Below, in pieces: positions 1-64,000 of a stretch of 64,000 bases of DNA (position 1 is the stretch's first letter; every line of letters begins with the position of its first letter). Source of the DNA: an uncultured Candidatus Rokubacteria bacterium (lineage in GTDB: Bacteria > Methylomirabilota > Methylomirabilia > Rokubacteriales > DASRDR01). The position numbers and the translations under genes are program-made. The notes below the pieces were generated by a model. It was not told where the DNA came from, ran no database searches, and worked only from the letters and a program-made list of their open reading frames with translations. The stretch lies in the NCBI GenBank assembly GCA_963805625.1, contig CAWDVE010000019.1, positions 96,001 to 160,000 of the forward strand, in the 5' to 3' direction.

Positions 1-303
1 CGTTTGCGGCGCCTACGTTCTCCGGTGTGACGCGGGCAGATTGGCGGGGGCGATCCGCCAGATGGTCTTGAGCTGGCGCGCGGTCGCGGCGCCGCGGACC
101 GGCGGCGGCATGACGGCCGGTTGGCCGCTGGTACCCCAGATCGCGCCGCTACCGGGATGGCTCGGATCGGGCTCGGCGCGGGCGCAGGTGCCGGCGCCGC
201 CTGCCCGCGCCGTTCTGGTACGATACCCGCCCGGGGGCGCCGGGCCCGCGCTCGGCAAGACCCCTGTCCACCTCGGTCGCGTCGTCGTGTCTAAGGAGGC
301 CGC

Positions 304-624
304 ATGTTCTTCGAGCTGAGGCAGTACGTCGTCCGTCCCGGGCAGCAGAAGGCGTGGGTGAAGTGCATGGAGGAGGAGATCATTCCATTCCAGGTGAAGA
401 TGGGCATGGTCATCCTCGGCTCGTTCGTGGGCGAGGAGGACCCGAGCGTGTACGTGTGGATCCGTCGCTTCGAGAGCGAGGCCGAGCGCAAGCGGCTCTA
501 CGACCTCGTCTATCAGAGCGACTACTGGAAGAACGAGATCTCGCCCAGGATCGGCACGTTCATCGACCGCGAGCAGATCAAGGTCCAGCGCATCGTGGCC
601 ACGCCGCACTCGGTCATCCAGTAG
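304..624 (+). CDS. NIPSNAP family protein
   Basis: 106 aa; starts MFFELRQY, contains YVWIRRFESEAER; AAGGAGG RBS upstream. Confidence 0.85.
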   Translation: MFFELRQYVVRPGQQKAWVKCMEEEIIPFQVKMGMVILGSFVGEEDPSVYVWIRRFESEAERKRLYDLVYQSDYWKNEISPRIGTFIDREQIKVQRIVATPHSVIQ

Positions 625-719
625 CATGCGGCTGAGCCTCGCCGGGGGACCGGGAGCGGGGGAAATGGTGTGTGGCCGGCGCGGGCGGTGTCAAGGATCA
701 AGGACGGCACCGGGCGGCC

Positions 720-765
720 GTTGCGCCCCGACTAGGGAGTCCTCAGGTGAGGGCAGGGAGACGCG
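720..765. repeat. Dispersed intergenic repeat, copy 1 (REP-like)
   Basis: GTCCTCAGGTGAGGGCAGGGAGACGCG (739-765) matches 14445-14471 at 26/27 nt; internal CCTCA-GG-TGAGG palindrome. Confidence 0.55.
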
Positions 766-832
766 GCTGGCCGGACCCGCCGCTGCGGACTCTGGGAGAG
801 AGATGCGCTCGAGGTTCCTCCGACGGAATCGA

Positions 833-866
833 GGCGGGCGACCGAGAAGGGTCTCGACCGCCCGCC
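833..866. terminator. GC-rich hairpin between convergent genes, possible terminator for ahcY
   Basis: GGCGGGCG...CGCCCGCC inverted repeat; no strong U-tract. Confidence 0.3.
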
Positions 867-916
867 GGACTTCGCCTGGCACCCCCAAACTCGCGTCCGG
901 TGGCGCCTAGCCGCGC

Positions 917-2344
<1,428 letters not shown>

Positions 2345-2374
2345 CGCGCCTCCTTTCTCTACGAGCAAAAGATT

Positions 2375-2448
2375 CGCGAGCGCCGTTGCCGGTCGAACCC
2401 CGAGCCTGGCGAGCACCACCCGGTGCCCGTTGCAACGCTCCTCGGAGA
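2375..2448 (-). ncRNA. SAH riboswitch
   Basis: Minus strand reads CCGAGGAGCGUUGCAAC...GCCAGGCUCGG...AACGGCGCUC, the SAH riboswitch consensus, directly 5' of ahcY. Confidence 0.92.
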
Positions 2449-2769
2449 CGGAGCGATTCTACCAGACCCGGTCTCCGGCGTCAGGCGGCTCCTTCCACCA
2501 CGACCCTCAGGCGCGTCGGCTTGAAGGCGTGACAGGGGTCCGCCGGCTGATCAGATCGCAGACTTGGATCGTGCCGATCGGGGATGGGCGGCCGGGTCCT
2601 GCGGAGATGCGCGCCCTGGTGAGGCGCGACGAGCCGATCTATTCTGGTCGGGAACGTTCCGGGAATCTCCCTCAGGTGCGGGGGCACCGGGGCGCTGCGC
2701 CACGAGAGGAGTTGCTGACGGCCCGTCGGCCGATGCCATGCTGATCCTCACCGCCGACAGCACGGCCGT

Positions 2770-3564
2770 TTGACGATGCCGCCCCTGCGCCGCGCCAGCC
2801 AGCTCCGGGATCTCGTCGCCTTTCTCGCCCCTCTTGGGCTGGTTGTCGTGGTCTGGGCTGGGGCCGTCGCGATCTTCCACGTCGACACGCGCGTCTTCCC
2901 GGGCGTGGGCGACGTGTTCGGCGCCGCCGTGGACTCCGTGCGAGACGGCAGCCTCGCGCGCCACGTCGGGCAGAGCCTCCTCCGGGTCGTGGTGGGCACG
3001 TCCCTCGCGATCGCCGCCGCCATCCCGCTCGGCGTCGCCATGAGCGTGAGCCCTGTCGTGGCGTCCATCCTGGCCCCGCTCTTCCGCTTCTTCTCGGTGC
3101 TCGCAGGGATCGCCTGGATTCCCATCGCGACGCTCTGGTTCGGCTACGGCTTCGGCGCGATCACCTTCGTGATCTTCAACGCGGTGTTCTTCGTGGTCAC
3201 CTACAACACGCTGCTCGGCGTCGCCTCGATCCCGCGTCCCCTCCGCCACGCGGCGGCCTCGCTCGGGGCCGGACGCTGGCGCATGCTGACGGAAGTGCTC
3301 CTCCCCGGAGCCTTGCCGAACATCGTCACCGGGGTCCGCACCGGCATGGGCTTCGCTTGGCGGGGGCTCATCGCGGCCGAGATGATCGCCACCAACGCCG
3401 GCCTCGGCTACATGCTCTTCGTCGCGCGGGACTTCTACCGGACCGAGGTGATCGTGTTCGGCATGGTCGTGATCGGGTCGCTGTGGCTCCTGATCGACCG
3501 GCTGCTCTTGGCCCCGCTCGAGCGGGCGACGATCGAGCGCTGGGGCCTGGTGAGACGCGCATGA
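2770..3564 (+). CDS. ABC transporter permease (SsuC/TauC/NitT type)
   Basis: Hydrophobic; EAA-like loop AAASLGAG; AWRGLIAAEMI. Confidence 0.9.
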   Translation: MTMPPLRRASQLRDLVAFLAPLGLVVVVWAGAVAIFHVDTRVFPGVGDVFGAAVDSVRDGSLARHVGQSLLRVVVGTSLAIAAAIPLGVAMSVSPVVASILAPLFRFFSVLAGIAWIPIATLWFGYGFGAITFVIFNAVFFVVTYNTLLGVASIPRPLRHAAASLGAGRWRMLTEVLLPGALPNIVTGVRTGMGFAWRGLIAAEMIATNAGLGYMLFVARDFYRTEVIVFGMVVIGSLWLLIDRLLLAPLERATIERWGLVRRA

Positions 3565-4397
3565 GCCTCACCCGCGGCCAGCCCCTGCCGGCGCCGCTGC
3601 CGTTGCGGGCGTGGTCGCTCTACATGCGGTGGACGACGCGAGCCCCCGGAGTCCGCGCGCTCCTCCCGTTCCTTCCCATCATCGCGGCGTGGGGACTGAT
3701 CGCAGAAGCCGGGATCTTCCCGCGCGTCTTCTTTCCGGGCCCGGCGGAGGTCGTCCGCTCGTTCGCGAGCCTCCTCTACAAGGGCATCCTGCCCGAGTAC
3801 CTCGAGGACAGTGTCGTCAGACTGGCCCTGGGGGCCGCCGCCGGCACCACGCTGGGGATCCCGCTCGGCGCCCTCATCGGCCTCTCGCGCCGCGCCCACG
3901 CCCTCGTCTGGCCTGTGCTCCTCTTCTTCCAGGCCATCGGCGACATCGCGTGGCTGCCGATCCTCCTGATCTGGTTCGGCTTCGGGCTCACGACAATGAC
4001 GTTCGTGCTCGTCTACACCGTGCTCTTCCCGGTCGTCCTCAATACCGCCCTCGGCGTGCGCTCGGTGCCGCTCGAGCTGACGCGGGCCGCCCAGAGCCTC
4101 GGCGCCTCGCAGCTGCGGATCTTGTTCGAAGTGACCCTGCCGGGCGCGCTCGCCAACATCGTGACCGGTCTCCGCAACGGCCTGGGCTATGGCTGGCGCG
4201 CGCTCATCGCGGCGGAGATGATCGTGGGGACCAGCGGGATCGGTTTCATGATGTTCGACGCCCGGCGCGCCGGGTCCGTAGTCGAGATCCTGGTCGGGAT
4301 GATCGTGCTCGGACTGCTCTGGTACGTCGTCGACGGCTGGGTGCTAGTGCCCCTCGAGCGCGCCACGGTCCAGCGCTGGGGGCTCGTCACGCGATGA
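3561..4397 (+). CDS. ABC transporter permease (SsuC/TauC type), second
   Basis: ATGA overlap with the previous gene; AAQSLGAS; GWRALIAAEMI. Confidence 0.9.
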   Translation: MSLTRGQPLPAPLPLRAWSLYMRWTTRAPGVRALLPFLPIIAAWGLIAEAGIFPRVFFPGPAEVVRSFASLLYKGILPEYLEDSVVRLALGAAAGTTLGIPLGALIGLSRRAHALVWPVLLFFQAIGDIAWLPILLIWFGFGLTTMTFVLVYTVLFPVVLNTALGVRSVPLELTRAAQSLGASQLRILFEVTLPGALANIVTGLRNGLGYGWRALIAAEMIVGTSGIGFMMFDARRAGSVVEILVGMIVLGLLWYVVDGWVLVPLERATVQRWGLVTR

Positions 4398-5152
4398 GCA
4401 TCCTCGTCGTCGAGAACCTCAGCAAGACGTACTTCGATCCGTACGCCGGGGCGCACGTCACCGCCGTCAACGGCGTCTCGCTGGAAGTCCGGCCGGGCGA
4501 GTTCGTCTCCATCGTCGGCCCGTCGGGCTGTGGGAAGACCACCTTGCTCAACATGATCGCCGGCTTCGTCCCGCCCTCGGACGGGCGGATCGTCCTCAAC
4601 GGGCGTGTGGTAAGCGGCCCTGGTCCCGACCGCGGCGTCGTCTTCCAGTCTTTCGCTCTATTCCCGTGGAAGACCGTCCTGGACAATGTCGCGTTTGGCC
4701 CGAAGATGCGAGGTGTCCCACGCGGCGAGCGCGAGCGGATCGCCCGCGAGTATGTTGCGTTGGTGGGGTTGGCCGGCCAGGAGGATCGGTATCCCAACGA
4801 GTTGTCAGGCGGGATGCAGCAGCGTGTCGGTGTGGCGCGCGCCCTCGCCAACAGCCCCGAGATCCTCCTCATGGACGAACCGTTCGCCAGTGTCGACGCC
4901 CAGACCCGGATGACCCTCCAGGAGGAGTTGACGCGGATCTGGCAAGCTCGTCGGCCGACGATCCTCTTCGTCACGCATGACGTGGACGAGGCGGTGTTCC
5001 TCGCCGACCGGGTCGTGGTGCTGTCGAAGGGTCAGGTGCTGGCCGAGCTCCCCGTCACGCTCGAGCGCCCGCGCCACTGGGAGGCACTCGTCGAGCACGC
5101 TGACTTCAAGGCCCAGGTGGCGAAGGTCCTCGGCCTCGTGAGAAGCGCATGA
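4394..5152 (+). CDS. ABC transporter ATP-binding protein (SsuB/TauB type)
   Basis: Walker A GPSGCGKT, signature LSGGMQQR, Walker B LLMDEPF. Confidence 0.93.
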   Translation: MSILVVENLSKTYFDPYAGAHVTAVNGVSLEVRPGEFVSIVGPSGCGKTTLLNMIAGFVPPSDGRIVLNGRVVSGPGPDRGVVFQSFALFPWKTVLDNVAFGPKMRGVPRGERERIAREYVALVGLAGQEDRYPNELSGGMQQRVGVARALANSPEILLMDEPFASVDAQTRMTLQEELTRIWQARRPTILFVTHDVDEAVFLADRVVVLSKGQVLAELPVTLERPRHWEALVEHADFKAQVAKVLGLVRSA

Positions 5153-5165
5153 CAGGGGGCCAGGG

Positions 5166-5507
5166 GTGAGGGGGCTACGCGCCATCGTGGCCTCGCGGAG
5201 GGGCCGGATCGCGGTCGCGGCGGTCGGGTGCTATCTCATCTGGCAGGCGTGGCTGACGGTCCGGGCGCCGACCAAGCTCGCCCCGGCCCTGCGCGCGGCG
5301 GGGACGGCGCGCGTGGACGTTCTGGTCACGCTGCCGTTCCCACCCGAGCGCTTCCACGTGCTAGCGTTCCAGAAACACGGCCGGGTCTCAGGGACGCAAG
5401 GCCATCAGATCGAGCTGCGCGGTGTAAGACGCGTCGACCTGACGTCGGTCGCGCGCCCATACTGGGTGAAAGCCATAGATCCGCTGCCAACAGGGAGGGA
5501 ACCATGA
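5166..5507 (+). CDS. Small hypothetical protein with N-terminal membrane anchor inside the ABC operon
   Basis: 113 aa; one hydrophobic helix; stop overlaps the start of the SBP gene. Confidence 0.65.
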   Translation: MRGLRAIVASRRGRIAVAAVGCYLIWQAWLTVRAPTKLAPALRAAGTARVDVLVTLPFPPERFHVLAFQKHGRVSGTQGHQIELRGVRRVDLTSVARPYWVKAIDPLPTGREP

Positions 5508-6568
5508 TCCGAGTCCTACTCGCCACCGTGCTCGCACTCCTGGCCGTCGGGCCCGTCCCATTGTCCGCTCAGCAGCCCCCCGTGAAGGTGACAGCCGGCA
5601 TCGTGGCGGCCATCGACCAGCTCGGCATACCCATCGCGCTCGAACGCGGTTTCTTTGAGAAGGCGGGGCTCGATGTCACCATCGCGCGCCCGTATGCCAC
5701 CGGCGTGGACGAGCTGAACGCCCTGCAGGCCGGTGAGATCCAGCTCGGCCAGGTGGGTGTGCCCATGATCGGCGCCGTCTTGCGCGGGATGGACCTCGTC
5801 GTCCTCGGCAACTACTCGGGCGCCGCCGCTCGCCTTGGTTCCGACACGACCATGGCGGTCATCGCCCGTGAGGGAGCCGGCATCGTCAAGGGGCAACCCC
5901 CGAGCCTTCGCGGCAAGCGCATTGCGGCCTCGTTCGGGACGATCAACCACCTCTACCTCCTCGGTCTGCTCGACAAGCACGGGCTCACGCCCAACGACGT
6001 CACCCTCGTTAACACGCCGCCGCCGGACATGACGGTGGCGCTCCTGGCGAAAGGGATTGATGCCTTTAGCGCCTGGGACCCTTGGCCCATCGTGGCCCAG
6101 AAGGACGTGCCGGGCGCGTTCGAAGTGGTCCGCGGGGGGGATGTCATCGGCTTCCTCGGCTTCAACGTCGCCGTGCGGAGCTGGGTGGCCCAGAACCAGG
6201 GCACAGTGGAACGGTTCCTCATCGCCGTCTCCGAGGCCGACAAGTGGATGCGGGCGAATCCCAAACTGGCGGCCCAGGTGGCCGTGCGCTGGATCCCGGG
6301 CCTCAAGCCCGACGTCGCCGACGCGGCCATGCAGTACAACATCCAGCAGGTCGACCGCCGCCTGTCCGCGCACAACTACCGTGCGCTATGGGCTGCCCAG
6401 GACCGGCTGCATCGGCTCGGGCTGATCAAGTCCACCTTCGACGTGAACAAACACGTCGAGCCCGGCCCGATCCTCAAGGTCATGCAGACCCGCCCCGATC
6501 TCTTCTCCGATCTCGCCCCGATCCCGGCGAATGCAGCGATCGCCCCGGGATGGGTGTTCCAACCGTGA
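5504..6568 (+). CDS. ABC substrate-binding protein (SsuA/TauA/NMT1 family)
   Basis: Signal peptide MIRVLLATVLALLAVG; LRGKRIAASFGT; AFSAWDPWP; GGAGG RBS. Confidence 0.88.
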   Translation: MIRVLLATVLALLAVGPVPLSAQQPPVKVTAGIVAAIDQLGIPIALERGFFEKAGLDVTIARPYATGVDELNALQAGEIQLGQVGVPMIGAVLRGMDLVVLGNYSGAAARLGSDTTMAVIAREGAGIVKGQPPSLRGKRIAASFGTINHLYLLGLLDKHGLTPNDVTLVNTPPPDMTVALLAKGIDAFSAWDPWPIVAQKDVPGAFEVVRGGDVIGFLGFNVAVRSWVAQNQGTVERFLIAVSEADKWMRANPKLAAQVAVRWIPGLKPDVADAAMQYNIQQVDRRLSAHNYRALWAAQDRLHRLGLIKSTFDVNKHVEPGPILKVMQTRPDLFSDLAPIPANAAIAPGWVFQP

Positions 6569-6826
6569 CCCTGGGGACGGTGAAGGGTCCGCACGGAGCG
6601 GAGAGGCACTGGTGAGGTGACTGCTGCGACGGCCTCGCCGGCCGGGCTCCTCGACGCAGACGACGCGGTCGGAGAAGCAGGCGCCGCCGCCCGTCGCGAC
6701 TGGCGGGAAGAGAGATCGACAAGGAGTCCATGGGCCGGCTCTTTACGGCGGTCGCCGCCGCGAGGAAGTGACGGGAGGCCAGGCCGGCGGATCCCAGCGC
6801 CAGAGCGGAGGCGAAAGGAGAAGACC

Positions 6827-7252
6827 ATGCCCCAGCCTCTGTCCGCGGACATCAGGCAGTTGCTCGACCGCCCGAACTTCGCCCATCTCGCCACCCTGAT
6901 GCCCGACGGCTCGCCACAGAGCGCGCCCGTTTGGGTCGGACGCGAGGGCGACCGCATCCTCGTCTGTACCGGCGAAGGCTCACTGAAGGCGATGAACACG
7001 CGTCGCGACCCGCGGATCGCGCTCTCGATCGTCGACGTCCAAGATCCCTACATTGAGGCCCAACTCCGAGGTCGCGTCGTCGAGCGTCGTCCGGACCCCG
7101 ACCTCGCACTCATGGATCCGATCTCCCACAAGTACACCGGCAAGCCCTTCCCGTTCCGGAATCCCGAGGGACGCGTCGCGCTCGTGATTGAGATCCAGAA
7201 GGCGCGGTACGCCAAGTTGCCCTTCGAGCACACGCCGTCAAAGCGCGGCTAG
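6827..7252 (+). CDS. PPOX class probable F420-dependent oxidoreductase
   Basis: LATLMPDGSPQSAPVW, KAMNTRRDPRIALSI; AAGGAG RBS. Confidence 0.85.
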   Translation: MPQPLSADIRQLLDRPNFAHLATLMPDGSPQSAPVWVGREGDRILVCTGEGSLKAMNTRRDPRIALSIVDVQDPYIEAQLRGRVVERRPDPDLALMDPISHKYTGKPFPFRNPEGRVALVIEIQKARYAKLPFEHTPSKRG

Positions 7253-7444
7253 GCCCTCGTGCTTGTGAAGCCGGGCGTGGTCCTCACGGAAGCGGAGGTC
7301 ATCGCCTGGTGCAAAGAGGCCGTCGCGAGCTACAAGAAGCCCAAGTCGGTCGAGTTCGTGGCCGAGCTGCCGAAAGCAACTGCGGCAAGGTCCTGAAGCG
7401 GGAGCTCCGGGCACGCTACTGGGAGGGTCGACCGGCTCGTGTGA
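7253..7444 (+). pseudogene. Acyl-CoA synthetase (AMP-binding) C-terminal remnant
   Basis: EVIAWCKEAVASYKKPKSVEFVAELPK, frameshift, GKVLKRELRARYW; no start. Confidence 0.7.
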
Positions 7445-7504
7445 TGGCGCCTGGAGCCATGCCATGCCACGGGCGAGGGTCATGACGGGCGGGGGTTCGC
7501 CCGC

Positions 7505-7620
7505 GTCGCGACCGTTGTGGCGGTTGCTCCGTGCGACGCGTTCGAGGTGTTCACGGACGGGATGGACCTCTGGTGGAGGCGCGACCAACGCTGTCGCTTC
7601 TCGTCGGAGGTCGCCCCTCG
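7505..7620 (+). pseudogene. SRPBCC/AHSA1 domain remnant
   Basis: VAVAPCDAFEVFTDGMDLWWRR resembles the SRPBCC N-terminus. Confidence 0.4.
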
Positions 7621-7734
7621 GGTTCGAAGGTCAGGTGCAGCGGACGCCTGATCGAGAGGTTTGATGACCGCCATGCGTGCTAAATCGGGCGAGATCCTTC
7701 GAGGAGCCCACCCGGACGGCCGCCGCGGCTCGCC

Positions 7735-7830
7735 AGGTCACCTCGGTATGCACCGGGTCTTTCCCGTACGCCAAGGCCGGCCTCCTCCGCGGTCGCCACG
7801 CCCCCGCCCACTGGGGCTGGATCCAGGCCG
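7735..7830 (+). pseudogene. DJ-1/PfpI family remnant
   Basis: VTSVCTGSFPYAKAGLLRGRHAPAHW resembles the nucleophile elbow SVCTG...AGLLDGRRATTHW. Confidence 0.55.
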
Positions 7831-7944
7831 GTGGCAGCCGCTCGGTAAAGTCCTCACCGCCTCAGTTCTCGTTGCCATCCGAGAAGAATGGAAAGGCGAA
7901 CGGAAGAGCGGCGCGTCCGCCGTATGGTACTGGCCCGCTCTTAC

Positions 7945-7978
7945 GAGGTAAGCTCCCTCTGGAGGTAAGCTCCCTCTG
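7945..7978. repeat. Perfect 17-bp tandem duplication
   Basis: GAGGTAAGCTCCCTCTG x2. Confidence 0.8.
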
Positions 7979-8038
7979 AAGGTCTTCAATGCCTCGGGTT
8001 GGGCGTGTCAACAGGGGCCCAGATCCCCAGGGGTATCC

Positions 8039-8968
8039 TCACTCCCAGAGGCGGGTGGAGAAGTAGCGCTCCCCCAGGTCATTGAAGATCGTCACCACAC
8101 GGCCCCGCCCCTCCCGATGCGCGACGTGCTCGACGCCCACGAGATAGGCTCCTGACGACAGTCCCACGAAGAACCCGGCCCGAGCCAGTCGCCCACACAT
8201 CGCGTAGGCGCTGGCGCTGGTCACCGGAATCCGCTCGTCGATGAGACGCTCGTCAAGGATCGCCGGGACGATGTCTCCGGGGTTCCCGAGAGGCTTGAGC
8301 CCTTCGATGCCCGGAAAGACTTCTGGGATCACGGACACGACACGGATCCGCGGGTCGTGTTCTTTCAGACGCCGCCCCAGGCCGGTCAGGGTGCCGCCGG
8401 TGCCGACCCCGACCACCAGGTGGGTCATTCGGCCGTCGGTCTGATCGAGGATCTCGGCGGCGGTCGTCTCGTAGTGGGCGCGCCAGTTGTCCTCGTTGCT
8501 GTACTGATCGCAGAAAAAATACTGTTCAGGATCGGCCGCGGCGCGCCGGTGCACCTCCCGGAGGGCTTCGTCGTACCCCTGGATCGCGTCGGTGAAGATA
8601 AGCCGAGCCCCGTGGGCCAGCAGTCGCGTCTTTCGCTCGGTACTCGCATTGTCCGGGATGACGATCTCGACCGGGAAGCCGATGATCCGGCCGATCATCG
8701 CGTAGGCGATGCCGGCGTTGCCCGACGAGCTGTCCAGAATGGTCTTCCCGGGCAGGAGCTGTCCGCGAGCGACGGCGCTCAGCAGCATGCGCAACACCGG
8801 ACGATCCTTGAGCGAACCGCCCGGATTGAGCTGCTCCATCTTGGCGAACACTTCGACGTCGGGCAGGTGGTCGCGAAAGAGCGGCACCGGGACTAGAGGG
8901 GTGTTGCCCACAGCCCGCAGGACGGGGTAGCGGTCAAGCAGAGGCTGGATCGATCGATCCCAAGGCAT
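8039..8968 (-). CDS. PLP-dependent cysteine synthase family protein (CysM/CysK-like)
   Basis: VGNTPLV, NPGGSLKDR (PLP lysine), SSGNAG, GVGTGGT, ERYFST. Confidence 0.9.
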   Translation of the reverse strand: MPWDRSIQPLLDRYPVLRAVGNTPLVPVPLFRDHLPDVEVFAKMEQLNPGGSLKDRPVLRMLLSAVARGQLLPGKTILDSSSGNAGIAYAMIGRIIGFPVEIVIPDNASTERKTRLLAHGARLIFTDAIQGYDEALREVHRRAAADPEQYFFCDQYSNEDNWRAHYETTAAEILDQTDGRMTHLVVGVGTGGTLTGLGRRLKEHDPRIRVVSVIPEVFPGIEGLKPLGNPGDIVPAILDERLIDERIPVTSASAYAMCGRLARAGFFVGLSSGAYLVGVEHVAHREGRGRVVTIFNDLGERYFSTRLWE

Positions 8969-9172
8969 GGGCGTCGACCGCCACTCAGTGTGTCGCCAGG
9001 TCAGGGTGCACCGAAAGGCCTCACGTCATGATATCAACTACCACCCGGTTCCGGGGCTCCGGCCGCGGTGCCCGCTCACGGTCGTAGCTGAATTGGCGAG
9101 CGGCCAGGGTGCCACCCGGTATTGGGCAGGCGCGTGGCCGCAGGATCCGACCCGCGAAGCGGTAGGGAGAGA

Positions 9173-9526
9173 TCAGGTGCAGCCGGTTCTGGGCGTTCCC
9201 CGCGCTTTCCTCGGCACCAGCGTGCACGCGAACGTGGCCGGCTTCGTCCGGTATTGATCGAGGAGGGCCAGAAGCGGCGCCAGCGTCCGGTCCCGCTTGG
9301 CGAGGCCGATGCCGTAGATTGACAGATCGTTCACCAGCCGCGTGTAGAAGACATGCTGGTGGTCGCCAGTGTCACGCATGCAGGACGTCGGCTTCTGCGC
9401 CACGCGCAAGAGGAGGCCGAACGCCCGGACGTACTCGCCGAGCACCGGTTCGTCACGCAGGTCCGGAGGGAACCGCGCCGCGATAGGAGGATCGAGCGTA
9501 TTGACAAGTTGGGCGTCCGGGCGCAT
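9173..9526 (-). CDS. Hypothetical protein (117 aa, three Cys)
   Basis: ATG at 9526 with AGGAGG RBS; MRPDAQLVNTLDPP...RTGCT. Confidence 0.6.
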   Translation of the reverse strand: MRPDAQLVNTLDPPIAARFPPDLRDEPVLGEYVRAFGLLLRVAQKPTSCMRDTGDHQHVFYTRLVNDLSIYGIGLAKRDRTLAPLLALLDQYRTKPATFACTLVPRKARGTPRTGCT

Positions 9527-9575
9527 CGTCCTCCTGCTCCCGGCTCTCCAACACCCAAAGACGCGAGGTGACGCG

Positions 9576-10835
9576 ATGGCCACCCATTTGGACCGCCGGA
9601 AGTTTCTCAAGACCACCGCCCTGGCCGCCACAGCTGCCGCGACAACCGAGGTCCTGTTCCCCGCCATCGTGCGGGCACAGGAACCCATCCGGATCGGACA
9701 GCTCGTCCCGTTCACGGGGTTCCTCGGCGCGATCGGCGAGTACGGCAAGCAGGGCGCCACGCTCGCCGTCGAAGAGTTGAACGAGAGAGGCGGCGTGATG
9801 GGTCGGAAGCTCGAGCTCATCACAGAGGACGAGGCCAACCCGGGCGTCGCCGTGCAGAAGGCGCGTAAGCTCATCGAGAAGGATCACGTGGTCGCCATCG
9901 AGGGCCTCGTCTCTTCGGCCTCGTGCCTGGCCGTCGGCGACGAGGTCCAGCGGGCGAAGGTTCTCCTGATCAACGCCGGCGCCAACTCGGACGAGATCAG
10001 GAGCAAGCGCTGCCATCGCTACGTCTTCTCGACTGAGGGCTGCAACACGCAATACGTCAACGCAATCGGCAACTGGCTCATCAAGGAGCGAAAGGTCAGC
10101 CGCTGGTATTTCCTCACCTCCGACTACGCCTTCGGTCACGACCTCCTCCGGGTGGCGCGTGGCCTCCTCGCCGCGAACAAGGGCACCGAGGTTGGCAGTG
10201 ACCTGGCCCCGACGGGCACGACGGACTTCAGCCAGTACATCACCAAGATGAAGGCGGCCAAGCCCGACCTCGTCTTTCACAACCTGGCCGGCGCCGACGT
10301 CACGAACTTCCTCAAGCAGTACGCCGAGGCGGGGATGACGATCGAGGTCGCGGGCGGCGTCATCGATTCGGCGTACGCCTGGCCCGTCGGCGAGTCGCTG
10401 CGCGGCCACTTCCCGATCATCTGGTGGCACGAGCTCAACACGCCCGCCAGCCTCGCGTGGGCCGCGCGCTACATCAAGCGCTGGGGCCGGCCGCCCGATA
10501 ACCAGGCGTACGGGGACTACACCGCCGTGCACGCCATCGCCCAGGCGATCGACAAGGCCAAGAGCACGGAGAGCGACAAGCTCGTGACGGCGCTCGAGGG
10601 CCACACGCTGGCCGGGACGACGGACGGGCTCAAGGGCCGGCCGCTGACCTTCCGCGCGTGGGACCACCAGCTCCTGCAGCCGATGTACGTGGTCGCCGCC
10701 AGGGACAAGTCGAAGTGGAAGGACAAGTGGGACATCTTCGAGATCATCGGCGAGGTCCCGCCCCTGGGCGCTGCGCTCGAGGCCATCGCGATCCCGAAGG
10801 ACCAGAGCCAGTGCCAGCTGGAGCCGATGTCGTAG
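9576..10835 (+). CDS. Branched-chain amino acid-type ABC substrate-binding protein, Tat-exported
   Basis: DRRKFLK twin-arginine signal; PIRIG, DYAFG; LivJ/K-type motifs. Confidence 0.9.
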   Translation: MATHLDRRKFLKTTALAATAAATTEVLFPAIVRAQEPIRIGQLVPFTGFLGAIGEYGKQGATLAVEELNERGGVMGRKLELITEDEANPGVAVQKARKLIEKDHVVAIEGLVSSASCLAVGDEVQRAKVLLINAGANSDEIRSKRCHRYVFSTEGCNTQYVNAIGNWLIKERKVSRWYFLTSDYAFGHDLLRVARGLLAANKGTEVGSDLAPTGTTDFSQYITKMKAAKPDLVFHNLAGADVTNFLKQYAEAGMTIEVAGGVIDSAYAWPVGESLRGHFPIIWWHELNTPASLAWAARYIKRWGRPPDNQAYGDYTAVHAIAQAIDKAKSTESDKLVTALEGHTLAGTTDGLKGRPLTFRAWDHQLLQPMYVVAARDKSKWKDKWDIFEIIGEVPPLGAALEAIAIPKDQSQCQLEPMS

Positions 10836-10860
10836 CGTCTTTGGCGACGTTCGCGGCGCG

Positions 10861-11736
10861 ATGACGCCGGCGGTCCTCGCCGAGTTCCTGCTCAACGGGC
10901 TCGTGCTGGGGGCGCTCTACGTCCTGATGGCCCTGGGGCTGTCGATCATCTTCGGGATGATCGGGGTCATCAACTTCGCCCACGGCGCGCTCTTCACGCT
11001 GGGCGCCTACGCGGCGTACCAGCTGCAGGGCGCGGTGGGCTTTCCCGCCACGCTCATCATCGCGCCGATCCTCGTCGGCATCCTGGGCATGCTGATCGAG
11101 GCGACGCTGCTGCGCCGACTCTACCTCGAGGACCCGCTCCAGGGCCTGCTGCTCACGTTCGGACTGGCCATGGTCCTGGAGCAGGGGATCCGACTCGTGT
11201 GGGGGCTGTCACCCAAGCAGTTCGACGTGCCTGCCGCGTTCGCGGGCGCGCTCAACCTCGGCGCGCTGACATACTCCAGGTACCGCAGTTTCATCCTCGC
11301 CGCCACGGGCGTCCTGATCGTGGGCCTGCTGCTGTTCCTCCACAAGACGCCGATCGGGACGATCGTCCGCGCGGGAAGTCGCGACCCGATGATGGTCCGC
11401 CTCCTCGGCATCAGCCTGAAGCCGGTTCTCACGCTCGTGTTCGGGCTCGGTGTATCGATCGCGGCATTGGCCGGCGTACTCTCGGCGCCGCTCGCCGGAG
11501 TTCAGCCGGCGATGGGTGTCAACGTCGGCACGGCGGCGTTCGTCGTCGTCACCATCGGTGGGCTCGGCAGCTTCCTCGGCGCTATCATCTCAGGTCTGCT
11601 CGTGGGCCAGGTGGTCAGCCTGAGCATCTACTTCCAGCCGCGCGTGGCAGAGGCATCGATGTACGTGCTCATGGCAGTAATTCTGCTCCTGCGACCGCGT
11701 GGGCTGATGGGCGAGCGTTGGGAAAAGTTCGAGTGA
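10861..11736 (+). CDS. Branched-chain ABC permease (LivH-like)
   Basis: GVINFAHG, IGGLGS, RPRGLMG. Confidence 0.9.
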   Translation: MTPAVLAEFLLNGLVLGALYVLMALGLSIIFGMIGVINFAHGALFTLGAYAAYQLQGAVGFPATLIIAPILVGILGMLIEATLLRRLYLEDPLQGLLLTFGLAMVLEQGIRLVWGLSPKQFDVPAAFAGALNLGALTYSRYRSFILAATGVLIVGLLLFLHKTPIGTIVRAGSRDPMMVRLLGISLKPVLTLVFGLGVSIAALAGVLSAPLAGVQPAMGVNVGTAAFVVVTIGGLGSFLGAIISGLLVGQVVSLSIYFQPRVAEASMYVLMAVILLLRPRGLMGERWEKFE

Positions 11737-14258
11737 TCGCCCGCGTCCTCCGCCACCCCCTGGCGTGGCTCTATGCCTGGTTCCTGATCATCCCGTTCCT
11801 GATGACCGCGGCGAAGTCGACGGTTTCGCTGGGGACGGAGATCGTGATCTTCACGCTGCTCGCCATCGCCTATAACATGTTGATGGGCTACACGGGGCTC
11901 GTCTCCTTCGGTCACAGCGCCTTCTTTGGCCTCGGGGGCTATGGGGCCGGTCTCGTGCAGCTCCACCTCGTCAAAGGTATGCTCGTCCCGCTGGTGGCCG
12001 GCGTCGTCGTCGCCACGCTGGCGGGGGCGGTGATCGGCTTCCTTCTGATGCGCAAGCGCGGCGTCTACTTCTCGCTTCTCACGCTCGCCTTTACCCAGAT
12101 GTTCTTCTATGTCGTCTACGGCGCGACCACCGTGACGGGCGGAGAGAACGGCCTCGGCGGCATCGAGCGCTTCCCCGTCGGCGTGGGCAGGCTCAGACTG
12201 GACCTTGGCGACCGGCGCGTCTACTACTACGCCACGGCGGTCGTGGTCGCCGTTGCCATCTGGCTGCTCTGGCGTGTCGTCCACTCACCCTTCGGGCGCG
12301 TGCTGCAGGCGATCCGCGAGAACGAGCAGCGCGCCAGCTTCGTCGGGTACGATGTCAAACGCTACAAGCTCGTCGCCTTCGTCGTCTCGTGCGCGTTCGT
12401 GGGGCTGGCGGGCGCCCTCTACACGTTCTTGTTGAACTTCGCCTACCCGGAGTCCCTGCACGTCACGATGGCGGGGGAGATCGCCGCGATGACCCTGGTC
12501 GGCGGCATGCGGAGCTTCGTCGGCCCGGCAGTGGGCGCGGCGGTGTTCGTGTTCATGCGGGACGCACTGTCGTCGTGGACGGAGAACTGGCTCGTCTACT
12601 TCGGCCTGATCTTCATCGCCTTCGTCATGTTCTCGCCCAACGGCATCGTCGGGGTGTTCCAACGCCTGCTCGGAATGCGGCAGCACGTTGAGCCCGCGCC
12701 TCTGGCGGTTACTTCGGCTCCGGGGCCCGAGGTGGTGGCTCGGGCGGCGGCTTCAGCGGACGGCGGCGCTTCTGCTAATGGTGGACAGCTTCTCGACGTG
12801 GAGCGCGTGACCAAGCATTTCGGCGGCCTCGCCGCGGTGAACGGTGCATCTTTCCGAGTGCGGCGCGGCGAGCTGCGCTCGGTCATTGGCCCGAACGGCG
12901 CGGGCAAGACGACGCTATTCAACGTGCTGACCGGCCTCCTCCCGGCGGACGGCGGCGTGGCCCGCTTCAACGGCGACGCCATCACCGGGCTGCCGCCGCA
13001 TCAGGTGGTGGCCCGCGGGGTATCGCGCTCCTTCCAGATCATCAGTGTCTTTCAGGCCCTCACCGTCTTCGAGAACGTCCGCATCGCGGTACAGGCCAAG
13101 CATCGCCAGCGCTTCGCGATGTTCGCCGACGCTCTTGGACTCGCCGACGTGAACGAGAAGGCCACCCGTCTGGTCCAGGCGGTGGGCCTCGCCGACCGTC
13201 TTGCGACCATTGCCGCCAACCTCTCCCACGGCGATCAGCGCCTCCTCGAGATCGCAATCGCGCTGGCCACCCGGCCCGAGCTGCTCCTGCTGGATGAGCC
13301 GCTGGCCGGCCTCTCCGCCTCCGACCGGACCCGCGTGGCCGAGCTGATCCGCACGCTCAGGCGCTCGACGACGATCGTCCTGATCGAACACGATATCGAC
13401 CAGGTGCTGGCGCTCTCCGACCGCATCACCGTGCTGCACCAGGGTCGCGTCATCGCCGAAGGCGGACCGGCGGAGATCCGGCAGAACCCCGAGGTGCAGA
13501 CGGCCTACCTCGGCCAGCTCAAGGTCGCGTCCGTGACGACCGTCGGCCGGAACCGCACGGCGTCAGCGCCACTGCTCAGCGTCGAAGGCGTGGACGCCTT
13601 CTACGGCAAGAGTCACGTGCTACACGGCGTATCGCTGGAGGTCTTCCCCGGCGAGGTTGTCTCCCTGCTCGGTCGCAACGGCGCCGGCAAGACGACGACG
13701 CTGGCAGCCATCACCGGCGTCGTTCCCCCGCGCCGGGGACGGATCAGATATCGCGATCTCGAGGTCGCCGGCCGGCCGCCCGAAGAGATCGCCCGGATGG
13801 GCGTCGGTCTCGTCCCGCAGGGCCGCCGGATCTTTCCGAACCTCACGCTACTCGAGAACCTCCAGATCGCGCGGCGCGGTTCCGGGACGTGGACTCTGGA
13901 GCGCGTCTTTACGACGTTCCCCAGGCTCGCCCAGCTCCGCGACGCACGCGGCGCCACGCTCTCTGGCGGCGAGCTCCAACTCCTGGCCATCGCCCGCGCC
14001 CTCATGGGGAACGTCGAGCTGCTGCTTCTCGACGAACCCTTCGAAGGCCTCGCCCCCACCATCATCGAGACCGTCTGGAACGTCCTCCACGCCATCAAGG
14101 GTGAGACCACGCTCCTGCTCGTCGAGCAGAACGCCGACCTCGCGCTGGCGTTGTCCGACCGCGCTTACGTCATCAACAATGGGTCGATCGCGTGGACAGG
14201 GGAGGCGCGGATGCTGCGGGGGGAGGAGGCGCTGCGAGTGCGGCTACTGGGGGTGTGA
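11733..14258 (+). CDS. Fused LivM permease + LivG ATPase + LivF ATPase
   Basis: GYTGLVSFGH permease followed by two ABC domains (GPNGAGKT...LLDEP; GRNGAGKT...LSGGE...LLDEP) in one frame; GTG start overlaps the livH stop. Confidence 0.88.
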   Translation: MIARVLRHPLAWLYAWFLIIPFLMTAAKSTVSLGTEIVIFTLLAIAYNMLMGYTGLVSFGHSAFFGLGGYGAGLVQLHLVKGMLVPLVAGVVVATLAGAVIGFLLMRKRGVYFSLLTLAFTQMFFYVVYGATTVTGGENGLGGIERFPVGVGRLRLDLGDRRVYYYATAVVVAVAIWLLWRVVHSPFGRVLQAIRENEQRASFVGYDVKRYKLVAFVVSCAFVGLAGALYTFLLNFAYPESLHVTMAGEIAAMTLVGGMRSFVGPAVGAAVFVFMRDALSSWTENWLVYFGLIFIAFVMFSPNGIVGVFQRLLGMRQHVEPAPLAVTSAPGPEVVARAAASADGGASANGGQLLDVERVTKHFGGLAAVNGASFRVRRGELRSVIGPNGAGKTTLFNVLTGLLPADGGVARFNGDAITGLPPHQVVARGVSRSFQIISVFQALTVFENVRIAVQAKHRQRFAMFADALGLADVNEKATRLVQAVGLADRLATIAANLSHGDQRLLEIAIALATRPELLLLDEPLAGLSASDRTRVAELIRTLRRSTTIVLIEHDIDQVLALSDRITVLHQGRVIAEGGPAEIRQNPEVQTAYLGQLKVASVTTVGRNRTASAPLLSVEGVDAFYGKSHVLHGVSLEVFPGEVVSLLGRNGAGKTTTLAAITGVVPPRRGRIRYRDLEVAGRPPEEIARMGVGLVPQGRRIFPNLTLLENLQIARRGSGTWTLERVFTTFPRLAQLRDARGATLSGGELQLLAIARALMGNVELLLLDEPFEGLAPTIIETVWNVLHAIKGETTLLLVEQNADLALALSDRAYVINNGSIAWTGEARMLRGEEALRVRLLGV

Positions 14259-14424
14259 GACACCCTGTGTCAACCTCCCGCGCCTTGGACAGCCAGCAGC
14301 GGTCATGATTGTCCTCCCTCGTGTCTTGCGAGCTTTCAGTTGCCGATGAAGGGATTCGGTTCTTCCACGAAGGTGGTACCCGAGAGCGCGTACTCAACAT
14401 AAAGCTTCTTCTCGGGTGGCACCC

Positions 14425-14471
14425 GTCGTGCCCCGAGCGTGGGCGTCCTCAGGTGAGGGTAGGGAGACGCG
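14425..14471. repeat. Dispersed intergenic repeat, copy 2
   Basis: Near-identical to 720-765. Confidence 0.55.
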
Positions 14472-14479
14472 ATCCGTCA

Positions 14480-14680
14480 CAGAGGTCCAGGAGCCACCCG
14501 AGCCGAGCGATACACAACCACCGGCCGGCGGCCCAGGCCTCGTTCTCAGAGCCGTTCAGGTTGTCCCGGAGGAGGTAATAGGTCCGGAACTCGACGAGCA
14601 GCTCGGTGTCGCGGAGGAAGGGCGGCTGGGAGCCCAGGGACTCCTTCAGCCGCGGGAGGAACGTCTTACGCCCCGCTGCT
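14480..14680 (-). pseudogene. OprD-like outer membrane porin N-terminal remnant
   Basis: PPFLRDTELLVEFRTYYLLRDNLNGSENEAWAAG...GWLLD resembles the first strands of OprD-family porins; truncated. Confidence 0.4.
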
Positions 14681-15015
14681 GTCCGTTGCCTGAGATCCAA
14701 GAAAGAAAGCGCGGCATGAACGGGTTGGCTCAAGGCTGGCCTCTGGCCCACGTGAAGTCGCTGCGTCACAGCGACGCACCACGGCCGTCTTGTCGCTCGG
14801 GCGTCTCGCGGCACGGCGGCTCGCCAGTCAGCGGCAACTGGGTGAGATGTAAGGTCTTGTACTCGGTCGCGCCGATGTCGGCTCGATCGCAGGGCGGGTG
14901 CCGAGCCGGCTGGCTTCGCTCTTGCTTTCCCGTATGTTCTACGGTTCAACGGCCCTGGACATGACCGAAGCCGGTTCCGTCGACAGGGTGGTCTGGGGGC
15001 CGAGGAGGTGCCCGC

Positions 15016-16488
15016 ATGGCCAGAAGCGCCACGAGATCGGCCACCGCCGTCGGTTCGCGGGATCGACGGTCACCGGCGAGGGCGAAGGGACGCGCCCTGA
15101 TCAGCGTCAACCCCGCGACCGGCGAGACGCTCGCGACCTACGAGCCGCTGGATGACGCCCAGGTCGAGGGTAAGCTCGCGAAGGCCGCGGCGGCCTTCCG
15201 TGACCATCGCCAGACATCGTTCGCCGAGCGGGCGCGGCTCCTGACCCGCGTCGCAGACATCCTCGACGAGGAGCGCGAAGCGCTCGGGCGGCTCATGACG
15301 CTCGAGATGGGCAAGCCCACACGCGGGGCCACCGAGGAAGCCGCCAAGTGCGCGTGGGCATGCCGCTTTTACGCCGAGCATGCCGAGGCGATGCTGGCCG
15401 ACGAGCCGGTCCAGACGAACGCGACGAAAAGCTTCATCCGCTACCAGCCGATGGGGCCGGTGCTCGCGATCATGCCGTGGAACTTTCCCTTCTGGCAGGT
15501 CTTCCGCTTTGCCGCCCCGGCACTGATGGCGGGCAATGTCGGCCTCCTGAAGCACGCGGCGAACGTGCCGCAGTGCGCGCTCGCGATCGAAGATGTCCTC
15601 CACCGCGCGAACGCACCCGATGGCGTGTTTCAGACCTTGCTGATCCAGAACGACCAAGTCTCTAAGGTGCTCGACGATGACCGCGTGGTGGCGGCGACGC
15701 TGACCGGCGGGGAGCGTGCCGGCCGTGCGGTGGCCGAGCGCGCGGCGACACGCCTTAAGAAGACCGTCCTCGAGCTGGGCGGCAGCGATCCGTTCATCGT
15801 CATGCCGAGCGCGGACCTCGATGAAGCGGTGCGCACTGCCGTGAAGGCGCGCATGATCAACAATGGGCAATCGTGCATCGCCGCCAAGCGCTTTATCGTG
15901 GCCGAAGCGATCGCGGACGAGTTCGAGCGGCGCTTCGTCCAGGCCGTTCAGGCGCTCCGCGTCGGCGACCCGCTCGATCCTGCCATCGACGTCGGCCCGC
16001 TCGCGACGCCGGAGATCCTGAGAGGGCTCGACGACCAGGTGAGGCGCTCGGTACGCGCGGGAGCTCGGGTGCTGACGGGCGGACGGCGCCTCGAGCGCCC
16101 GGGAAATTTCTACTTGCCGACGATCCTCCGCGACGTGACCGAGAGGGCGCCCGCCTATCACGAGGAGCTGTTTGGCCCGGTCGCCGTTCTGTTCCGTGTC
16201 CCGGACGCCGACGAGGCGCTGCGGATCGCGAACGACACGCCCTTCGGTCTAGGCTCCAGCGTGTGGACCCAGGACGTGGCGGAGCGTGACCGTTTCGTGG
16301 ACGACATCGAAGCGGGGATGGTGTTCGTCAACGGCATGGTCGCGTCCGACCCCCGGCTCCCCTTCGGCGGCGTGAAGCGGTCCGGGTATGGGCGCGAGCT
16401 CGGCGAGTACGGACCCAAGGAGTTCATGAACATCAAGACCGTCTGGATGAATGGCGACTCGCGCCGCGATCCGAGCGGGACGGAATGA
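15016..16488 (+). CDS. NAD(P)-dependent succinate-semialdehyde dehydrogenase-like aldehyde dehydrogenase (start uncertain)
   Basis: NPATGE, IMPWNFP, LELGGSDP, NGQSC, EELFGP, PFGGVKRSGYGRE. Confidence 0.9.
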   Translation: MARSATRSATAVGSRDRRSPARAKGRALISVNPATGETLATYEPLDDAQVEGKLAKAAAAFRDHRQTSFAERARLLTRVADILDEEREALGRLMTLEMGKPTRGATEEAAKCAWACRFYAEHAEAMLADEPVQTNATKSFIRYQPMGPVLAIMPWNFPFWQVFRFAAPALMAGNVGLLKHAANVPQCALAIEDVLHRANAPDGVFQTLLIQNDQVSKVLDDDRVVAATLTGGERAGRAVAERAATRLKKTVLELGGSDPFIVMPSADLDEAVRTAVKARMINNGQSCIAAKRFIVAEAIADEFERRFVQAVQALRVGDPLDPAIDVGPLATPEILRGLDDQVRRSVRAGARVLTGGRRLERPGNFYLPTILRDVTERAPAYHEELFGPVAVLFRVPDADEALRIANDTPFGLGSSVWTQDVAERDRFVDDIEAGMVFVNGMVASDPRLPFGGVKRSGYGRELGEYGPKEFMNIKTVWMNGDSRRDPSGTE

Positions 16489-16817
16489 AGGAGGACGGTG
16501 TCATGGCGGACAGGATCGACGTCGAAGAGGCCCGGGACAAGGTCACGGAGGGCGAGGCCCTGCTCGTGTGCGCGTACGAGGACGATTCGAAGTGCGACCG
16601 CATCAAGCTCGAGGGGGCGATCGCTCTCACCGAGTTCCGGATGCTTGCGGAGTCGCTACCGAGGGACAAGGAGATCATCTTCTATTGTGCCTGACCCGCG
16701 GAGGCGTCGGCCGCCAGTTTGGCGGACCGTTATCGCGCGAAGGGCTTCACGCGGACGAAGGCGCTGCGGGGCGGCGTCGAGGCCTGGCAGCACGCGGGGT
16801 ATCCGATGGCTGCCTAG
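16485..16817 (+). CDS. Rhodanese-like selenoprotein (CxU), UGA at 16692-16694
   Basis: IIFYCA-UGA-PAEASAA...ALRGGVEAWQHAGYP continues in frame and completes the rhodanese fold; SECIS-like hairpin at 16708-16729. Confidence 0.8.
16708..16729 (+). promoter_or_regulatory. Putative bacterial SECIS element
   Basis: CCGCCA-GUU-UGGCGG stem-loop shortly after the in-frame UGA, G in the loop. Confidence 0.6.
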
Positions 16818-16912
16818 CGACAAGAGCGCAGACGTCGGAGGATCGAGGGCTTGCCGTCCGAGGGCAGGACTTCCGCGCGGCGGCCGAGTTCACCGTGGCG
16901 GCGGGCTAAGTA

Positions 16913-17109
16913 GGCGAAACGGGACAACCGCCGCTCTCCGCAATGGCAAGAGCTGGAGCATCGGCCAGCCCTACGGCGCCTCCAACAGCTGGGTGTGGAC
17001 CCCCACCCAAGCAGGAACCTACGCGCTTCGGGTCTGGGTCCGACAGGCAGGTTCCAGCATCAGCTACCACGCGTGGGCCGGGAGCGGTTTCTTCGCCGCC
17101 GGGCCTTGA
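16913..17109 (+). pseudogene. Ig-like beta-sandwich (Y_Y_Y-like) remnant of a surface protein
   Basis: WSIGQPYGASNSWVWTPTQAGTYALRVWVRQAGSS; no start. Confidence 0.45.
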
Positions 17110-17312
17110 GCCGAGCAGGTCCCACGCCCCTCCCGGATTGCGCCCGGGGGCCTTTCGACAAGGCGGCGACCCGCAATGCTGCCACGGCGTCCACCGATGC
17201 CTCCTCCCGGCTTCGGTAGGGTCCCGGTCACCGGGAGACGGGGGTACGGTGCCGGTCGACGCTTTCGCCCAGCCTCGACCCCCGGCCACCCAAGTCGGCA
17301 GCCAGGGGCGGG

Positions 17313-17575
17313 TCAGCGGAGGTCGGCGATGAACTCCAGGAGCAGGCGGTTGACCTCGTCGGGCCGCTCCTGCTTGGTCCAGTGGGAGCAGCGCCGGATG
17401 TTCTCCGTGCGAAGGCCAGGGATCCACCTCGGCATGGGCTCGGCCAGGGCCGGCCGGAGGATCGGATCGTTGTCGGCCGTGATCACGAGCGTCGGCACTC
17501 GGATCGTCGGGTCGGCGATCCGGCGCGCGTCCTCCCAGTTCAGGTCCAGCGCCCGGTACCAGTTGAACGACCCGC
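17313..17575 (-). pseudogene. Epoxide hydrolase-type alpha/beta hydrolase C-terminal remnant
   Basis: NWYRAL...VPTLVITADNDPIL...CSHWTKQERPDEVNRLLLEF. Confidence 0.7.
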
Positions 17576-18110
17576 GCGTCCCCGAGCTCGGCCTCCGACC
17601 GGTTGGGGGCCTGGTGCCACAGCATGTTAGTAGCCACTTTCGCCGAACCGCTCGCGGAGCGCCTGGGTCGGCGGCATCGGCCCCGGGGGTGCGAACCGCG
17701 GACTCCACCAGCACCGCCACCGCCCAGTGTGCGAAGTGGTCGAGGACCCCCCAGGTGCTGCGCTCGCGCGCGTACCCGTCCAGGTAGGCCTGCCACTCCG
17801 CGGTCGCCATCGGCCACCGGTACCAGGTCCGGGCGAGGTCGTGGTCGCCGACGTAGATCCGAAGGTCCTCGGTGTCACGATCTGGATGACACCCTCCCGG
17901 AGGCGCCCAGGGTGGGGGCCGAGGGCGCGCGATGACCAAGAGTGCGTTTGCGGCGCCTGCATTCTGTTCCCCGAGACGTAATTTGCTAGAATGTCGGCTC
18001 ATGCCGGTGGCTCACACGGTGTTCGTCCACGTCACGCGCGTACCGGCGTGTGGCATCTCGGCAACGGGCGCGGCGGCCGGCGGCGTCTTGCCGCGAGGCA
18101 CGACGCGACC

Positions 18111-19715
18111 GTGAAGCCCGCCGCCGACGTCGTCGAGGGGCTCCGTCTCCTGGTGCGGCTCCCGGGGCTTGTCCGTACCGCCATTTCCCGCGAAGACGCC
18201 GAGGCGGCGCTCCGCGGTCGGCTCGAGCGACGCGAGGCCGATTTCCTGGCGCTGGTCCGTCGCGGGGTCTACGAGAATCCGGCGAGCCCGTTCAGGAGTC
18301 TCCTGGCTCACGCGGGTTGCGAGCCAGGCGATCTCGCCCGGCTGGTGTGGGCGAACGGCGTCGAGGGCGCGCTCCGCACGCTCCTGCGGGCCGGAGTGTA
18401 CGTCACGGTGGACGAGCTGAAGGGGCGATGCCCGATCGTCCGTGGGTCCCTGACGTGCACGGCGAGTCCCGAATCTTTCCGCAATCCGCGGGCGCGCGCG
18501 GACATCCTTACCACGAGCGGGGGGAGTCGAGGACCCCGAACGCGTGTGCACCAGGACCTCGCCTTCGTGTGGGAAGGCGTGACGAACCTCCTACTGACGC
18601 TCGACGCGCGCGGGGGTCTCGGCTGGCGCTTCGCGGTGTGGGGTGTGCCCGGCGGCGTCGCCTTCCAGCAGCTCCTCGCTCTGGCGGTGATCGCCCGCGA
18701 TCCTCCGCAGTTCTTCTCGAGACTGGATTCGCGCACCGAGCGCGAGCTGCTTCGACGTTACCGGTGGAGCTTGCGGTTGCTACAGGCCGTCGGACGGCTC
18801 GCCGGACGCCGGTTCCCGCGTCCGCTCCAGGCGCCACTGGCAGATCCGGCCCCCTTGATCCGCTGGTTCGACGCCATTCGGGCGCGCGGCGAGACGCCGC
18901 ACGCCCAGGTCTACGCCAGCACCGGCGTGCGACTCGCCGAGGCGGCCGCCCGCATGGGAACCGACCTTCGCGGAGTGAAGTTCTTCTTGACCGGGGAGCC
19001 CATCACGCCCGCCCGCCGTGCCGCCATCGAGCGAAGCGGCGGGGAGGCCCTGCCTCGCATGGGAAACACCGAGCTGGGGACGGTCGTCGCCAGCGGGTGC
19101 CTCGCTCCCGACGGGTGTGACGAGATGCACGTCCTGCACGACATGCAGGCCGTGATCCAGCCGGCGGACGACGGTAGGCCGGGGCTCACGCCGCGGACGC
19201 TCCTGGCCTCGTCCATCCGACCGCAGGCGCCCCTCGTTCTCTTGAACGCCTCTCTCGGCGACGTCGGAACGCTGTCCGAGCGAGCGTGCCACTGTCCGAT
19301 GGCCGTCCTCGGCTGGACGCTGCACCTGTCAGAGGTCCGGAGCCACGAGAAGCTGACCGCCGGCGGGATGACCATCCACGATTCCGACCTGATCCGGGTA
19401 CTGGAAGAAGTGCTTCCCGCCCGCTTCGGCGGAGGGCCGCTCGACTACCAGCTCGTGGAGGAAGAAACCGCCGCCGGTGACCCCGCCCTCAGCCTCCGCG
19501 TTCATCCGGCGGTCGGCCCCCTCGATCCGAGAGCCGTGGCGAATGCCTTCCTCGACGCCATCGGCCACGGTCGGGGTTTCGAGCGGGTGATGAGCGAGAC
19601 CTGGCGGGAGGCCGGCTTTGTGCGGGTCGAGCGTCGCGCGCCCGTGGCCACCCCCGGGGGCAAGGTCCAGCATCGTCACTCCGCGGGCCGACATCCCGTG
19701 TCGTCGGGCACCTGA
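18111..19715 (+). CDS. Hypothetical protein, distant phenylacetate-CoA ligase/adenylate-forming superfamily
   Basis: TSGGSRG P-loop-like motif, FLTGEP, LLNASLGD, KLTAGG, TPGGKV. Confidence 0.6.
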   Translation: MKPAADVVEGLRLLVRLPGLVRTAISREDAEAALRGRLERREADFLALVRRGVYENPASPFRSLLAHAGCEPGDLARLVWANGVEGALRTLLRAGVYVTVDELKGRCPIVRGSLTCTASPESFRNPRARADILTTSGGSRGPRTRVHQDLAFVWEGVTNLLLTLDARGGLGWRFAVWGVPGGVAFQQLLALAVIARDPPQFFSRLDSRTERELLRRYRWSLRLLQAVGRLAGRRFPRPLQAPLADPAPLIRWFDAIRARGETPHAQVYASTGVRLAEAAARMGTDLRGVKFFLTGEPITPARRAAIERSGGEALPRMGNTELGTVVASGCLAPDGCDEMHVLHDMQAVIQPADDGRPGLTPRTLLASSIRPQAPLVLLNASLGDVGTLSERACHCPMAVLGWTLHLSEVRSHEKLTAGGMTIHDSDLIRVLEEVLPARFGGGPLDYQLVEEETAAGDPALSLRVHPAVGPLDPRAVANAFLDAIGHGRGFERVMSETWREAGFVRVERRAPVATPGGKVQHRHSAGRHPVSSGT

Positions 19716-19716
19716 C

Positions 19717-20736
19717 ATGCTCCGGGCGGCGCACCGAGGCTCTCGGCGCGGCGCCCTGCCTGTGGCGCTCGCGCTGACCGCCATCGTGATCGCACTCCTC
19801 CCGGCGTCGGCCCTGGCCCAATCGGGAGGGCTCCGTGCACCGCTCCGCCTCGGCTGGACCCTCACGGGCGGCGTGCAGCAACTCCCCATGTACCTCGCCG
19901 CCGAGGGCTTCTTCGCCGAGGAGGGGCTCGACGTCCAGGTCGTGAGCCTTTCCAGCGGGAGCCGGGTGATGGCGGCGCTCGCCGCCGGATCGGTGGACGT
20001 GGCCATGTCCAGTCTCGACGCCGTGGTCACCGTCATCGGCGCCGGGCATCCGATCCGCGTGTTCTATGCTCCGAGAACGGCCGTGGGTTTCGTGTGGTAC
20101 ACCCGCCCCGGTATCAGCGGCTGGAAGGACCTCAAGGGTCGCACGGTCGCCATCTCGAGCTTCGGCTCCCTCACGGACGTTCTCACGCGGTTCGCCTTGA
20201 AGCGCCATGGCCTGAGTCCTGGCGTGGACGTGAACATGATCCAGTTGGCGGAGTCCGCGACGCGGATGGCCGCGCTCCGGGCCGGTCGGGTGGACGCCAT
20301 CATCGTTTCCCCTCCGCTCAACTACTCCGCGGAGGAGCTTGGGCTTTCCTTGCTCGACACCCAGCAGACGGCGATCGGTGAGCTGTGGCCCCAGGGGGTC
20401 TTCGCCGCACGCGAGCGCCTCTTGGCGGAGCAACCGGGTTCGCTTCGGGCCCTGCTTCGAGCGTACATCCGCGGCGTGCGCCGAGCCCGTGCCGAGCGCG
20501 GGGCCTCGGTCGAGGTCATGATGACTCAGGGGAAGTTCTCGCGCGCCCACGCCGAGCGCCTCTACGCCGAGGCTCTCCCGACCCTTGACGAGCGCGGCGA
20601 CCCTCCGCCTCGCGCCATGACCGCCTTCTGGGGGATGCTGGCGGCGTCCGGCGAGATCTCGGAGCCCTGGCCCGAGGCACGATTTCTCGACCGACGCTTC
20701 ATCGATACCTTCGCTGAGTGGGCTCCTCCGCGCTGA
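19717..20736 (+). CDS. ABC substrate-binding protein (NMT1/THI5/SsuA-like)
   Basis: Signal peptide; GFFAEEGLDV; DLKGRTVAISSFGS. Confidence 0.85.
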   Translation: MLRAAHRGSRRGALPVALALTAIVIALLPASALAQSGGLRAPLRLGWTLTGGVQQLPMYLAAEGFFAEEGLDVQVVSLSSGSRVMAALAAGSVDVAMSSLDAVVTVIGAGHPIRVFYAPRTAVGFVWYTRPGISGWKDLKGRTVAISSFGSLTDVLTRFALKRHGLSPGVDVNMIQLAESATRMAALRAGRVDAIIVSPPLNYSAEELGLSLLDTQQTAIGELWPQGVFAARERLLAEQPGSLRALLRAYIRGVRRARAERGASVEVMMTQGKFSRAHAERLYAEALPTLDERGDPPPRAMTAFWGMLAASGEISEPWPEARFLDRRFIDTFAEWAPPR

Positions 20737-20749
20737 CCCCTGACCGCCG

Positions 20750-21224
20750 GTGGCCCACCTCGAGCTCGATCGCGTCCGGCTCGCCTTTCCACCGGGCGCT
20801 CCGGGCGCAGTCCCCGGTGCCGATCGCCACCGGCGAGGTGCTCACGCGGCGGCAGGCCTTCGAGCCGTGGATCAGGGAGGGCGCCGCCGACATCCTGCAG
20901 CCGGACGTGACGATCTGCGGGGGGCTGTCCGAGGCGCGCCAGATCTGGCAGGCGGCGTCCGACCGCGGGATCCGCCTGGTCATGCACGGCTGGAACACGG
21001 CGGTCGGCGCCGCCGCGGACCTGCAGCTCACTGCCTCGATGCCGAACGGGAGGTTCCTCGAGTACTGGCACCCGGCCCCCTACGTGAGCGGGATCCTGCG
21101 GACACCGCTGGTCCTCGACGAAACGGGGCTCCTGCCGGTGCCCGATCGTCCGGGGCTGGGAATCGAGATCGACCTGGAGGCGGTGCGCGCCTGCCGGCGC
21201 GGCGCCGAGGACTTCGGGGGGTAG
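20750..21224 (+). pseudogene. Deletion junction: ABC ATPase start (MAHLELDRVRLAF) joined to a mandelate racemase/enolase-family C-terminal half
   Basis: PVPIATGE, DILQPDVTICGG, PDRPGLGIEID present; N-terminal half missing. Confidence 0.7.
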
Positions 21225-21250
21225 GGGACCGAGGAGGCGGACACCGCGGC

Positions 21251-21724
21251 ATGACCACCATCCTGTTCGTCTGCACAGGGAACATCTTCCGCAGCCTCAC
21301 CGCGGAGTACGCGCTGCGCGCGCAGCTGCCGCCGTCCCATCCCTACCGGGTCAGGTCCGCGGGCATCGAGGCGCACCCGGAGTCCGTGGCGCCCACGGTC
21401 CGCGACCGGCTGCTGGCCAGGGGCGTCGACTGCCGCGACCACGTCCAGCGGCGGCTGACCCACGCGGTGCTGGCCGAGGCCGACCTCGTCGTGGCGATGG
21501 GCCTGGACCATCGCGCGTTCATCCGACGGGTGTTCTCGCGCGAGGCCCCTCTCTTCCACGAGATCTGCTTCCGGCGGGAGGAGGGGGTCCTGGACCTCCA
21601 CGAGGCGCTGCCGGACTGGTCGCGCGATCCCGAGGCCAGCCAGCGGTACATGGTGCGGACCGTGGATCACATCTGGAAGGCGATGCCGGCGTTCATCGCC
21701 CGGCTGCCGGACTGGGTGCGGTGA
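21251..21724 (+). CDS. Low molecular weight protein-tyrosine phosphatase family protein
   Basis: ILFVCTGNIFRS (CX5R), SAG, ADLVVAM; GGAGG RBS. Confidence 0.85.
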   Translation: MTTILFVCTGNIFRSLTAEYALRAQLPPSHPYRVRSAGIEAHPESVAPTVRDRLLARGVDCRDHVQRRLTHAVLAEADLVVAMGLDHRAFIRRVFSREAPLFHEICFRREEGVLDLHEALPDWSRDPEASQRYMVRTVDHIWKAMPAFIARLPDWVR

Positions 21725-22257
21725 CGCGGGGCAGTGCCGAGGGCGAGCGACCGGCGGTCCGCCGGCTCCGCCGTCCTCCGCGCGCCGTCGCGCGCCGGCG
21801 GCGACTCGGCGTCCCTCTTGGCAACGCACCCGCCGGCTATCCCGACACAATTCCACTGTCTCGTCGACCACGATCCAGAGCACGCTCCTGCGCCGGGCCT
21901 CCGAGATCTATGCAGAGGGGACCGGAGTCATGGTGATCCAGGTCACCGACCTCGGCACGCTCGATATTGGGGCACACGGCAGGAGCGCACCGCCTTATCT
22001 CGAGTCGCAAGACGCCAGATGGTCCCACGCTGGCGGACAAGGGGCACCGTTCGGTCCTTGACAGCGATGGCTACTACGCGCAGGCCTTTCGGGTCGTACG
22101 GCGTCTTTGAGACGAACGAAGCGATGAATAGTGCGGGCGCGGCTGGACCAAGATACGCCGTCAAGCTCTGCGGCCGAGCCTAGCCCAACTCCGTACCCTC
22201 TCCTCGTACCCCACGTCCAACGCCGGCTACGCACCGGGCAATCCTGGCACGGCCAGT

Positions 22258-23685
22258 TCAGGACGCCACCCATCCTGTCGGATTGGGCCGGCGGGTGTGC
22301 CAGGGGGTGGCGCGCTCGTAGGCGCGCGCGATGCGGAGCACGGTCACCTCGTCGAACGGCCTGCCCACCAGCTGGATCGAGACCGGCAGACCGTCTCGAC
22401 TGAAGCCGGACGGCACGGAGATGGCCGGCTGGCCGGTCAGGTTCCAGGGCGCCGTATAGCGGCTGGTCTGCGGCATGATCACGTGCTGGGGAATCTCGTC
22501 AAAGGAGAGGGCCGGCACGGCCTGGCCGGGGAAGATCAGCGCATCGACCCGCTCCAGCACGGCCGCCACCTCGCGGGCCAACCGGGTCCGCAGCCGCTGG
22601 GCACGCAGGTAGTCCTGGGCGGTGAAGGTGCCCGCCATGTACAGCTTCGTGCGCAGGAAGTCGCCGTACTCGTTGGGGCGCTGGCGGAGCGTTTCACGAT
22701 GGTAGTCGAACGCCTCGGCCACCAGCGGCACCCAGATCGAGGGCAACAGGTCGAGCAGCGGAATGTCGACCTCTTCGATGCGGGCGCCCTGACGCTCCAG
22801 CTCGGCGAACGCCGCCACGGCCGCGCTCCGCACGTCCGCGTGCAGCCCCGCCCAGTCCAGGTAGTAGCGCCGCGGCAGGCCCAGCCGCGTGCCGCGCACG
22901 CCGCCCTCCAGATCGCGGATGTAGTTGGGCGGGCTCATGGCGGATGTCGAGGCGTCGGCCGGGTCGTGGCCGGCGATTGCCTGCAGCATCACGGCCGTGT
23001 CCCACACCGTCCGGGTCATCGGGCCGACGTGGTCCAGCGACCAGCACATCGGCAGCACGCCGGTCCGGCTCACCAGGCCGTAGGTGGGCTTGAGGCCGAC
23101 GATGCCGCAGTTGGCAGCCGGCCCGCGGATCGAGCCACCGGTATCGGAGCCGAGCGCGCCGGCGCACAGCCCGGCCGCCACGGCCACGCCGGAGCCGGAG
23201 CTGGAGCCGGCCGGCACCCGCGCCACGTTCCAGGGGTTCCGGCCGGTCGGGAACGGTCCCTCGCGGGTGGGGTAGCCCCAGGCGAACTCGTGCATGCTCA
23301 GCTTGCCCAGCAGCACCGCCCCAGCCTCGTCCAGCCGCCGGGCCACGAAGGCGTCCTCGGCGGGCACATGGTCCGCCAGCACCCGGGAGCCGCCGGTCAG
23401 CTTCACCCCAGCCACGGCCACCAGGTCCTTGATGGCGATCGGCACGCCGTGGAGCGGCCCGCGCCGCTCGCCGCGCGCCAGCGCCGCGTCCGCTTGACGG
23501 GCCTGCTCGAGCGCCCGCTCGGCGGTGACGGTGATGTACGACTGGAGCACGCCGTCGTGTCGCTCAATGCGCCGCAGGTACGCCTCGGTCACCTCCACCG
23601 AGGAGAAGGCGCCGACGCGCAGCCCCTCGCTAATGCCCTTCAGATCCAGGTCGCAGATCTGCTCGGCAGCGGTTGTGGCGCTCAT
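22258..23685 (-). CDS. Amidase (amidase signature family)
   Basis: PLHGVPIAIKD, AGSSSGS, GSDTGGSIR (Ser-cisSer-Lys triad). Confidence 0.92.
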   Translation of the reverse strand: MSATTAAEQICDLDLKGISEGLRVGAFSSVEVTEAYLRRIERHDGVLQSYITVTAERALEQARQADAALARGERRGPLHGVPIAIKDLVAVAGVKLTGGSRVLADHVPAEDAFVARRLDEAGAVLLGKLSMHEFAWGYPTREGPFPTGRNPWNVARVPAGSSSGSGVAVAAGLCAGALGSDTGGSIRGPAANCGIVGLKPTYGLVSRTGVLPMCWSLDHVGPMTRTVWDTAVMLQAIAGHDPADASTSAMSPPNYIRDLEGGVRGTRLGLPRRYYLDWAGLHADVRSAAVAAFAELERQGARIEEVDIPLLDLLPSIWVPLVAEAFDYHRETLRQRPNEYGDFLRTKLYMAGTFTAQDYLRAQRLRTRLAREVAAVLERVDALIFPGQAVPALSFDEIPQHVIMPQTSRYTAPWNLTGQPAISVPSGFSRDGLPVSIQLVGRPFDEVTVLRIARAYERATPWHTRRPNPTGWVAS

Positions 23686-23882
23686 CGGCCTCCCCGCACG
23701 GTCGGCTTCTCAACGAAGGTCGGCTCATCCTCCGGCATGATCGGCGTGCTTCGGAGGACGTCGCGGTTGGGCAGGTAGTCCTGCCAGAGGACGAACAGGT
23801 TGTCGCGCTCGCCCTCGGGGATGTCGAGGTCGGCAGCCTGCAATTCGGCCTCGAAGCGGCGGCGGCATTCGATGACGTCCAC
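23682..23882 (-). CDS. Small protein coupled to the amidase (GatC/AtzG-like partner?)
   Basis: 66 aa; GTG start with AGGAGG RBS; ATGA overlap with the amidase; EDEP motif near the C-terminus. Confidence 0.6.
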   Translation of the reverse strand: MDVIECRRRFEAELQAADLDIPEGERDNLFVLWQDYLPNRDVLRSTPIMPEDEPTFVEKPTVRGGR

Positions 23883-24001
23883 GGTAGCCTCCTGGGTTAG
23901 GGGGACGGGCGTCATCAGGGTAGCATCTGGCGCCATGTCGAGGAGGAGTAGTACGACTACGGATCTGAACGCGTGGCCTTTCGCGTCCCGCAAAGCACGC
24001 G

Positions 24002-24620
24002 GTGGCCGGGGCCGTCTTCACCGTGGACCCCCTCACGGGCTCCCGCACGATCCTCAGTGACTTTGGCAACGCGACCCAAGGCCCAATAGGACCGGAGACA
24101 GGTGGTCTCACTCTGGACGCCTCCGGCACCATCCTGGTCACCGACATTCAGGCCGGCACGGGCGGGCTCGGGGCCCTCTTCACCGTGGATCCCGTCAGCG
24201 GCTCCCGCACGATCCTCAGCGACTTTGGCGACGGGCCCAGGGCCCGACAGGAGGCTCCGGTACCATCCTCGTCACCGACCATCAGGCCGGCACGGGCGGG
24301 GGCCTCTTCACCGTGGTGCCGACGGCTCCCGCTCTCAGTGACGACGATAACCAGGGCTGGCAGTCCGGCACCATCCTGGCCGGCACGGGCGGGCTCGGCG
24401 CCTCCTCGACGTTGGTCGAGTTCACCTTCAGCGGCAGTGACGATGTCGGCGTGAGCGCCTTCGAGTGCAGCCTGGATGGCGCAGCCTTCAGCGCCGCTCG
24501 AGCCCCACCAGCTACATCAACCTGGGCGGCGGAACCCATACCTTCCAGGTCAGGGCGGTCGACACCTCTGGGAACGAGGATCCAAGTCCAGCCACGTTCA
24601 GCTGGTTCATCCCAGGGCAC
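24002..24620 (+). pseudogene. Surface protein remnant: ~54-aa beta-propeller-like repeats plus Ig/FN3-like domain
   Basis: 162-bp repeat (24015 vs 24177) xFTVDPxxGSRTILSDFG; FECSLDGAAFS, GTHTFQVRAVDTSGNEDPSPA; multiple frameshifts. Confidence 0.65.
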
Positions 24621-24889
24621 CGCGCCAAGTGAGTGTAGGCTGAAGGTGGGCTCTCTGCCTCGCCTTCCCGACGCGGGCTACTCCACCGGCTAGACGCTCT
24701 CCGGCCTGCCGCTCGCTAGAGTCCGGCCACCCTGGGAATGCGCCCGCTGGGCTGACGGCGGGGTCGGGGAGCGGCCCAGGAAACAGGCTTTGCACCGCGT
24801 AGGTTCCTAAGCTGCGCACGGGTCAGCCGATGCTCCCGTCTTCGGTGACTGCTGGACGCCGGGCGCACCCTCGGCACCGGGCGACTCGC

Positions 24890-25320
24890 CCCGTCACTGC
24901 TCCGCTGGGCAGTGGTTCGGGAGTTCGTGGTCTTCGCACGGGACCTGGATATCCGGCGCGGTGTCGGTTCCGTCCCTGCGGTGGGCGGATCTATCGGCGT
25001 CAACGGTGGCGTGCCTGAAGGATATCGACCCCGCGCTCGGCGAGCAGGAGGTCGATCGCTTGCGGCGTGAAGAACAGTACTGACGGCTGGGGTGGCTGGG
25101 AGCGCGCCTGGTGCACTACCGCTGGGACACGACGCAGCCCACCTACATGCCATACCTGGACCGCTGGTACCGACCACAGGGCGGAGACGCATTGACGTCA
25201 TGGCTCTACACGGCACCGGACCAGCGTGGCCGAGGTATCCAGCCCGCGAACCACGCGGATCTGCGAGAGCAGGTGCTCACGCGCGGGTGCCGCCGGTCAC
25301 TCGGCATCGTGGCGGTGTGA
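24890..25320 (+). pseudogene. GNAT-like acetyltransferase remnant
   Basis: LGWLGARLVHYRW...LYTAPDQRGRGI (motif A); frameshift and in-frame TGA at 25081. Confidence 0.45.
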
Positions 25321-25497
25321 TCGACCGCACGGACCTCTTCGTGTCCGCGTCCCGGGTGGGCGTGGAGGGGACAGCCGAACTCCGGACGGCCTCGTTGCGA
25401 AGCCGCACGATTGGCAGGCGGGCGGCAGCGCGGCTCCGCAGTTCGAACAAAAGCGGTGGCCCTCGCGGTTCTCGTGCTGGCATCGCGGGCATTGCAT
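25297..25497 (-). pseudogene. Double zinc-ribbon N-terminus of an adenylate/guanylate cyclase-AAA type protein, truncated
   Basis: MQCPRCQHEN...FCSNCG...CQSCGF, then loses homology. Confidence 0.6.
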
Positions 25498-25710
25498 TTC
25501 CGGGGCTCCAGTGTCCTTGGCAAACGCGTGCCGGAGTGTTCCGGCCAGCGCACAAGGATCCCTTAATCCAGGACGCGAGACGGTCGATCAGCACGTCCTC
25601 GATGCCGTAAAATGCATGCGGGGACCGCAGGCTGCAGGGGAGGCCGGCCGGCGTCAAGGACGGCAACGGGCGGCACCTGCTGCCGGGCCTGCCCCAACCG
25701 GCCAGCGCGC

Positions 25711-25734
25711 CTCACGGAAGTCTCACGGAAGTCT
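25711..25734. repeat. 11-bp direct repeat (possible OmpR/PhoB-family box)
   Basis: CTCACGGAAGT x2. Confidence 0.35.
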
Positions 25735-25881
25735 GGATCAATCCTGCATGCTCCCTGTCGGGCCGGTGGCCAACTCGCATCTGGGGCGGCTCCTAGGAAT
25801 GGCGAAAATCCCCACTCGAGAGCCAGGAGCACATTCCTGGTCTCGTTCCCTGAAAGGAGACTCAGTTTGATCGCTGCCACC

Positions 25882-25934
25882 AGTGCCAATTAGGCACTTG
25901 CGCGTTGACGGCCCTGCGCGCATGTTCCTATAGT
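25882..25934 (+). promoter_or_regulatory. Sigma70-type promoter with upstream palindromic operator
   Basis: AGTGCC-AATTA-GGCACT (25882-25898); -35 TTGACG (25905-25910), 18-nt spacer, -10 TATAGT (25929-25934). Confidence 0.5.
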
Positions 25935-26007
25935 TGACTCTTCCCATACCGTCCTGAGTAGCGAGGGTAAGCGTGGCGAGTTCACTCCGCACGGGTGTCC
26001 CCTGGCG

Positions 26008-28032
26008 GTGATGGTCGATCCCACCCCGCGCGATCGGCTGTTCAACTTATTTCACCGGCTCGTCGAGAGCAGCCTGGGGCTGATGTGCGTTCATGACCTC
26101 GACGGCAAGCTGCTTTTCGTGAATACCGCAGCTGCCAGCGCCCTGGGCTTTCGGCCAGAGGACGGCATTGGGTGGAATCTCCGACGATACCTCGCGCCGG
26201 CCGTGCAAGAACAATTCGACGTCTACCTCGAGCGGATCCGACGCACGGGGGTGGACAGCGGGCTCATGCGCCTGGTCGGGAAGGACGGCACGGAGCTGGT
26301 GTGGCTGTACCGGAACACTCGCTACGAGGAGCCCGGTCACCCACCCGTCGTGCTCGGGCAGGCACAGGATGTCACCGACCTCATCCGCGCCCAGCAGAAG
26401 CTTCGCGAGAGTGACCGACGCTTCCGGATCCTGGCCGACTCGGCGCCCGTTATGATCTGGATGTCGGATTCGTCCGGCAGGTGCGCCTTCTTCAACAACG
26501 CGTGGCTCCGTTTTCGCGGGCGCACCGTGGAACAGGAGCAGTATGACCACTGGCTCGAGGGCGTGCACCCGGACGACCGCACGCGGTGTGTCGAGGCCCG
26601 ACGAGCGGCTGCGAGCACCCATCAGCCCTTCCGTGTGGAGTATCGGCTCCAGCGCGCCGATGGAGAATACCGGTGGGTGCTCGATCATGGCGTGCCCAGA
26701 GTCGAAGCCGAGGGCGACTTTCCGGGGTTCATTGGATCCTGCGTCGACATCACCGAGTCGCGCCAGGCACGGGAGGTCTTGGAGCAGGCTCACGACGATC
26801 TGGCCCGACTCGTGGCGGCGCGTACCGCAGAGCTCCTCCGCGCCAACGAGGAACTCCAGGCTCAGATCGCCCGGCGTGACGAGCTTCAAGAGGAGTTGGC
26901 GCGCGCCCGACGATTCGAGTCACTCGGGCTCTTGGCGAGTGGTGTGGCTCACGAGTTCAACAATCTGCTCACGGTCATATACGGACGGAGCCAGCTGCTA
27001 CGGGATCGCGTGGGTACCGATCCGCGACTTCACCGTGACGTCGACAACATCGAGCACGCCGCGCAGCGGGCCGCCACTCTGACGGCGCAGCTCCTCGCAT
27101 TCGCTCAACGGCAGATTCTGTATCCCTGCCGACTCGACCTCAACCGGTTGCTCGTAGATCTCCAGCCGAGGTTGCAGGAGCTTCTGGATTCGCGGATCAA
27201 CCTTGAGCGGGTACTCGATCCTACTGTCCCTCGGATTCAGGCCGACGCGAGACAGGTCGAGCAGCTGATCCTCGATCTCGCCCGGCACGCTCGCGAGGCT
27301 ATGCCCGAGGGCGGACGGTTCCTCCTCGAGACGAGGAATATCGAGCTGGATCAAGCGTTTCTTGAGACGCACCCCGGCTCGCGGCCGGGGCGGTATGTGC
27401 GGCTTGGTATCCGTGACAGCGGGGTCGGGATGGATGACGCGACCCGGGTGCGTGTCTTCGAACCATTCTTCGTGACGCACGGCGACCGCGTGGGCATAGT
27501 CCTCGGGTTGGCCGCCGCGTATGGCATCGTGAAGCAGCATGGTGGTTACATGTCAGTCGAGAGTCCTCCGGATGGTGGCACCTTGTTTCGGGTCTATCTG
27601 CCCATTCCGGAGGACGCGGAGGAATCGGCACCGTCGACGTCGCGAGACATCCGCTCGACGCGCACCGGGGCGACCGTGCTGCTCGTCGAGGACCAGCCGA
27701 CCCTCCGCGGCCTCGCGCGTGAGATTCTGGAGCACGAAGGCTATTCGGTCATGGAGGCGAACGACTGCAACCAGGCGCTCGCGCTCGCCGAGCGACACGC
27801 GGGGCAAATCCACCTGCTCTTGACCGACGTGATGATGCCGCACATGAGTGGGCCCGAGCTGGCCGACAACCTGGCACGAACGCACCCTGGGCTGCGCGTT
27901 GTCTACATGTCGGGGTTCACCGGCGACGTCATTGACCGCCATCGGGTGACCCGGCGCGGCACCCGCTTCCTCCCCAAACCGTTCACGGCGGAATCATTGC
28001 TGGGGGAAGTGCGGGCGGCGCTCGTGATCTGA
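26008..28032 (+). CDS. PAS-PAS hybrid sensor histidine kinase / receiver
   Basis: Two PAS domains, H-box AHEFNNLL, HATPase_c, receiver LLVED...LTDVMMP...KPF. Confidence 0.9.
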   Translation: MMVDPTPRDRLFNLFHRLVESSLGLMCVHDLDGKLLFVNTAAASALGFRPEDGIGWNLRRYLAPAVQEQFDVYLERIRRTGVDSGLMRLVGKDGTELVWLYRNTRYEEPGHPPVVLGQAQDVTDLIRAQQKLRESDRRFRILADSAPVMIWMSDSSGRCAFFNNAWLRFRGRTVEQEQYDHWLEGVHPDDRTRCVEARRAAASTHQPFRVEYRLQRADGEYRWVLDHGVPRVEAEGDFPGFIGSCVDITESRQAREVLEQAHDDLARLVAARTAELLRANEELQAQIARRDELQEELARARRFESLGLLASGVAHEFNNLLTVIYGRSQLLRDRVGTDPRLHRDVDNIEHAAQRAATLTAQLLAFAQRQILYPCRLDLNRLLVDLQPRLQELLDSRINLERVLDPTVPRIQADARQVEQLILDLARHAREAMPEGGRFLLETRNIELDQAFLETHPGSRPGRYVRLGIRDSGVGMDDATRVRVFEPFFVTHGDRVGIVLGLAAAYGIVKQHGGYMSVESPPDGGTLFRVYLPIPEDAEESAPSTSRDIRSTRTGATVLLVEDQPTLRGLAREILEHEGYSVMEANDCNQALALAERHAGQIHLLLTDVMMPHMSGPELADNLARTHPGLRVVYMSGFTGDVIDRHRVTRRGTRFLPKPFTAESLLGEVRAALVI

Positions 28033-28066
28033 CCCCGGTTCGCCTTTCGTCCAAGCACCCCTCGAG

Positions 28067-28235
28067 TCGAGCCGGCGGGGTGACTGCTGGGACAATGCCC
28101 TCGTCGAGAGCTTCTTCGCCACCATCAGGGTCGAGCTCGTCCACGACGCCGCCTGGGCCAGGGGGGCCCGGGCCGAGTTCTTCGACCACATCGAGGCTTT
28201 CTGCAACCGGGCAGCGGCGACATTCGGCGTTCGCG
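28067..28235 (+). mobile_element. IS3-family transposase C-terminal remnant
   Basis: SRRGDCWDNALVESFFATIRVELVH...IEAFCN...RRHSA matches the IS3 integrase-core C-terminus. Confidence 0.75.
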
Positions 28236-28334
28236 GATCTCAGCGCGCGGAGCGTTCGAGCGGGAACGAGCCCGGCCCTAGCTTACCGGTACGACGCCAG
28301 CCGCCGTGCCAGCCTTCAGACGAAATGGGTCGGC

Positions 28335-29231
28335 ATGAGGATTCTCCGTCAGCAGGTGCAGATCGAAGAAGCCGCGCGCGCCCTGATTGCGAAGAAGGCG
28401 ATCTACCTGGAAGCTCAGGCGGCGACCGGCGTGCCATGGTGGATGATCGCCGTGATCGACGGGCGTGAAGGCGGAATCTCCGAGCTCGGTACGCGACACC
28501 TGCACTGCGGGGATCCGCTCACCGATTACACGGTGCACGTTCCGACAGGCAGGCCGAAGGTCGGGCACGGTCCGCCGTTCACCTGGCTCGAGAGCGCAGT
28601 CGATGCGCTCACCCTGAAGGGTCTCGGCAAGATCAAGAATTGGACAATCGAGCGCGTGCTCCATGAGCTGGAGCCGTACAATGGCCTCGGCTATTTCACC
28701 CGCGGTATCTCCTCACCGTACATCTGGTCGTGCACCAACAACTACGATCCGCCCTTCGGACCTGGCGGAAAGTACGTTGCGGATCACCAATTCGATTCGG
28801 CGGCGGTCGATGCTCAGATTGGATGTGCGCCACTCATCAAGACACTGGTGCACCTCGATTCTTCCAGCCCACTGAAGACGGAAGCCACGTCGCCAACTAG
28901 GGGCACGTCCGCGCCGGCCGGAGCGTCGCGGAGGAGAGTAATTGTAGCCGCGGCCGTCATTGCCGGTGGTGGCGCCACGGTGGGCGTGGCGGCGCGGCAA
29001 GGCGCGGGTGTCGTGGCGATCACTGGCATCGTCCTGGGAACGATCGTCGTCGCTGCGGCGGCCTGGATGGTCCCGCATCGCCCCGTGTCCTATCGGTCGA
29101 GTGCGCGCGGGGCGCGCAGCCGGTTCGTCGGGGTCCACGATCCGCCAACGAGCCCCCAGTACACCCCGGAGCACGCTTGTCTCGCACCTCGGGTCCCTAC
29201 GGGCCGCCCTCGGTCGGCCACCCCCTCTTGA
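28335..29231 (+). CDS. Lysozyme family protein (COG5526-like) with C-terminal hydrophobic helices; 5' end possibly disrupted
   Basis: TGVPWWMIAVI..RE, HLHCGDPL, PFTWLESAVDAL, YNGLGY, SPYIWS, GKYVAD, QIGCA. Confidence 0.7.
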   Translation: MRILRQQVQIEEAARALIAKKAIYLEAQAATGVPWWMIAVIDGREGGISELGTRHLHCGDPLTDYTVHVPTGRPKVGHGPPFTWLESAVDALTLKGLGKIKNWTIERVLHELEPYNGLGYFTRGISSPYIWSCTNNYDPPFGPGGKYVADHQFDSAAVDAQIGCAPLIKTLVHLDSSSPLKTEATSPTRGTSAPAGASRRRVIVAAAVIAGGGATVGVAARQGAGVVAITGIVLGTIVVAAAAWMVPHRPVSYRSSARGARSRFVGVHDPPTSPQYTPEHACLAPRVPTGRPRSATPS

Positions 29232-29520
29232 AGGGCGCGTACTCGGCGGCGCCGATGTCGCACTGCGGGTCGCCATCCAGGTCGCCGTCGATCGGCCGGA
29301 GGACCCCGCGCTAATCGACGGGCTCACAATAGCCGGGCGATCCGGCGTCGATCGCGGGTCTGCCGGACTTCAGCGCGTGGATCCACGTGTTGCCGACCTT
29401 GCTCCACTTGAGCGGCGAGATCTTGGGATTGCCTACCAGGATTCCCTGACCGGGGAAGAAGCACGTGCTGTCGCTGGCCAGACTGTGGATCGCGGCGACC
29501 GAGGCAAGGTCTCCGGCATC
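29228..29520 (-). pseudogene. Choice-of-anchor Q-like domain remnant
   Basis: HALKSGRPAIDAG...VD*RGVLRPIDGDLDG..CDIGAAEY; in-frame TAG at 29311 where DQRG is typical. Confidence 0.6.
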
Positions 29521-29700
29521 GGAGCGACGCGCAGAGTGCGCGCCGGGCCGGCCACGGCGGACATCCCGATCATCGCCATCACGTCCTTTGCGCTGAGCGG
29601 GGACAAGCAGCGGGCGAAGGAGGCCGGGGCGTCGGCCTATCTGGCGAAACCGTACAGCCCGTTCACGCTCCTCGACATGATTCGGAAGCTGCTGATCCAG
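29515..29700 (+). pseudogene. Response regulator receiver (DivK-like) C-terminal remnant
   Basis: ATRRVRAGPATADIPIIAITSFALSGDKQRAKEAGASAYLAKPYSP. Confidence 0.7.
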
Positions 29701-29829
29701 CTCCAGGCGCCGGAGCGAATGCGAATCAAGGATGCCTTCGCCGCGAGGCATCAGGGGATGTCCCCGGCGCCTCGTGATTGACGCTCGGGTCGTCGGGCGC
29801 CTGATGTCGAAGCCCCCTGATCCTCGCCT

Positions 29830-30426
29830 CTAGTGCGCCCTTTCCATGACCTTGACCTCGCCCGAGGTGACCTCTGGAGGATTGGGCGCCAGTGCGGCCA
29901 GGTGTTCCTTCACGAAGGTTGCCGCCGCCTTGGTGGACTCGGCCGCCCCGGAGGATGTCGTGAAACCGCTCAGGGTCACGAGGGTGCCCTTCCCCGCATC
30001 GAGGATCGAGTATGTGGCGAAGCCCGGCAGGTGGGTGACGAGGGGCAGGAAACCGGTCCGTGCGCGCGTGACGATCTGCTCGACGTTCTTCGCGTCGATC
30101 TGGTAGCGACGGATCACACCGTACTTCGGTGGCTCCTTGATCTCGCGCAGCCGGACGTCGCCCTCCAGCACGCGTGGAGGTGTGGGCAGCATCGAGGCGA
30201 TGTTCTCCTTGACCCAGGCCGCCGCCTTCCTGGTCGACTCCTCGGTGCCGGCCTTGCTCTCGTAGACGCTGTAGGTGACGAGATGGCCGTGGCCCGCGTC
30301 CAGGATCGAGTAGGAGACGAAACCGGAGATGGCCTTGATGATCGGGACACCACCCTCGCGGATACGGCGAATGACCTCGTTGACGTTCTTCGCATCTAGG
30401 GTGTAATGCCGGAGGACTCCGTGCAT
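29830..30426 (-). CDS. Hypothetical protein with tandem ABM-like (dimeric alpha/beta barrel) domains
   Basis: Internal duplication (GFxxYSILDAG...EST.xAAxxVKE) in both halves. Confidence 0.75.
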   Translation of the reverse strand: MHGVLRHYTLDAKNVNEVIRRIREGGVPIIKAISGFVSYSILDAGHGHLVTYSVYESKAGTEESTRKAAAWVKENIASMLPTPPRVLEGDVRLREIKEPPKYGVIRRYQIDAKNVEQIVTRARTGFLPLVTHLPGFATYSILDAGKGTLVTLSGFTTSSGAAESTKAAATFVKEHLAALAPNPPEVTSGEVKVMERAH

Positions 30427-30554
30427 CGGGGCACCCCCTTCATGATCGTCGAGTTGGGATCGCGCGGCGCGTCAAGGGAATGAGCAGCACCTCCTCTCGG
30501 ACGGCGTGGAAAGCGGGCTGACTCTACACCCGAGGCCTGCTGGGGTCAATCGTG

Positions 30555-31987
30555 CGCATCGGGTCAAAACATCTGCTACCAGAGGAGGGGCCGTAGCTCA
30601 AAAGTGACGGTTACCAGACCCAATCCCGATGGGGAGGTGACCGTGACGCGGACGAGCATGCACGAGTACGTGGCCGCCCAACGACCGCGGTACCTGGCGG
30701 CGTCGCGCCGGGAGAAGCGTCGCATCCTGGATGAGGTCGTGGCGGTGACCCGATATCACCGCAAGGCCGCCCTCCGCCGACTGCACTGGCCACCGCGCAC
30801 GACCCCGCGCGCGGCGCGGACCGGCCGGCCTCGGGTCTATGGCCCGGACGTCACCGTCGCCGCCCAGGTCCTCTGGGAGGCCAGCGGGGAGATCGGGGCC
30901 GTCCGGCTCCAGCCGTTCCTCTCCGAACTCCTGGACCGGCTGCTCGCCTTCGAAGCACTGCGGCTGACGCCCGACACCGCCGCAGCGCTCCGCCGGGTGA
31001 GCGCGGCCACGCTCAAGCGGCTGCTCGCCCCGATCCGCGCGACTCGGCCGCCCCGCGGCCGGGGGACGACCCGCGCCGGCACCTGGCTCAAGCATCAGAT
31101 CCCCATCCGCACCTTCGCCGACTGGGATGACGCCCGCCCCGGGTTCCTCGAGGGCGACCTCGTCGCGCACTGCGGCCCGACCACCGCGGGCTTCTATCTC
31201 CACACCCTCTGCGCGGTCGACATCGTGACGGCCTGGACCGAGCTCCACGCCGTCTGGGGCAAGCATCAGGAGCGGGTCGGCGGGGCCATTCATCATGTCC
31301 GGCAGCGCCTGCCCATGCCCCTGCTGGGACAGCGATTCGGGCTCCGAGTTCATCAACGAGGCCTTCTGGCGCTACTGCCAGCGCGAGGCCATCACCTTCA
31401 CCCGGGGCCGCGCGTATCGCAAGAACGACAGTGCCCACGTCGAGCAGAAGAACGGGGCGATCGTACGCCGATGGGTCGGCTATGATCGCTTCACCACCAA
31501 GGCCGCCTATGCCGCCCTCCAGGTCGTCTATCGTCTGCTGCGCCTCCACGTGAACTTCTTCCAGCCCGTGCAGAAACTCGAGGCCCGCGTCCGCGTGGAG
31601 CAGCGCGTCCGCCGAATCTACGATCGCGCGCGGACCCCGTATCAACGCCTCTGCGCCACCGGCGTCCTCAAGCCCGAAGCCCGCGAGGCGCTCGACCAGC
31701 TCTATCACAGCCTCAACCCGCTCCAGCTCCGCCGGCAGCTCGACGCGGCCCTCGAGCGGCTCTGGGCGCTCGCCACCCCCGCCCCGCCCGTCCCGAGCGG
31801 GATCCAGCCATGATCGCCCGTCCCGACCTTCGCACCATTGGCCCAGGAGCCACGATCTCGGCCAAGGCCATACCCGGATATCCCCCTCGCCGGCCGGCCG
31901 GTGGGCCCTTCCGCCCCGCCCCGCTGGTAACCGTCACTTCTGAGCCACTGACTGCCGGAGGGTAACAGTCACTTATGAGCCGAGACG
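30555..31987 (+). mobile_element. Insertion sequence (ISNCY-like, integrase-core DDE transposase), 1433 bp
   Basis: 5-bp TSD TCGTG at 30550-30554 and 31988-31992; subterminal IR 30596-30617 vs 31924-31945 (21/22 match) plus a second copy at 31961-31980. Confidence 0.85.
30643..31813 (+). pseudogene. DDE transposase, frameshifted near 31325
   Basis: PGFLEGDLVAHCG (D), DSDSGSEFINE (D), NDSAHVEQKNG (E) split across two frames. Confidence 0.85.
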
Positions 31988-32136
31988 TCGTGGACGGTGA
32001 TTGCCGGAAGAGCGGGCGCAGGGGTCTCGCGCGTCTGCTAGGCCGTCGCCAGCACGAGTCTGGACTCGGACCAGGCCGAGGCCGTGGACCAGCACGACCG
32101 GCGGCCCCGCGCCGGTCGCCGTCCAGGCGGCGCGCG

Positions 32137-32988
32137 CTATGGGCCGCCCCGCAGGAATGGCAGGGCGAGGGCGTGGAACGCCTCGGGCTCCTCGAGCTGC
32201 GGCGTGTGGCCGGAGGCTTTCAGCACCTCGAGCCGGGATCCCGGGATCCGGTCGCGCATCGCGGCGCCGTGCTCGGGGGTGCGCGCGCGGTCGTGACGGC
32301 CCTGGATGATCAGGGTCGGGACGCGGATCTCGCCGAGGCGCTCGAGCGTCCGCGACCGCGCGTTCGAGCGGGCGGCCTCCACCGCCGCCGCGTGGTTCGC
32401 CATGAGGGCGATCCGGCGGTACTCGGCGAGACGGTCGGGCGGCGGCGGTTCGCGGAAGAACCCCCTCACCACCGGCTCCACCGCCGCCGCGTCCCACGGC
32501 GCCGCCGCGACCTCGTCGGCCCGCGCCAGGCCGGCCGCGGGATCGCCCATCGCCCCGCCGGTCGCCATCAGGAGGAGGCGGGCCAGGCGCGCGGGGTGGC
32601 GGAGCGCGAAGTGCTGGGCGACCACGCCGCCCATCGAACCGCCGACCAGCGCCACCTGCTCGAGCCCCCGCGCATCGAGTAGGGTGGCGAGGCCGTCGGC
32701 ATACGCTTCCATCGTGTAGGGCCCAGGCAGGCGGGCGGACGCTCCGAACCCTGGCAGGTCGGGGGCGAGGCCGCGGACGCCCGCCCGGGCGAGACGGTCG
32801 AGGGTTGGCGCCCAGTAGGCGGACGACTGGCAGTAGCCGTGGACGCAGAGGACCGCCGGCTCCGACCCCGCCCGCTCCAAGCAGTGCATCGCAGGCGATT
32901 GGGTCGGGGAGGAGCGCGACGCTCCTCCCCGGGTTCCTGCTCCGGAGTCTTGCCCGGATGACTCCGATGACGGTGCGCGTGCCGTCAC
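32137..32988 (-). CDS. Alpha/beta hydrolase
   Basis: VLCVHG, DLPGFG, GGSMGG nucleophile, GRHD, GHTPQLE; start may be 32889. Confidence 0.88.
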   Translation of the reverse strand: MTARAPSSESSGQDSGAGTRGGASRSSPTQSPAMHCLERAGSEPAVLCVHGYCQSSAYWAPTLDRLARAGVRGLAPDLPGFGASARLPGPYTMEAYADGLATLLDARGLEQVALVGGSMGGVVAQHFALRHPARLARLLLMATGGAMGDPAAGLARADEVAAAPWDAAAVEPVVRGFFREPPPPDRLAEYRRIALMANHAAAVEAARSNARSRTLERLGEIRVPTLIIQGRHDRARTPEHGAAMRDRIPGSRLEVLKASGHTPQLEEPEAFHALALPFLRGGP

Positions 32989-32995
32989 GCGGCCG

Positions 32996-34309
32996 TCAGC
33001 TCCATTGCTTCTTCAGGTCGACGGCCTTCTTGGCCGAGGCGGCCAGCGCGTCGCGCGGGCTGGCCTTCTTCAGGAGCGCGTTCTGGATCTGCTGCTGGGT
33101 GAAGCGGTCCCACTCGTTGTACCAGGGCGCCTTGATGTTCGTCCGGGCCCGCGCGTTCCCGTACTGCTGGCTCCGCACCTCCAGGTCCCACCCGGCGTCC
33201 TTGTGCACCTTGATCATGTCGGGATCCTTGTCCAGCGACATGAAGGGATAGCCCACACCGTACTTCGTGTACCAGTCCTTGGCCGTGTAGTACACGCCGG
33301 TCTTGTCCTTGCCGCCCATGTAGGCGATGAGCTGCCAGGCGGCGTCCTTCACCTTGGTCTTGGCGTCGATGCAGTAGAGCCGGGTCCAGCCCATCGGCCC
33401 CTTGCCGGTGTCGGTGAGCCCCGGGAATCGGACCGGGCTGATGTCGCCGGCCCGCTTGCTGAGCTTCGGGTTGTTGGCGCGGGGCAGCACGTTGCCGACG
33501 TTGGACGTGAAGAAGCCCTGGCCGTTGACGAAGGCGTCGCGCGCCTGGGTCTCGTCGAGCTCGAGCCCCTTGGGGTCGAGAATCTTCCAGTCGTGCATCG
33601 CCTGGACCATCCACTCCAGCACGGTGAGGCCGGTCTTGTCCTTGTCCGGGTAGACGGGGTTCAGCTCCTCGTCGAAGAGGTGGCCGCCCGAGGCGAAGAC
33701 CATCGACCAGAACTCGTCGAGCCCGTCCACGTTGGTCTTGAAGCCCTTGAGGATCGGGTACTCGGTTTTCTCGCTCTTCTTCACGGCGAGGGCGGCCTGC
33801 TTGAGCGCCTCGAGGGTGACCGGCGGTTTGTCCACCCCGGCCTTCTGGGCGGCCTTCTTGTCGTACATGTAGACGTAGATGTCGCCGTAGTACGGCGTGC
33901 CGTACTGCTTGCCTTTGTATCGGAGCGCCTCCAGGTTGAACGGGAAGATGTCCCGGTCGAGCTCGGCGAGCCCCGGCAGGCCGTCGATCGGTTGCATCCA
34001 CCCCGCCTCGACCCAGGCGCCCAGGTTCGTGTCGCGCACGTAGTAGCAGTCCGGCTGCGTCCCGGCATTGAACAAGGCGACCATCTTCTCGTTGTAGAGC
34101 TGGAGGTCGAGCGGGATGTACTCCACCTTGATGTCCGGGTACTGCTCCATGAACCGCTTGGCGTTGGCCTCGACGACCTGCGGCTCGAAGGCCCAGCCGG
34201 AGAAGCGAACGACGGTCGGGGCGGCGGCAGCCGGGCGCGGAGCTCGGAGAGCCGCCAGGCCGAGGCCGGCGATGGTGCTGGCGAGGAAGCGTCGGCGCGA
34301 GAGCGTCAT
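32996..34309 (-). CDS. Sugar-type ABC substrate-binding protein, Tat signal
   Basis: SRRRFL twin-arginine signal; YKGKQYGTPY. Confidence 0.88.
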   Translation of the reverse strand: MTLSRRRFLASTIAGLGLAALRAPRPAAAAPTVVRFSGWAFEPQVVEANAKRFMEQYPDIKVEYIPLDLQLYNEKMVALFNAGTQPDCYYVRDTNLGAWVEAGWMQPIDGLPGLAELDRDIFPFNLEALRYKGKQYGTPYYGDIYVYMYDKKAAQKAGVDKPPVTLEALKQAALAVKKSEKTEYPILKGFKTNVDGLDEFWSMVFASGGHLFDEELNPVYPDKDKTGLTVLEWMVQAMHDWKILDPKGLELDETQARDAFVNGQGFFTSNVGNVLPRANNPKLSKRAGDISPVRFPGLTDTGKGPMGWTRLYCIDAKTKVKDAAWQLIAYMGGKDKTGVYYTAKDWYTKYGVGYPFMSLDKDPDMIKVHKDAGWDLEVRSQQYGNARARTNIKAPWYNEWDRFTQQQIQNALLKKASPRDALAASAKKAVDLKKQWS

Positions 34310-34333
34310 GATGTCCTTGCCTTTCCGGCGCGG

Positions 34334-35209
34334 TCAGCCCTTGACCGCGCCCGACACGAGCCCCTGAACGATCAGCCGCTGGAACAGGAACGCGAGCACG
34401 AGCGGCGGGACGACGGCCAGCACCCCGCCGGCGGCCATCAGCGTGCGCTCGGTGGTCACATCCGTGGCGAACCCGGCCACGACGACCGGCGCGGTCTTGG
34501 CGGCCATGCTAGACGTGAGGATCACCGCGAACAGGTAGTCGTTCCACGCCGTCATGAACGCGAACATCGCGGCGGCGACGAGGCCCGGCGCCGCCGCGGG
34601 GAGCAGCACCCGTCCCATCATCCGCCAGAAGCCGCAGCCGTCCACGAGGGCGGCCTCCTCGAGTTCGCGGGGGATGCCCTGGAAGTAGCTCTTGAGGAGC
34701 CAGATCGTGAACGGCAGCGTGAAGGTCAGGTAGGTGACGACGAGCGCCAGCCGGGTGTCGAGGAGGCCGGCTCTCTGGATGACCAGATAGAGCGGGACGA
34801 TCAGGGCGATCCCGGGCACCATCCGCGAGCCGAGGTAGAGGAAGAGCACGCTTGTCCGGCCGGGAAAGCGCAGGCGGGCGAAGCTGTAGCCGGCCAGGAT
34901 CCCGAGCGCGAGGTTCAGGGCCGCGGTGCCGGTGGCGGCGACGAGCGAGTTCCAGATGCCGGGCATCGTGTTCTCGGCCGCCCGGCTGCCGACGATCGAC
35001 CGCGTCCCGCTCGGGGCGACGAAGGTCGCGTAGTTGTCGAGGGTGGGCCGCGTCGGGAGGAGACGGAGCGGGACCGACATGGCGTCACCCTCGTGCATGA
35101 AGCTCGTGAGGACGAGCCAGGAGAACGGCGCCAGGAAGAAGATCGCCACCAGAGCTCCCGCCAGGGTGAGGAGCCCGGTCCGTCGCCGTCGCCGTCCGGC
35201 CGCGGTCAT
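34334..35209 (-). CDS. Carbohydrate ABC permease (MalG-like)
   Basis: IPRELEEAALVDG EAA motif. Confidence 0.9.
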   Translation of the reverse strand: MTAAGRRRRRTGLLTLAGALVAIFFLAPFSWLVLTSFMHEGDAMSVPLRLLPTRPTLDNYATFVAPSGTRSIVGSRAAENTMPGIWNSLVAATGTAALNLALGILAGYSFARLRFPGRTSVLFLYLGSRMVPGIALIVPLYLVIQRAGLLDTRLALVVTYLTFTLPFTIWLLKSYFQGIPRELEEAALVDGCGFWRMMGRVLLPAAAPGLVAAAMFAFMTAWNDYLFAVILTSSMAAKTAPVVVAGFATDVTTERTLMAAGGVLAVVPPLVLAFLFQRLIVQGLVSGAVKG

Positions 35210-36099
35210 GCCTCGAACTCTCCCCGCCGGTAGAGCAGGCGGAAGTAGACGAGCGCCAGTCCCAGCGTGATAAGGCTGATCGTATACGCATAGGCGTTGC
35301 CCAGGCCGAAGTCAAGGCTGTCGAACGTCGTCACGTAGGTTTGCCAGACCAGCGTGGTCGTGGAGGTGCCCGGTCCGCCGGCCGTCAGCACGTAGATGAC
35401 GTCGAAGACCCGGATCGCCAGCATGGTCTGGAGCACGAGGACCACCATCAGCGGCTGGGCGAGCCACGGCATGGTCACGTGACGGAAGAGCTGCCAGGCG
35501 CTGGAGCCGTCGACGCGGCCGGCATCGTACAGCTCGGAGGGGATCGTCTGGAGCGCGGCCAGGAGCAGGATCACACCGAGCGGGACCGCGTTCCAGACGT
35601 GCGCCATGACCAGGGCCAGCAGGGCATCGGTCGGGTCCGAGAGCCAGCCCCGGTAGGCGGGGAGGATCCGGAGCGCGACCAGGAGGCCGTTCAGCGCGCC
35701 GACCTTGGCGTCGTAGATCCACTGCCACATGAGACCGTTGACGACCGGCGGGATCGCCCAGGGGACGAGGACCATCGTCCGCACGAACCCCCGGCCCGGG
35801 AACGGTTCGTTGAGGAGGAGCGCGATCAGGATGGCGAGCGCGACCACTAGGATGACGCCCAGCGCGGTGAAGAGGAGGGTGACCTGGAGCGCCGCCCAGA
35901 ACTCGTCGGACCCGAAGATCTCGACGTAGTTGCCCACGCCGACGAAGCGGAAGAGATTCGGGCGCTTGAGGTTGTAGCGGTGGAGGCTGAGCCAGAGCGA
36001 GTAGGCGATCGGATAGCCGACGAGCCCCACGATGGCCAGGAGGGCTGGGGCGTTCAGCAGGAACGCGAACGACGGCTCGGACAGCCGGCGGCGGCTCAC
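35206..36099 (-). CDS. Carbohydrate ABC permease (MalF-like)
   Basis: FVGVGNY, LYDAGRVDG, TAGGPG. Confidence 0.9.
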   Translation of the reverse strand: MSRRRLSEPSFAFLLNAPALLAIVGLVGYPIAYSLWLSLHRYNLKRPNLFRFVGVGNYVEIFGSDEFWAALQVTLLFTALGVILVVALAILIALLLNEPFPGRGFVRTMVLVPWAIPPVVNGLMWQWIYDAKVGALNGLLVALRILPAYRGWLSDPTDALLALVMAHVWNAVPLGVILLLAALQTIPSELYDAGRVDGSSAWQLFRHVTMPWLAQPLMVVLVLQTMLAIRVFDVIYVLTAGGPGTSTTTLVWQTYVTTFDSLDFGLGNAYAYTISLITLGLALVYFRLLYRRGEFEA

Positions 36100-36234
36100 G
36101 CGGTCCCGCGCATCGTATCAGTGTGGTCGTGGGCCGGCGTGGTCGGTGCGGTCACCTGCGTACTGTCGTGAGACGGCCCTGCCAACCTCGTACCCGCTAT
36201 GACGTCGTCCCCGTCACGACAATCTGCCGGTGAG

Positions 36235-36400
36235 TCAAATGCGACCGTCCGGGGTGACATGGGGTCTGAGGACGTGCTCGGCTTGCTCGAGGATGCGGCG
36301 GATCTGCTCCTCGGGCAGCACGACACCCATCACCGGCACCCAGCCCCTGACGTCGGCCTCGACCATCGCGTGCGCAGTATCCATCCGAGGTTGCGACATC
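36235..36400 (-). pseudogene. Possible methyltransferase C-terminal remnant
   Basis: MVEADVRGWVPVMGVVLPEEQIRRILEQAEHVLRPHVTPDGRI. Confidence 0.35.
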
Positions 36401-36876
36401 GGTTCGTTCAAGCGAGCGGCCGCCTGACGGATGGACGGACATCGGTCCGAGCAGCCAATGTGTCGCGGCAATGAAACCCTGGGTCGAGCGCCGAGGGCCC
36501 GTGGCGGCGCACGGTCCAGGTCGTGCGAGGGCCTCGCCGAGAGCCTTGCGATACGCGGCGTCGTCCCCCGTGGGCGATCAGCGCGGGGACCATGGATCGC
36601 TCGGATCAGGGCGCATGGATCGTGCGCGTCAGTCTAGGGCGGCACGCGGGCGCGCGTCAATGGACGCCCCCCCCCGACGGCTGCGCGATGGCAGTCGTGA
36701 CCGGTTGCGGGAGGCGACGCCACCACGCTTGCGGCTGCCGCCGGGAGCGCGCTACGCTCCAGGAGGAGGGGTGAGTTACAGCCCGGTCGCGGACCGACGA
36801 GGACCTGCTGACCGACCGGGGTGCTTCGCGTCAACCGCGTAGATGACCAACCAAAGTGAGCCTAAGTGAGGTGGAT

Positions 36877-37299
36877 ATGTCGAGCCTCTTCGAGACCGCA
36901 AAGAGCGCCACGACCGCGTACAACGACAAGAACTGGAACGCGCTGAAGACGGCGTTTGCCGAGAACGGCATTTACGATGAGAAGGCCACCAGCCGGCGAG
37001 TCCAGGGCGTCGGGAAGATCCTCGAGGTCTGGCAGGGGTGGGCCAAGGCGATTCCAGACTCCAAGGCGACGTTTGTTGGCGAGTACGCGAGCGGCGATAC
37101 CGCCATCATCGAGGTGGTCTGGAAGGGCACGCACACTGGTCCACTGCAGACGGCGACCGGTACCATCCCACCTTCGAACAAGCGGATCGAGTTGCCGGCG
37201 TGTCAGGTGATCAAGGTCGAGGGAGGGAAGGTCAGGAGCTTCACGCAGTACTTCGACATGGCGACCCTGCTGACACAGATCGGCGCGGCCAAGGGCTAG
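36877..37299 (+). CDS. SnoaL-like ester cyclase / NTF2-like protein
   Basis: WKGTHTGPL, IPPSNKR, YFDMATLLTQIG; GAGG RBS. Confidence 0.88.
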   Translation: MSSLFETAKSATTAYNDKNWNALKTAFAENGIYDEKATSRRVQGVGKILEVWQGWAKAIPDSKATFVGEYASGDTAIIEVVWKGTHTGPLQTATGTIPPSNKRIELPACQVIKVEGGKVRSFTQYFDMATLLTQIGAAKG

Positions 37300-37385
37300 C
37301 CGCGTCTCGACCAGGCACGGCGAACCCTAGAGGAGGTCGATAGACAAGCCCCGACCGGGGAACATGGCGCTCCGCAGCCGTGACG

Positions 37386-37470
37386 TCAGTATCCTCGCTC
37401 GGGGTCGAAGACGTTCCGGAGGGCCTCGCCGTCCAGATAGCGGCGAGGGTTGTCGCAGAAGAGAATCGTA
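37386..37470 (-). pseudogene. D-2-hydroxyacid dehydrogenase C-terminal remnant
   Basis: LFCDNPRRYLDGEALRNVFDPERGY*. Confidence 0.55.
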
Positions 37471-37482
37471 CCGTCCGCGTCG

Positions 37483-38361
37483 TCACCGGCTCTCGGGCCG
37501 CGGACGCGGCGACCTGGCGAGCCGCGGTAGGTCGCCCTCGAGCGTCGTCCGGTGCATGCGTCGCCGGTGGCGCGTCTCGTCGAACTCCGTGGCGCAGTGC
37601 TGGGTGCAGCGATTGTCCCAGAGGACGGCGTCGCCCACTCGCCACCGATGACGATAGACGAAGTCGGCTCGCGTGGCGGCTTCCTGAAGATACCGGATCA
37701 GATCGGGCCCCTCGGGCTCCGGCAATCCCTCGACCTCGCAGGCCCAGCGACCGATGTAGAGGGCGGTCCAGCCCGATCGTGGGTGCTCGCGCGCAATGGG
37801 ATGCCAGACGTCAGGGCGCGTTGCCTTCTGCTCGTCGGTCAGGGGCGCCATGTGGGGGTAGTGGACGTGGTGGAGGCGCACCCGGCTGAAGCACGCGCGC
37901 CGGTTCTGGATCACCCGGCGGACGCTCTCGGGCAGGGCGGCGAAGGCGGCGTAGGTGTCCGCGAAGAGCGTGTCGCCGCCCTCGGGCGGGACCTCGAGCG
38001 CGTAGAGGAACGATCCCGCATTGGGGATGGCCTTGTCCTCACCGTCCGAGTGCCAGCCCCAACCGGCGCGCCGGAGCCCGACGGGCTTGCCGTTCTCCTC
38101 GACGTTCGAGACCACGAAGACCTCTTGCCACTCCGGCAGATTGAACTCGAGCGGCTCCATGACGTGGAGCGGACCGAGGCGCCGGGTGAAGGCCACGTGC
38201 TGGGCCGGCGTCATCCGGACATCGCGGAAGAGCAGGAGGCTGTGACGGGTCCACGCGTCCTGGATCGTGGTGATCGTTTCCTCGTCGAGGTCCCGCGCAA
38301 GGTCGACACCGACGATCTCGGCACCGAAGCTCGCGTGGAGCGGCCGCAGCTCGATTTTCAT
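37483..38361 (-). CDS. TauD/TfdA family Fe(II)/2-oxoglutarate dioxygenase
   Basis: WHSD, GGDTLFAD, WDNRCTQH, RRMHRTT. Confidence 0.92.
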   Translation of the reverse strand: MKIELRPLHASFGAEIVGVDLARDLDEETITTIQDAWTRHSLLLFRDVRMTPAQHVAFTRRLGPLHVMEPLEFNLPEWQEVFVVSNVEENGKPVGLRRAGWGWHSDGEDKAIPNAGSFLYALEVPPEGGDTLFADTYAAFAALPESVRRVIQNRRACFSRVRLHHVHYPHMAPLTDEQKATRPDVWHPIAREHPRSGWTALYIGRWACEVEGLPEPEGPDLIRYLQEAATRADFVYRHRWRVGDAVLWDNRCTQHCATEFDETRHRRRMHRTTLEGDLPRLARSPRPRPESR

Positions 38362-38373
38362 CCCGTGGCCTCC

Positions 38374-38500
38374 TCAGACCTCGGCCAGTCCACCGTCCCC
38401 GCGAGGATCGGACGCGCCCGCGGCGCGCCCGATCACCGGATCGAGCGCGACCAGACTGACGCGCCCTCCGCAGTCCACGAGCTCGGCGAGGACGTGGGCC
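38374..38500 (-). pseudogene. Gamma-glutamyltransferase C-terminal remnant
   Basis: GRVSLVALDPVIGRAAGASDPRGDG matches the GGT C-terminal GASDPR motif. Confidence 0.5.
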
Positions 38501-38613
38501 AGCATCGCGTCCGTCGTAGTGGCGGGCGTGGACGCGGTCCCGGGGGCCAGATTCGCTCGGCCGAAGTCTGATCGGTCCAAGGCGAACTCTGATTTTCGGC
38601 GCTCGGCGCGCGC

Positions 38614-39396
38614 TCAGCCGATCGGCGGGTGGGAGATCGTGGCGCCCCCGTCGACGACGAGCGTGGTGCCAGTGATCCAGGAGGCGTCGTCGGAGACGAG
38701 GAAGAGGATGGCCTGAGCGATGTCGTCGGGGCGGCCCACGCGGCCGAGGGGGATGTTCTTGCCCCACGCCGCGAGCACCGCCTCCCAGTCCTCGCCGGGC
38801 TTCAGGCGGCTCAGCGGCATGGGGGTCGCGATGCGGCCGGGACAGACGGCGTTCACGCGGATGCCGTGGGGGGCATAGTCGAGGGCCATGTTCTTGGTGA
38901 GGATGTTCACGCCGCCCTTGGCCGCGTTGTAGGGCGCGAGCTTCGGATCGCCGAGCATCCCGGCCACCGAGGAGACGTGGACGATCGCGCCCCCGCGTCC
39001 GGCTGGCACCATCTCCATCAGGGCGAAGCGCGACACGAGGAACACCCCGTGGAGATCGACGTCGATGACCCGGCGCCAGTCCTCGATGGACACGCTGGTG
39101 ACGGTCGCGTTGCGGACGAGGATGCCGGCGTTGTTGACGAGGATGTCGATCCCGCCGAAGGCGGCCACGGTCTCGCGGGCCATGCGCTCGGCGTCCTCCG
39201 GCTTGGCGACGTCCCCGATGACCACGGCCGCGGTGCCGCCGGCCTTCTCGACCAGGCGCACCGTCTCCTCCAGCTCGGCCCGGCGCCGGCCGGACACCAT
39301 CACCCGCGCGCCCTCGCGGGCGAACAGCTCGGCCGTGCCCCGCCCGATGCCTGTGCCGCCGCCGGTGATGAGCGCGCGCTTACCCTCGAGTCGCAT
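38614..39396 (-). CDS. SDR family oxidoreductase
   Basis: TGGGTGIG, NNAG, YNAAK, IRVNAVCPG. Confidence 0.93.
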   Translation of the reverse strand: MRLEGKRALITGGGTGIGRGTAELFAREGARVMVSGRRRAELEETVRLVEKAGGTAAVVIGDVAKPEDAERMARETVAAFGGIDILVNNAGILVRNATVTSVSIEDWRRVIDVDLHGVFLVSRFALMEMVPAGRGGAIVHVSSVAGMLGDPKLAPYNAAKGGVNILTKNMALDYAPHGIRVNAVCPGRIATPMPLSRLKPGEDWEAVLAAWGKNIPLGRVGRPDDIAQAILFLVSDDASWITGTTLVVDGGATISHPPIG

Positions 39397-39426
39397 GGAA
39401 TCCTCCTCGATCCCGGGGGACGCCGC

Positions 39427-39455
39427 TTGACAGCCTCCACCGGCCTCGCTAGCGT
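39427..39455 (+). promoter_or_regulatory. Possible sigma70 promoter for the hydantoinase operon
   Basis: TTGACA-17 nt-TAGCGT in a divergent intergenic region. Confidence 0.35.
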
Positions 39456-39571
39456 GTCAACCATTCGGCGAGCATAGTACACGCCCGCGCGCGAAGTACG
39501 GACCGGCTGCATCAATCACTTGGCACCCACCCGGGGCCCGCACGTGAAGCGCCAAGCGGCGAGCGTCCGAG

Positions 39572-41641
39572 GTGTCGCGACAGGCAGGTGACGACGTGGG
39601 ACGTTACCGGCTGGGGATCGACATCGGCGGCACCTTCACCGACTTCAGCCTCCTCGACGAGGCGACGGGCGAGCTCTCCGGCTTCAAGTCGCCCACCGTT
39701 CCCGGCGATCCCGGCCGCGGCGTCCTCGACGGGCTTCGCGCCCTGGTGACCGAGCGGGCGCTCGATCCCGTATCCATCGACTATCTGGTCCACGGCACCA
39801 CGATCGCCATCAACACCGTCATCCAGCGGAACGGGGCGGCGCTGGGGCTTCTGGCCACGGCCGGGTTCGGGGACGTGCTCGAGATCCAGCGGCTCCGCCT
39901 GGCGAGTCCGGTCAACTTCACGGCGACGCGTCCCGCCCCGCTCATCCCGCGCTACCGTGTGGGCGAGGTCACCGAGCGGATCCTGGCCGACGGCACCGTC
40001 GACACCGCGCTCGATCGCGAGGAGCTTCTGCGGGAGGCTACCCGGCTGGTCGAGAAGGAAGGCGCCGAGGCCCTCGTCGTCGCCTTCATCAACGCGTACC
40101 GGGCGCCGGCCCACGAGGCGGAGGCGCGCAAGGTCCTGGCCGAGCGCTTTCCCGGCCTTCCCGTGACCTGCTCGCACGAGGTGTGGCCCCAGATCCGGGA
40201 GTACGAGCGCACCATGGTCGCGGTCCTGAGCGCGTACGTGCGGCCCCGGGTGGAGCGCTACCTCGAGCATTTGGAGCGGGAGCTGGCCCGGACCGGAGTG
40301 CGGGTCCCCCTCTACATCACGAAATCCAACGGCGGCGTGACGACCGCGCGTGACGCCCGCCAGGCGACGGCCGAGACGATGCTGTCGGGCCCCGCCTCGG
40401 GTGTCATCGGGGCCGCGTCCGTCTGCATCCCGGCCGGGTACCGGAACCTGATCACGTTCGACATGGGCGGCACCAGCGCGGACATCGCGCTGGTGCGGGA
40501 CGGGCAGCCGGTGTACTCGACCGACGAGACGGTCGGCGACTTCCCGATCGTCATGCCGGTCGTCGGGGTCTCGTCGATCGGCGCGGGCGGGGGGTCGATC
40601 GCCTGGCTCGACTCCGTCGGCGTCCTCAAGGTCGGCCCGCGGAGCGCGGGCGCCGACCCCGGCCCGGCGTGCTATGGCCGCGGTGGAAGCGAGCCCACGC
40701 TCTCGGACGCGTTCCTGGCCTGCGGCTTCCTCAACCCCGACAACTTCGTCGGCGGCCGGCTCCGGCTCCACCCCGAGCGGGCGGCGGCCGCCCTCCGCCC
40801 CCTGGGCGAGGCGCTCGGCCTGGACGCGGACCTGACGGCCGAAGCGGTGGTCGAGGTCGCGACCGCGAACATGTACGCGGCGTTCTCCAACGTGCTCGCG
40901 CGCCACGGACTCGACCCCCGCGACTTCTGCCTGGTCGCCTTCGGGGGCGCCGGCCCCGTCGAGGCCTGCTTCCTGGCGGAGGAGTTCCACATCCCGCGCG
41001 TGATCGTGCCGCCGTCGCCGGGCACGCTCTGCGCCCAGGGGGCGATGACCGCCGACATCAAGAGCGACTACGTCCGGACGCTCCACCGGCGGCTGTCGGC
41101 AACCACGGGCAAGCTCCTCGCCGCCGAGTGCGCGGAGCTGTCCGCCCGGGCCCGGCGCTGGCTCGCCGAGGAGGCGCCGGCGGTCTCGGCGAGCGCGCTG
41201 TCCTACAGCGCCGACCTCCGCTATGTGGGCCAGGCGTTCCAGATCGAGGTGCCGATCGAGCCGGCCTGGCTCGAGGACGCCACCACCGACCGTCTGCGGG
41301 CGGCGTTCCACGACCTTCACGATCGGCTGTACGCGCACGCCGACCGCGCGGCTGACGTCGAGCTGATCGACCTCCGCGCCACGATCACGGGCCGAACGCC
41401 CAAGCCCGAGATGCGCGCGGTGCCGGCCGGCCACGGCCCGGCGACGCCGGCCGGCCGCCGCCCGATCCACTACCGGCGGCAGCGGCACGACGCTGCCATC
41501 TACCATCGGCGCGACCTCCGGGCCGGCCAGTATCTCGACGGGCCGGCGATCGTCGAGCAGGAGGACACCACCACGCTGGTCCCGGCCGACTTCCGCGCCA
41601 CCGTCGACGGGTTCGGGAACCTCGTCATCGAGGGCCGGTAG
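39572..41641 (+). CDS. Hydantoinase/oxoprolinase subunit A
   Basis: GIDIGGTFTD, HGTT, SGPASG, DMGGTS, GAGGGSI, GPRSAGADPGP. Confidence 0.93.
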   Translation: MSRQAGDDVGRYRLGIDIGGTFTDFSLLDEATGELSGFKSPTVPGDPGRGVLDGLRALVTERALDPVSIDYLVHGTTIAINTVIQRNGAALGLLATAGFGDVLEIQRLRLASPVNFTATRPAPLIPRYRVGEVTERILADGTVDTALDREELLREATRLVEKEGAEALVVAFINAYRAPAHEAEARKVLAERFPGLPVTCSHEVWPQIREYERTMVAVLSAYVRPRVERYLEHLERELARTGVRVPLYITKSNGGVTTARDARQATAETMLSGPASGVIGAASVCIPAGYRNLITFDMGGTSADIALVRDGQPVYSTDETVGDFPIVMPVVGVSSIGAGGGSIAWLDSVGVLKVGPRSAGADPGPACYGRGGSEPTLSDAFLACGFLNPDNFVGGRLRLHPERAAAALRPLGEALGLDADLTAEAVVEVATANMYAAFSNVLARHGLDPRDFCLVAFGGAGPVEACFLAEEFHIPRVIVPPSPGTLCAQGAMTADIKSDYVRTLHRRLSATTGKLLAAECAELSARARRWLAEEAPAVSASALSYSADLRYVGQAFQIEVPIEPAWLEDATTDRLRAAFHDLHDRLYAHADRAADVELIDLRATITGRTPKPEMRAVPAGHGPATPAGRRPIHYRRQRHDAAIYHRRDLRAGQYLDGPAIVEQEDTTTLVPADFRATVDGFGNLVIEGR

Positions 41642-41653
41642 GCCCAATAGATA

Positions 41654-43639
41654 ATGACCATCGACCGGGTCACCCTCGAGATCCTGCGGAACCACTACCA
41701 GGCCGTCGTCGAGGACATGGCGCGCATCATGGAGCGCACCGCCTACACGACGTTCGTCAAGGAGACGGCGGACTTCTCGACCGGCCTGGTCTCGACCGGC
41801 GGGGAGTACGTGGCCTATCCGTGGAACCTGGGGGCGTCGTCGTACCTCGGCCTCAACATGGCCCAGACGCTCGGCTACTTCGACCACTACGACGAGGGCG
41901 ACATCGTCATCTGCAACGACGCCTACCTGTCGGGGCCGCTGTGCACCCACCTGCCCGACGTCCACATCCTCCGCCCCATCTTCCACGGGGGCCGCATCAT
42001 CTGCTGGGGCTACGCCTTCGTGCACTCCTCCGACATGGGCGGCGCGGTGCCGGCCAGCGTGTGGCCGCGCGCCACCGAGATCTTCCAGGAGGGGCTCCGG
42101 CTCCGGCCCACGAAGCTCTATCGGGGCGGCGTGCTCCAGGAGGACGTCAAGAACCTCATCGGCGACAACTGCCGCATCCCCGACACGAACTGGGGCGACA
42201 TCAAGGCGATGGTGGCGGCGGTGAGCTCGTGCGATCGCCGCGTGCAGGAGATGGTGGAGAAGTTCGGGCTCGCCACGGTCGTGGAGGGGATCGACGCCGT
42301 CCTCGACTATGCGGAGCAGCGGGCGCGGGCGGCGATCCGGAAGATCCCCGACGGGACCTACCGCTTCACGGAGTACATGGAGGACGACCTCCGCTCGGAG
42401 GTGCCGATCCGCCTCCAGGTGAGCCTGACCATCGAGGGGGACTCGATCCATCTCGACTTCACGGGCACGGACCCCCAGGTGGGCTCGGCTCTCAACATCG
42501 CTAGCCACGGTGTGACGCACCCTTTCCTGTGCCAGGCGATCAACGCCTACCTGGTGACGGACGACCCCGGCATCCCCAAGGCCTCCAGCATCCTTCGGCC
42601 GGTGCGCGTGACGGCGCCTCCCGGCACCATCGTGAACGCCCAGTTCCCGGCGCCGATCGGCGTGCGCTACGGGACGGTCCTGCGGGTGTTCGACGCGGTG
42701 CTCGGGGCCTTGGCTCAGGCGCTTCCCGGGCAAGTTCCGGCGGCCCCGGCGGGCGCGATCTCTCCGGTGGTGGCCTCGATCCTCGATCTCCGGACCGGGC
42801 AGCGCCAGGTCCAGGTGGTGGAGCCCATGCTGGGCGGCGGCGGGGGTCGGCCGACCATGGACGGGCTGGGCGGCGCCGATTCGACGTCGGGCTTCCTCAG
42901 GAACACGCCGGTGGAGAGCATCGAGGCCGAGGTGCCGATCGTCATGCGGCGCTACCATCTGATGCCGGACACGGGGGGCGCGGGGGAGCACCGGGGCGGG
43001 CTCGCCGTTCGCCTCGACTTCCAGGTGTTCCACCCGCACGCCATCGTGACGGCGCGGGGGATGGAGCGCTTCCGCCTGGAACCCTGGGGCGTCGCCGGCG
43101 GCCGCGCCGGCACCGCGGGCAGCTGCGTCGTCAACCGCGACACGCCGCGGGCGCGCGACATCGGCAAGGTCGACGTGCTCCACCTCGAGCCCGGTGACGT
43201 GGTGAGCATCTTCTCGCCCAGCGGCGGGGGCCATGGCGACCCGCGCCGGCGGGACCCCGCGCGGGTGCGTGACGACGTGCGGGCCGGCTGTCTGAGCGTG
43301 GAGCGGGCCCGGGAGGCGTACGGCGTGGCGATCGTGGCCGGCGAGGTCGACACGGCGGCGACCGCCCGGCGCCGCGCGACCATGGCGCCGCCTCCGGCCG
43401 GCGAATTCGACTTCGGCGCCCGGCGCGCCGAGATGGAGCGCCGCTGGCCGCCGGCGATCCAGGACGCCGCCGCGCGGGTCCTGGACCGGGTGCCGGCAGC
43501 GGTGCGCGACTGGGGCAAGCACCAGATCTACGATCGGATCCAGGCGATCGCGGCTGAGCGCCCGCCCACGCCGGCCGATGTCGACACGGTCTGGGCCGAC
43601 ATCCGGGCGCGCCTGACGCGCGCGCTCGGCGAGACGTGA
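41654..43639 (+). CDS. Hydantoinase B/oxoprolinase subunit B
   Basis: NDAY, THLPD, HSSDMGG, EIFQEG, NTPVESIE, GGGHGDP. Confidence 0.93.
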   Translation: MTIDRVTLEILRNHYQAVVEDMARIMERTAYTTFVKETADFSTGLVSTGGEYVAYPWNLGASSYLGLNMAQTLGYFDHYDEGDIVICNDAYLSGPLCTHLPDVHILRPIFHGGRIICWGYAFVHSSDMGGAVPASVWPRATEIFQEGLRLRPTKLYRGGVLQEDVKNLIGDNCRIPDTNWGDIKAMVAAVSSCDRRVQEMVEKFGLATVVEGIDAVLDYAEQRARAAIRKIPDGTYRFTEYMEDDLRSEVPIRLQVSLTIEGDSIHLDFTGTDPQVGSALNIASHGVTHPFLCQAINAYLVTDDPGIPKASSILRPVRVTAPPGTIVNAQFPAPIGVRYGTVLRVFDAVLGALAQALPGQVPAAPAGAISPVVASILDLRTGQRQVQVVEPMLGGGGGRPTMDGLGGADSTSGFLRNTPVESIEAEVPIVMRRYHLMPDTGGAGEHRGGLAVRLDFQVFHPHAIVTARGMERFRLEPWGVAGGRAGTAGSCVVNRDTPRARDIGKVDVLHLEPGDVVSIFSPSGGGHGDPRRRDPARVRDDVRAGCLSVERAREAYGVAIVAGEVDTAATARRRATMAPPPAGEFDFGARRAEMERRWPPAIQDAAARVLDRVPAAVRDWGKHQIYDRIQAIAAERPPTPADVDTVWADIRARLTRALGET

Positions 43640-43707
43640 CGGGCCAGGTGACCTTCCGCCACCACACGGACGAGGCCAACATTCGCCAAGACTCGGTGGA
43701 GGTGAAC

Positions 43708-44910
43708 ATGAAGACGCGGGCACGCTTCCTCGCGATCCTCGGACTGGCCGTGCTGACACTGACCCTCGGGGCCGCGTCGGCCGGGGCCGACAACCTGCAA
43801 GGGATCAGCGACACCACCATCAAGATCGGCAACATCGGACCGTACACGGGCGATGCCTCGAGCTTCAGCGCGCTGAACTACGGGCCGATGGCGTACTTCC
43901 GGTACGTCAACAGCCAGGGCGGCGTTCACGGCCGGAAGTTCGAGATCGTCACCGCCGACGACGCCTGCAAGGAGACGACCGGCATCGCGGCGGCCAAGAA
44001 GCTCATCTACCAGGACAAGGTGTTCATGCTCCTGGTGCACCCTTGCAGCGGGGTCGCGATGGCGGCCAAGCCGACGGTCGTCGAGGAAGGGCTGCCCTGG
44101 ATCGGGGTCTCGGCCAACCCGAAGCTGACGACGCCGACCGTCCCCAACATGTTCCACGTCACGTACACCGGCATCTACTCGGGCCGGGCCATGGCCCGGT
44201 TCGCGCTGTCCAAGCCCAACGCCAAGAAGGTCGTCCTGGTCGCCCACACCAACGACTGGGCCAAGGGCTATTGCGACCCCGCCACGGAGTTCATGAAGGA
44301 GCAGGGCGTCGAGCCCCTGATGAACCTGGCCCTCGAGCGGGGCTCGACCGACGCGACCGCCCAGTCGCTCCGGATCAAGACCGCCAACGCGGACTTCGTC
44401 CTCGGCTGTCTCTACGAGGCGGAGCTGGCGATCCTCCTGCGGGACCTCCACAAGTACGGGGCCACGGTGCCGGTCATCGGCGCGCTGGGGGCCGACTTCG
44501 AGAGCACCCACAAGCGCGTGAACAACCCGGCCGCGGTGAAGAACTTTTACCTGCCGTACCAGTTCAAGGCCCCGATGGGCAGCCCGGAGATGAAGAAGTG
44601 GGAAGAGATGTTCGTGAAGTACCTGGAGAAGAGCGAGCTGCCCGAGAACGGGATCCCGACCAACTTCTACTACTTCGGGCTGCCGACCGCCATCGCCACC
44701 GTCGAGGCGTTCAAGCGGGCCGGCCCCCAGCCGTCGCGCGAGAAGTTCATCGCGGCGATGGAGACCCTGAAGGACTTCGACACCGGCGTGCTGGCGGACA
44801 AGGTGACGATCACCCGCGAGAACCACGTCGGCGTCCAGAACATGTACGCGGTCGGCCTGAACGAGCAGGGCAAGCAGACGGTGTTCTCGGCCTGGGGGAA
44901 GCCGCAGTAG
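43708..44910 (+). CDS. Branched-chain-type ABC substrate-binding protein
   Basis: Signal peptide; QGISDTTIKIG; GGVHGRK; GGAGG RBS. Confidence 0.9.
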   Translation: MKTRARFLAILGLAVLTLTLGAASAGADNLQGISDTTIKIGNIGPYTGDASSFSALNYGPMAYFRYVNSQGGVHGRKFEIVTADDACKETTGIAAAKKLIYQDKVFMLLVHPCSGVAMAAKPTVVEEGLPWIGVSANPKLTTPTVPNMFHVTYTGIYSGRAMARFALSKPNAKKVVLVAHTNDWAKGYCDPATEFMKEQGVEPLMNLALERGSTDATAQSLRIKTANADFVLGCLYEAELAILLRDLHKYGATVPVIGALGADFESTHKRVNNPAAVKNFYLPYQFKAPMGSPEMKKWEEMFVKYLEKSELPENGIPTNFYYFGLPTAIATVEAFKRAGPQPSREKFIAAMETLKDFDTGVLADKVTITRENHVGVQNMYAVGLNEQGKQTVFSAWGKPQ

Positions 44911-44948
44911 CGAGCGGATCGCGGCAAGGCTGACACCCGGCGATCGCC

Positions 44949-45818
44949 GTGCTGCCGCAGCTCGTCGTGAGCGGCCTCGCCCAGGGGGTGGTCTACGCCC
45001 TCGTCGCACTGTCCATGACCATGGTCTACCGGGCCACGACGGTCGTGAACTTCGGCCACGGAGACCTGGTCATGGGCGGCGCGTTCGTCGTCTACGTGCT
45101 CGTCGTCTACGCGCGCCTGCCGTACCTCCTCGGCGGCCTCCTGGCGCTCGCGATCCTGTTCGGCCTGGGCATGGCGCTCCACCAGGGGCTCATGCGGCGA
45201 ATCATGTCCGGCCCCCACCTCGCGATCGCCATGATGGCGCTCGCGGTGGGATACGCCCTCCGCGGCGGGGCGCGGATGCTATGGGGCAGGGAGGTGCTGC
45301 CGTTCCCGCGGATCTTCCCGGACCACGCGTGGGCCTTCGGGGACGTCGTGGTGACCAGCGACAACCTGATCGTCTCCGGCACGGTGCTCGGTCTCATGGC
45401 CGTGCTCTTCGTGCTGTTCAACGTCACGCGCACCGGGCGCCTGCTCCGGGCCGTCTTCCAGAGCCAGCGGGGCGCCGCGCTGGTCGGGCTGAACGTCGAC
45501 GCCGTGCACCGCCTCATGTGGGGCGCCGGGGCCGCCCTGGCGGCGCTCGGGGGCGTGCTGCTCGCGCCGATCACGCTTCTCTACCCCGACATGGGGGTGT
45601 GGGTGCTGGTCCGGGGATTCGCGGCCATGACGCTCGGGGGCTTCGGCACGCTCCACGGCGCCGTGCTGGGTGGGCTGGTCCTGGGCGTGGTGGAGCTGGT
45701 GCTCGGCGCATACGTGTCGACCGCGTTCATCGACATCTCGGCCTACGTGGTCGTGATTGCCGTCCTCCTGCTTCGTCCAGACGGGCTGTTCGGCCGGCAG
45801 GTGGTCGTCCGGGTCTGA
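44949..45818 (+). CDS. Branched-chain ABC permease (LivH-like)
   Basis: VVNFGHG, LGGFG, RPDGLFG. Confidence 0.9.
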   Translation: MLPQLVVSGLAQGVVYALVALSMTMVYRATTVVNFGHGDLVMGGAFVVYVLVVYARLPYLLGGLLALAILFGLGMALHQGLMRRIMSGPHLAIAMMALAVGYALRGGARMLWGREVLPFPRIFPDHAWAFGDVVVTSDNLIVSGTVLGLMAVLFVLFNVTRTGRLLRAVFQSQRGAALVGLNVDAVHRLMWGAGAALAALGGVLLAPITLLYPDMGVWVLVRGFAAMTLGGFGTLHGAVLGGLVLGVVELVLGAYVSTAFIDISAYVVVIAVLLLRPDGLFGRQVVVRV

Positions 45819-45825
45819 CCGGCGG

Positions 45826-46809
45826 ATGCCCGGCGCGGCGCCCGCTTCGCTCGTGACGCGCCCGGCTCTCGGGCGCTGGATCTTCCTGCTCGTCCCTCTG
45901 CTCGTCCTGCCCGTTCCGTTCCTCGTGAACCGCTACATCCAGTACGTCCTCAACCTGATCCTCGTGTACGTCTTCGTCGGCGTCGGCTTCAACATCGTCA
46001 TTGGCAACCTCGGGCAGCTGGCCTTCGCGAACGTCGCGCTCTTCGGCCTGGGCGCGTATGCGTCCGGCATCCTCGTCGTCCACGCGGGCTGGCCGTGGTG
46101 GACCACCGTCCTCCCCGCGGGGCTGGTCGGCGCCCTCGCCGGCGCCCTGGCCAGCTTGCCCGCCCTCCGCCGGATCCGGCTCTTCTACCTGGCGATCATG
46201 ACGATGGCATTCGGGGAGCTGATGCGGTGGATCTACATCCGGGCCGAGCCCTTGACCAACGGCTCGATGGGCCTGGCGGTGCCGCCCCCGGTGCTGCTCG
46301 GCGTGCGCCTGGCGAGCGACCGCAGCAAGTTCTACGTGTTCCTCGCGCTGACGGTGCTCGTCGTCGCGCTCACCTCGAGCCTGCTCCGCTCGCGGTTCGG
46401 CCGGGCGTTCATGGCGATCCGGGACAACGAGCTCGCGGCGGCGGCGGTGGGGATCCCGACCGACCGCTACTTCGTCCTCGCGTTCGCCTGGAGCGGGTTC
46501 GTGGTCGGCCTGGGGGGCGCTATGTACACGGCGCTGGTTGGCCACGTCACGCCGGAGGCGTTCAACCTGCTCGAGCTGATCCTCCACTTCGCCGTGGTGA
46601 TGGTCGGCGGGCTGGCCAGCCTGGCCGGCTCGGTGATCGGCGCCGTCGTGCTCACCACGACGCCCGAGCTGTTCCGGAGCTTCCCCGGGATCCAGGAGCT
46701 GGTGCTCGCGCTCTTGATCATCGTCGTCCTCCTGTGCCTGCCCCGCGGGCTCGTGAGCCTGCTCGCCCGGCGCCTGCCGCTGTTCCGCGAGCGGTACTAC
46801 CGGGAGTAG
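45826..46809 (+). CDS. Branched-chain ABC permease (LivM-like)
   Basis: GNLGQLAFA, AIRDNELAA, PRGL. Confidence 0.9.
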   Translation: MPGAAPASLVTRPALGRWIFLLVPLLVLPVPFLVNRYIQYVLNLILVYVFVGVGFNIVIGNLGQLAFANVALFGLGAYASGILVVHAGWPWWTTVLPAGLVGALAGALASLPALRRIRLFYLAIMTMAFGELMRWIYIRAEPLTNGSMGLAVPPPVLLGVRLASDRSKFYVFLALTVLVVALTSSLLRSRFGRAFMAIRDNELAAAAVGIPTDRYFVLAFAWSGFVVGLGGAMYTALVGHVTPEAFNLLELILHFAVVMVGGLASLAGSVIGAVVLTTTPELFRSFPGIQELVLALLIIVVLLCLPRGLVSLLARRLPLFRERYYRE

Positions 46810-46811
46810 CG

Positions 46812-47570
46812 GTGGCGCTCCTCGATCTGGCCGGCATCACCGTGCGCTACGGCGGGCTCACCGCGGTCGCGGGGGTCTCGTTCCGCGTCGAGCCCGGCGA
46901 GGTGCGGGCCATCATCGGGCCGAACGGCGCCGGCAAGACGTCGCTGTTCAATGCGGTGACCGGGCACGCGCCGCTGAGCGCGGGGGCGATCAGCTTTCGG
47001 GGCGTCCGGATCGACGGCCTGGCCCCGCACGTGGTGTCGACGAAGGGCGTTCGCCGGACGTTCCAGAACGGGGGACTCTTCGGCGAGCTGACCGCGCTGG
47101 AGAACGTGCTGGCCGGCCTTCACACGGAGGTGCCAAGCAGCTTCTTCGGCGTCCTGTTCGGGCTGCCGGCGGCGCGGGCGGTCGAGCGGGCGGCCACCGC
47201 CCGGGCCCGCCAGCTGCTCGACCTGATGGGCATCGGGCACCTCGCGGACCAGCCGGCCCGGGACCTGTCGGGCGGCCAGCAGCGGATGGTCGAGATCGTG
47301 CGCGCGCTGGCGACGCGCCCGCCGCTGCTTCTCCTCGACGAGCCGGCGGTCGGGCTGGCGCCGGCCGTGCGCGAGCATCTGCTCGGCGTCATCCGCCGGC
47401 TCGTGCGCGAGGAGGGGATCGCGGTCATCGTGATCGAGCATGCCATCGAGTTCGTGATGAGCGTGTCGGATTCGATCGTGGTCCTCAACGAGGGCAAGGT
47501 CATCGCCGAGGGGACCCCGTCGGAGGTGCGGAAGAACCGCGAGGTGCTGGAGGCCTATCTTGGGCACTAG
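46812..47570 (+). CDS. ABC ATP-binding protein (LivG-like)
   Basis: GPNGAGKT, LSGGQQR, LLDEPAVG, EAYLG. Confidence 0.9.
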   Translation: MALLDLAGITVRYGGLTAVAGVSFRVEPGEVRAIIGPNGAGKTSLFNAVTGHAPLSAGAISFRGVRIDGLAPHVVSTKGVRRTFQNGGLFGELTALENVLAGLHTEVPSSFFGVLFGLPAARAVERAATARARQLLDLMGIGHLADQPARDLSGGQQRMVEIVRALATRPPLLLLDEPAVGLAPAVREHLLGVIRRLVREEGIAVIVIEHAIEFVMSVSDSIVVLNEGKVIAEGTPSEVRKNREVLEAYLGH

Positions 47571-47577
47571 TGGGGCC

Positions 47578-48339
47578 ATGAGCGGGGCCACGGGCGGAGA
47601 CAACGAGGCGTGGGCTGACCGGGCCACGAGCGATGAGCGGCCGGTCTTGGCCGTCGAGGGCCTGGTGGCCGGCTACGGGCCCATCCGGGTCCTGCGGGGT
47701 GTGGACTTCCTGGTGCGCCGGGGCGAGGTCGTCGCCCTGCTCGGGGCGAACGGGAGCGGCAAATCGACCGCACTCAACACGATCAGCGGCTTCATCCGGC
47801 CGATGGCGGGCCGGATCCGGCTAGACGGCCAGGAGATTGCGGGCCGCCAGCCTCACTGGACCTTCCGGCGCGGTATCGTGCAGGTGTCCCAGGGCCGGGA
47901 TCTATTTCCCGACATGTCGGTCGAAGACAACCTCACGCTCGGGGCCGCGGTGCGTGGCGACGTCCAGACGGGCCTCCCGCGGACCTACGAGCTGTTCCCA
48001 CGCCTGGCGGCCCGCCAGCGCCAGAGCGTGCGCTCGCTGTCCGGAGGCGAGCAGCAGATGGTGGCGATCGGCCGGGCGCTGATGAGCGACCCGCGGCTCC
48101 TGCTCCTCGACGAGCCGTCGGGTGGCCTCGCCCCGGTGTTCGTCGCGGAGATCGGGCGCATCGTCGAGCGCCTCAAGGCGGCCGGGACGACGGTGCTGAT
48201 GGTCGAGCAGAACGTCCGGCTGGCCTTCGCCGTCGCGGACCGGTTCGTCGCGCTCCGCGACGGCGTGGTGCTGGCTCACGGGCCGGTGAGCGACCTCCGC
48301 GGCGCGTACGAGGACCTCGTGCGCCGCATCTACCTGTAG
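47578..48339 (+). CDS. ABC ATP-binding protein (LivF-like)
   Basis: GANGSGKS, LSGGEQQM, LLDEPSGGLAP, VEQN. Confidence 0.9.
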   Translation: MSGATGGDNEAWADRATSDERPVLAVEGLVAGYGPIRVLRGVDFLVRRGEVVALLGANGSGKSTALNTISGFIRPMAGRIRLDGQEIAGRQPHWTFRRGIVQVSQGRDLFPDMSVEDNLTLGAAVRGDVQTGLPRTYELFPRLAARQRQSVRSLSGGEQQMVAIGRALMSDPRLLLLDEPSGGLAPVFVAEIGRIVERLKAAGTTVLMVEQNVRLAFAVADRFVALRDGVVLAHGPVSDLRGAYEDLVRRIYL

Positions 48340-48345
48340 CGAGGC

Positions 48346-48882
48346 GTGCGACCGATGCCCTCGAGTTCCGAGGCCGACAACGAGTACCGTGTGCGCCCGG
48401 CCACGCTGGACGACATCCCGGTCCTCGCGTACCAGCGATGCGCGATGTTCGTGGCGACGGGGGCGATCGATCGCGAGGCCACCGCGGAGCTCGATGCGGC
48501 CGAGCGCCGGTATCTCGCCCAGGCTATGCCCGCCGGCACCTTCGTGGCCTGGCTGGTGGAGCACGGGGGCCGGATCGTAGCGGGCGGGGGTCTCCAGATC
48601 CGCACGCTCCAGCCGAGGCCGGGGTTCGTGCGGGGGGAGCCCGAAGGGCTCGTGGTGAGCATGTGGACCGAGCCGTCGCATCGCAGGCAGGGCCTGGGGA
48701 ACCGGGTCATGGACGCCATCCTCCAGTGGTGTCGGACCCGCCGGGTCCGGCGGCTGACGCTTCACGCGTCTCCCGAGGGGCGGCCGCTGTACGAGCGCTT
48801 CGGCTTCCGGCCGACAAACGAGATGCGCCTGGAGCTTGACCTGAGCGACGCGCTCGGCGGCGAGACGAGGCGCCAGCCATGA
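48346..48882 (+). CDS. GNAT family N-acetyltransferase
   Basis: MWTEPSHRRQGLG, LHASPEGRPLYERFGF. Confidence 0.88.
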   Translation: MRPMPSSSEADNEYRVRPATLDDIPVLAYQRCAMFVATGAIDREATAELDAAERRYLAQAMPAGTFVAWLVEHGGRIVAGGGLQIRTLQPRPGFVRGEPEGLVVSMWTEPSHRRQGLGNRVMDAILQWCRTRRVRRLTLHASPEGRPLYERFGFRPTNEMRLELDLSDALGGETRRQP

Positions 48883-48949
48883 GCCCGCGACGGTCGATCG
48901 GTCATCGCCCGATGTCTCACCCGTGGCGAGGGACGGGAGGTCCGGATCT

Positions 48950-50899
48950 ATGTTCGAGCACCTGCTGAGTCCGCTCAGGGTTGGCCGGCTCACGCTGCGC
49001 AGCCGCGTCCTCATCACCGCGCACGCGACGAACTTCGTCGACGCCGACGGGCTGCCCGACGCGCGGGCCGTCCACTACTACGCCGAGCGCGCGAGGGGCG
49101 GCGTCGGGCTCATGGTAACCGGCGCCTCCAGCGTTCACCCCTCGAGCCCGCGCGTGCGCGGCGTGGTCAACGCCCACGATCCCCGGGCCGGCCAGGCCTG
49201 GCGCGCGATCGCCGATGCGGTGCACGCCCAGCAGGGCCGCATCCTGGTCATGTTGACCCACATGGGGCGCGTGGGCCGGATGCCCGATATGCGGCCGCTG
49301 GTGGCACCGTCGCCGCTGATCGACGGGAACTTCCACCAGGCGGTGCCGCACGCCCTGGACACGCGGGAGATCGCCGAGATCGTCGCCGCCTTCGCCGAGG
49401 CCGCCGCGCGCGTGCGCGCCAGCGGGATGGACGGCGTCGAGCTGCAGGGCGCCCATGGATATCTCATCGCCCAGTTCCTCTCACCGCTCTCGAACCGCCG
49501 GACCGACGGTTACGGCGGCGACTTCGCCGGACGGTTACGCTTCGGCCTGGAGGTCGTGGACGCCGTGCGCCGGGCGGTCGGCCGCGACTACACGCTCGGA
49601 ATCCGGCTCTCCGCCGACGAGCTGGTCCCCGGGGGCATCGCGCTGGAGGAGTCACAGGAGGTCGTGCGGCGGCTCACCGCGACCGGCCACCTCGACTTCA
49701 TCGACATCAGCGCCGGGACGGACTCGGACCTGATGAGCCTGGCCGAGCACATCCCGTCCATGTACTTCCCGCCCGCCAACCTGGTCCACTTCGCGGCGGC
49801 GATCAAGCCGGTGACGCGGCTCCCGGTCTTCTGTGCGGGGGCGATCCGCGATCCCGCCGTCGCCGAGGGAATCGTCGCGAGTGGCCAGGCCGACATGGTG
49901 GGCATGACCCGGGCGCACATCGCGGACCCCCACGTGGTGCGAAAGCTCCGTGAGGGACGGGCCGAGGACATCCGCCGGTGCATCGGCTGCATGCAGGCGT
50001 GCCTCGAGGCGCTGGCCAACGGCCTGCCGATCGGGTGCGTGTACAACCCGGTCACGGGGCGCGAAGGGGAGTGGGCTACGCTCGAGCCGGCCCCGCGGCA
50101 GCGGCGCGTGGTGGTCGTGGGCGGCGGCCCGGCGGGCCTGGAGGCGGCGCGGGTCGCCGCGCTCCGTGGCCACCGCGTGGTGCTCCTCGAGGCGTCGGCG
50201 CGGCTCGGCGGCCAGCTTCACCTGGCGGCGAGGCTCCCGAAACGCGAGAACTTCCTGGAGATCGTCAGCTTCCTCTCGCGGCAGACTGCAAAGCTCGGCG
50301 TCGAGGTGAGGCTCGGCTGTCGCGCCGATGTCGACATGGTCCGGGCGGAGCGTCCTGATACGGTCGTGGTGGCGACCGGAAGCCGTCCCACGATCCCGGA
50401 CGGGCTGTCCGGCGTGCCGGGGTCGCTCGTTCATGTGGCGGACGTTGTGAGCGGCGAGGCCCGCGTGGGCGACCGCGTCCTGGTCGTGGATCAGGACGGC
50501 CACCTGCGAGGGTCGGGGGTGGCTGACCTCCTCGCTGGCCAGGGTCGCCGGGTCTCCATCGTGAGCGAGCAGCTCTACGTGGGGCTGGGCATCGACCTGA
50601 AGACGCTCTACCCCTTGCAGCGCCGACTGCGCGAGCAGGGTGTCGAGATGCTGCCGTCGACCCGGTTCGTCGGCTGGGACGCCGGGCGCCCGCTGGTCGC
50701 CGACGTCTTTACCGGGGCCGAGCGGACGCTGGCCGACGTCGATACGGTGGTCTGGGCCGCCGCGGGCCGCGTGGTCGCCGAGCTCGTCGAGCCGCTTCGC
50801 TTGGCCGGGCTCCCGGTCCACGCGGTCGGTGACTGCGTCGCGCCCCGGCGAGTCGAGCACGCCGTCCACGAGGCCCACGCGGTCGCCCGCGCGCTCTAG
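48950..50899 (+). CDS. NADH:flavin oxidoreductase (OYE barrel + FeS + FAD domain; 2,4-dienoyl-CoA reductase/TMADH-like)
   Basis: HGYLIAQFLSP, NRRTDGYGG, CIGCMQAC...CVYNP, GGGPAG, GDCVAPR. Confidence 0.9.
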   Translation: MFEHLLSPLRVGRLTLRSRVLITAHATNFVDADGLPDARAVHYYAERARGGVGLMVTGASSVHPSSPRVRGVVNAHDPRAGQAWRAIADAVHAQQGRILVMLTHMGRVGRMPDMRPLVAPSPLIDGNFHQAVPHALDTREIAEIVAAFAEAAARVRASGMDGVELQGAHGYLIAQFLSPLSNRRTDGYGGDFAGRLRFGLEVVDAVRRAVGRDYTLGIRLSADELVPGGIALEESQEVVRRLTATGHLDFIDISAGTDSDLMSLAEHIPSMYFPPANLVHFAAAIKPVTRLPVFCAGAIRDPAVAEGIVASGQADMVGMTRAHIADPHVVRKLREGRAEDIRRCIGCMQACLEALANGLPIGCVYNPVTGREGEWATLEPAPRQRRVVVVGGGPAGLEAARVAALRGHRVVLLEASARLGGQLHLAARLPKRENFLEIVSFLSRQTAKLGVEVRLGCRADVDMVRAERPDTVVVATGSRPTIPDGLSGVPGSLVHVADVVSGEARVGDRVLVVDQDGHLRGSGVADLLAGQGRRVSIVSEQLYVGLGIDLKTLYPLQRRLREQGVEMLPSTRFVGWDAGRPLVADVFTGAERTLADVDTVVWAAAGRVVAELVEPLRLAGLPVHAVGDCVAPRRVEHAVHEAHAVARAL

Positions 50900-51028
50900 C
50901 GACGGACCCTTGTCCACGCTGTCGTTCTACCTGGTGCTCGGTAGGAGCGTGAGACACCGGGCCTGACGCCTCGGCCGAGTCCGGGGCGAACATGAGACTC
51001 CGGCTGGGCTGAGGGGAGAGAGACGGTT

Positions 51029-51721
51029 CTACGCGTGGCGCTCGTGAGCCGCTCGCTCCACGTCCTCGCGGACGAGCAGGCCGATCAGCTCTCCGGCCGA
51101 GGTCGTCACGGGCGCGTTCGGGAGATCGTGCTGGGCCATGTGCTCCGCGATCTCGGCGATGGCAACGTTCGGTCGGAAGGTGCTCGGTCCGGGGCGCATG
51201 GCGGACTCGGCCGTGAGGTCTCCTTCCCGGCCAAGCTGCTCGGCGCGGAGAAGCCCCATGACGATCCGCGCCTCGTTGACCACGACGCAGGCGTCCCACC
51301 CCACCGCTCGGGCGCGCTCCCGCACGTCCCGGAGGGATTCTTCGAGATGGCACATCGGCACGTCCCGGCGCGCGATCGTCCCCGCGGTGGGCCGGCCTGA
51401 CGCCTCGCCCTCGGTGGGGAGTCCGGCTGCCATCCAGTCCGACTTGCCCGCCGGGTAGTCGTACACGTCGAGGAACCCGAGGCTCTCGAGCCGCCACGCG
51501 GCTCGTGGACTCAGGTCTCAGGCGGAGTCCCAGCAGTAGACGACGACCGGGCGGTCGGGATCCAGGGCAGCCCTGGCCTCCGCGTCGATCTTCCTAAGGG
51601 GGAGGTGGATCGCGCCCGGAAGATGCCGCTCGTCGAACGCTTCCCTGGGCAGCACCTCGACGAGTTGCGCACCCTCCGCCACCAGCCGCCGCACGTCCTC
51701 GCGTCCGATATGGGTCGGCAT
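51029..51721 (-). CDS. Rhodanese-CBS domain selenoprotein, UGA at 51518-51520
   Basis: ORFs 51518-51721 and 51029-51466 share a frame: VVVYCWDSA-UGA-DLSPRAAWRLESLGFLDVYDYPAGKSDW, then a CBS pair; perfect 8-bp hairpin after the UGA. Confidence 0.82.
51487..51505 (-). promoter_or_regulatory. Putative bacterial SECIS element
   Basis: CGAGCCGC-GUG-GCGGCUCG starts 12 nt after the UGA; GU in the loop. Confidence 0.65.
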
Positions 51722-51937
51722 GTCTCTTCCTCCAGGTCGCCCGTTCCCCTCAAGCGGTACCGCACCTTCCGGTCGAACCCGGGCGCTCGGTCACGGGAGC
51801 CCTCGTCCGTTCGTCGCGATCGCACGCAGCTCATCGGCGAGACCCGTCAGCTGCGCCCCGGCGGTCATCCACTGCTATCATAGCGCCGGCGTCCGGACCT
51901 CCCCACCGGCGTGCCGGCACATCGAGGAGGCGCGAGC

Positions 51938-53992
51938 GTGCAGATGGGCGTGGACATCGGCGGCACCTTCACCGACATCGTCGCGCTCGGCGATGATGGC
52001 CGGCTCCACCTGACCAAGGTGCCGACCACTCCGAAGGACCTGCTCCGCGGCCTCGCCGCCGCCGTCCGGGGGGTGCTCGCGCTGGCCGGGGCGGAGGCGG
52101 GCGGCGTCCGGCGCTTCATCCACGGGACCACCGTCGCCACGAACGCCATCCTCGAGCAGACCGGCGCTGTCACCGGCGTGTTCATGACCGCGGGCTTCGA
52201 GGACGTTCTCGAACTCGGCCGGCAGAAGCGCTCCCGCATGTACGACCTCGACATGGATGCGGAGACGCCCGCGTTCCTGGCCCCGCGGCGCCGCCGGGTG
52301 GGGATCCGCGAGCGGCTCGACGCCCGCGGCCGGGTCCTGGTGCCGCTGGACGAGGCCCAGGTGCGAGCGGAGGCAGCCAGGCTCCGGGACGAGGGGATCC
52401 AGGCGCTCGCCGTCTGCTACCTCTTCTCGTTCCTCGATCCCGCGCACGAGCGCCGGACACGCGAGCTCATCCGCGAGGTCGCCCCGGGCGTCGCGATCTC
52501 GCTCTCCTCCGAGGTCGACCCCACCTTCCGCGAGTACGAGCGGCTCTGCGTGACCGCCTTCGACGCGTATCTCGGGCCCCTCGTCGGCCGTTACCTGGCC
52601 GGCCTCAGCGAGACGCTGCGGCGCCTCGGCGTGACCGCGGTGCCGCAGATCATGCGGTCCCGGGGGGGGATCGTGTCGGCGGCCGTCGCCAGGCGTCAGC
52701 CCGTCACCCTCTTCCTGTCCGGCCCAGCGGGCGGCGTCATCGGGGCGCAGTACGCGGCCGAGCGCTCCGGCGTACGGGACTTCATCTCGCTCGACATGGG
52801 CGGGACCAGCAACGACGTGAGCGTGGTCCACGGGGGCCAACCTGTCGTGGCGGCCGAAGGGCGGATCGGACCCTATCCGGTGCGGACACCGATGGTGGAC
52901 GTCAACACGATCGGCGCCGGGGGCGGGAGCATCGCGTGGTTGGATGCCGCCGGCGGCCTCCGGGTGGGTCCCCGGAGCGCGGGGGCGGAGCCGGGGCCCG
53001 CCTGCTACGGCCGGGGCGGGGACCGGCCGACCGTGACCGACGCGAGTGTCCTGCTCGGGTTCCTCGACCCCGCGAGCTTCGCGGGGGGATCGATCCGGCT
53101 CGACGTCCGCGCCTCGGAGACCGCGGTCGCGACGGTGGCCGGGCCCCTCGGGCTCGACCTCGTCGAGGCCGCCGCCGGCATCCACCGCGTGGTCAACGCA
53201 CGGATGGCCGACCAGATCCGGCTCATGACGATCCAGCGTGGGCACGATCCGCGAGGATTCACGCTGGTGCTCCTCGGCGGGGCGGGCCCGGTGCACGGCG
53301 CGTCCCTGGCGGAGGAGCTTGGCCTGCGGGACGTGCTCGTCCCGGAGGCGCCCGGCGTACTCTCGGCGCTCGGCCTCCTCGCCGCGGCCGTCGAGCACCA
53401 CCACGCCCGGACGCACCAGAGCGTGGTCGAGTCGGCGGACCTCGCCGCGATCGACGCGCTGCTCCGAGATCTCGACGCCACGGGCCGCGCCCAGATGCGC
53501 GACGAGGACGTGCCGCCCGACGCGGTAGAGGTGGCCTACACCGCGGATATGCGATACGTCGGCCAGGCGTACGAGCTTCCGGTGCCGATCCGGGCGCCGC
53601 TCGCCGCGGCGGATCTCGCGGGCGTCGAGGTCGCCTTCCACGCCGTCCACGAGCGTGTCTACGGCTACGCGCGCGCCGGCCAGCCCGTGGAGTTCGTCAA
53701 CCTCCGCGCCGTCCACACCTACCGTCTGCCGGCGCCCCGGATCCGACCGTCCGACCGGGCGCGCGGGACGGCGGCCGCCGCCCGGGTGGCCGAGCGCCCG
53801 GTGCACTTCGCGCCGGCGGGCTTCGTGCGGACGCCAATCTACGCGCGCCCCCGTCTGCCGCTCGGCGCCGAGCTCTCCGGGCCGGCCATCGTCGAACAGC
53901 CCGATACCACAACTGTCGTGCCGCCGGGCTGGGCGGCGCGCGTGGAAGAGTCGGGGAACCTCCTGCTCCGGCGCAGCCAGGGAGAGTCGTGA
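51938..53992 (+). CDS. Hydantoinase/oxoprolinase subunit A (second paralog)
   Basis: GVDIGGTFTD, HGTTVATN, SGPAGG, DMGGTS; GAGGAGG RBS. Confidence 0.93.
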   Translation: MQMGVDIGGTFTDIVALGDDGRLHLTKVPTTPKDLLRGLAAAVRGVLALAGAEAGGVRRFIHGTTVATNAILEQTGAVTGVFMTAGFEDVLELGRQKRSRMYDLDMDAETPAFLAPRRRRVGIRERLDARGRVLVPLDEAQVRAEAARLRDEGIQALAVCYLFSFLDPAHERRTRELIREVAPGVAISLSSEVDPTFREYERLCVTAFDAYLGPLVGRYLAGLSETLRRLGVTAVPQIMRSRGGIVSAAVARRQPVTLFLSGPAGGVIGAQYAAERSGVRDFISLDMGGTSNDVSVVHGGQPVVAAEGRIGPYPVRTPMVDVNTIGAGGGSIAWLDAAGGLRVGPRSAGAEPGPACYGRGGDRPTVTDASVLLGFLDPASFAGGSIRLDVRASETAVATVAGPLGLDLVEAAAGIHRVVNARMADQIRLMTIQRGHDPRGFTLVLLGGAGPVHGASLAEELGLRDVLVPEAPGVLSALGLLAAAVEHHHARTHQSVVESADLAAIDALLRDLDATGRAQMRDEDVPPDAVEVAYTADMRYVGQAYELPVPIRAPLAAADLAGVEVAFHAVHERVYGYARAGQPVEFVNLRAVHTYRLPAPRIRPSDRARGTAAAARVAERPVHFAPAGFVRTPIYARPRLPLGAELSGPAIVEQPDTTTVVPPGWAARVEESGNLLLRRSQGES

Positions 53993-55785
53993 TGGCGACG
54001 CGGGCCGTCGACCCGATCCTGCTGGAGGTCATCCGGAACCGGCTGGAGACGATCGCCGACGAGATGGAGCTGACGCTCCTGAAGAGCGCCGCCTCTCCGA
54101 TCGTGAAGGAGGGGCTCGACGCGTCCGCCGCCCTCTTCAATGTGCGCGGGGAGACGATTGCCCAGGCGGCGGCGATTCCCATCCACCTCGGGTGTCTCGA
54201 ACTCGCCGCCCGCCGGATCGTGCGGGCCTTCCCGCCGCAGACGATGGCGGAGGGGGACGCGTTCCTCCTGAACGACCCGTACGACGGCGGCACGCATCTG
54301 CCCGACATCACCCTGGCGGTCCCGGTGCTGGCCGACGGGCGCGTCGTCGCGCTGGCATGCACGATGTGCCACCACCAGGACGTCGGGGGCCGCACGCCGG
54401 GCAGCGTGCCGACGGACGCCACGGAGATCTACCAGGAGGGGCTCATCATCCCGCCGACTCGGTTGTTCCGCGGGGGCGCGCTTGATGAGAACCTGTTCGC
54501 CCTCCTCCGCCGCAACGTGCGCATCCCGGACGTGTTCACCGGGGACCTCATGGCCCAGGTGGCCGCGGGTCGCCTCGGCGGGATCCGCCTCAACGAGCTG
54601 TTCGTCCGCTACGGAACCGAGACCGTGCTCGGATACGTCGACGAGCTGCTCGAGCGCGCGGAGACCCTGACGCGCCGCGGAATCGAGGCCATTCCCGACG
54701 GGACCTACGCCTTCGCCGACTGGCTCGACAACGACGGGATCGACGACCGCCCGGTCCGGATCCAGGTGGCGGTGACCGTGCGAGGCTCGACGATGACCTT
54801 CGACTTCACGGGCACGAGTCCCCAGGTCCGCGGTCCGTTCAACTCGGTGCCCGCTTCCACTCTGTCCGCGGTCTACTACGCCGTGCGCGCCATCTCGGAC
54901 CCGACCGTTCCGAACAACGGCGGCTGCTTCCGGGCGGTCGACACGGTGCTGCCGCTCGGGAGCCTCGTCAATCCTCGGCCGCCGGCCCCGGTAAGCTGCC
55001 GCACGGCCACCATCAAGCGGATCGCCGACACCATCCTGGGCGCTCTCGTCAGGGCCCTCCCGCAGCGCATGCCGGCGGCCAGCTCCGGCACGCTCCTCGT
55101 GATGGCCTTCGGGGGGACAGATCCCGGGACGGGCCGCCCGTTCGTCGCCAGCGAGCTGGCCGCGGGCGGCATGGGCGCCCGCCCCGCGAAGGACGGCATC
55201 CACGTGGTTGAGACCGACGTGACTAACTGCATGAACATCCCTGTCGAAGCGCTCGAGATGAATTTCCCGCTCCGGGTGACCCGGGCCGGCCTGTGGACGG
55301 ACTCAGCCGGCGCGGGCGCGGCGCGGGGCGGCCTCGGGCTCGAGAAGGTCTTCGAAGCCACCGTCACCGACGTCACTGTCGCCCACCGCAGCGAGCGGTT
55401 TGCCTCGGCGCCGTGGGGGCTCTTCGGCGGCGGCCCGGCGCGGCGCGGGCGCGCCTTCCTCGTTCGGCGCGACGGGACCCGGGAGGAGGTGCCCTCCAAG
55501 AAGATGCTCGTGCTCCATCCCGGCGACCAGCTGTGGGAGTACATCCCGGGCGGCGCCGGCTGGGGGGACGCGCTCGAGCGCGATCCGGACCGGGTGCTCG
55601 CGGACGCGCTCGACCGTGCGATCTCGGTCGAGGCCGCCCGCGCCGAGTACGGCGTCGTCCTCTCACCAGACGGGACGGCCGTCGATCACGACGCGACAAA
55701 GGAGTGCCGCGACGCGATGCGCCGGGCCCGCGGGCCCATCCGCTGGGTTTTTGACCGGGGCGGCGAGCACGGCCGCGAGGGCTGA
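53992..55785 (+). CDS. Hydantoinase B/oxoprolinase subunit B (second paralog)
   Basis: NDPYDGGTHLPD, HHQDVGG, EIYQEG, NIPVE; TGATG overlap. Confidence 0.93.
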   Translation: MATRAVDPILLEVIRNRLETIADEMELTLLKSAASPIVKEGLDASAALFNVRGETIAQAAAIPIHLGCLELAARRIVRAFPPQTMAEGDAFLLNDPYDGGTHLPDITLAVPVLADGRVVALACTMCHHQDVGGRTPGSVPTDATEIYQEGLIIPPTRLFRGGALDENLFALLRRNVRIPDVFTGDLMAQVAAGRLGGIRLNELFVRYGTETVLGYVDELLERAETLTRRGIEAIPDGTYAFADWLDNDGIDDRPVRIQVAVTVRGSTMTFDFTGTSPQVRGPFNSVPASTLSAVYYAVRAISDPTVPNNGGCFRAVDTVLPLGSLVNPRPPAPVSCRTATIKRIADTILGALVRALPQRMPAASSGTLLVMAFGGTDPGTGRPFVASELAAGGMGARPAKDGIHVVETDVTNCMNIPVEALEMNFPLRVTRAGLWTDSAGAGAARGGLGLEKVFEATVTDVTVAHRSERFASAPWGLFGGGPARRGRAFLVRRDGTREEVPSKKMLVLHPGDQLWEYIPGGAGWGDALERDPDRVLADALDRAISVEAARAEYGVVLSPDGTAVDHDATKECRDAMRRARGPIRWVFDRGGEHGREG

Positions 55786-55794
55786 GGTTCCCGG

Positions 55795-57081
55795 ATGGAG
55801 CGCGCGTCGGACGTCGTCGTGATCGGGGGCGGGATCGTCGGGAGCGCGATCGCTTACCAGCTCGCCCGTCGCGGCGTGGGCGTGGTGCTGGTGGAGCGGA
55901 ACGAGATCGCAGGAGAGCAGTCAGGCCGTAACTGGGGGTTCGTGCGTCAGCAGGGGCGGGACCCGGCCGAAGTTCCGCTCATGATGGAAGCGAACCGCAT
56001 CTGGCGCGGCCTCGAGCAGGAGCTCGGGGCCGACATCGAGTGGGTCCAGGGCGGGAACATGGCGCTCGCCGCGGCCCCCGAGCGCCTCGCCCTGTTCGAA
56101 CGCTGGCTCGAGACGGCGCGGGAGGCCGGGCTCGACACTCGCGTGCTCAGCTCGCGAGAAGTCCAGGCGCTCCTGCCCGGCATGGCGCGCACCTGGCTCG
56201 GGGGGCTCTACACGGCGAGCGACGGCCACGCCGAGCCCGCGAAGGCGACCCACGCGCTGGCCGACGCGGCCGTCAAGCAAGGCGCGCGCCTCTACCCGCG
56301 CTGCGCCGCCGTGGGCATCGAGACCGAGGGCGGCCGGGTAAGCGGCGTCCGGACGGAGGGCGGCACGGTCCGGGCGCGGACGGTGGTGTGTGCGGCCGGC
56401 GCCTGGTCGGCCTGGCTCGTTCGCCCCCTCGGGCTCCACCTCCCCCAGCGCTGGGTGCGGGCGACCGTGGCGCGGACCACGCCGGCGCCGCCCCTCACGC
56501 GCGCGGGAGTGTGGGGACCGGCCGTGTCGTTCCGCCAGCGCCGGGACGGCACGCTGAATCTCGCCGCGGGCGGCGCCGCCGACCACGACATCACTCTCCA
56601 GTCGTTCCGGCACGCGCGGCTCTTCTTCCCGAACTACTGGAAGAACCGGAAGCTCTTCCGCTTCCACGTCGGCCGGCCGCTCCTGCGGGATCTGGCTGGG
56701 CTCCTGCCGGGGTCCTGGGCGCGTCGGCACCCGCTGACGTGGGACCGACACACGGAGCCGGTGCCGAACGCGGCGAAGGTGCAGAGGAGCCTCGCCGAGC
56801 TGCGCGCGCTGTACCCGGCGATCGGTGCGCTCGAGATCACGCGCAGCTGGGCGGGCCACATCGATGCGACTCCGGACGCCCTTCCGGTCGTGGGTGAGGC
56901 CGGGCCGGCCGGTCTCGTTCTGGCGACCGGGTTCACCGGCCACGGCTTCGCGATGGGGCCGATCGTCGGGCGGCTCGTCGCCGAGCTCGTCACCGACGGC
57001 AGGCCCTCGCTCGATCTCCGCGCATTCCGGTTCTCCCGCTTCGTCGAGGGCGCCGTCGGCACGCCGCGCAGCGTGCTTTGA
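55795..57081 (+). CDS. FAD-dependent amino acid oxidase/dehydrogenase (DAO family)
   Basis: VIGGGIVG, EQSGRNWG, WAGHIDATPD, GFTGHGFAMGP. Confidence 0.9.
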   Translation: MERASDVVVIGGGIVGSAIAYQLARRGVGVVLVERNEIAGEQSGRNWGFVRQQGRDPAEVPLMMEANRIWRGLEQELGADIEWVQGGNMALAAAPERLALFERWLETAREAGLDTRVLSSREVQALLPGMARTWLGGLYTASDGHAEPAKATHALADAAVKQGARLYPRCAAVGIETEGGRVSGVRTEGGTVRARTVVCAAGAWSAWLVRPLGLHLPQRWVRATVARTTPAPPLTRAGVWGPAVSFRQRRDGTLNLAAGGAADHDITLQSFRHARLFFPNYWKNRKLFRFHVGRPLLRDLAGLLPGSWARRHPLTWDRHTEPVPNAAKVQRSLAELRALYPAIGALEITRSWAGHIDATPDALPVVGEAGPAGLVLATGFTGHGFAMGPIVGRLVAELVTDGRPSLDLRAFRFSRFVEGAVGTPRSVL

Positions 57082-57158
57082 CGGCCCGGGAGACGCGAAG
57101 ATGACGAGGTCGAAGGGCGGCTGCGGGCGGAAAAGGGGCGACCCCGCCCGCCGCGCGC

Positions 57159-57305
57159 TCACCTCGTCGGTTTCTTCGCATGCTTGAAGAACTGCACTTG
57201 TCGCTCCCGCTTCAGCGCCTCCGCGCGCGTCCGGTAGGGCCCGCCGAGATTGCGCGAGCCATCCTTCGAGTACAGCACGTAACCCTTGGCTGTCTTCTTG
57301 ATCAT
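57159..57305 (-). CDS. Small basic protein (48 aa), missing from the ORF track
   Basis: MIKKTAKGYVLYSKDGSRNLGGPYRTRAEALKRERQVQFFKHAKKPTR; GGAGG RBS. Confidence 0.7.
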   Translation of the reverse strand: MIKKTAKGYVLYSKDGSRNLGGPYRTRAEALKRERQVQFFKHAKKPTR

Positions 57306-57807
57306 GACTGCCTCCGTCGTCACCCTGGCCCTCGCGCGCCCTCGACATGGTAGAGGTGGCTGTCCCAGTCATCTCTTGGCACGTTGACGGTGTCAAGCTC
57401 CCGCGACTCGGCGCGTGGAACGCCGCGGGCTCCTCGATCTGCGGCGTGCGACCGTGAGACCTGTCCCCAGACTCCGTGACCACCTTGGTTGAGGGTCCGC
57501 GAACTCCTCACCGCCGGGTTCAGCATCTGACCCTGAGCCTTGTCCACCCCCCCGGGACCGAAGGGCGTCGAGATGCTGACCCCGGTTGGCGAGCAATCCG
57601 GCCGCACAGCGCCAGGAGTGGTAGCGGGTTGCCGCGGTGCTCCGACAGGCTGCGATGGACTCTGGCAAGGGCTAGGATCCCGAGAATCGGCGCGATGTCC
57701 GTGGGTCGCGGCCGCTCGGGCTTCCAGAGAGGCCACTTTCCTGCTAAATTTCTATTCCCTGGAGCGCTCGGACGGCCAGGAACGCTGCGGAGTTGCGTGA
57801 CGACATC

Positions 57808-58029
57808 ATGACGGGCAAGGCGATCCAGGACCTCGTCGGGCGGGTGATGATCGACCGGGAGTTTCTTGCCCAGCTCGCCCGCGATCCGGACGTCATCCTC
57901 GCCGGCTACGAGCTCACCGCCGAGGAGCGGGCCGTCATCATGCAGGCCCTCGGGCGCGGGGCGTACGTCTCGGAGGATGAGCGCGCGCACGCCCTCCAGA
58001 ACGCCCTGCTGAAGCGATGGGCCACCTGA
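57808..58029 (+). CDS. NHLP-clan (Os1348/Franean1_4349-like) leader-peptide protein
   Basis: AIQDLVGRVMIDREFLAQLARDPDVILAGYELTAEER fits the GR..D.EF..L..DP...L.GY.LT.EE pattern. Confidence 0.72.
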   Translation: MTGKAIQDLVGRVMIDREFLAQLARDPDVILAGYELTAEERAVIMQALGRGAYVSEDERAHALQNALLKRWAT

Positions 58030-58093
58030 TGCGCCACCAAGGCTCCCTGACGGACACGCGGCGTCCGCCGGGCAGGCGCGCGAGGCTGGCCTG

Positions 58094-58594
58094 ATGGAGC
58101 GCCTCCCCGAGATCGACTTTCTCCGCCAGGTGCCACTCTTCCAGGACGTCGAGGAGTCCGTCCTGCGCGAGCTCTGGTTCACCTTCCGCGAGCGGCGTCT
58201 CCGGAAGGGCGATGTGCTCTTCCGCACCGGGGATCCGGGCGAGGAGCTGTTCCTCATCAAGGAGGGCAGCATCGTCGTCTCGAAGCCCGTCACCGGGCGG
58301 ATCGAGCAGGTGCTCGCCCGGCTCGAGCCGGGCGAGGCGTTCGGGGAGATGAGCGTCTTCGGGGACGAGCGCCACCGGTCGGCCACCTGCCAGGCCGACA
58401 TGGACGCCGTGCTCTACAGCCTCGATCGCGACAGCCTGGGCCGCTTCATCGCCGGCAGCCCGGTGACCGCCGCCAAGTTCTTCCAGCACATGGCGCAGGT
58501 GGCCTTCCAGCGGCTCCGCGACTCGACCGACCTGGTCGCCGAGGTCACCCGCTGGGGGCTCGAGGCCACGGGCCTGGACGTCGAGCACAAGTAG
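58094..58594 (+). CDS. Stand-alone cyclic nucleotide-binding domain protein
   Basis: LFRTGDPGEELFLIKEG; phosphate-binding cassette FGEMSV...RSAT; no HTH. Confidence 0.88.
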   Translation: MERLPEIDFLRQVPLFQDVEESVLRELWFTFRERRLRKGDVLFRTGDPGEELFLIKEGSIVVSKPVTGRIEQVLARLEPGEAFGEMSVFGDERHRSATCQADMDAVLYSLDRDSLGRFIAGSPVTAAKFFQHMAQVAFQRLRDSTDLVAEVTRWGLEATGLDVEHK

Positions 58595-58607
58595 TCCCGC
58601 AATCCCC

Positions 58608-59861
58608 GTGAACGAGGCCGGGAAGAAGACGGTGCAAAGTCGGCCGAAGCGCGCCCGCCTCGAGCTGCTCGTGCGCCGGGCGGACGGGGACGGGTTCGAG
58701 GTCCGCGAGATCCCGAGCGCGGTCGCGTATCTGCAAAGCCGTCCCCAGCGCATCCCCGCCGCGGACTGGGAGATGGCCCGGCTGCCCTACGCGAGGCAGG
58801 GCGTCGTCACCTACGCTCTCAAGAACAGCCGCACCGAGCAGATCATCCAGATCACCGAGGCCGAGAAGTTCCTCTGGGAAGAGATGGACGGGCGAGTGTC
58901 GCTCCAGGAGATCGCCACCGCCTACCTCCTGCGCTACGGCTCCTTCGACTTCGAGATCATCCCGACGCTGATCGTGAAGCTCCTGCGGGCGGACCTCCTG
59001 ACCATGCGCCCGGTCTCCCGCCTCCGCGCCGTCCTCGCCCGCAACCGCCGCAACGCGGCCGCGCGCGCCATGGAAGGGACGCTCCACGCGCTCGAGCGGC
59101 TCACCGTCGCCAGCCGGCGGGCGCACGACGTCTTCGCGCGCGTGTACCGCTACGGCGGCTTCCTCCTCTTCTCGCCGTGGGCCCTGCTGGCGCTGATCCT
59201 CATGGTCGGCCTCGGCGGGTGGAGCGCCGTCCGGATCTGGGCGGAGCTCGGCGAGGTGACCCACGGGCTGGCCCAGCACCCGCTGATCGCCATCCTCCTC
59301 GTGAAGGTCGTCTTCTGGCTCACGGTCATCAACCACCAGGTCATCCATGCCCTCGCCTGCGTGCACTACCGCCGCCGGGTGCGCGAGTTCGGCTTCACGA
59401 TCCTCCACGGCTTCATCCCGACGTTCTACGCCGACGTCACCGACATCTTCATGGCGAGCCGTCGGGCCCGCATCGTCAACGCGGTGGCGGGGCCGCTATT
59501 CCACCTCTTCCTGGGCGCCTTCTGCTTCTGGATCGCGACCATGCTGTCGCCGGGGCTCTTCCAGGGCTTCCTCGCCGCCTCCGCCATCCTGCAGCTCCAG
59601 TCGTTCTTCATCAGCCTCTACCCGTTCTGCTTCCTCGAGATGGACGGCTACCACATCCTGGTGGAGTGGCTCGGCATCCCGACGCTCAACGACGATGCCG
59701 TCCGCTTCGTCCGGGAGTCGCTGTGGGCGCGCCTGCGGAGTCTCGACAGCTTCACCCGGCGCGAGGGGATTTACGTGGCGTACTTCGCGCTGTCGCTGGT
59801 GTCGGTGACGGGCTTCGTGCTGGCGACCGTGTGGCTCCTGGTCCGTGCCGGCACGTCATGA
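58608..59861 (+). CDS. RRE/PqqD-like domain fused to an M50-like intramembrane zinc-peptidase fold (HQxxH variant)
   Basis: YALKNSRT...FLWEEMDGRVSLQEI...LLRADLL (RRE); NHQVIHALAC, FYADVTD, AGP, PFCFLEMDGYHIL; multiple TM helices. Confidence 0.75.
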   Translation: MNEAGKKTVQSRPKRARLELLVRRADGDGFEVREIPSAVAYLQSRPQRIPAADWEMARLPYARQGVVTYALKNSRTEQIIQITEAEKFLWEEMDGRVSLQEIATAYLLRYGSFDFEIIPTLIVKLLRADLLTMRPVSRLRAVLARNRRNAAARAMEGTLHALERLTVASRRAHDVFARVYRYGGFLLFSPWALLALILMVGLGGWSAVRIWAELGEVTHGLAQHPLIAILLVKVVFWLTVINHQVIHALACVHYRRRVREFGFTILHGFIPTFYADVTDIFMASRRARIVNAVAGPLFHLFLGAFCFWIATMLSPGLFQGFLAASAILQLQSFFISLYPFCFLEMDGYHILVEWLGIPTLNDDAVRFVRESLWARLRSLDSFTRREGIYVAYFALSLVSVTGFVLATVWLLVRAGTS

Positions 59862-60051
59862 CCGTGAGACGCTATGATGGGTGCTGACGTCAGGTCAGGG
59901 CGCGGAGCGGCTCAGAGTGGTTGGCGATCTCGCCCGCCTCGTTCGGCCGAAGAGGGTCAGGACTCTCTCCACGCCGGCGCCGCAGCGTGAGCATCTCGCT
60001 CCGGCGCTCATGAGGTCGGGAGGATCGTCGAACGTCGACGGGAGGTCGAGC

Positions 60052-60366
60052 ATGCGACTACTGACCCGCGTAGTGGTCCTCACGGTGGCAGCTCAGCTGT
60101 CGTGGATGTCGCCAGGGTTTGCGCAGCAGGGGACTCTCAACGGAACCGTCGTCGGAGGCGACGGCCGCCCCCGGCCGTTCGCACTCGTCCAGCTGGACGG
60201 AGCGGCGCACTATGCCGCGATGACCGACGCGGAAGGCCGCTTCACGATCACGAAGATGGTGCCCGGGAGCTACGTGGTTCGCATCCGCCAGGGGGACAAC
60301 ATCGAGAGCCAGCAGCAGACCGTATCGAGCGGCACCAGCTCCCTGACGCTCAAGGTGAAGTGGTAG
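60052..60366 (+). CDS. Secreted carboxypeptidase-regulatory-like (Cna-B type) domain protein
   Basis: Signal peptide; LNGTVVGGDGRP, TDAEGRFTI, PGSYVV; GGAGG RBS. Confidence 0.75.
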   Translation: MRLLTRVVVLTVAAQLSWMSPGFAQQGTLNGTVVGGDGRPRPFALVQLDGAAHYAAMTDAEGRFTITKMVPGSYVVRIRQGDNIESQQQTVSSGTSSLTLKVKW

Positions 60367-60385
60367 CTCAGGCAAGGAGGCGCCC

Positions 60386-61174
60386 ATGGCGCTTAGCGAC
60401 ACCTCGATCAAGCTGCTGGACATCGCCGTCAAGGGTGGGCTCGGGATCGTGCTGACGCTGCTGGCCACCCTCTACGGATACAAGCTCCACGATCAGCGAG
60501 AGAAGGAAGCGGATGCGTCGAAGCGAATCCAGGCGATCGTCGACCTGACGAGCAAGCAGAAGGACCTGGACGTCCAGCTGGCGGTCCAGATGTTCAGCAC
60601 GCTGACCAGCAACTACTTTCAGAAGGACGCATCCCCGGCGGACAGCCAGCAGCTGCGCCGGCAGATCCTCTTGCTGCGCCTGGTGGCCCTGAACTTCCAG
60701 GATGTTCCCATCCAGCTGCGCCCGCTGTTCGAGGATCTGGATGGCCAGCTGACACGGCCGGAGGACAGGAGGCAGCTCCGCGAGGTCGCACAGGAGGTGG
60801 CGACCCGCCAGGCGTTCCGGCTGACCGTGGGGGGCGGGTACAACTCCGGGCCGCGAACTGTCAAGAGCGGTGACGTCCTGGAGATTCCGGAGCTCCTCGC
60901 GACGGTCACCATCGAGTCCGTCGGCAAGGATGCGATCCGGGCGTACATCGATTCCAAGTTTGCGGCGGCCGGCCGGGTCGGCCCATTCAACGTGGGATAC
61001 TTCGTCTGGCCGATCACGGACAACACGAAGCTGGGCGAGCTGCGCGTCTGCGTGCTGCTGCTGAACACCGACGGAGAGCAGGCGAGCATCAGAGTCATCG
61101 GGTTTGGCAGCGAGCTGGCCACCGACCGGTTCGACATCAAGGAACTGTCGAGAGTACTGCGGGACAAGCAGTAG
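60386..61174 (+). CDS. Hypothetical membrane-anchored protein
   Basis: 262 aa; N-terminal TM helix and coiled segment; AAGGAGG RBS. Confidence 0.7.
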   Translation: MALSDTSIKLLDIAVKGGLGIVLTLLATLYGYKLHDQREKEADASKRIQAIVDLTSKQKDLDVQLAVQMFSTLTSNYFQKDASPADSQQLRRQILLLRLVALNFQDVPIQLRPLFEDLDGQLTRPEDRRQLREVAQEVATRQAFRLTVGGGYNSGPRTVKSGDVLEIPELLATVTIESVGKDAIRAYIDSKFAAAGRVGPFNVGYFVWPITDNTKLGELRVCVLLLNTDGEQASIRVIGFGSELATDRFDIKELSRVLRDKQ

Positions 61175-61283
61175 TCCGGTTCCGTCGTATCCGCACTCCG
61201 GCGGCTACGCCACAGACGGAATGGGAGCTGACCCCCGGGACCCGGCTCCAGGGATGGGAGCTGCGATGTGCGCGACTGCCGGC

Positions 61284-61540
61284 ATGCCATTCGCCTGGCG
61301 GCCGATCACCGCCAGGGACGCCGGGATCGCGCCGGATCTCGGCGATCGGATCGATGTCGCACACCAGGAGGGCGAGCTACCCGGACCTGCACGGGCTGGT
61401 GATCGGGTCGCGCGGCTCGCGCTCGAGCGCTACTAGCCAGGCCCGGAGGAGAGCTGGGACCGCCCGCTTGGACGGGTGGCGTTCGGGCCGGAGACGTTGC
61501 ACGATCTGCTCTCCGTTACCAAGAGCGTCGGGGCCTCTTC
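61284..61540 (+). pseudogene. Serine hydrolase (beta-lactamase class C-like) N-terminal remnant
   Basis: LPDLHGLVI...LALERY...FGPETLHDLLSVTKSV (SxxK) across frameshifts and a stop. Confidence 0.6.
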
Positions 61541-62072
61541 GGCCGATGCCGCTCAAGCCGTGGCACGACATCGTGCTGCCGAGCCGCTGACAGTCGACTG
61601 GCGCGTGGTCCGGACGGCGGGGCGACGCAGCGATCCGATGACACCGCGTGCCCACTTTGACGGGAACGGTATGCCAAGGACCCGGTTGGTGCGGGCTCAA
61701 GAGGTCGCGTCCCAGGGAGTAGTTGCCGACCTGGACCTGGTATCGCACCTCTTCCCCGGTCGGCTTGAGCGCCAGGGAGAAGGACTGGGGCCCGCCGAAC
61801 GTCCCGTTGATCGTGTAGGTGTCGCGGCTCACGACCCGGCCGTTCGCGGCCACGCCGAAGAGGTTCAGGACCGCGAATCTGAAGCTGGCCGTGGTCCGGC
61901 TCGTGATCAGGCCCACCGCCTCGACCCGATCCGGCTGCCGGTCGATCCGGTAGTCCAGCACGAAGATCTGGTCGCGCTCGTGGAGGGGGAAGTCCTCCGG
62001 CCGCGGTTGGGGCGCTCCGGCCGCGCACGCGGTCAGGGCGATCACGCTGAGCAGGAGGACGAATCGGCTCAT
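61377..62072 (-). CDS. Putative lipoprotein (true C-terminus probably near 61700)
   Basis: MSRFVLLLSVIALTAC lipobox; the tail overlaps a pseudogene on the other strand and looks non-coding. Confidence 0.6.
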   Translation of the reverse strand: MSRFVLLLSVIALTACAAGAPQPRPEDFPLHERDQIFVLDYRIDRQPDRVEAVGLITSRTTASFRFAVLNLFGVAANGRVVSRDTYTINGTFGGPQSFSLALKPTGEEVRYQVQVGNYSLGRDLLSPHQPGPWHTVPVKVGTRCHRIAASPRRPDHAPVDCQRLGSTMSCHGLSGIGRRGPDALGNGEQIVQRLRPERHPSKRAVPALLRAWLVALEREPRDPITSPCRSG

Positions 62073-62179
62073 CGACACTGCCAGTTTATCTCACGCCGTG
62101 CCCGATCACCAGCATGTGCGGCGCGCCGACGATCTTCCGGACGGTCGTGCTCGTGGATTCAGGGACCGGACGCGGGGCC

Positions 62180-63288
62180 CTAGTCCAGCCAGTCCTCGCT
62201 CTTTGAGCTTCCGCGGCAGGTAGGTCTTGGTCAGGTAGCGGAAGTCCTTGTTGGCGAGCGCGTCGAGCTCGTACTTGAGGCCGCTCGCGAGCATCCGCTT
62301 GATCTCCTCCTGCCAGGGCTTCTTCTGGAACCAGCGGTACTTGAGCAGCTCCTTGGCCCGGCCGACGTCCTTGTCGTTGAGCTTGATGCCGACGTTGCGC
62401 GGCAGGCCGTAGGCGTCGGGATCGGCGCTGGAGAGGCCGATGAACTTGGCCTTGGGGATGGCCATGCGCTCGCTCTCGAACGCGAGGTTGATCGAGCCCT
62501 GCTTGACGACCGAGTAGATGTAGTAGCCCCAGGGGTCGTTGTCGACGAGGACGTACACGGGGATCTTGTAGTCCTCGTGCAGGCGGCGGGCCAGGCGGCG
62601 GACGCCGCGGGGCGGCTGGCCGTTGCCGGTCAGGAGCACGCAGTTGTACCGGCGCCAGAACTTGTCCTCCGACAGGCGGTTCCACTGGGTGCCCTTCTCG
62701 ACGAGCAGGACGAAGTCCGCCGTGCAGCGCCGGATCTCGATGTACTCGGGCTCGACGATGGAGGGCACCGAGTAGCCGCCCTTGCCCAGGCGCGCGCAGT
62801 CCACCCGGTCGCCGTCGTCGACCGAGGACGACCGGCCCCACGATGCTGCCGGCGTTCTCGGCGCGCACGTGGAGCTCCTCGCGCAGCGCCGCCAGCGCGA
62901 CCTCGAGGTCCTCGATCAGCGGGTCGGACTCGTTCTGGTCGTCGAAGGTGTTCTCGTGCGAGCCCTTCATCGTGTGCTTGGTGCGGTAGTAGATCTCGCG
63001 GAGCGAGGTCGTGAGGTTCGCCCGCTGCAGCTCGGCCAGGGCGTCGGCCACCAGCACCGTCTGCATGAACTTCTTGGCCATGCCCACGTTGAAGAACGTG
63101 CGCGCCTGCTTGCGCTTGCCCATCTCGATGATGCCGCGCTTCTCGTTGAAGTTGACGTTGGCGAGGCTGCGCACGGGGATCGACAGCGCGGGGTCCCGGC
63201 TCCGCTCGGCGGCGGTGATCACGATGTCGGCCACGCCGACCAGCTTCTTCTCGACCGGCCCGATCTTCTTCGGCGTCGCTCCGGCCAT
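62180..63288 (-). CDS. top6A: DNA topoisomerase VI subunit A (Spo11-like), two +1 frameshifts (~62822, ~62195)
   Basis: TSLREIYY (catalytic Tyr region), FDDQNESD, LVEKG (TOPRIM Glu), VDNDPWG (DxD), YELDAL. Confidence 0.88.
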
Positions 63289-63296
63289 GGCTCGCT

Positions 63297-64000
63297 CTAT
63301 CGCTTCCTGCGCTTGGTCGACGGAGCCGCGTCGCGCGTGTCGCCTGTCGCTTCGCGTCCGGTCGGCTTGGGCGCTTCGCGCTTGGCCGTCCTGGGCGCTC
63401 ACGCGCTGCCGCCCTGGCCCTGGCGGGCGGCTCCAGGCTCGCGACCTTGCCCTTCCGCCGCGCCGGCGCCGGCCGCTCGGATTCCGCCGCGCCCTCCGCG
63501 TCCGCCGCCGCGCCCGGTCGGCACCGGGCAGCACCGGCGCCTCCCCCTCGGGCCCGTCGGGCGTGACGATGATCGAGTGCGGCAGGCCCTCCGGGCCGCC
63601 TCCGTCGCGGCCCAGGATCTCGTCGGTCCGGCTCCCGCCGGTCCGCTTCATGGCGATCTTCTGGAGCTGGCTCTTGAGCTTCTCCTTGGGCGAGCTTGCC
63701 GCCCTTCAGCCGGGCGCAGGCCTCGACGACCTCCTCGATGTAGAGCTCGAAGATGTTGCGCCGGCGGAACTCGCTCTTGGCCCGCTCGCGCCGCCGCAGG
63801 AAGACGCCGAGCCGGCGCCCGCACTCCTGGAGCGCGAGCTTGATCTCCTTGCGGATCTCGTCGTAGTCGGCGATCGCTTCCTTGGACTCGCTGGTGAACG
63901 GCACCCAGACCGAGGCCATGTGGACGAAGATCACCATCGGGCCCGGCCGGCAGCGCGCCCCGGGACTGGGACACGCCGTAGTTCCGCCAGGCGGTCTCGA
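63297..64000 (-). CDS. top6B: DNA topoisomerase VI subunit B, C-terminal part (partial, frameshifted)
   Basis: WRNYGVSQ, VHMASVWVPFTSESKEAIA, EIKLALQECGRRL (transducer domain); runs off the window. Confidence 0.85.

Follow-up and report, generated by a model that had tools for sequence, protein, structure and literature searches.

A candidate selenoprotein joining a rhodanese domain with a C-x4-U loop to a CBS pair

The window, i.e. the whole 64,000-nucleotide stretch of DNA analysed, carries on its minus strand a gene whose codon-68 TGA is almost certainly decoded as selenocysteine, which would give one 230-residue protein made of a rhodanese domain and a CBS pair. It is a well-supported selenoprotein gene of a subfamily that is apparently uncatalogued, selenium proteins of the rhodanese fold being already known. 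In the loop, which is lengthened and acidic, Sec68 would follow Cys63 as the second member of a C-x4-U pair, an arrangement that suggests a redox function rather than simple thiosulfate transfer. Our preferred reading joins Sec decoding, a Cys63/Sec68 redox pair and re-reduction of the pair by a thioredoxin-fold partner. Taken jointly, and with all of the chemistry inferred, these have a probability of about 0.55 in our estimate, ahead of metal capture, plain sulfurtransferase activity and the absence of recoding.

Results

Overall structure of the gene and protein

The gene comprises the following features.

51029..51721, minus strand: rhodanese-CBS gene, 230 codons plus TAG, predicted Sec at codon 68 (reading frame, Pfam, AlphaFold2, VIA).
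51729..51733, minus strand: GGAGG, Shine-Dalgarno-like, ATG 7 nt downstream (seen in the sequence).
51518..51520, minus strand: in-frame TGA, predicted Sec68 (of 145 family loci, 140 carry TGA and 5 TGC).
51533..51535, minus strand: codon of Cys63, at the catalytic position of classical rhodaneses (100 of 101 loci encode Cys here, and the remaining one, L110, has TGA).
51487..51505, minus strand: SECIS-type hairpin with an 8-bp stem and a GUG loop, within the RAAWRL codons (sequence, folding, codon statistics).
51404..51721, minus strand: rhodanese-fold domain, residues ~1-106 (Pfam PF00581; VIA match to 3nhv).
51032..51397, minus strand: CBS pair, residues ~109-230 (Pfam PF00571; VIA match to 6uof).

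The gene runs from an ATG at 51721-51719 to a TAG at 51031-51029 and contains a single in-frame TGA, at codon 68. Under translation table 11 it appears as two open reading frames of 67 aa (51518-51721) and 145 aa (51029-51466), both in one frame. When the TGA is read as U, the product is 230 aa long and contains YCWDSAUDLSPRAAWRL, with the motif Y-C63-W-D-S-A-U68-D. The initial annotation had joined the two frames into one gene, and the shared frame and the domain match bear this out: Pfam Rhodanese covers residues 9-98, crossing the TGA, with 51.7 bits versus 38 for the 67-aa piece alone. A Pfam CBS match covers residues 173-225 of the read-through protein.

The AlphaFold2 model (32-sequence alignment, Cys in place of Sec) has a mean pLDDT of 95.3 and a pTM of 0.84. 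In VIA searches, predicted residues 1-106 match 3nhv (Z 17.0, rmsd 2.0, 108 aligned) and predicted residues 109-230 match 6uof (Z 17.7, rmsd 1.7, 116 aligned). Pfam, the model and the alignment agree on a rhodanese fold with Cys at the first loop position, and the model and VIA on two CBS repeats that form a Bateman module. The plus-strand reading of 51029-51721 yields no sensible protein and was rejected. No sigma-70 promoter site was found in a scan of 50800-52000.

The hairpin downstream of the UGA

The TGA is followed by a 12-nt spacer and then by CGAGCCGC / GTG / GCGGCTCG, which forms eight Watson-Crick pairs. The loop is the 3-nt GUG and lies 20 nt from the UGA; the 28-nt core has a folding energy of -15.1 kcal/mol. 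The bSECIS model, as set out in the available part of PMC13188914, has a loop of 3-9 nt located 16-37 nt from the UGA, a stem of 4-16 bp, a G within the first two loop positions and an energy of -7.5 kcal/mol or lower. The hairpin lies within all of these limits, and the geometry described in the initial annotation (a perfect 8-bp, GUG-loop hairpin beginning 12 nt after the UGA) is exact.

The hairpin of one gene by itself exceeds chance only modestly. Its stability has z = -1.92, with 6 of 200 shuffles folding equally well, and when the peptide is recoded at random with synonymous codons, 8/8 pairs arise in 3.9% of draws. A chance origin is ruled out because the pairing is kept across the family: 54 of the 62 UGA genes encoding RAAWRL form 8/8 pairs and all 62 form at least 7.

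Codon statistics were chosen because the stem sits in near-invariant codons. In 95 distinct TGA genes the stem codons are GCC (94/95), GCG (94/95), CGG (94/94) and CTC (91/94), a conservation of 97-100%. In the control, 52 other conserved degenerate columns (Ala, Arg, Leu, Gly, Pro, Val, Thr or Ser), the commonest codon reaches a median of 50% and a maximum of 69%. The arginine codon CGC accounts for 36% elsewhere versus 1% at Arg73, and is absent at Arg77. The stem codons are locked in 136 of 140 TGA genes versus 1 of 5 TGC genes.

Conservation of codon 68 across the family

The family was sampled at 145 loci, 101 from genomes and 44 from metagenomes. Codon 68 is TGA in 140, TGC in 5 and TGG in none, and TGA at this one codon spans several phyla, with a median pairwise protein identity among the loci of ~50%. 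These counts answer the question, raised in the initial annotation, of whether homologs have Cys or UGA here; likewise, 40 of the 50 full-length database proteins have Cys.

The host is probably a Methylomirabilota bacterium of the Rokubacteria type, judging by the label on a homolog with 79% identity (P0115). In the host's own phylum, 19 of 251 genomes match at E 1e-15 or better, and TGA occupies codon 68 in 21/21 full-length matches. The 101 genome loci, which include the window's own gene, one duplicate (L109) and the best 80 of 450 loci from a species-genome collection, divide into 96 TGA and 5 TGC. A metagenome scan with P0107, aimed at the DNA behind the W-form database proteins described below, returned 54 loci, of which 44 have TGA, 3 are non-family or misaligned and 7 do not cover the codon; all are relatives only, the best at 60-79% identity. 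Among 40 differences listed for assembled contigs over the UGA, none falls on the codon, and among the contigs listed no near-identical one bridges the UGA by 31 bases on each side. Contigs from one metatranscriptome are mostly less than 95% alike, i.e. they come from relatives of this organism.

A quick maximum-likelihood tree, unrooted, of 140 sequences (95 Sec and 45 Cys) contains 13 Sec/Cys changes, at least 5 of which are forced by well-supported branches. The alignment retained the motif column with Sec written as Cys; W, R and S forms, metagenome loci, L109 and sequences shorter than 190 aa were left out. Own-phylum copies fall in several separate groups of the tree, which suggests repeated transfer. 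The gene of L052, a locus labelled as archaeal, is sister to a Chloroflexi copy, and its genome has a bacterial-type selA; this locus is likely mislabelled or mis-binned.

Selenocysteine machinery of the host

All four genes named for checking in the initial annotation, selA, selB, selC and selD, are present in the host genome, selB being frameshifted in the assembly. The host has a tRNA-Sec with anticodon TCA and a separate tRNA-Trp(CCA). Its selD is of the Sec type and has an in-frame TGA of its own; the hairpin behind that TGA shares the geometry, having an 8-bp stem 12 nt from the UGA and a 3-nt G-first loop.

The host selB (G000:C21:223591-225524, minus strand; L006) adjoins selA and carries a one-base frameshift at a C/G homopolymer. 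A 417-nt short-read contig (depth 4.2), otherwise identical, adds one base there and restores the frame, and a 143-nt contig of a relative likewise adds one base. Because of these contigs, and because an intact selB exceeds the cut-off in 16 of the 18 related genomes that carry the rhodanese-CBS gene, the frameshift is likely an assembly error, although the basis is thin.

Outside the host's phylum, where 50 of 80 loci were tested, selA occurs in 41/45 TGA-bearing and 3/5 TGC-bearing genomes; it was not found in 4/45 TGA-bearing genomes. This co-occurrence supports recoding weakly, because the background rate in the phylum-wide sample, which includes four unpublished genomes (G301, G348, G388 and G420) used for this tally alone, is already 169/251. 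A crude scan of the host genome gave 24 TGA-plus-hairpin candidates, many of them recognisable selenoprotein types with 3-nt G-first loops. None of the three results that the initial annotation had named as counting against recoding (a genome without Sec machinery, a non-Cys residue in homologs, TGC or TGG in reads) appeared in the DNA, which over the UGA consisted of assembled contigs.

The active-site loop and a putative mechanism

Alignment to solved rhodaneses places Cys63 at the classical catalytic position. The UGA had been assigned to the rhodanese active-site loop; it does lie within the loop, but the classical catalytic residue is Cys63 and not residue 68. The loop has eight residues versus six in 3tp9 or 1yt8. 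It is thus not the six-residue, single-Cys loop, having two extra residues, Asp65, Asp69 and a second Cys/Sec. Tyr62, Asp65, Asp69, Arg73, Ala74 and Ala75 are invariant in the 101 genome loci and Arg77 is near-invariant.

Positions 63 and 68 are both Cys or Sec in 101/101 genome loci. One member, labelled Chloroflexota (L110:3743-3761), has TGA at both, i.e. U-x4-U; selA was not found in its genome, which is incomplete. Among ~58 motif-matched representatives, divergent members are without Cys at position 63 in 5 cases and at position 68 in at least 2. Distant C-x4-C rhodanese domains (P0198 and P0258) are fused to redoxin domains. We read Cys63 and Sec68 as a redox pair because of the Sec/Cys interchange, the redoxin fusions, the thioredoxin-fold neighbours described below and the acidic loop.

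In the mechanism that we propose, SelB would, almost beyond doubt, bind the GUG-loop hairpin and deliver Sec-tRNA. Cys63 would then accept sulfane sulfur or another thiol-reactive group, like other rhodaneses, and Sec68, five residues downstream, would resolve the Cys63 adduct as a selenenyl-sulfide. A thioredoxin-fold partner would re-reduce the pair. In the weakest step, activity may be tuned by the binding of one adenine nucleotide to the CBS pair.

Rhodanese-fold enzymes of the Cdc25/ACR2 type have a C-x5-R loop. A phosphatase or arsenate reductase of this type was considered and rejected: position 69 is an invariant Asp and the first Arg is at 73.

Comparison with known proteins

A 2026 review (PMC13188914) lists 119 selenoprotein families, including five rhodanese forms, in its available part. 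There, forms 1-4 have the motifs UxxS, UxxG, CxU (= NF041203) and UxxG; they share the fold and place Sec within or beside the active-site loop, but the position of Sec and the motif differ from those found here. The rhodanese-CBS protein, with C-x4-U, is not a member of NF041203 (21.1 bits versus a cut-off of 115). Form 5 is TsoB, with the motif UxxxxU (PMC13188914, Table 1, available part). None of the 119 families is a CBS fusion, and the term 'CBS' is absent from the catalogue text to the extent available.

TsoB (NF045694), rhodanese/DsbD fusion-like, is the nearest of these forms, with a rhodanese domain and two chalcogen residues four apart, and the U-x4-U member (L110) adds to the likeness. 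NF045694 matches residues 52-111 weakly (E 4.4e-7). With 28.4 bits versus a cut-off of 805, the rhodanese-CBS protein is not TsoB: the TsoB model spans 572 positions and has a DsbD-like part, whereas the protein here has 230 aa, a CBS pair and normally C-x4-U with one Sec. TsoB was reportedly defined by Haft and Tolstoy 2025.

The best structural match of the rhodanese domain is BH2092 of Bacillus halodurans (PDB 3NHV, 3O3W), a protein of unknown function. No gap is needed to align its C-x4-C loop with C63-x4-U68, and its second Cys then falls at Sec68. However, BH2092 has one domain and Cys only, and neither the two invariant aspartates nor a CBS pair is present in it. The classical sulfurtransferases (GlpE, PspE, TSTD1, Ab-RLD) share the fold (GlpE in VIA: Z 16.2, rmsd 2.2, 104 aligned) and the Cys at the first loop position, but have a six-residue loop with one Cys in place of eight residues with two chalcogens and two Asp. 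The loop with Asp65 and Asp69 is also unlike the basic CRxGxR pocket of thiosulfate sulfurtransferase, as described in the available part of PMC11284452. Bateman modules share the two CBS repeats (Z up to 17.7), but here only one repeat has the ribose-binding Asp.

No solved rhodanese-CBS fusion is among the 47 sequence or 50 structure matches listed, and no NCBIfam model reaches its cut-off with the protein. Such a family was not found in the available parts of PMC9312934 or PMC12013277, and the main text of the BSepDB paper (PMC13326102), as far as available, contains neither 'rhodanese' nor 'CBS'. In the ESM Atlas there are only automatic 'CBS/rhodanese' clusters. Deng et al. 2026 reportedly screened Methylomirabilota genomes and is said to give unvalidated new candidates; it may already list the rhodanese-CBS protein. 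That study and Haft and Tolstoy 2025 lie outside our comparison, within which no description of a rhodanese-CBS selenoprotein family was found in the literature.

Gene neighbourhood and a possible role in metal capture

Within the window it is a solitary gene, facing a flavin oxidoreductase gene in convergent orientation and lying divergent from a hydantoinase/oxoprolinase gene.

48923-50899, plus strand: old-yellow-enzyme-type NADH:flavin oxidoreductase, flanking gene.
51911-55785, plus strand: hydantoinase/oxoprolinase gene and probable partner, flanking genes.

Comparison of neighbours gave no sign of a functional link to either, and the link to the flavin oxidoreductase recurs at only 3 of 144 loci. 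A conserved operon was rejected: the neighbours vary and the largest cluster covers at most 21/144 loci.

Redox genes do occur beside other members. A DF-family (NF049942) gene lies directly upstream in 5/80 genome and 19/44 metagenome loci, a UxxC redoxin is a neighbour in 1/80 and 9/44, and a TxxU peroxiredoxin in 1/80 and 5/44, the metagenome counts containing many near-copies. CcdA-like, DsrE and TrsS-like genes are also found among the neighbours. Within 1.5 kb, 0/21 own-phylum loci (the host and 20 relatives) have redox or mer neighbours.

A compact cluster is seen at L073:2738-7677 and related metagenome loci, with an ArsR-type regulator, a CcdA-like membrane protein and merB. In the L073 cluster a DF-family protein overlaps the start of the rhodanese-CBS gene, and a further gene encodes a candidate UxxC selenoprotein, thioredoxin-like, that matches nothing in Pfam or NCBIfam at the thresholds used.

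Selenols bind mercury strongly. The Cys/Sec pair and the aspartates could instead bind soft metals (Hg, organomercurials, As), making the selenoprotein an accessory buffer, shuttle or repair factor in mercury-resistance clusters. This reading draws on neighbours counted over each fetched locus (up to 5 kb each side): merA with a C-terminal Cys-Cys at 5/80 genome loci, merB at 4 and ArsR-type regulators at 7. Among 78 genomes, 12 have merA over the NCBIfam cut-off, and in 5 of these 12 it lies beside the rhodanese-CBS gene, against an expected adjacency below 0.1 (arithmetic from locus and genome sizes). In the tree the linked loci occupy about four distinct positions, although two pairs of them are kin, and the catalogue includes selenoproteins resembling MerB and MerT (PMC13188914, Table 1). 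However, 70/80 genome loci are without a merA, merB or DF neighbour, and merA exceeds the cut-off in 0/19 own-phylum genomes, the host included. Mercury islands, moreover, gather many thiol-redox genes, and the linkage may reflect general thiol stress. We regard a role in metal binding as unlikely; the merA/merB linkage does offer a direct functional test.

A stronger version holds that the rhodanese scaffold has become a Cys/Sec dithiol under nucleotide gating, whose task is to capture or process mercury and other soft metals. The family would then be an unrecognised mer accessory and an uncatalogued subfamily, widespread among the Actinomycetota, Chloroflexota, Dormibacterota and Methylomirabilota of soils. 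As a whole, this version seems to us more doubtful still.

The CBS pair and plain sulfur transfer

The ribose-phosphate motif of CBS domains is G-h-h-T/S-x-x-D. In repeat 2, Asp220 is kept in 82/101 loci and Thr/Ser at 217 is rare; in repeat 1, the matching position 162 is not Asp in the 101 loci. Judged by this motif, at most one nucleotide site would be intact.

A selenoprotein of this architecture could also be an ordinary single-site sulfurtransferase or selenium carrier, in which Cys63 forms the persulfide or perselenide, Sec68 is only an accessory nucleophile and the CBS pair acts as an energy-charge switch; this comes near the adenylate-regulated sulfur or selenium transfer suggested in the initial annotation. 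The fold and the Cys at the classical position fit such an enzyme, and the invariant Arg73 and near-invariant Arg77 after the loop could bind an anion. The retained Asp220 would suit the switch, but repeat 1 is without the Asp and repeat 2 mostly without the preceding Thr/Ser. DsrE-family neighbours (2/80 loci) and TrsS-like radical SAM neighbours (3/80) point the same way, yet linkage to selD, selA, selB or sulfur oxidation is absent among neighbour clusters found in at least 3 loci. The loop, two residues longer than the classical one, is acidic, and the costly residue is at 68, not at 63. Plain sulfur or selenium transfer is accordingly improbable in our view, and the Cys63/Sec68 redox pair remains the reading that we favour.

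Database annotation

Among the best 120 protein matches, 70 are short pieces that start after the UGA and 50 are full length; the expectation that standard pipelines would split the gene is thus confirmed. Position 68 in the 50 full-length proteins is C in 40, W in 8, R in 1 and S in 1. The W forms are the chief observation against the Sec reading. All eight share a single source and lie on contigs of 983-1976 bases; both multi-member W clusters also contain post-UGA fragments. For these reasons we take the W forms to be gene-caller artefacts, which would fit a switch to a code with UGA as Trp.

Termination at the TGA, in a pseudogene or between two genes, is largely refuted and hardly credible, as is its decoding as tryptophan, since the W forms and the frameshift in the assembled host selB, which speak for these readings, are set against one codon shared by 140 loci of several phyla with frozen hairpin codons, a rhodanese fold that a stop would cut in mid-loop, the single-source, short-contig origin of the W forms, the lack of TGG in 145 loci and the separate host tRNAs for Trp and Sec.

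The protein would be a common soil-bacterial selenoprotein. Because public sets mostly present it without its head, as a CBS fragment, or give it a false Trp, annotation conceals how abundant it is and what its active site looks like. A single HMM that includes a Sec rule would mend many of these annotations. Through its C-x4-U loop the family gives selenium-based access to the C-x4-C rhodaneses (BH2092 type), an unstudied class, and the natural Cys, Sec and double-Sec versions allow comparison. The family adds a subfamily and leaves the understanding of selenocysteine decoding unchanged.

Other candidate genes in the host genome

A second rhodanese-like selenoprotein candidate lies in the window at 16503-16817 (plus strand). 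It is 104 aa long with the loop YCAUP (CxU), has a 6-bp hairpin with a GTT loop 22 nt after the TGA, and has no NCBIfam match at E 1e-20. In a third rhodanese-like gene, at G000:C10:514538-515050 (plus strand), the TGA is at the classical catalytic position (LY-U-AC) and the product has an N-terminal hydrophobic segment. A remnant of a paralog, 22 codons of its 5' end at 91% identity, is found at G000:C17:59371-59436 (plus strand); its start is disrupted and unrelated sequence follows.

At G000:C10:1625562-1626944 (minus strand; L180), a frame that appears MerB-like by eye has an in-frame TGA and an 8-bp hairpin with a G-first loop. The gene at G000:C14:196684-198021 (plus strand; L179) encodes a class I flavoprotein disulfide reductase with the fold of glutathione reductase, lipoamide dehydrogenase and MerA, and scores below every listed cut-off. 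This type was not seen in the 119-family table of PMC13188914, as far as that table was available. Its TGA is the second residue of the N-terminal redox pair (C-x4-U) and is followed by a G-first hairpin. Matches in 61 genomes have at least one TGA in 19/19 cases and exactly one in 17.

Follow-up and report, generated by a model that had tools for sequence, protein, structure and literature searches.

The window analysed here is a stretch of 64,000 nucleotides from an uncultured Candidatus Rokubacteria bacterium and contains three closely spaced open reading frames, all on the plus strand, at 57808-58029, 58094-58594 and 58608-59861, with intergenic gaps of 64 and 13 nt. They encode a 73-aa small protein of the Os1348/NHLP clan, a stand-alone 166-aa cNMP-binding protein and a 417-aa RRE-M50 membrane protein that starts with GTG and is a predicted pseudoprotease. 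The co-orientation and close spacing had been noticed in an earlier sequence-only reading and agree with these coordinates. By tblastn, neither the membrane protein nor the small protein has a paralog in the genome, except for a 40-codon duplicate on an overlapping contig. A sigma-70 promoter or a terminator was not matched at the trio. Contigs from four RNA runs cover the three genes, one of them spanning 57777-58031 with 2 differences; the word shares of the RNA runs are small (0.05-0.09) and, without a DNA or silent-region control, no expression level follows. Indel-type breaks are found near the locus in the assembly, in the topoisomerase VI genes.

The small protein (57808-58029, plus strand) matches the Os1348/NHLP-clan model NF038399 over residues 4-45 with 39.8 bits (cut-off 40), and several of its orthologs exceed the cut-off, while PF14407 gives 26.9 bits (cut-off 48). 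It had been described as almost entirely an NHLP leader with a short tail. The clan assignment holds, but the leader match ends at residue 45, and the alignments indicate that residues 46-73 are a conserved tail of fixed length and no core peptide. Members of the family have about 69-74 aligned residues, conserved positions lie along the whole protein, and the C-terminal end R70-x-[AS]-T73 (58015-58026, plus strand) is fixed, with R70 in 79/79 and T73 in 77/79 aligned rows. Gly-Gly is absent from the protein of the window and not conserved in its family; the alignments contain neither a hypervariable core nor an ELExMEAP leader motif, and each trio locus has one small gene. In the accessible text on NHLP precursors, the conserved part ends at Gly-Gly and is followed by a hypervariable core (PMC2887384), and NHLP leaders are described as folded (PMC12537861, in part). 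Because of its fixed length, the missing Gly-Gly, the conservation throughout and the fixed end, the small protein is, as far as alignments can tell, not built like a RiPP precursor. Elsewhere in the same phylum, stronger NF038399 matches are often flanked by sigma-54-activator-like and efflux-like genes, and the weaker matches adjoin dioxygenase-like genes, as judged by eye from translations; hence this fold is often used without nearby RiPP enzymes. The dioxygenase-like neighbours are presumably LigA/LigB-like.

The cNMP-binding protein (58094-58594, plus strand) scores 75.5 bits with PF00027, above the cut-off, and its phosphate-binding cassette G84-E85...R95-S96-A97 (58343-58384, plus strand) is intact, as had been claimed from the sequence. 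The cassette, in the form G-E...R-[ST]-A, is found in 78/78 non-redundant orthologs and in 120/120 proteins of a second clade described below. PF00027 is the sole Pfam family in this protein at E up to 1, with no helix-turn-helix or other DNA-binding domain, and the CRP model reaches 37 bits against a cut-off of 266, which does not make it a CRP/FNR transcription factor. The protein ends in a family-specific motif, R153-W-G-L-E-A-T-G160 (58550-58573, plus strand), that is near-invariant in both clades (WGL in 117/120 second-clade proteins); WGL is missing from 7/8 fused cNMP relatives checked. This motif is a candidate docking element. The genome has 40 matches to class III nucleotide cyclases, so that a source of cyclic-nucleotide ligand in the host is plausible.

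The membrane protein (58608-59861, plus strand) is only weakly recognised by Pfam, with E 0.13 for PqqD and E 0.013 for M50, and its best NCBIfam match is the daptide peptidase model daptide_HExxH (NF041824) with 81 bits, well short of the cut-off of 300. An earlier structure model (17 rows, pLDDT 71.9) had no match with E of 0.001 or below, and neither of two Foldseek searches produced one. An AlphaFold model built from 113 rows has a pLDDT of 89.5. In this model, a predicted RRE/PqqD-like winged helix at residues about 40-136 (58725-59015, plus strand) has the three-strand, three-helix winged-helix fold of RREs, and residues 44-133 align with 6jx3_B (Z 9.7, rmsd 2.7, 82 aligned); 5v1u_A (Z 9.6) and 5sxy (Z 8.7) are further RRE matches, and the non-RRE winged helix 8hkr_B scores similarly (Z 9.6). 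The membrane part aligns with the site-2 proteases RseP (9j83_A, Z 9.0, rmsd 4.1, 164 aligned), SpoIVFB (8vjl_A, Z 8.5, rmsd 4.2, 160 aligned) and MjS2P (Z 7.9), with rmsd values of 4.1-4.2 for the three. Thus the proposed fusion of an RRE-like winged helix to an M50 domain, weak by Pfam, is borne out by structural alignment of the model. The motif H243-Q244-V-I-H247 (59334-59348, plus strand) carries Gln (CAG, 59337-59339) in place of the catalytic Glu, and D346 (59643-59645) in E344-M-D346 (59637-59645, plus strand) is the third putative zinc ligand; H243, H247 and D346 are invariant in the 113 aligned rows. The earlier description of kept His-His-Asp ligands next to a Gln codon was therefore correct. 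A predicted beta-hairpin (strands 260-266 and 270-276; 59385-59444, plus strand) with the conserved motif PTFY[AV]DVTD appears in the model where site-2 proteases have their membrane-reentrant loop for substrate binding.

The loss of the catalytic Glu extends far beyond the window. Gln244 is present in 120/120 close homolog protein clusters with 49-97% identity over the full length. Among 207 loci with a strong match, some of them retrieved twice, HQ was read at 204, HT and HV at one each, and the remaining locus, at first unparsed, also proved to be HQ; after redundancy removal at 88% identity, CAG is found at 76/78 loci, with ACG (Thr) and GTG (Val) at one each. Both exceptional copies lie in one genome (G024), and a search with one of them identified the second clade, which is 34-40% (about 37%) identical to the window protein; its few members with a name come from Deltaproteobacteria, Binatia or Methylomirabilota. 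At the position of the Glu, the 120 second-clade proteins have Val (114), Met (3), Thr (2) or Ile (1) and never Glu, and H243, H247 and D346 are kept in 120/120. The hairpin motif and E344 are retained in both clades. The position of the oxyanion Asn is Ser, Cys or Ala in the Gln clade and Asn in 119/120 of the Val clade. A hydrophobic residue such as Val cannot serve as general base. For SpoIVFB, the exchange E44Q is described in the available parts of the sources as catalytically inactive, with substrate complexes still formed (PMC9042235; PMC11486902). On these two grounds, sequence comparison and analogy make the loss of normal M50 catalysis well supported. The sequence-only reading had itself raised the concern that homologs might all be HExxH and had proposed a survey of HQxxH; close homologs and the second clade alike turned out to lack the Glu. 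A sequencing error behind the Gln, or decay of the locus to a remnant, has next to no probability. The indel-type breaks nearby would suit this, but Gln is fixed across the order, the frames are open in nearly all matches, the homologs span 49-97% full-length identity, and an error at 59337 is ruled out by CAG at 76/78 non-redundant loci and Gln in all 120 close homologs.

Titles of close-relative records are mostly Rokubacteria or Methylomirabilota. Among 200 genomes of the phylum, orthologs with strong matches occur in 122/144 Rokubacteriales genomes (own genome excluded) and in 0/55 genomes of other orders, counted from best E-values with one weak-paralog genome left out and one contig-edge fragment kept, the surveyed genomes being incomplete and kin not independent. 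Within the order, 7/15, 114/127, 1/1 and 0/1 genomes of the individual families are positive; in the family of the window genome, its own genus alone is positive (7/9, other genera 0/6). Where the flank measures 1100 bp or more, both partners lie upstream of the membrane gene in 175/176 loci, and the single exception has an insertion with all three genes kept. In G024 the order is cNMP-binding protein, small protein, membrane protein, the trio being kept despite the altered gene order. We conclude that the three genes are a conserved unit in Rokubacteriales; the fear that they would not be syntenic elsewhere has not come true. For the second clade there is indirect evidence that membrane and cNMP genes are co-located too, as 27 contig sizes are common to matches of the second-clade M50 protein and of the G024 cNMP protein, compared with 0-4 in 50 shifted controls.

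Common neighbours of the trio are an amidase (73/100 loci, in a cluster that may include paralogs), a 447-aa protein of unknown function (66/100) and a lipoprotein (44/100). In the window genome the usual amidase, 447-aa and lipoprotein genes sit on other contigs, so the trio has moved as a block. The convergent 447-aa neighbour was considered as the missing active protease and rejected, since it has no conserved His motif and no Pfam or Atlas match. A Pfam scan (E up to 1e-12) of 247/297 neighbour-cluster representatives from 100 loci, with short proteins and the cluster of the trio itself removed, detected neither YcaO nor radical SAM, lanthipeptide or ThiF families, consistent with the earlier statement that no modifying enzyme is adjacent. 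The feared outcome that homologous loci always include modifying enzymes was thus not seen in the neighbours scanned. The scanned neighbours also held no effector gene conserved with the trio, and the daptide set of DUF-RRE, dehydrogenase, aminotransferase and methyltransferase is not conserved among them. An ABC-type permease (MacB/FtsX) recurs in a cluster spanning 21 loci but does not accompany the trio constantly. Single methyltransferase or dehydrogenase genes lie near the trio in 1-7 loci each. The DUF-RRE model NF041823 matched neither the window genome nor the control genomes. Elsewhere in the window genome there are one YcaO and seven PqqD matches. Some of the surveyed genomes also have RRE-M50-HlyD proteins with HExxH, encoded next to genes for short peptides; these are more distant relatives.

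Where the Glu-less proteins come from is indicated by a profile search of 1.84 billion representatives, from which the best 150 matches were taken. Together with the query (151 rows), 131 rows have His at the first ligand position, followed by Glu in 108, Gln in 19 and Val in 4. Within these best 150 matches, the closest relatives that keep the Glu are RRE-M50 proteins of the stand-alone type, about 384-409 aa long, which have no fused cNMP domains and share a two-residue insertion before the Asp ligand. Beyond them lie 42 of the best 150 matches with fused cNMP domains, mostly in tandem; 41 of these are HExxH proteins and one (P0366) has an independent HQxxH. Because so many distant relatives, mostly with an intact motif, carry fused cNMP domains, sequence comparison indicates that the nucleotide link to RRE-M50 is old. 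At one Rokubacteriales locus (L219), a 69-aa Os1348 gene directly precedes a cNMP-cNMP-RRE-M50 fusion with HEGAH. The pairing of Os1348 with an intact fusion rests on this one locus, as no second pair was found in 20 further regions, and a plasmid search for cNMP-RRE-M50 fusions gave no record covering 80% of the query. In the trees, Gln clade and Val clade are supported with 100/100 each and are nested among Glu-bearing proteins, in a polytomy with the HExxH proteins P0246 and P0252 (91/93); FastTree on 150 rows, with 42 partial rows dropped, gave a similar result. The polytomy is compatible with one loss of the Glu or two. GAG is one base away from both CAG and GTG, which would fit two losses.

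We propose, with moderate confidence and from sequence, structure models and analogy, that the membrane protein is an M50 pseudoprotease that serves as a non-cutting dock for the small protein under the control of cAMP or cGMP. The small helical protein would be held at the inner (cytoplasmic) face of the membrane, its folded N-terminal part bound to the RRE and its R-x-A-T end entering the retained zinc cleft. By analogy with SpoIVFB E44Q, no proteolysis would follow. The fused forms suggest that the cNMP protein would dock on the membrane protein. Binding of cAMP or cGMP would then alter how the small protein is held or released, and once free it may act on a target encoded elsewhere. A non-proteolytic, cNMP-linked function had already been suggested and is still the best reading, strengthened by the second Glu-less clade and by the cNMP fusions of intact relatives. 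A receptor or sensor had been imagined as well; an outward-facing receptor seems unlikely because no signal peptide is evident from the sequence of either soluble partner.

The complex was modelled with three chains and zinc. The small protein scored 0.55, while no control exceeded 0.00, the one with a replaced membrane protein included. In the calibration of the tool, 116/157 solved pairs and 2/215 mismatched pairs attained the mark (18 of the solved pairs and both mismatches at 0.60 or under), and the job lies outside that calibration, as it used its own alignments and included zinc. Runs agreed in at least 74% of contacts with a partner pLDDT of at least 68. This gives weak support for binding of the small protein, with no interface returned, and suggests that its position hinges on the membrane protein rather than on the cNMP protein by itself; the score may reflect likeness to solved RRE-leader complexes. 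Covariation between the proteins, in 79 paired rows with an effective number of 51, was uninformative, the top pairs being clade markers, for example position 378.

Other explanations have to be weighed against the non-cutting dock. The membrane protein could still be a zinc enzyme, that is a cyclic-nucleotide-gated protease or hydrolase with a relocated or borrowed base, provided by E344, by E/D299 in the Val clade or by the C-terminal carboxylate of the small protein. The strict retention of the zinc ligands would fit catalysis as well, neither clade has lost the hairpin motif or E344, the end of the small protein is fixed in length and sequence, and the M50 relatives TglG and TmoG engage peptide C-termini according to the accessible part of the source (PMC10885120). 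However, neither residue tracks the loss of the Glu: E344 is common in HExxH relatives (LELDGY) and also present at L219, which rules it out as a clade-specific compensating base, and position 299 is His in 118/120 Gln-clade proteins. We regard a borrowed base as unlikely, and the same holds, at a somewhat lower rank, for a permanent three-subunit membrane complex that acts as cyclic-nucleotide-regulated scaffold, gate or zinc site and never releases the small protein. The one-to-one gene dosage and the conservation along the whole small protein would agree with a permanent subunit, and the NF038399 matches adjoining dioxygenase-like genes argue that the fold can be structural. Against it, no pore or transport feature was found, and known relatives use RRE and cleft to handle substrates.

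Less probable still is a satellite of a RiPP pathway with its enzymes encoded elsewhere, as offered in the sequence-only reading, in which the small protein would be a precursor whose C-terminal Thr may be modified, as it is in daptides. The NHLP-clan match, the RRE-M50 architecture with daptide_HExxH as best NCBIfam match (81 bits), the conserved Thr (77/79) and the YcaO and PqqD matches elsewhere in the genome can be cited for it. But Gly-Gly and hypervariable core, the hallmarks of NHLP precursors in the available text (PMC2887384), are missing; ELExMEAP is absent and each locus has a single small gene, where daptide clusters have 2.3 precursors each according to the part of the source at hand (10.1101/2023.03.08.531785); the peptidase lacks its catalytic residue; and the scanned neighbours (247/297 cluster representatives, 100 loci) include no maturase family. 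The satellite idea is thus not supported, and the daptide analogy, correct as to the conserved Thr, fails for leader motif, multiple precursors and enzymes.

The dock can be extended to an evolutionary reading that we put forward only tentatively, and as rather doubtful. A cNMP-linked RRE-M50 protease would have given rise, on one or two occasions, to a site-2 pseudoprotease that is gated by cyclic nucleotide and for which the earlier substrate is now a permanent ligand; this pseudoprotease would be a bacterial second-messenger effector. In the boldest form, the C-terminal carboxylate of the ligand may sit in the zinc site and lock it or supply the missing base; in the latter case a protease may be switched on in trans by cAMP. 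Site-2 pseudoproteases appear in the literature searched from plants only (EGY3), and the trio would provide a bacterial one, fixed across most of an abundant soil order and joined by a second clade that has Val. If true, parts of peptide maturation (RRE, NHLP fold and M50) would have been reused for signalling. Rokubacteria have many nucleotide cyclases, with 40 matches in this genome, for which the trio is a candidate effector, and the intact RRE-M50-cNMP fusions point to cyclic-nucleotide-gated intramembrane proteolysis. RRE-based genome mining calls for some caution, since trio-type loci are not RiPP clusters.

We found no description of the trio module in the full-text literature searched, which covered few subscription papers. 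Its parts belong to known families; by the comparisons made here, the module fits neither the active M50 proteases nor the daptide clusters nor the NHLP precursors. Closest in architecture is the daptide peptidase MpaP/DapP (NF041824; 10.1101/2023.03.08.531785), in the accessible text likewise an RRE N-terminal to an intramembrane site-2 protease, and daptide clusters likewise have a neighbouring small ORF that ends in Thr. In contrast, the trio protein reaches 81 bits against the cut-off of 300, is without catalytic Glu, ELExMEAP and daptide enzymes, and has a cNMP partner. NHLP precursors share the NHLP-clan N-terminal domain, as far as the available text goes (PMC2887384, PMC12537861), whereas the small protein has no Gly-Gly, variable core, exporter or maturase. 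SpoIVFB, RseP and MjS2P have the same fold, His-His-Asp site and reentrant hairpin, and SpoIVFB also has a cytoplasmic regulatory (CBS) domain (PMC11486902, PMC9042235, in part); compared with SpoIVFB, the Gln or Val that occurs naturally is at least as drastic as the inactivating exchange E44Q made in the laboratory, and the trio adds an RRE and a separate cNMP protein. The RRE-M50-cNMP fusions and the stand-alone HExxH RRE-M50 proteins, for which the literature searched contained no description, have the same RRE-M50 core as the trio protein. In the fusions, however, the Glu is kept and the cNMP domains are usually in tandem and fused, while in the trio the Glu is lost and the cNMP domain is separate. 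Catalytically dead homologs of membrane proteases that are kept for a regulatory role are familiar from the iRhoms. Within the site-2 family, EGY3 is likewise a dead homolog kept for a regulatory role and is reported from plants only in the accessible part of the source (PMC9355673); the trio protein differs in being bacterial, in keeping its zinc ligands and in having its own small partner and nucleotide sensor.

The surroundings of the trio, formed by the Os1348 (NHLP-clan), cNMP-binding and RRE-M50 genes, include a 447-aa protein that is encoded convergently with it in 66 of 100 loci (L134:6261-7601; ortholog of the source genome at G000:C9:9053-10333). This protein has no match in Pfam or Atlas and carries a conserved Y-x-GPYPTE-x-LF motif. 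Divergent from the trio lies a basic ORF of 48-54 aa (window 57159-57305, minus strand), again without a Pfam match. Further along, the topoisomerase VI genes are broken by frameshifts (window 62086-64000). Contig G000:C28 of the same genome overlaps with the end of the trio M50 gene and carries unbroken topoisomerase VI copies, and the split versus unbroken copies suggest either indel errors from long-read sequencing or the presence of a second strain.

The source genome has a second Os1348 gene, in the region G000:C16:5403-7741, with a sigma-54-activator-like gene upstream. Downstream of it are encoded a cNMP-like protein in which the G-E...R cassette is missing and then a membrane protein that, judged by eye, resembles an AI-2E-type permease. 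Full-length Os1348 proteins of the phylum (L221-L250) end in a conserved DDRICRL-like stretch and are often encoded between GAF/sigma-54-activator-like genes and RND-efflux-like operons, with no RiPP enzymes evident within 1.5 kb.

RRE-M50 domains also occur fused to further domains. RRE-M50(HEFAH)-HlyD fusions (L055:6741-9596, L058:256-3361, L220:7042-9880) adjoin a short ORF, or two of them, whose products have repetitive tails and a motif, ELE-x-RIAP, that resembles a leader; these are candidate peptides that may be unmodified or exported. Tandem cNMP domains fused to HExxH RRE-M50 form a large family (P0295, P0298, P0301, P0306, P0332, P0383, P0386), some with FHA or redoxin domains; the middle ~400 aa of the 1030-1170-aa fusions have no Pfam match. 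The RRE-M50-cNMP-cNMP fusion P0366 (1171 aa) carries HQAAH, apparently an independent loss of the Glu, far from the Gln-bearing Rokubacteria clade. In the Rokubacteriales locus L219 (4460-6789; G184:C101), a cNMP-cNMP-RRE-M50 fusion with intact HEGAH directly follows the gene of a 69-aa Os1348 protein ending in Gly-Gly-Gly-Cys, with a divergent LGT-family gene upstream and GAF-sigma54, TPR-CHAT and CHASE2 genes downstream. This pair is a candidate cyclic-nucleotide-gated intramembrane protease encoded with its putative substrate, the Os1348 protein.
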